Below are positions 1 through 13,409 of a stretch of DNA of 13,409 nt, in pieces. Origin of the DNA: Candidatus Hermodarchaeota archaeon (GTDB lineage: Archaea > Asgardarchaeota > Hermodarchaeia > Hermodarchaeales > Hermodarchaeaceae). Positions within the stretch are counted from its first letter, which is position 1; each line of letters starts with the position of its first letter. The stretch spans positions 1 to 13,409 of the forward strand of contig JAEOTO010000026.1 of assembly GCA_016839805.1 (NCBI GenBank). The letters run 5' to 3'. Both the position numbers and the translations under genes were made by a program. Below the pieces are notes generated by a model. That model ran no database searches. It saw only the letters and a list, made by a program, of their open reading frames with translations, and had not been told where the DNA came from.

Positions 1-345
1 AGGGCCTGGGCCTTTGTCTCAGTGCCCATCTCCCGGTTCCCGCTTTCACGGCCGGTACTGATCGATGGCTTGGTGGGCCGTTACCCCACCAACAACCTAA
101 TCAGCCGCTGACCCATCCTCAGGCGCGTACTCCACATGCGGAGCTGGCTTTGGACGGCAAACCATTCCAGGCAGTGCCGTCTATCGGGGATTAGCCCCAG
201 TTTCCCGGGGTTGTCCCCGTCCGGAGGGTAGGTTGTCAACGTGTTACTGAGCGGTTCGCTACTCCTGAACATAGTTACAGGCGTGCAACTTGCATATCTT
301 AGTCTCATCCCTATAGCAGTCGGGTCTGGCAGGATCAACCAGTGT
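1..345 (-). rRNA. rrs: 16S (SSU) rRNA, 5' portion; continues beyond the window start
   Basis: Reverse complement reads ACACTGGTTGATCCTGCCAGACCCGACTGCTAT...GCTCAGTAACACGT...CCCCGGGAAACTGGGGCTAATCCCCGATAG...GGTGGGGTAACGGCCCACCAAGCC...ACTGAGACAAAGGCCCAGGCCCT, all archaeal 16S hallmarks. 5' end placed by analogy to ATTCCGGTTGATCC (+/- a few nt). Confidence 0.98.
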
Positions 346-680
346 TTGGGTTGGTCGCAGTGAGTGGTATGGAATCCGATTCCCTGTTGAAGGGAATGGA
401 TTGGCGGTGGGTGTGAGTGGGTGCACTAGTTCGGAAATTTTGTGTTGCCTGTCAGTTGAGGTGGACGTATCTTCGACCCAAGAGTCCAGGGCCCAGGTGG
501 GCTTGCTGGTTTGCTCGGGCCAGCATCTGGTGTTCCGCAGCGTGAAAACAATCCCTCATAGACAAGGCAATCAATGCCCGTTGCTCAGGATTACTATGCC
601 AGTGAAGGCTGCGGTGACGGAGGTGTTGTTTGCCCCGTTGCTGTAAGAAGCGAGTATGAGGCAACCAATCTCGCGCCAAG
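346..680 (-). other. pre-16S rRNA leader (5' ETS)
   Basis: Non-coding interval between the TATA box and the mature 16S 5' end, with several hairpins (e.g. 373-402, 504-525). The upstream boundary is inferred from TATA spacing. Confidence 0.65.
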
Positions 681-702
681 ATAGCTTAAGGATGTTCAGG
701 GG

Positions 703-710
703 TTTAAAAA
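703..710 (-). promoter_or_regulatory. TATA box of the rRNA promoter
   Basis: TTTTTAAA on the minus strand just downstream of the 724..1632 stop codon; similar TTTTTAA-C-rich context occurs before tRNA-Ala and tRNA-Glu. Confidence 0.65.
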
Positions 711-723
711 TGTGTCGGGTTCC

Positions 724-1632
724 TTAGGAAAACAGCATCAATAAGAGGAGAAGCAAGGTGGCAAGTAAGGCGACGTTGGTGATAATGATGGTGGTGAGGG
801 CGGCTTTACGCATGGCAATCCGTTTGGTATGGATTACGGCTTGGGTGTAAATCCAAAGCGTCCAGGTGAGGCAGAGGAAGAGAAACAGAAACGTCACTAA
901 GGGGAAGCTGGCAAAGAAGGGGGCGCCAATCAGGCGAATGAGGGCATAGAGACCGATGGGCAGCCAGGCATAGACAGTGGCGGCAAAGAGGGGACGCATG
1001 CCTTGCTCAGTCGGGTAGCGAAACCGGGTGATGCCTTCGGTGGCTACGGTGACAAGGAGCCACGAACCAAGGAAGCTGAGGGCTGGAAGATAGATGGATA
1101 CTAGGTAAAGGTCCAGGGGCAGGAATCCGATTAAAAAGAGGGGGACCAGGGTAAAGAGATAGGCAATGGCGGCGAGGGTAATGAGGGATTCAAAGATGAG
1201 GTGGTCGGATCGGTTGTTTAAATATCGGAATAAGGGTGCGAAGCCGAGGTAGTAAGTGAGTTGTCGGAGACGAGGATGTTGGACTGTTGGGCTAGGGGGG
1301 GCGGTGCTTGGCGTAATATCTGTGGCTTGGTTGAGGAACGTAGCGGCTAGGCGTCCGAGGGCTGTGATTTGGTAGATGCGTTCTTTGCTTTGGGTGAGTA
1401 GGGGGGCATCTGCGGTCATGAGTTGTTCAAGATGAAAATAGAGGGTGCCGGGTTCGATGTGGAAGGCATCCCGGAGGTCACTGTAGCTGGCTTCTCCACG
1501 TTCGTTGACAAAGCGGATGAGTTTTCGCCGAAGAGGGTGTCCCAGATTCCGGAACAAGACGGCTTCAGCTGGCGTTTCCTTCTCGGCGTCAGTAAATACG
1601 GGTGTTGCAGGCGGCGGGTTCTTGGATGCCAT
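724..1632 (-). CDS. ArsR-like winged-HTH domain fused to a multi-pass (Yip1-like) membrane domain; putative membrane-bound transcription regulator
   Basis: N-terminal LGHPLRRKLIRFV...SYSDLRDAFHIEPGTLYFHLEQL...YQITALG is a typical ArsR/HTH_20 pattern. A Pro/Thr linker is followed by ~5 hydrophobic helices ending W..WIYTQAV..TKRIAMRKAA, resembling Yip1/DUF1282. Confidence 0.8.
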   Translation of the reverse strand: MASKNPPPATPVFTDAEKETPAEAVLFRNLGHPLRRKLIRFVNERGEASYSDLRDAFHIEPGTLYFHLEQLMTADAPLLTQSKERIYQITALGRLAATFLNQATDITPSTAPPSPTVQHPRLRQLTYYLGFAPLFRYLNNRSDHLIFESLITLAAIAYLFTLVPLFLIGFLPLDLYLVSIYLPALSFLGSWLLVTVATEGITRFRYPTEQGMRPLFAATVYAWLPIGLYALIRLIGAPFFASFPLVTFLFLFLCLTWTLWIYTQAVIHTKRIAMRKAALTTIIITNVALLATLLLLLLMLFS

Positions 1633-1720
1633 GGCTTGAAGGTATAAATTCGAGTTAAAATTGTTGTGGATTTTGAGTTCGAGTGGGGTCGAACTCCCCT
1701 GTTTCTATAATGATAGAACT

Positions 1721-1732
1721 GAAAGTATATAT
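1721..1732 (+). promoter_or_regulatory. BRE + TATA box for the surface-protein gene
   Basis: GAAAG-TATATAT upstream of the 1794/1806 start. Confidence 0.6.
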
Positions 1733-1793
1733 GTTCATTTAATCTAACGATGGATAACGCAAATTTACTGCGCAAATAACAAATACCACAAAA

Positions 1794-2762
1794 GTGATTA
1801 AAAAAATGAGAACAACACTCCTTTCACGGGCAACACTCGGGCTCACAGTCATAGCCATCAGTCTTCTGATGGTATCCAGTATACCTGTGATGGCTGCGAC
1901 CAACGGTCAGGGCATTCAATACCAATATGATTCACCAATGAAACAAGTAACTCTGACAACTCCTGCCATCGTCGTTCGGGTTTCCGCTGGTGAGAATGTA
2001 CCCCACTTCATGTTCTGGGACCCCACATTCATTGATCCAAATACCCGATTGACCTATCATGTGCAATTCTTTCAACTTATCGAATTCAACGACACCAATG
2101 ACGATGGAACCTATACCAACGGCACCGACCATGTAGTCGCCCCAATCCTGGGACTAGGACGCGTCATGTGGGCCTTTAGTGGCTTCGAAACCGAACAAGA
2201 CGGTCCCACCGTAACCGCCGTCCACTTTAACTATACTCTCGCAGATGTTCAAGGTCCAGGGTATCCAGACCTGTATATGGAATTACGCTGTCACATCAAC
2301 ACGACGAATAACAATCAACTCAAATTCGACATTGTAATTTCTGGTTGGCCTTGGACACACGATGACACCTTTCTTGCACTTCGCTGGGATCTGATGGTGC
2401 AAAGTCCCGGCACACACTCCTATCGCCACGCCTATCAACATCGCTACGAAAACAACACCTACTCCTTTGAAGGGGCGTTCTTCCAGTACAAACGCTCAGC
2501 AAACGTTGGCAATGATACGACCCAAGTAACAAGCAACTACGAAGATCATCCGGAAAAAACCGTGTTCTACCTCGTTTATCCCAACTTCGGCAATGAACTC
2601 CTGGTTCACGATCCAATTGTTGGGTTAGACGGGTCCTTAATCCCACCAAACAACATTCTCCCCCTTCTCATCGTAATTGGGGCAGGCGCACTAGCCTGTG
2701 TTGTTATCGCCGCAACCATCTGGATTCGACGGCGAAATGTCACACCTATTCCTCCCGAATAG
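1794..2762 (+). CDS. Secreted beta-rich glycoprotein with a C-terminal membrane anchor (type I membrane protein), function unknown; start may be ATG 1806
   Basis: Signal peptide (RATLGLTVIAISLLMVSSIPVMA/A), several N-x-T sequons (NDT, NGT, NYT, NTT, NNT), C-terminal TM ILPLLIVIGAGALACVVIAATIWI followed by RRR. Confidence 0.85.
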   Translation: MIKKMRTTLLSRATLGLTVIAISLLMVSSIPVMAATNGQGIQYQYDSPMKQVTLTTPAIVVRVSAGENVPHFMFWDPTFIDPNTRLTYHVQFFQLIEFNDTNDDGTYTNGTDHVVAPILGLGRVMWAFSGFETEQDGPTVTAVHFNYTLADVQGPGYPDLYMELRCHINTTNNNQLKFDIVISGWPWTHDDTFLALRWDLMVQSPGTHSYRHAYQHRYENNTYSFEGAFFQYKRSANVGNDTTQVTSNYEDHPEKTVFYLVYPNFGNELLVHDPIVGLDGSLIPPNNILPLLIVIGAGALACVVIAATIWIRRRNVTPIPPE

Positions 2763-2798
2763 CCTTTCAGCTGGGAGGATAGGTTCTTTTCTTTTTTT
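2744..2798 (+). terminator. Stem-loop plus oligo-T terminator
   Basis: ACCTAT-T-CCTCCC (2744-2756) pairs with GGGAGG-ATAGGT (2773-2784), followed by TCTTTTCTTTTTTT; lies between convergent genes. Confidence 0.6.
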
Positions 2799-2818
2799 AA
2801 TAGTGGGATTAATATGGC

Positions 2819-3670
2819 TTATTTGATGGCTTGGGCGAGGAATTGAATGAAGATATTGGTGAAGCGATGGCGACGTGTGAGTTGTTCGAGTTCGTTGACT
2901 TGTTCTTTGAGTCGAGCAATGCGATCGTCCACCCAATGGGAGCCGCGACGGAACCGCATGGCTTCCACGCGGGGGATTTCTTCTTCATACGCTGCTGAAA
3001 GCCGCTTTTTAGCAAAGGAAACCCATTTCGTATCTTGTTCAGTGAAAATGAGGAAGCGGGGGTCGAAGGATTGGACCTTTAGTCGTGCTTCATGCAACAG
3101 GTGGCGTAAATTGCCCCCTGATAACTTGGTTTCAAACCCGATTTCGCCTTCGCGGCGATAATGGGCATCCAAATGGGGTAACCCGTAGGCTCGGCAGATC
3201 GAGTAATCTGGTTCCAATGCAACAAACCGACCTTCCGATTCAAGGTGCCGGGCGAGTTCTCGCAGGCCTTCTTGCTTGAGATCTGCAATTACATGACGGC
3301 TATAGATGAGGTTAAAGGTTTCATCCTTGGGGATTGTGCCTTTCTCCACGACGTCTCCTGCAAAAAAGCGGATGCGAGCTCCATACTCGAATAGCTGTGC
3401 CAACTGGTTTGCACACGCAGTGAGAGCGGGATTGATATCAATCCCAACGACTTCACCTTCTGGCACCTTACTTGCCAATTCTAATGTGGTGCGTCCCACC
3501 CCACATCCAACATCTAAAATGCGCATATCTGGACGAATTTCAAACTCTTCAAAGTAGGTTCCATAATAGGGAACACTCTCCCAGAGATAGTGCGCGAGGG
3601 CCCCTCGAGGGTCTAAAATGCGGTGTACGGCATTCCGAATACGAGGTGACTCCAATCCCGGTAACGTCAC
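2819..3670 (-). CDS. Class I SAM-dependent methyltransferase, substrate unknown
   Basis: Motif I RILDVGCGVG, post-I VVGIDIN, motif II-like ETFNLIYSRHV, motif III-like LESEGRFVALE; GTG start with GGTGA SD upstream. Confidence 0.9.
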   Translation of the reverse strand: MTLPGLESPRIRNAVHRILDPRGALAHYLWESVPYYGTYFEEFEIRPDMRILDVGCGVGRTTLELASKVPEGEVVGIDINPALTACANQLAQLFEYGARIRFFAGDVVEKGTIPKDETFNLIYSRHVIADLKQEGLRELARHLESEGRFVALEPDYSICRAYGLPHLDAHYRREGEIGFETKLSGGNLRHLLHEARLKVQSFDPRFLIFTEQDTKWVSFAKKRLSAAYEEEIPRVEAMRFRRGSHWVDDRIARLKEQVNELEQLTRRHRFTNIFIQFLAQAIK

Positions 3671-3768
3671 GATGATTCACCCAACCGCTTTCTCAATGGT
3701 AACGGCGTCTACACTTAAGATTTCTTCGGCACACGGCTATAAAGCCTTACACTACCCTGGCGTAACAC

Positions 3769-3775
3769 TTTTTAA
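3769..3775 (+). promoter_or_regulatory. TATA box for tRNA-Ala
   Basis: TTTTTAA ~35 nt upstream of the tRNA 5' end. Confidence 0.6.
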
Positions 3776-3809
3776 CCGCCCTGCAGCGCTGAACATCACA
3801 CATCCATGT

Positions 3810-3884
3810 GGGGTGGTAGATCAGCGGTAGATCGCGGGTCTTGCACACCCGAGGCCCCGGGTTCAAATCCCGGCCACTCCACCA
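3810..3884 (+). tRNA. tRNA-Ala(UGC), CCA encoded
   Basis: Acceptor GGGGTGG/CCACTCC with the G3:U70 Ala determinant; D stem GATC/GATC; anticodon arm CGGGT-CT TGC AC-ACCCG; T arm CCGGG-TTCAAAT-CCCGG; ACCA end. Confidence 0.97.
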
Positions 3885-3919
3885 CATCCCCAAAAACCCT
3901 AGACAAACAGTTGCAAAGA

Positions 3920-3926
3920 TTTTTAA
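3920..3926 (+). promoter_or_regulatory. TATA box for the tRNA-Glu/tRNA-Leu transcript
   Basis: CAAAGA-TTTTTAA ~35 nt upstream of tRNA-Glu; tRNA-Leu follows after only 21 nt with no TATA of its own. Confidence 0.6.
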
Positions 3927-3960
3927 CCCACCACAGCCAGCCCTTCCTCACAAATCTCAT

Positions 3961-4038
3961 GCCCTGATAGTGTAGCCAGGTCAATCATCATGGGCTTTCG
4001 CCCCGTGGACCCGGGTTCGAATCCCGGTCAGGGCACCA
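3961..4038 (+). tRNA. tRNA-Glu(UUC), CCA encoded
   Basis: Acceptor GCCCTGA/TCAGGGC; anticodon arm ATGGG-CT TTC GC-CCCGT; T arm CCGGG-TTCGAAT-CCCGG; ACCA end. Confidence 0.96.
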
Positions 4039-4059
4039 CCCCCACCCACAACAACCCAT

Positions 4060-4179
4060 GCGGGAGTAGCTAAGCTTGGCCAAAGGTGCTGGATTTAGGC
4101 TCCAGTCGTGTAGACGTTCCTGGGTTCAAAAGCGGTTTTAACGAGAGTAGAATAGCTGAAATTCCCAGCTCCCGCACCA
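4060..4179 (+). tRNA. tRNA-Leu(UAG) with a 32-nt intron (4131-4162) in the T loop at position 59/60
   Basis: Acceptor GCGGGAG/CTCCCGC-ACCA; anticodon arm CTGGA-TT TAG GC-TCCAG; long variable arm; removing 4131-4162 restores CTGGG-TTCAAAT-CCCAG. Confidence 0.95.
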
Positions 4180-4186
4180 TTTTTTT
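4180..4186 (+). terminator. Oligo-T terminator after tRNA-Leu
   Basis: T7 run immediately after the CCA. Confidence 0.6.
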
Positions 4187-4230
4187 AAGTTGGGAACCGG
4201 AGCTTTCTTTAAATGCCATTTCTTTACTAA

Positions 4231-4695
4231 GTGGTTGGTGGATTGCTGGTGTCGGTGAAGCCCATTGGCGATTTATTGATGGAAATGAAGAAGCGTTACG
4301 ATAAGGACCAGCAGGGGTGGCGGGTGCTCTCGGGGCGAGCAGACCGTGGGTTGTATGATACGTTTATTTTGCACCGGGACCGGCTCTGGCAGATGAAAAC
4401 CGAACCGGTGAATCCCTTTGAAGTCATCGGCGTGGGTAGCGTCCATCGGAGGGTTGATGAGAGTCTGCATAATCGGATTATGCAGGAAGGGAAACCTTTC
4501 TTTTTCCAAATCGCCGCTCCTCAACGGAAGGGGGTTGTCCTGGCCCAAGGGATTCAACGGTACTCTGATGACTCCACGAGTCGACTGCGTATGGTGATGT
4601 CGGATCGTCAAGAAGAACTCGATCGAGAACTCCAGACGGCGGTGCGGTCAATGAGCTTGAAACGCTTCCCCGAACGACACGCTTTGTATGGGTAA
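4231..4695 (+). CDS. Conserved archaeal hypothetical protein; true start probably GTG 4249 or TTG 4243
   Basis: Fills the gap between tRNA-Leu and tRNA-Asn, with TTTAAAT TATA (4208-4214) and a GGTGG SD. The pattern KKRYD...GWRVL.G....G.YD.FI......WQ.KT...NPFEV.GVG recalls an uncharacterised archaeal family (from memory). Confidence 0.75.
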   Translation: MVGGLLVSVKPIGDLLMEMKKRYDKDQQGWRVLSGRADRGLYDTFILHRDRLWQMKTEPVNPFEVIGVGSVHRRVDESLHNRIMQEGKPFFFQIAAPQRKGVVLAQGIQRYSDDSTSRLRMVMSDRQEELDRELQTAVRSMSLKRFPERHALYG

Positions 4696-4716
4696 TTCAT
4701 GGGTAAAAGAGGGAAG

Positions 4717-4825
4717 TGGCGCCGAGGAGCGGATTCGAACCGCTGACCTAGAGGTTAACAGCTTCGGACCGCCACCAACGGATGGTGGATGGGCTCCCGC
4801 TCTTACCGGGCTAAGCCACCTCGGC
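4717..4825 (-). tRNA. tRNA-Asn(GUU) with a 31-nt intron (4763-4793) in the anticodon stem at position 30/31
   Basis: Acceptor GCCGAGG/CCTCGGC-GCCA; T arm AGCGG-TTCGAAT-CCGCT; removing the intron gives anticodon arm GGAGG-CT GTT AA-CCTCT. Confidence 0.95.
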
Positions 4826-4854
4826 ACTTGAGCTTCTGCCCATTTTCATTGCTT

Positions 4855-4870
4855 ATTTTAAACTCTTTCC
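4855..4870 (-). promoter_or_regulatory. BRE + TATA box for tRNA-Asn
   Basis: Minus strand GGAAAGAG-TTTAAAAT, ~30 nt upstream of the tRNA. Confidence 0.6.
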
Positions 4871-4920
4871 ATCCGTTGGATTCAAAGAATAGACTGCAAC
4901 GACCATAACGAGCCAAATAC

Positions 4921-5502
4921 TTAATCTGTAGCATCAGGTCCGAGGGGATGCCAAAGTTCCAAGGCTTTACGTCGTTTCAATTGCCGACGTTGCGTATTCA
5001 AGTACCGGTTCACCGTGGAATGCTCTGCCCCGCGCAGTAAGCGCACAATGGCGTTCACAGCGACTTGCTGACTTTCTACCTCACCTATCACGCTAATGGT
5101 GTTGCCCATGACCGCCACAAAGGTATCTGTGAGTTCTTCGATGTTTCGCCGCGTCTTTCCGCCTTGCCCTATCACCCGACCTTTCAATCGGCGAATCTGA
5201 TTTGGACTGCTTCCGAACTCTTCGAGGTTAATGATTCGAAGGTAGACATCATCATCAAGTAATGCAAAGGCGCGTTGCGGACTAAATCCTCGACCAATCG
5301 CTTGCGTAATGTCACGTGCTTTCCAGACCGCTAAGGGATCTTCGGTTTCCTCCTTCGATTCTAAAATCACAAGCCCATCTGTGCTATCAATGGTGATATC
5401 TGTCGCGGTGATTTGTTCGAGTTGTCGTTTGATTTCTCCATTGGGACCAATTAGCACAGCTATCCGTGCCTTGGGAATACGTAGACGGGCATCGGCTTTC
5501 AT
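4921..5502 (-). CDS. dim2: KH-domain pre-16S rRNA processing protein Dim2/Pno1
   Basis: IPKARIAVLIGPNGE (KH1), AIGRGFSPQRAFALL, KGRVIGQGGKTRRNIEELT (KH2), LLRGAEHSTV; ATGA overlap with rio1. Confidence 0.95.
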   Translation of the reverse strand: MKADARLRIPKARIAVLIGPNGEIKRQLEQITATDITIDSTDGLVILESKEETEDPLAVWKARDITQAIGRGFSPQRAFALLDDDVYLRIINLEEFGSSPNQIRRLKGRVIGQGGKTRRNIEELTDTFVAVMGNTISVIGEVESQQVAVNAIVRLLRGAEHSTVNRYLNTQRRQLKRRKALELWHPLGPDATD

Positions 5503-6269
5503 TTGTAATCACCTCGACGAATCGCTGTGATGGTCTCGTCTAGGTCGAGCCGGGGGATGTCAAAACGGTCGAAGTAGGTGAGGATGTTACGGATATCGCG
5601 TTCAAAGAACATCTCACTGTGCGGGTGGTCCAAGACGACGGCTTGGGAAATATCAATGAGGACCGGTCCCTTCCAGAGCATGACATTGTATTCACTAAGA
5701 TCTGCGTGAACTAATGATGCCTCATGATAGAGCGTGGACACGGCTTTGAGGATTGTTTGACGGGTAGGTTCTGGTTCTTCAGGGGCCTCTTGGTGCATTG
5801 TTGGAGATGGAAACCCCTCTTCACCAATGAATTCCATCACCAAGATGTTTCGTTGTACATGAATCGGCTGGGGAACGCGAACACCAGCATTCTGTGCCCG
5901 TTGAAGATTCTTAAACTCCTTAGATGCCCATGCGGCGATGAGTCCGCTCCGGGCTTTGGGAATTCGCGAAAAGCGGGGATCGCCTTCCAGGTAGAGAGTT
6001 ATGCGTTTGAAGTTGAAAGTGGCTATCCGGTAAATCTTGATTGCCACATCAGTACCGTCGGGTTGAATGGCCCAGTAAACGTTAGCTTCCTTCCCCGTAG
6101 AAATCACGCCATTAACTTCGTCGAGAAGCCCCTTGTTAAACATGTGGTAGAGGGTGAGAAGTGTCTTTGTGTCGAACACCGATTCGATGACTTGACGGTC
6201 CTCTGAGCGTTTAATCCGCATTCGAGCCTTATCAAGACGTTCTTCCAAGCGATCAAGTTTATCAGACAC
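5499..6269 (-). CDS. rio1: RIO1-family atypical kinase/ATPase
   Basis: ISTGKEANVY P-loop, VAIKIYR, W..KEFKNL, LVHADLSEYNV catalytic loop, IDISQAV, RDIRNI; GTG start with a GGAGATGA SD-like sequence. Confidence 0.97.
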   Translation of the reverse strand: MSDKLDRLEERLDKARMRIKRSEDRQVIESVFDTKTLLTLYHMFNKGLLDEVNGVISTGKEANVYWAIQPDGTDVAIKIYRIATFNFKRITLYLEGDPRFSRIPKARSGLIAAWASKEFKNLQRAQNAGVRVPQPIHVQRNILVMEFIGEEGFPSPTMHQEAPEEPEPTRQTILKAVSTLYHEASLVHADLSEYNVMLWKGPVLIDISQAVVLDHPHSEMFFERDIRNILTYFDRFDIPRLDLDETITAIRRGDYK

Positions 6270-6372
6270 TTACTTCATCTCCTGCATGCAACATCGACAT
6301 CATCAACGATTCTGCGAGATGGTTAGCGCTTATCCGCGATTGATAAAGTTTGTCATCCTCTGCAAAGAAAGA

Positions 6373-7074
6373 TCATTTTTGATGCTGGAACCGTTGCGTG
6401 GGCAGATCAAGGGCAATTTCGAGACTGTGAATAAGCATGCCTACAATAGTAGTGGTTGGTAAGGGTTCGGGATCAAAGCTCATCTGGTGGTCAACGAGTT
6501 TAGTTAAAGTCGCCACAGGGGTTCCATGAGGAAAGCCGCCGACGAGTACAACCGGCTTCTCTTCGGAGATAAGTTGTTCGGCGAAATGGACAGGACTGGT
6601 GGGAGTGCCACTATGAGAGAGTAGGTAAATGGTACTTGGAGAAATTCCTTGGAGATAGGTCTTCAAGGGTCCTTGATGTACTTGCATTAGGGGAGGTCCC
6701 TTAATGGGCACTCGTTGAGAAACAAGTAATTGTTCCACGAGGCCAATAAATCGGGCTATCCGACGTGGTAAGCGGGTTCCAGGGGCAATTTGAATAATCG
6801 AACCGCTATAAATGTGAATGAACACTTCTAACTGGCCCTCTCGTGCTAAGACGCTATCCAGTGCAGTTAAGATGCTGCGATGAGCAATGTCTGGTCGTCC
6901 ACGCTTCTCTGAGTCAGGAAGCGTCTGTAAAGCCTTTGAATGAAGAGCTTCATCAAGGAGAATCTGGTGGGGTGGTTTTCCTCTGAGCTTGGCACTGGTA
7001 ACGACACTGATGTCTTGCATGATTTCATCTGGTACTAATTCTAATGCCGTCTCAACAAGTCCAAGAACTAACAT
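6373..7074 (-). CDS. nep1: Nep1/Emg1 SPOUT-class SSU rRNA pseudouridine N1-methyltransferase
   Basis: ETALELVP, LLD...H, KRGRPDIAH..L.ALDS.L, RLPR...RFIGL.EQL, VGGFPHG motifs. Confidence 0.95.
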   Translation of the reverse strand: MLVLGLVETALELVPDEIMQDISVVTSAKLRGKPPHQILLDEALHSKALQTLPDSEKRGRPDIAHRSILTALDSVLAREGQLEVFIHIYSGSIIQIAPGTRLPRRIARFIGLVEQLLVSQRVPIKGPPLMQVHQGPLKTYLQGISPSTIYLLSHSGTPTSPVHFAEQLISEEKPVVLVGGFPHGTPVATLTKLVDHQMSFDPEPLPTTTIVGMLIHSLEIALDLPTQRFQHQK

Positions 7075-7124
7075 CTCACAGATATTCTTCTCAACAAAGT
7101 AAAAATGAGTTTGTTCAAGCGATC

Positions 7125-7481
7125 CTATTCGTCAATTTTGAGATATCCACGCCTTTCAAGCCAAGCGGCTTCGCCCTGGGAATAGCGCCACGTGATGTCA
7201 CCGCGTTTATCCGTTTGAAAATCCCAGGGTGCAACAAGAACTACGTCGCCTTCTCGGATCCAGGTTCGTTTTTTCATGGTTCCCCTAATTCGGCAGAGTC
7301 GTGCTTTACCATCGGCACATTTAACGCGTACCCGGTCATAACCAAGAAGTTGAACGGCAATTCCGAGAACTTCGCCTTCTCGAGGAATCCGGACGCGAAT
7401 TACTTCGCCGTCTTGGCTCGACTGACCTTTGAGTCGACGACGTGACCTGCCTGATTTTCCTTTTCGACGGGGTTTAGACAT
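7125..7481 (-). CDS. eif1a: Translation initiation factor 1A (aIF1A)
   Basis: RVRIPREGEVLG...LLG..RVRVKCADGK.RLCRIRGTMKKRTWIREGDVVLVAPWDFQ...RGDI.WRY; AGGAG SD at 7489-7493. Confidence 0.98.
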   Translation of the reverse strand: MSKPRRKGKSGRSRRRLKGQSSQDGEVIRVRIPREGEVLGIAVQLLGYDRVRVKCADGKARLCRIRGTMKKRTWIREGDVVLVAPWDFQTDKRGDITWRYSQGEAAWLERRGYLKIDE

Positions 7482-7523
7482 GGTAATACTCCTAATTTGA
7501 ATGGGCTACAACTAGAAGACGAG

Positions 7524-7532
7524 TATATAAAA
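7524..7532 (-). promoter_or_regulatory. Internal TATA box for aIF1A
   Basis: TTTTATATA on the minus strand right after the NMD3 stop codon. Confidence 0.65.
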
Positions 7533-7536
7533 TTGC

Positions 7537-8631
7537 TCACTGACGGTGACTTGGCAGCTCATCAATCTCAACGTCGGGAAGAAGTACCAAACTATCATCC
7601 CATTCAATGGCGGAGACCATAGATCCAACCTGTAATGGTTTTGATGGATCGGGATAATCATAGATTGTGAAATCCCTCTGACTCATCAACTGGTAAACAT
7701 CGTCCTCCAAAGAAATCACTTGATAGGAATGAATTTGATCGTTGAGGGATTGGGCGTCAATTTCTGCGAGTTCTTTAGGACTGAGGTTTTGTTTTTGTCC
7801 GGATTTTAGGTTTGTAAGAGTATAACGACCATTCCGTAGACCTGTAATCATGAATGGCTGTTGCATGTACTCAATTACATCCCGAATTTCAAAGGGGGGA
7901 AATCGCAAGGCATAGGTTTCCCGCGTTAATGTCTTACCATCGCGAGTCCGCCCTGCTAATTTACTGGAGACTTTGAGGAGTAATCCAAAGTGTGTAGCCA
8001 GATTTTTAGCAAGACTTCGGCAGAACCGCCCTGAAATACATTTGATGTCAAAACCCTCGCGCTTTTCTGTGAATTTTAACGTGGATTTCGGTAAATCATG
8101 ATCGTTCAGTCGTTGAGTGATATATGCTGCAATTTGGTTCCCCTGAGCGGGTGAAAGCTTCCCTGATGCGGTTCGAACCTGAATGGTAGCTTCGAAATAG
8201 CCTCCAGCAGTCTGTTTGCATTGACCACAAAGAACTAGTGTAATAGGGAGAGTGAGTTGTTGTTTTTCTCGATAGTTCAGAGTGTGGATTGTAGCCGTTA
8301 TATCTACATCCACTTTCTTTGTTTTTGAAAGGGGGGTTCCAGAGGAATCAACAAGTTCCACTTCGAAAGTTGCAGGCTCACTAGGATCAAAGAGAGGATC
8401 AAGAAGGTCACAAACCATGTTATAAACGTGGTCAGCATCCGGAACGGATCCTTGGTGTACCCATCGACCACTAGTGTAGTAGGCGTTGCATCGCGGACAC
8501 ACTTTGGCCTCGGGAGGACGACGAAGTACAATGAGCGGATGTTGCTCAAAATAGCATTGAGCGCAAAACCCTTTCACAAAAGGTTGAGCTTTAGTCTGAT
8601 CTTTTCCACATTTTGGGCAGCTACGGGTCAT
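7537..8631 (-). CDS. nmd3: NMD3-family large-subunit biogenesis factor
   Basis: Four CxxC pairs (CPKC, CAQC, CPRC, CGQC), GGYFEATIQVR signature, C-terminal SH3/OB-like region; adjacent to DUF424 as is usual in archaea. Confidence 0.92.
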   Translation of the reverse strand: MTRSCPKCGKDQTKAQPFVKGFCAQCYFEQHPLIVLRRPPEAKVCPRCNAYYTSGRWVHQGSVPDADHVYNMVCDLLDPLFDPSEPATFEVELVDSSGTPLSKTKKVDVDITATIHTLNYREKQQLTLPITLVLCGQCKQTAGGYFEATIQVRTASGKLSPAQGNQIAAYITQRLNDHDLPKSTLKFTEKREGFDIKCISGRFCRSLAKNLATHFGLLLKVSSKLAGRTRDGKTLTRETYALRFPPFEIRDVIEYMQQPFMITGLRNGRYTLTNLKSGQKQNLSPKELAEIDAQSLNDQIHSYQVISLEDDVYQLMSQRDFTIYDYPDPSKPLQVGSMVSAIEWDDSLVLLPDVEIDELPSHRQ

Positions 8632-8637
8632 GGTAGT

Positions 8638-8949
8638 TCATTTCGTTACAACTACTTGCGCATGGGGAACATTCTGAATGCGAATCACGCCACGTTCATG
8701 AATAAGTTGAGCCTTCAACGCTTCTTGCACAATACATTCGCCCACGATATTCGCGATAGTGGCTTGTTCTATTGCGGCAATCCCTTCCTCAACAGGGACA
8801 AGCTTGCCTTTGTAAAAGGTTTCACTGATATGGATGCACCTGTCACCTTCTTCAAAGGATTGCCCTAGAATATCCTGGTCACAAATCGCAACGATGTATT
8901 CCCCCTCACGATGAATTCGATTCAAATAGACGCGCATAATCATCCACAC
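8638..8949 (-). CDS. DUF424 family protein
   Basis: IVAICDQDILG..F, ISETFYKG, ATIANIVG..IV..A, I.NVPHAQ motifs. Confidence 0.92.
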   Translation of the reverse strand: MWMIMRVYLNRIHREGEYIVAICDQDILGQSFEEGDRCIHISETFYKGKLVPVEEGIAAIEQATIANIVGECIVQEALKAQLIHERGVIRIQNVPHAQVVVTK

Positions 8950-8972
8950 CTAGACTCTCTCGATAAGCCTCA

Positions 8973-9557
8973 TTAACCCTTCAAAGGAGTACGTCCACCA
9001 CATGCACTACACACTAACATGAGAAGGCGATCTTCCCGGCGAATTTCAGTATCCGGTCGTTGGCATACAGGGCATACGACAAACTCATCGGTATATTTGG
9101 CTACAAGATCTTCTAATGCTCGTGAGGTGAATCGTCCATTGAACATGGCTTGAGCACCTTGGAGTTCTCCTGCAGTTGCTAGCTCTTGTGCAAGAAATCG
9201 GATGAGATGCTTTGGATCACGACGGAGCGTGTCGGTAATATCCTTGAAATTACGAATAATTGTCCGAGAACCCTGGATGAACGAGTCGACCTGCGGCAGT
9301 TGAAATCGAGGCTGATCAAAGACTTCCGGAGGAATTTGGTCACGTGCGCGTTTTAGAAGGGCTTCGTAATCGTCGGTGTGAGGTGTGGTTGTAGTGGTTT
9401 TTGCTTTTGCCGATTTAGGTTTGGTCTTTGCTTTAGCTTTTGCACTGGATTTGGGCTTTGCCTTCGATTTGGTCTTTGGCGCAGCTTTGGGTGCCGATTT
9501 GGCTTTCTGACTCTTGGTGGCTTTCTTTGTTGGCTTCTTGGTGGTTTTTGGTGGCAC
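8973..9557 (-). CDS. eif2b: Translation initiation factor 2 beta subunit (aIF2-beta) with a ~60-aa Lys/Ala/Pro/Thr-rich N-terminal extension
   Basis: YEALLKRA..QIP, RF.LP, G.RTIIRNF..I...LRRDPKHL..FL..ELATAG, zinc ribbon CPVC.RPDT...CSACG; GTG start with a GAGG SD. Confidence 0.96.
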   Translation of the reverse strand: MPPKTTKKPTKKATKSQKAKSAPKAAPKTKSKAKPKSSAKAKAKTKPKSAKAKTTTTTPHTDDYEALLKRARDQIPPEVFDQPRFQLPQVDSFIQGSRTIIRNFKDITDTLRRDPKHLIRFLAQELATAGELQGAQAMFNGRFTSRALEDLVAKYTDEFVVCPVCQRPDTEIRREDRLLMLVCSACGGRTPLKG

Positions 9558-9723
9558 GTGTTTTCGCCTCTCATTATTGCACCCAATTCAAGGGATTGCT
9601 GCTTCATAAACCATCTGTTTTACGTACGCAAAGTTCAGCAGGTTATGAAAAATGCCTAGTTACTTGGGTGCTTCAGGATTAGGTGGTGTGAACCCATAGT
9701 TACACAAAAGGATTTGGTTTGAT

Positions 9724-10494
9724 TTAGGATTTCTTGTAGCGATGAATTTCAGGTTCGTACACAAGGCCCTCGCTAAGTAAATCAATCAGAACTTGTTCCA
9801 CAACTTCCTCTTCTGCTCCTCCTGTAGCATCAAGGATTTGTTCGAACCGAGCGCCGCCTTCAGAATCATATTTTTCAATGGTCTGTATTACGAGGCGTCG
9901 TAGTTCTGGAGAGGGAACCGGGCCCTCTTCTTCTACTCTTCTGTCTAAGGTTGCAGTAGCATTATGCCATACGCCGGGTTCGAGATCCATTTGTTTTGAA
10001 GGCTGAGGAGGTTCTTCACTTGCTGCTAAATCGAGACTGGTGGTTTCGACTTGTCCTTCTAACATATGGGGCTCTCTTCGTGAATTGGCCAGCTCTAGAA
10101 GTCGAATGGTTTCCCAATTTGGATCTTCTAATTTTCGGATGATTTCACCATTAATATACGCTTCACCCTGAAAGCTGCGCACTTTGCCCACAGCTAAAAC
10201 TAGGTCTCCTACGCGAATATCAGCGAGTTTTGCACTCTGTTCGTCCCACATCATTACACGAATTACACCAGTGCCATCATCCAAAGTGATGGCTGCAAAC
10301 TTCTTCCCCCCCTGGTCTAATCGTTCCTGTGGCGTTGTATATCGATCAACAACCGTTGCAATGATGTTAACTCGACTAATTTGACCAAGATAGGTAGTGA
10401 CTCCAACGACATTTCCTCGTTCATTAGCAATTAATTCGCCATCTTGAATATCCTGAATAGCTAACTTCGCGGCGGTGGAGCGCTTCGAAAACAT
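9724..10494 (-). CDS. RPA32/RPA2-like OB-fold ssDNA-binding protein with a C-terminal winged helix
   Basis: SRVNIIATVVD, ITLDDGTGVIRV..W, GDLVLAVGKVRSF.GE.YI..EII.K OB fold; acidic/Pro linker; LIDLLSEGLVYEP winged-helix tail. Confidence 0.85.
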   Translation of the reverse strand: MFSKRSTAAKLAIQDIQDGELIANERGNVVGVTTYLGQISRVNIIATVVDRYTTPQERLDQGGKKFAAITLDDGTGVIRVMMWDEQSAKLADIRVGDLVLAVGKVRSFQGEAYINGEIIRKLEDPNWETIRLLELANSRREPHMLEGQVETTSLDLAASEEPPQPSKQMDLEPGVWHNATATLDRRVEEEGPVPSPELRRLVIQTIEKYDSEGGARFEQILDATGGAEEEVVEQVLIDLLSEGLVYEPEIHRYKKS

Positions 10495-10527
10495 ACCGAA
10501 TCGAACCCTATTCTTTTACCTTCCTTA

Positions 10528-10535
10528 TTATATAA
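10528..10535 (-). promoter_or_regulatory. TATA box for the RPA32-like gene
   Basis: TTATATAA 33 nt upstream of ATG 10494. Confidence 0.55.
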
Positions 10536-10607
10536 TCTTCAAAAAGCTTCTTCAACGCGAACTTAAACTGCAAGATAAGCACGAACCTGTGACAAAAACG
10601 ATGATAT

Positions 10608-13409
10608 TTACGTGGGAAAGTCAACGGCTTCATCAGGTTGGCTAGGGTTTGGGAATGGTGACGCATTAACAGGAATAAAGCAGCCCTCATCATGAAGTTG
10701 TTCAAGAGCATTAGCGATATCGAATTTCTTCTTGGATCCATACTTTTCTACAGCTGCCACAAAAAGCTGTGGGAGGAAGAGACGCCCCTCTTTATTCGCA
10801 AGTTTTACAGCTAAAGCGTAGATCTTCCGTGGAAAACCTCGCGAAGGCGGTTTTGCGCATTCATAGGCTAGAAGTAATTCGCCGTGAAAACTTGCTTCAA
10901 CGATTTCTGAGGCGGGATCAAACATGTCAATACGCCCGTCAAACCTCTCTAATTCTGATCCAAATCGGGTTTCAAACTGAGTCGTGAAGCTAGCCAGTGA
11001 TTCAGTAATTTCTTCACTAGGTGATGAGTCTAAAATCAGAACACTCACAATGTGGGTACCCTCACGGAGACTGAGATGTAAATCCTTGTAGTGAATGTCT
11101 CGTAGCTGCGACTCTCGGTCAACCTCCCCTGAGAGTTCGCTATAGAATGAATTGACAGCCGAAATAAATCCTGCTAGTAACGTACTAGGCATCTCGCCCC
11201 CAGCAAAATCATAGGTAAATATCGGCAACCCAGTTTTCGAATATGTAACAAAAAGAGCCCGCAAATCCATTAAGCCCATAATCCGTTGTGCCCACATCCC
11301 CCCACTCTCTTCTAACTTCCTTTGTCGGGCTAACTTACTGGGACGAACACGTTTTACATAAATTACAGACCCAATGATGATAATAAGGACGATTAAAACA
11401 AGCAATGGCCAGTAGGCTAAAAGGAGTTCAGCCCACCACGGCATATCTGTCAAGGGTAGGATCGCTTCCGATGCAATCATGAATATAGTGGCAATTTCAC
11501 AGGCACCATTGTATTCTGCTGATGCCCACAAATAGGGGTCAGTGTTCCCATTATCCCACACATAACTTGGAATTTGGACGAAAAGAAGGCCCAAGCCAAA
11601 CACATCAGTGGTAATCGCCTCTGAAGCCAAAGAGACACTTGTACCGTTCGCATATTGCACCCAGACAACAAGGTCAACATTTCCTCCCACTATGACCGAA
11701 CCATTCTCCAAGGTCAAACCAATAGTTACTGCGATTTGAGTGCCAGGATAAATAATGGTAGGAAGCTGAAGGGTCAAAATCGGTGTTAACTTAGCTAAAA
11801 CCTCAAGGGTCAAACTAATGGTTTGATTCTGATGGTTCGTCCGCTGAGCAAAAACATCCACTGCATACGAAGTCGGGGTTATTCCGGTTAAGTTCAAAAT
11901 GAGCCGGTACACACCATTGCCCTGAGACGTCAAAGGATAGGTAGTAGTTTGAAAGACTGCCCAAACGGTCGCTGAACCAACACCAAACCCCGTATTAGTA
12001 TTGATAAAGGTCACATCAAAGACAAGAGTTTCGTTTTCGTATTGAGAGGGAGTAAAATCGTTATTTTCTGGGGTAAGAGATGTGGCCCAAACAAGATGGA
12101 AGGTTTGTGTAGTGAATTGAATTACATAATTTTGAACACTAATGTTGAATGTAATTGTCCACCAACCGACTGGTGCACCCGTAGTGGAGCAGCGGACTGT
12201 ATAGGTCCCATCCAGATTATCAAGAAAACTAATTGTTGACCAGTTCCCCTGGACCACCGCACCAACGAGTCCCTGTGGGGTAAAGTCTTGGTATGTCAAC
12301 TCAATTATGAAATCAGTATCATAGACAACAGGAGCGGAGGAAAGCACCTGCACAGAAAGTTGGGAGGGGCGAATTAACACATCGACGAGATCCTGATAAA
12401 TTTGGGGTTCATATCCTGCAAGGGAAATGGTCAACGTGATATTGTAGGTGCTATCACCACCACTGGTATTCAAAATAAATTGCAAATGATAGGTTCCATC
12501 CAACAAATCAAACGTTATGAATGGGGTAAAGGGTGTCCCATTCAAAAGACACGAAACGCTGGCTCCAACAATTCCTGTCCCATCCGATTGTTTTTGATAG
12601 GTCAACGTTACATTGAAGGCTTCTCCCCCATTCACACTCGGAGGAGCACTTCCTGAAATTGTCGTTGCTTCTCCTTGCACTGTAAGTGTAACCAACAAAG
12701 TGGTATCTTGATAATAAAAACCAGGTTTTGACGCATTAACAACAAGGTTATGGGTTCCTACGCCTAGAACCGTTCCCTGCAAAAGAACCGTATAGTTTCC
12801 CCCTCCTTCTTCGGATAACACACTAAAGAAAGGACCGGGATCCGAAATATTCACTTGCGCCCCTTCGATGCCTCCCTCTCCTAACGGCGTTAACACTGAA
12901 TAATTCACTTCTAAAGTCACACTTTCAGTATAACTAATGGAAAGAGAAGTCCAGTTCGCCACTAATTGTGTTTTCGACCACAATGTAAGCGATACGGTAG
13001 TCGTGGCAGAGGCATAACCTTGTCGATCCGCTTTTACCAGACCTACATTGACACCACGACCTAATCCCATCAGCGAAGTATCGATAGAGCGTTCATAATA
13101 GCCAGATCCAACATCAAATAGGGAATATGTCGACATGCCGAAGGTGACATTGACTTCATCGGCGTTTTCGATACCTGCGATATTATACGTATCCTCGTAG
13201 TAGACGCGGATATTGACGTTATCGCCAATGAGACTTGTATAGGGACCAAGATTATCAGATACTGTCGTCGGGTAGACCAGATGTACGCTGCTGAGTCCCA
13301 CGCCGACGTGGTAGCTGTTATTCCACACGACCTCACAGCGCATTGTAACATTAGTTATCAGGTATGTATTGGGTGTGAAAGATGGAAAGGTCAGTAATCC
13401 AGCAACTGG
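10608..13409 (-). CDS. Large single-pass surface protein: Ig-like repeats + TM + cytoplasmic longin-like domain + probable winged helix; 5'-truncated by the window
   Basis: The frame stays open for 22 codons upstream of ATG 13343 (PVAGLLTFPSFTPNTYLITNVT) to the window edge. It has ~100-aa beta repeats with G.Y motifs, TM LLLAYWPLLVLIVLIIIIGSVIYV-KR, then SKTGLPIF...LLAGFISAVNSF..E...FETRF..EL..FDG....F, typical of Asgard longin-like domains. Confidence 0.85.
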   Translation of the reverse strand, partial: PVAGLLTFPSFTPNTYLITNVTMRCEVVWNNSYHVGVGLSSVHLVYPTTVSDNLGPYTSLIGDNVNIRVYYEDTYNIAGIENADEVNVTFGMSTYSLFDVGSGYYERSIDTSLMGLGRGVNVGLVKADRQGYASATTTVSLTLWSKTQLVANWTSLSISYTESVTLEVNYSVLTPLGEGGIEGAQVNISDPGPFFSVLSEEGGGNYTVLLQGTVLGVGTHNLVVNASKPGFYYQDTTLLVTLTVQGEATTISGSAPPSVNGGEAFNVTLTYQKQSDGTGIVGASVSCLLNGTPFTPFITFDLLDGTYHLQFILNTSGGDSTYNITLTISLAGYEPQIYQDLVDVLIRPSQLSVQVLSSAPVVYDTDFIIELTYQDFTPQGLVGAVVQGNWSTISFLDNLDGTYTVRCSTTGAPVGWWTITFNISVQNYVIQFTTQTFHLVWATSLTPENNDFTPSQYENETLVFDVTFINTNTGFGVGSATVWAVFQTTTYPLTSQGNGVYRLILNLTGITPTSYAVDVFAQRTNHQNQTISLTLEVLAKLTPILTLQLPTIIYPGTQIAVTIGLTLENGSVIVGGNVDLVVWVQYANGTSVSLASEAITTDVFGLGLLFVQIPSYVWDNGNTDPYLWASAEYNGACEIATIFMIASEAILPLTDMPWWAELLLAYWPLLVLIVLIIIIGSVIYVKRVRPSKLARQRKLEESGGMWAQRIMGLMDLRALFVTYSKTGLPIFTYDFAGGEMPSTLLAGFISAVNSFYSELSGEVDRESQLRDIHYKDLHLSLREGTHIVSVLILDSSPSEEITESLASFTTQFETRFGSELERFDGRIDMFDPASEIVEASFHGELLLAYECAKPPSRGFPRKIYALAVKLANKEGRLFLPQLFVAAVEKYGSKKKFDIANALEQLHDEGCFIPVNASPFPNPSQPDEAVDFPT

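Follow-up and report, generated by a model that had tools for sequence, protein, structure and literature searches.

The aIF1A protein encoded in the window, the whole 13,409-nucleotide stretch of Hermodarchaeia DNA analyzed here, begins with a long N-terminal tail rich in Lys, Arg and Gly, and on sequence comparison the similarity of this tail to the N-terminal tail (NTT) of eukaryotic eIF1A exceeds an effect of composition. We somewhat favor the reading that the protein is a functional aIF1A with a eukaryote-like P-site arm, and that this arm is the same structural element as the eukaryotic NTT, which would have been lengthened within the Asgard archaea before eukaryotes. In a review, archaeal aIF1A is described as having only a short N-terminal tail, and the two eIF1A tails are regarded as having been added in eukaryotes in connection with scanning (PMC6412873). 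A full-text literature search returned no paper describing the aIF1A tails of Asgard archaea, which is not proof of absence. The tail suggests that a part of the eukaryotic start-codon machinery may be older than eukaryotes, with independent invention being possible.

The gene is the genome's own aIF1A orthologue and not a paralogue, being single copy and placed in a row of translation and ribosome-biogenesis genes. It is the only PF01176 match in the assembly (2.3 Mb, 87% complete), and the domain match is full-length, scoring 79.2 bits against a cut-off of 30.2. The minus-strand row comprises a large ORF of 911 aa without a Pfam match, an OB-fold protein, aIF2beta, DUF424, NMD3, aIF1A, EMG1/Nep1, a RIO kinase, and a KH (Krr1/Pno1-like) protein (Table 1). 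The gaps on either side of aIF1A, 55 and 50 bp, are too small to hold a separately encoded acidic microprotein. A near-identical aIF1A locus is present in Candidatus Hermodarchaeum yapensis (91% identity), and such proteins are annotated in public databases as eIF-1A only. Translation starts at the ATG at 7481, with an in-frame stop 8 codons upstream, and there is no other ATG, GTG or TTG in the frame between that stop and Met69, which lies inside the OB fold. No other start being usable, a basic tail of 22-25 residues must be translated. The 118-residue translation begins and ends exactly as the earlier note had quoted it, and positions 7404-7481 hold codons 1-26. An alternative start site was also considered and was ruled out, because Met69 is the next possible start codon.

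Table 1. Features of the aIF1A locus in the window, with strand and supporting evidence.
Feature	Coordinates	Strand	Evidence or remark
aIF1A gene	7125..7481	-	118 codons and stop; PF01176, E 1.8e-22
Shine-Dalgarno-like AGGAG	7489..7493	-	7 nt 5' of the aIF1A ATG
aIF1A N-terminal tail, residues 1-22, Lys/Arg/Gly-rich, predicted disordered	7416..7481	-	family alignment, shuffles, pN/pS, model
aIF1A OB barrel and C-terminal helix, residues 27-114	7140..7403	-	PF01176, structure matches, model
Last four aIF1A residues after the core; no acidic C-terminal tail	7128..7139	-	ORF end, alignment
NMD3 homologue	7537..8631	-	upstream of aIF1A, 55-bp gap, same strand; PF04981, E 7.7e-39
EMG1/Nep1 methyltransferase	6373..7074	-	downstream of aIF1A, 50-bp gap, same strand; PF03587, E 1.9e-46
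aIF2beta	8973..9557	-	194 aa, GTG start; Pfam match restricted to residues 82-188
Large ORF	10608..13343	-	911 aa; no Pfam match at E <= 0.001
Large ORF	1794..2762	+	322 aa; no Pfam match at E <= 0.001

The core of the protein has the usual fold of the family, an OB barrel of five strands and then a C-terminal helix. The AlphaFold model, built with 24 homologues, contains strands within residues 38-99 and a helix at residues 102-110, with a core pLDDT of 85-92, and its best Foldseek matches are aIF1A and eIF1A chains, headed by Pyrococcus abyssi aIF1A (4MNO, TM 0.90, rmsd 0.7 Å). M. jannaschii aIF1A (1JT8) matches residues 23-114 at E 1.8e-31. Core identity to the P. abyssi (4MNO/5JB3) and M. 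jannaschii factors is 49-57%, and these likewise have no C-terminal tail; their N-terminal tails are about 14 residues shorter and do not align with that of the window protein. Trp74 occupies an invariant alignment column and is equivalent to Trp69 of human eIF1A, an invariant residue that contacts the ribosome (PMC6122471). Only 4 residues of the protein follow the conserved G-Y-L of the helical subdomain, and the earlier statement that it has no acidic C-terminal tail was correct: unlike eukaryotic eIF1A, it lacks an acidic extension that bears scanning enhancers and, at its very end, the motif that binds eIF5B. Its closest relatives in the databases come from Asgard archaea and Bathyarchaeia. 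A recent transfer of the gene from a eukaryote was ruled out, since the core is nearest to archaeal factors (112 bits to 1JT8 versus 69 to human eIF1A).

The tail is well represented in the family. An aIF1A was found in 370 of the 400 Asgard genomes searched; the Hermodarchaeia family consists of two genera, in which 14 of 18 other genomes gave an aIF1A match. All 15 family sequences examined, the window's own included, carry the basic N-terminal tail, and in the model its first 25 residues have no secondary structure (pLDDT ~45). K3, P4, R15, K18, G19, Q20 and S21 are invariant among the 15 tails, and G8, K9 and G11 are found in at least 90% of them, so that the core of the motif is kept in close relatives. 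The Arg triplet and the second Gly vary across the family, the triplet even within a genus, and in-frame indels occur. The Gly-Gly position is Ser-Gly in the window protein, Gly-Gly in the sister genus, and a single Gly in some relatives. Summed over ten pairs from five equal-length family genes, pN/pS was 0.27 for the tail versus 0.065 for the core. The tail is under constraint, which is weaker than that on the fold, and the position-specific conservation together with the pN/pS of 0.27 indicates that the constraint acts on the tail sequence and not on charge alone.

The ungapped match between the tail and the human eIF1A N-terminus, 8 of 12 residues, was reproduced on recounting, and the human sequence quoted for that comparison is identical to the one in the PDB search output. 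The tail of the sister genus is nearer to eukaryotes, being identical at 9 of 11 residues in a stretch that takes in the Gly-Gly pair. In 3000 shuffles of the tail that kept its composition, p was ~0.001 for the 8/12 identity and ~0.0007 for the Smith-Waterman local score (BLOSUM62) of 53, the best of these p-values carrying a look-elsewhere cost because many lineages were examined. About half of the family tail variants lose the statistical similarity, and several genus-level variants gave a shuffle p of 0.03-0.1. The six-frame ORFs of this genome add up to 2.0 million residues and contain only two 12-mers with 8/12 identity to the human motif, one of which is the tail. Basic N-termini are found on 19 of the 3227 ORFs of this genome, probably ribosome-associated proteins, and only 3 of the 3227 combine comparable Lys/Arg and Gly content. 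Identity to the human sequence was higher at family-conserved tail positions (6 of 9) than at variable ones (3 of 11), a hand count that is only suggestive.

Database searches with the N-terminus were less productive. The 22-residue tail alone, a short and biased query, gave no match to PDB sequences at E up to 10, and 50-residue N-terminal queries matched only e/aIF1A chains there, with marginal E values of 0.1-0.7. When a 47-column profile of the family N-terminus was compared with 1.84 billion representative sequences, the only match was an unrelated protein of 1207 aa (P0121), an apparent repeat protein that matches profile positions 21-41 in eight stretches. A word-indexed search with residues 1-40 retrieved the Hermodarchaeia family only and is uninformative on distant likeness.

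The alignment of whole factors places the tail in the register of the eukaryotic one. In HMMER alignments to eukaryotic eIF1A, residue 4 of the window protein is paired with chain residue 2, and in the sister genus residue 1 with residue 1; the alignments to the M. jannaschii and P. abyssi factors begin only at residue 19-25. With this offset of two, G8, K9, G11, R15 and K18 correspond to human G6, K7, G9, R13 and K16. Further, K9, R12, R15, R16 and K18 of the window tail align with K7, K10, R13, R14 and K16, and among these K9, R15 and K18 are conserved in the family. It is only in the closed complex that K7, the G8-G9 turn, K10, R13, R14 and K16 of yeast eIF1A contact mRNA, anticodon or rRNA, and these residues stabilize the P-in state (PMC5756025). 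The bit scores to human eIF1A were 69 for the window protein and 75 for the sister genus, compared with 60 for one short-tailed Bathyarchaeota protein, 56 for one from Thor, and 40 for one from Hodarchaeales; the Thor tails are also drawn into HMMER alignments with eukaryotic eIF1A.

The eukaryotic NTT (human EIF1AX, yeast TIF11; scanning-inhibitor element SI1) belongs to the same protein family and lies at the same protein end as the Hermodarchaeia tail, and both are disordered and rich in Lys, Arg and Gly. Their lengths are almost equal, the window tail being about 4 residues longer than the human one. The window tail holds equivalents of human G6, K7, G9, K10 (as Arg), R12-R14 and K16. The two differ in the first Gly of the G8-G9 turn, which is Ser in the window tail and Gly in the sister genus, in the beginning of the tail (Met-Ser-Lys-Pro in the window protein, Met-Pro-Lys-Asn in human eIF1A), and in the linker between the tail and the OB fold. 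The organism also lacks eIF5, eIF3 and the cap-dependent scanning partners of the eukaryotic eIF1A tails.

Across archaea, the stop-free region upstream of the fold was scored against residues 1-20 of human eIF1A, with a cut-off of 35. All of the 15 unique Hermodarchaeia N-termini scored at least 35 (median 45, maximum 53), as did 7 of 94 unique N-termini from other Asgard archaea (maximum 42) and none of 131 unique non-Asgard N-termini (maximum 31). The Asgard sample covered Hermod, Hodarchaeales (including B3_Heim), Heimdallarchaeum, the AB_125 type, Thor, Borrarchaeum, Loki, Hel, Sigyn, Wukong and Jord; the non-Asgard sample comprised 49 N-termini from Thermoproteota and 82 from Halobacteriota and allies, without DPANN, Thermoplasmatota and most Methanobacteriota. 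Among alignments of the window protein with aIF1A from 161 evenly drawn Thermoproteota genomes, nearly all start at residue 13 or later, and the few exceptions retrieved have no Lys/Gly tail of the Hermodarchaeia kind. A strict DNA pattern (Met-Pro-Lys, 1-4 residues, G-K-G-G, a basic-type codon, any residue, Arg-Arg) was run against one genome per species for 185,579 species and gave 47 matches, of which 45 were bacterial, a number within the chance range, and 2 were archaeal, both of them Hermodarchaeota aIF1A starts. Equally good matches scattered through non-Asgard archaea, which would have spoken against the earlier proposal, were thus found neither among the 131 N-termini nor with this pattern. 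The earlier note also called most archaeal tails shorter and unpatterned, which is true of the TACK archaea and Euryarchaeota sampled here and fails for Asgard archaea.

Long Lys/Gly-rich tails, on proteins that databases likewise label simply as eIF-1A, occur in several Hodarchaeales genera, the AB_125 (Kari) type, some Thor genera, Borrarchaeum, some Loki, and Hel. They frequently contain K-G-K-G runs, their sequences are mutually different, and in shuffle tests most of them have no significant likeness to the eukaryotic tail. Length varies within orders as well, Hodarchaeales having both 13-residue and 30-residue forms and the Thor genera also differing from one another. The tail pattern across Asgard archaea is a mosaic and not stepwise. 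Many database entries for Thor aIF1A (L104-L108) are 92 aa long and start at an internal Met, whereas forms of 111-115 aa carry a conserved, TTG-initiated basic tail that is missing from the 92-aa entries, which are probably start-site mis-annotations.

Hodarchaeales are the sister group of eukaryotes according to Eme et al. (2023), as cited in PMC11698992. Their aIF1A (L118, L127-L147) is strongly divergent, with 40 bits to human eIF1A and, unlike the Hermodarchaeia protein, replacement of the invariant Trp. Its N-terminal tail is less similar to the eukaryotic one, and it carries a C-terminal extension of about 20 residues with a conserved L-[DEN]-[IV]-E-I-P. Short extensions past the core that the Hermodarchaeia factor does not have were also seen in Loki (P-E-I-L-D-I-N) and Heimdall-group (I-P-E-E-F-like) aIF1A.

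By analogy with the eukaryotic factor, the following mechanism may be proposed. The aIF1A core, a standard archaeal OB barrel and helix, would be seated in the ribosomal A site, and after start-codon pairing the disordered tail would thread from the A site towards the P site, where its conserved Lys and Arg residues may clamp the codon-anticodon region as they do in eukaryotes and stabilize the P-in state. In yeast 48S complexes, the eIF1A tail fills a channel that leads from the A site to the P site. The same channel is empty in initiation complexes of P. abyssi, whose aIF1A tail falls 10 residues short of the eukaryotic length (PMC5103072). The Hermodarchaeia tail, about 14 residues longer than that of P. 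abyssi by the counting used in that structural work, is as long as the eukaryotic tail and could therefore span this distance. Because there is no acidic C-terminal tail, the protein has no counterpart of the scanning-enhancer or eIF5B-docking elements.

As to origin, archaeal aIF1A commonly has a short basic N-terminus, in which Met is followed by a small residue and then by Lys or Arg, and the tail may have arisen from it by lengthening. The tail would have become long and Lys/Gly-rich within the Asgard archaea before eukaryotes and would have changed fast since; that the version nearest to the eukaryotic consensus is found in Hermodarchaeia would be happenstance. An elongated tail across the Asgard archaea is likely, and we lean modestly towards a shared origin of the long tail in Asgard archaea and eukaryotes. 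A single early elongation is favored by the location at the same end of the same protein, the common register, the coincidence of conserved with functional positions, and the presence of long tails in most Asgard classes. Moreover, one early gain is the simpler explanation for Lys/Gly tails occurring in nearly every sampled Asgard class and in none of the sampled TACK archaea and Euryarchaeota. A full-length Asgard tail that is kept under purifying selection with the closed-complex residues suggests that scanning could be younger than the 'stop and lock' half of start-codon selection, and that the N- and C-terminal tails of eIF1A could have separate histories. The Hermodarchaeia tail is also a ready-made natural construct with which such ideas can be tested directly, both in yeast and on archaeal 30S complexes.

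The same observations on register, functional positions and distribution weigh against convergence, in which the tail would have lengthened independently in Hermodarchaeia, other Asgard lineages and the eukaryotic stem, giving the same function with no shared descent. The Hermodarchaeia and eukaryotic tails would then resemble each other through a shared need to fit one conserved channel of the decoding center. We regard this as a credible but rather unlikely alternative. Several findings fit it: the tails differ strongly between and within Asgard classes, as among Hodarchaeales and Thor genera, and the high scores are confined to Hermodarchaeia. A general tendency towards low-complexity tails also exists, since tails of variable length and low complexity are frequent on ribosomal proteins of TACK and Asgard archaea (PMC7531240) and aIF2beta of the same operon has a long Lys-rich tail. 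Taken together, the variation within orders, the position of the best match outside the closest relative of eukaryotes, the drift of the motif in the family, and the look-elsewhere cost favor convergence, or at the least heavy turnover.

The earlier note had proposed an intermediate state in the origin of eukaryotic start-codon selection, with the NTT present and the C-terminal tail absent. Part of this stands: the tail is real, conserved in the family, NTT-like beyond composition and in the same register. A simple line of descent is not supported, given the varying Arg triplet, the different tails of other Asgard archaea and the divergence of Hodarchaeales. In its strict form, Hermodarchaeia would keep a form of eIF1A in which the NTT motif had become fixed before any C-terminal tail was added, inherited unchanged from the lineage that founded eukaryotes. 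The 8/12 and 9/11 matches of the two genera, the missing C-terminal tail, and core scores that are more eukaryote-like than those of the Thor and Hodarchaeales factors agree with this. However, Hermodarchaeia are not the sister of eukaryotes, their motif drifts within the family, and the Heimdall group and Loki combine short C-terminal extensions with weaker N-terminal tails, which gives no simple order of tail acquisition. We therefore consider the strict form improbable. That the tail is a generic basic arm with non-specific affinity for RNA or the ribosome, or a drifting low-complexity stretch with no P-site role, whose likeness to the NTT comes from composition and chance, is very unlikely: the lack of a PDB match for the tail alone and the other basic N-termini of the genome fit such a reading, but the order-specific shuffle result, the constraint on individual positions and the rarity of its Lys/Arg and Gly content among the ORFs oppose it.

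A further reading can be considered. The N-terminal tail of yeast eIF1A promotes the use of near-cognate start codons. By analogy, an NTT that stabilizes the P-in state through the Gly turn and the K7, R13 and K16 contacts might have been present in Asgard archaea before scanning and might lower the stringency of start-codon selection in Hermodarchaeia, a proposal that we regard as doubtful. If it were true, the gating of start codons by eIF1A would have been invented in archaea and later reused by scanning. In a genome-wide test anchored on Shine-Dalgarno sequences, the ratio of near-cognate to other codons was 0.24 at a spacing of 5-9 versus 0.14 in controls, a difference confounded by AT-rich spacers.

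Some minor observations concern the start codons of aIF1A genes in other Asgard archaea. In a Loki-type gene from a single-contig genome of 6.0 Mb (L125:1423-1779, minus strand), no ATG, GTG or TTG lies between the upstream stop and the conserved N-terminus, and ATT occupies the Met position as the only possible start. A Hel-type gene (L112:180-539, minus strand) has ATA at the Met position and an ATG 10 codons upstream.

The aIF2beta gene of the same operon encodes a tail of its own. Its first ~58 residues form a conserved low-complexity stretch of Lys, Ala, Pro, Thr and Ser, which recalls the Lys boxes in the N-terminal tail of eukaryotic eIF2beta, and long aIF2beta forms (open frames of 167-252 aa) were found in all 16 family genomes with a match. 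Outside the Asgard archaea, aIF1A paralogues are numerous in Methanosarcina, and Methanosarcina hadiensis (G402) has four separate PF01176 matches.

Follow-up and report, generated by a model that had tools for sequence, protein, structure and literature searches.

A lysine-rich, predicted disordered N-terminal tail on initiation factor aIF2-beta in one family of Hermodarchaeota

An aIF2-beta gene in a Candidatus Hermodarchaeota genome opens with codons for some 60 residues, rich in lysine, ahead of the helix at which archaeal proteins of this kind typically begin. Is this extension a translated part of the factor, how is it distributed among archaea, and what might it do in an Asgard archaeon, given that eukaryotic eIF2-beta also carries a lysine-rich N-terminal tail? 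The original prediction had offered two readings, namely a precursor or analogue of the eukaryotic K-box region, or a tail that binds RNA or forms condensates. The DNA analysed, called the window throughout, is a stretch of 13,409 nucleotides (NCBI GenBank assembly GCA_016839805.1, contig JAEOTO010000026.1, positions 1 to 13,409 of the forward strand). The gene lies in a co-directional row on the minus strand (4921-10494) that encodes an OB-fold protein, aIF2-beta, DUF424, NMD3, aIF1A, Nep1/EMG1, Rio1 and a KH protein of the Krr1/Pno1 type, a context of translation and ribosome biogenesis. A 911-aa ORF directly upstream of the row (10608-13343, minus strand) gave no Pfam match at E<=1e-4.

Apart from its N-terminal extension, the gene product has the canonical aIF2-beta architecture, made up of a helix that binds gamma, an alpha/beta domain and a zinc ribbon (Table 1). 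The match to PF01873 (E=7.4e-34) covers profile positions 8-116 of 117, and the nearest solved chains are those of archaeal aIF2-beta, 1NEE (E=4e-46) and 2D74_B, whose alignments begin at query residue 60-63 and run through to the end. In a 57-sequence alignment the zinc-ribbon cysteines C162, C165, C183 and C186 were invariant, as were, entirely or nearly, residues Y64, L67, L68, R70 and A71 of the helix, whose conserved motif DYEALLKRA starts at residue 63. An AlphaFold model built on the same alignment placed the first helix at residues 61-73 and gave the core pLDDT values of 80-95.

Table 1. Features of the aIF2-beta gene in the window.
Feature	Position	Strand	Remarks
Whole aIF2-beta gene	8973..9557	-	194 aa plus stop; GTG start
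GTG start codon	9555..9557	-	Sole in-frame start 5' of the gamma-binding helix
Shine-Dalgarno-like GAGAGG	9567..9572	-	9 nt ahead of the GTG
In-frame TGA stop	9588..9590	-	Shuts the frame 10 codons 5' of the start
Lysine-rich N-terminal tail, aa 1-61	9375..9557	-	21 K, 0 R, 0 D/E; net charge +21
N-terminal helix, aa 61-73, DDYEALLKRARDQ	9339..9377	-	Helix in the AlphaFold model; holds beta to aIF2-gamma in solved structures
IF2B/IF5 core domain PF01873, aa 82-188, including the C4 zinc ribbon	8994..9314	-	Pfam E=7e-34

The composition reported for the extension was confirmed on translation of the ORF: residues 1-53 hold 21 lysines and no aspartate or glutamate, a TTTTT run follows at residues 54-58, and the first acidic residue is D62. 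Lysine thus makes up 34% of the tail (21/61), and the net charge, +21 over the first 61 residues, is 0 over the remaining 133. At a crude proteome lysine frequency of 5.1%, taken from the long ORFs of the genome, the probability of at least 21 lysines in 53 residues is 5e-14. Residues 1-60 had pLDDT values of 46-57 and no secondary structure in the AlphaFold model, and the tail is accordingly predicted to be intrinsically disordered. It is not a clean tandem array; the sole repeat found by Tandem Repeats Finder was a weak, short one at 9512-9555.

The same composition recurs in the orthologues. Across 54 orthologous tails the make-up was 32% K, 19% T, 14% A, 12% P, 11% S and 3.6% D+E; K, T, A, P and S account for about 87% of these terminal, low-complexity sequences. 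Acidic residues are absent from the tail of the window (0/61) and have a median of 2.9% in the orthologue tails. As had been noted at first reading, the lysines are dispersed rather than gathered into poly-K runs, the longest run being 2 in the window and at most 4 among the 54 orthologues. Their spacing is far from random, with even distances enriched, odd distances depleted and adjacent lysines (KK) the most depleted of all; for distances of 1, 2 and 4 the z scores in the orthologue tails were -18, +7 and +10, values that are overstated by the relatedness of the sequences.

Several observations bear on whether the tail is made as protein. The original prediction held that no Met, Val or Leu lies between the GTG at 9557, which has a Shine-Dalgarno sequence, and the helix, and the lack of any other start was upheld: apart from that codon, no ATG, GTG or TTG lies in frame between the upstream TGA and the helix, and the Shine-Dalgarno-like element reads GAGAGG. 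From stop to stop the open frame has room for 204 aa, compared with the 194 aa of the ORF. A non-AUG start was found in 17/17 family genomes read (loci L001-L017, L039), GTG in 13/13 of one genus (g1) and TTG in 4/4 of a second (g2), and each of the 17 kept a Shine-Dalgarno sequence 8-9 nt upstream, GAGGCGA in g1 and GGAGG in g2. The first residues are also conserved, as V/M-P-[PS]-K-x-T-K-K and, in g2, as M-P-A-K-P-K. In some 60 database homologues, 166-218 aa in length, the helix is preceded by 33-85 residues rich in K, T, S, A and P. The length of the tail varies, from 34 to 74 residues across the 17 family genomes read and from 33 to 82 aa among about 54 orthologous tails, and through these indels the reading frame is kept. 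In five close pairs, dN/dS was 0.15-0.47 for the tail and 0.02-0.15 for the core. Since start and Shine-Dalgarno sequence are conserved, the frame survives indels and dN/dS lies below 1, the tail appears to be translated, as originally proposed; it is also under purifying selection, with a constraint weaker than that on the core. Its sequence turns over fast and its length varies, so that whatever function it has would rest on composition and might be slight.

Some close relatives are represented in databases by entries of 133-136 aa that lack the tail (P0052, P0054, P0059, P0229). In some orthologues an in-frame ATG is present two or three codons before the helix (L009, L013, L039), and one 90%-identity cluster unites forms of 133-135 aa that start from an internal ATG with a tailed form of 189 aa (P0054, P0229, P0228). 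That both forms occur in a single cluster suggests that the short entries reflect different gene calls at the internal ATG rather than true loss of the tail. The ATG-started forms may thus represent a gene-calling difference or, possibly, a tail-less isoform. Among sequencing runs, the whole stretch was present in the probable source run only, which is not an independent source. A contig from a second study covers 9274-9451 and differs from the window by substitutions only, and a single RNA-library contig, derived from a relative, covers only 8906-9040.

The conserved GTG or TTG start invites a purely speculative idea, that it might serve as an autoregulatory device acting on aIF2 levels, because aIF2 is itself the factor that selects start codons and the gene for its own beta subunit begins with a non-AUG codon. 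In bacteria, the IF3 gene (infC) has an AUU start that is autoregulatory. Scans for promoters and terminators with bacterial-type models returned nothing useful. An antisense ORF over the tail-coding region (9378-9659, plus strand, 93 aa) has a translation rich in F, L, C and G; it mirrors the AAR-rich codons and is not considered a gene.

The distribution of the tail was determined in a phylum-wide survey of 379 genomes from 32 families, in which the window's family (f1) was the only representative of its order and class; such a survey of Asgard aIF2-beta N-termini had been called for when the extension was first noticed. The tail aligned in 16/16 genomes of the family that had an aIF2-beta match. 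None of the 31 other families sampled yielded the tail; among the matches listed there, the match started at about residue 55-63. A few matches outside the family reach further upstream, in each case only by reading through a stop or by a weak, unconfirmed alignment. Stop-to-stop frames in the other families were mostly 137-170 aa long. Five loci with large frames were fetched; the two that were readable have no K-rich extension and carry an ATG 2-3 codons before the helix. The aIF2-beta tail therefore appears to be confined to one Asgard family among those sampled.

An exhaustive search with the core alone placed this result in a wider archaeal context. Among the best 150 archaeal aIF2-beta representatives, nearly all have their first residue no more than about 10 positions from the helix, which agrees with the earlier statement that the typical archaeal protein begins there. 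Charged N-terminal extensions occur in a few unrelated lineages, in P0092, P0140 (Thermoplasmata), P0121 (Micrarchaeia), P0171 and P0226. The extension of P0092 is 52 aa long with 19 K and no D or E, and is of the same K/T/S/A type at the same place; most of the five extensions are mixed K/E and not purely basic. The cores of these proteins are only 35-41% identical to that of the Hermodarchaeota protein. The charged extensions of these five proteins are probably independent gains.

Within the genome, the tail of aIF2-beta has company. All ORFs of the 2.31 Mb genome were scanned for 40-residue windows with >=12 Lys and <=2 Asp/Glu, and 15 ORFs passed. Together with Pfam assignments, the scan identified lysine-rich C-terminal tails on uS3, uL15, eL24 and RpoD, the last being RNA polymerase subunit D, and, besides aIF2-beta, lysine-rich N-terminal tails on uL5, eL33 and an FKBP-type isomerase. 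The ORFs that passed also include Nop5, whose C-terminus is basic, and less strict criteria brought in a Toprim protein, an eL13-HhH protein and others. When 40 relatives were searched, the uL5 and eL33 tails occurred throughout family f1 and in no other family, the same family-only pattern as that of the aIF2-beta tail. Lysine spacing is again alike: in seven other tails of the genome, which belong to independent proteins of a single genome, z scores for distances of 1, 2 and 4 were -5, +5 and +5. The aIF2-beta tail is thus one of about ten on ribosomal and RNA-handling proteins of this lineage, a generic lineage trait.

Additional observations concern individual proteins and the ribosome of this group. 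In uS3 (G000:C9:64834-65901, L031) a C-terminal acidic stretch of about 70 residues, rich in Pro and Glu, is followed by a lysine-rich one of about 85. K/R-rich low-complexity sequence was also found at the N-terminus of an HdrA/MvhD-type iron-sulfur flavoprotein (G000:C50:80489-82951, L043) and as a segment of the Toprim-domain protein (G000:C22:35446-36594, L041), and these two examples indicate that the trait is not strictly limited to ribosome-associated proteins. Within the gene row itself, the first 22 residues of aIF1A (7125-7481, minus strand, 118 aa) are strongly basic (MSKPRRKGKSGRSRRRLKGQSS); this N-terminus is Arg-rich and hence of a different flavour from the Lys/Thr/Ala/Pro type on aIF2-beta. 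No rRNA genes were present in the metagenome-assembled genome of the window. In family members, three pieces of 23S rRNA (G006:C17:203-2838, G006:C60:201-2305 and G008:C20:44859-46418) are 370-730 nt longer than their matched Rfam positions, and the extra length could represent introns or expansion segments.

What could such a tail contribute to aIF2? Structural work on the archaeal factor shows the N-terminal helix of beta as part of a rigid unit that also comprises gamma and alpha domain 3; within the initiation complex on the 30S subunit, gamma rests on rRNA helix h44 beside aIF1, and the beta core touches the elbow of the initiator tRNA (PMC5103072). A tail attached at the beta helix would thus be anchored on the rigid aIF2 unit over h44. 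Being flexible, with a maximum stretched length of about 200 A, it could come within range of rRNA, mRNA or initiator tRNA backbones. It may serve as a non-specific electrostatic tether and so increase the affinity or the on-rate of aIF2, or of the ternary complex, for the 30S subunit or for mRNA. In this capacity it would be a convergent analogue of the RNA-binding role of the K-boxes, neither their ancestor nor a docking site for eIF5 or eIF2B, and the same tether logic may apply to the tails on neighbouring ribosomal proteins. The step to an RNA tether is drawn from charge, disorder, position and the precedent of lysine-rich regions in other prokaryotic proteins (PMC6821194). We consider the complete reading, a canonical aIF2-beta with a lineage-specific, disordered polycationic tail that serves as an electrostatic RNA tether, to be the most plausible one, with a probability of roughly 0.6. 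The part of the original proposal that foresaw RNA binding is retained on these grounds as its most plausible element, and the condensate half survives only within an alternative considered below.

The tail may instead be a tolerated low-complexity expansion that has no initiation role of its own. It would then be a by-product of a lineage-wide tendency to grow lysine-rich ends at abundant RNA-associated proteins, a tendency that might be mutational or might reflect generic selection on charge or solubility. The sharing of the trait by about ten proteins, the range of tail lengths, the fast sequence turnover, the weak tandem repeat and a tail dN/dS several-fold above that of the core all fit it. 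Against this stand the retention of the tail in every family genome that has the gene (16/16), dN/dS values clearly below 1 in 5/5 close pairs, the conservation of start motif, start codon and Shine-Dalgarno sequence, and a non-random, period-2 spacing of lysines that has been maintained. On balance we regard tolerated expansion, in either its mutational or its selective form, as unlikely.

Polycationic disordered tails are commonly paired with polyanions, and the tail might accordingly dock an acidic protein, for instance a chaperone or a regulator, or drive RNA-protein condensates, in either case outside the initiation complex. Seven ORFs of the genome do encode strongly acidic stretches. 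These ORFs are without any link to aIF2-beta, however, no partner was identified, and the most abundant polyanion where aIF2 works is RNA; a role of this kind is quite improbable.

Comparison with eukaryotes bears on the remaining alternative. In eukaryotic eIF2-beta, the W2 domains of eIF5, eIF2B-epsilon and 5MP bind at three sites, each centred on a run of lysines (PMC12439599), and the K-boxes also bind RNA, in competition with the eIF5-CTD (PMC4705826). In a eukaryotic example (P0222) the lysine runs are 8, 8, 6 and 6 residues long and 29% of residues are acidic. BLASTP against this sequence gave an alignment that starts only at Y64, with no similarity in the tail, and phmmer, run against yeast eIF2-beta, extended into the tail at nothing better than the lowest posterior probability and matched hardly any letters there. 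The search for W2 partners that had been suggested was carried out, without a positive control genome, and returned no PF02020 match in the window's genome (86.7% complete) or in 18 relatives, 19 family genomes in all.

That the eIF2-beta K-box tail has its homologue or precursor here, one that docks partner factors likewise, is an idea prompted by the lysine-rich composition of the Hermodarchaeota tail, its position just N-terminal to the gamma-binding helix and its Asgard host, but it is hardly credible in view of an occurrence in 1/32 families of the phylum (379 genomes), unlike an ancestral Asgard trait, the depletion of adjacent lysines (z about -18; longest run 2, against 6-8 in eukaryotic eIF2-beta), the absence of acidic residues (0, against 29% in the eukaryotic example), the negative W2 search in 19 family genomes (again, one without a positive control), alignments to eukaryotic eIF2-beta that are significant only from the helix on, and the presence of the same tails on unrelated proteins. 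Because K-box features are missing and the distribution is restricted to a single family, homology is very unlikely, while position, charge and disorder remain shared. For the original prediction this means that the precursor half is not supported, given one family, no lysine runs and no alignable similarity, and that the analogue half stays plausible, as a proposal drawn from these shared properties. The possibility raised at the outset that K/A/P tails might decorate many proteins of this genome proved correct, with similar K/T/A/P/S tails on at least seven others, and this, too, counts against an origin of the eukaryotic K-box type.

[quoted passage not shown] We offer this version only tentatively, with the odds against it. 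If it were true, a polycationic N-terminal tail on beta would be a readily evolved solution whose first role was RNA binding, eukaryotes would only later have co-opted it for docking eIF5 and eIF2B, and the conserved non-AUG start might also feed back on aIF2 levels. The analysis removes the tempting reading of a K-box precursor preserved in an Asgard archaeon and puts a testable one in its place. It also points to a natural experiment on the effect of a basic tail on e/aIF2 in an organism with no detected W2 partner of the eIF5/eIF2B type. For annotation there is a warning: lysine-rich extensions in this group appear to be a clade trait and should not be taken, protein by protein, as eukaryote-like features. 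In Hermodarchaeota, about ten proteins of transcription and translation, aIF2-beta among them, carry polycationic tails that are predicted to be disordered and share a distinctive pattern of alternating lysines.

One of the closest known systems is canonical archaeal aIF2-beta itself (1NEE, 2D74, 3CW2/5JB3), with which the Hermodarchaeota protein shares the helix, the PF01873 domain and the C4 zinc ribbon. The solved archaeal proteins are 138-148 aa long and start a few residues before the helix; the Hermodarchaeota protein has 61 additional residues. In composition (K, A, P, T and S), predicted disorder and high positive charge, the tail appears similar to the C-terminal domain of histone H1 and to the K/A/P tails of bacterial H1-like proteins. 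Tails of the histone H1 type bind DNA in chromatin, whereas the one described here belongs to a translation factor whose place of action is the ribosome.

Lysine-rich low-complexity regions of prokaryotic ribosomal proteins, which are taken to bind nucleic acid, provide another parallel (PMC6821194). Shared features are a lysine content of at least 30%, a make-up of K, A, P, T and S, a terminal site and hosts that handle RNA; the initiation factors with low-complexity regions in that survey were mainly bacterial IF2 (PMC6821194). A search of the literature outside subscription journals found no published description of a K-rich tail on aIF2-beta. The Hermodarchaeota tail thus joins the known lysine-rich disordered tails on RNA-handling proteins, and on aIF2-beta it is apparently undescribed.

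The comparison with eukaryotes combines likeness and difference. The N-terminal tail of eIF2-beta is eukaryote-specific according to a review and is not resolved in cryo-EM structures (PMC6412873). In yeast SUI3 and human EIF2S2, the K-boxes are runs of 6-8 lysines with acidic segments between them, whereas the lysines of the Hermodarchaeota tail are dispersed with a period of 2, KK is depleted and acidic residues are absent. Both tails are nonetheless rich in lysine, and both are followed immediately by the helix through which beta is anchored on gamma.
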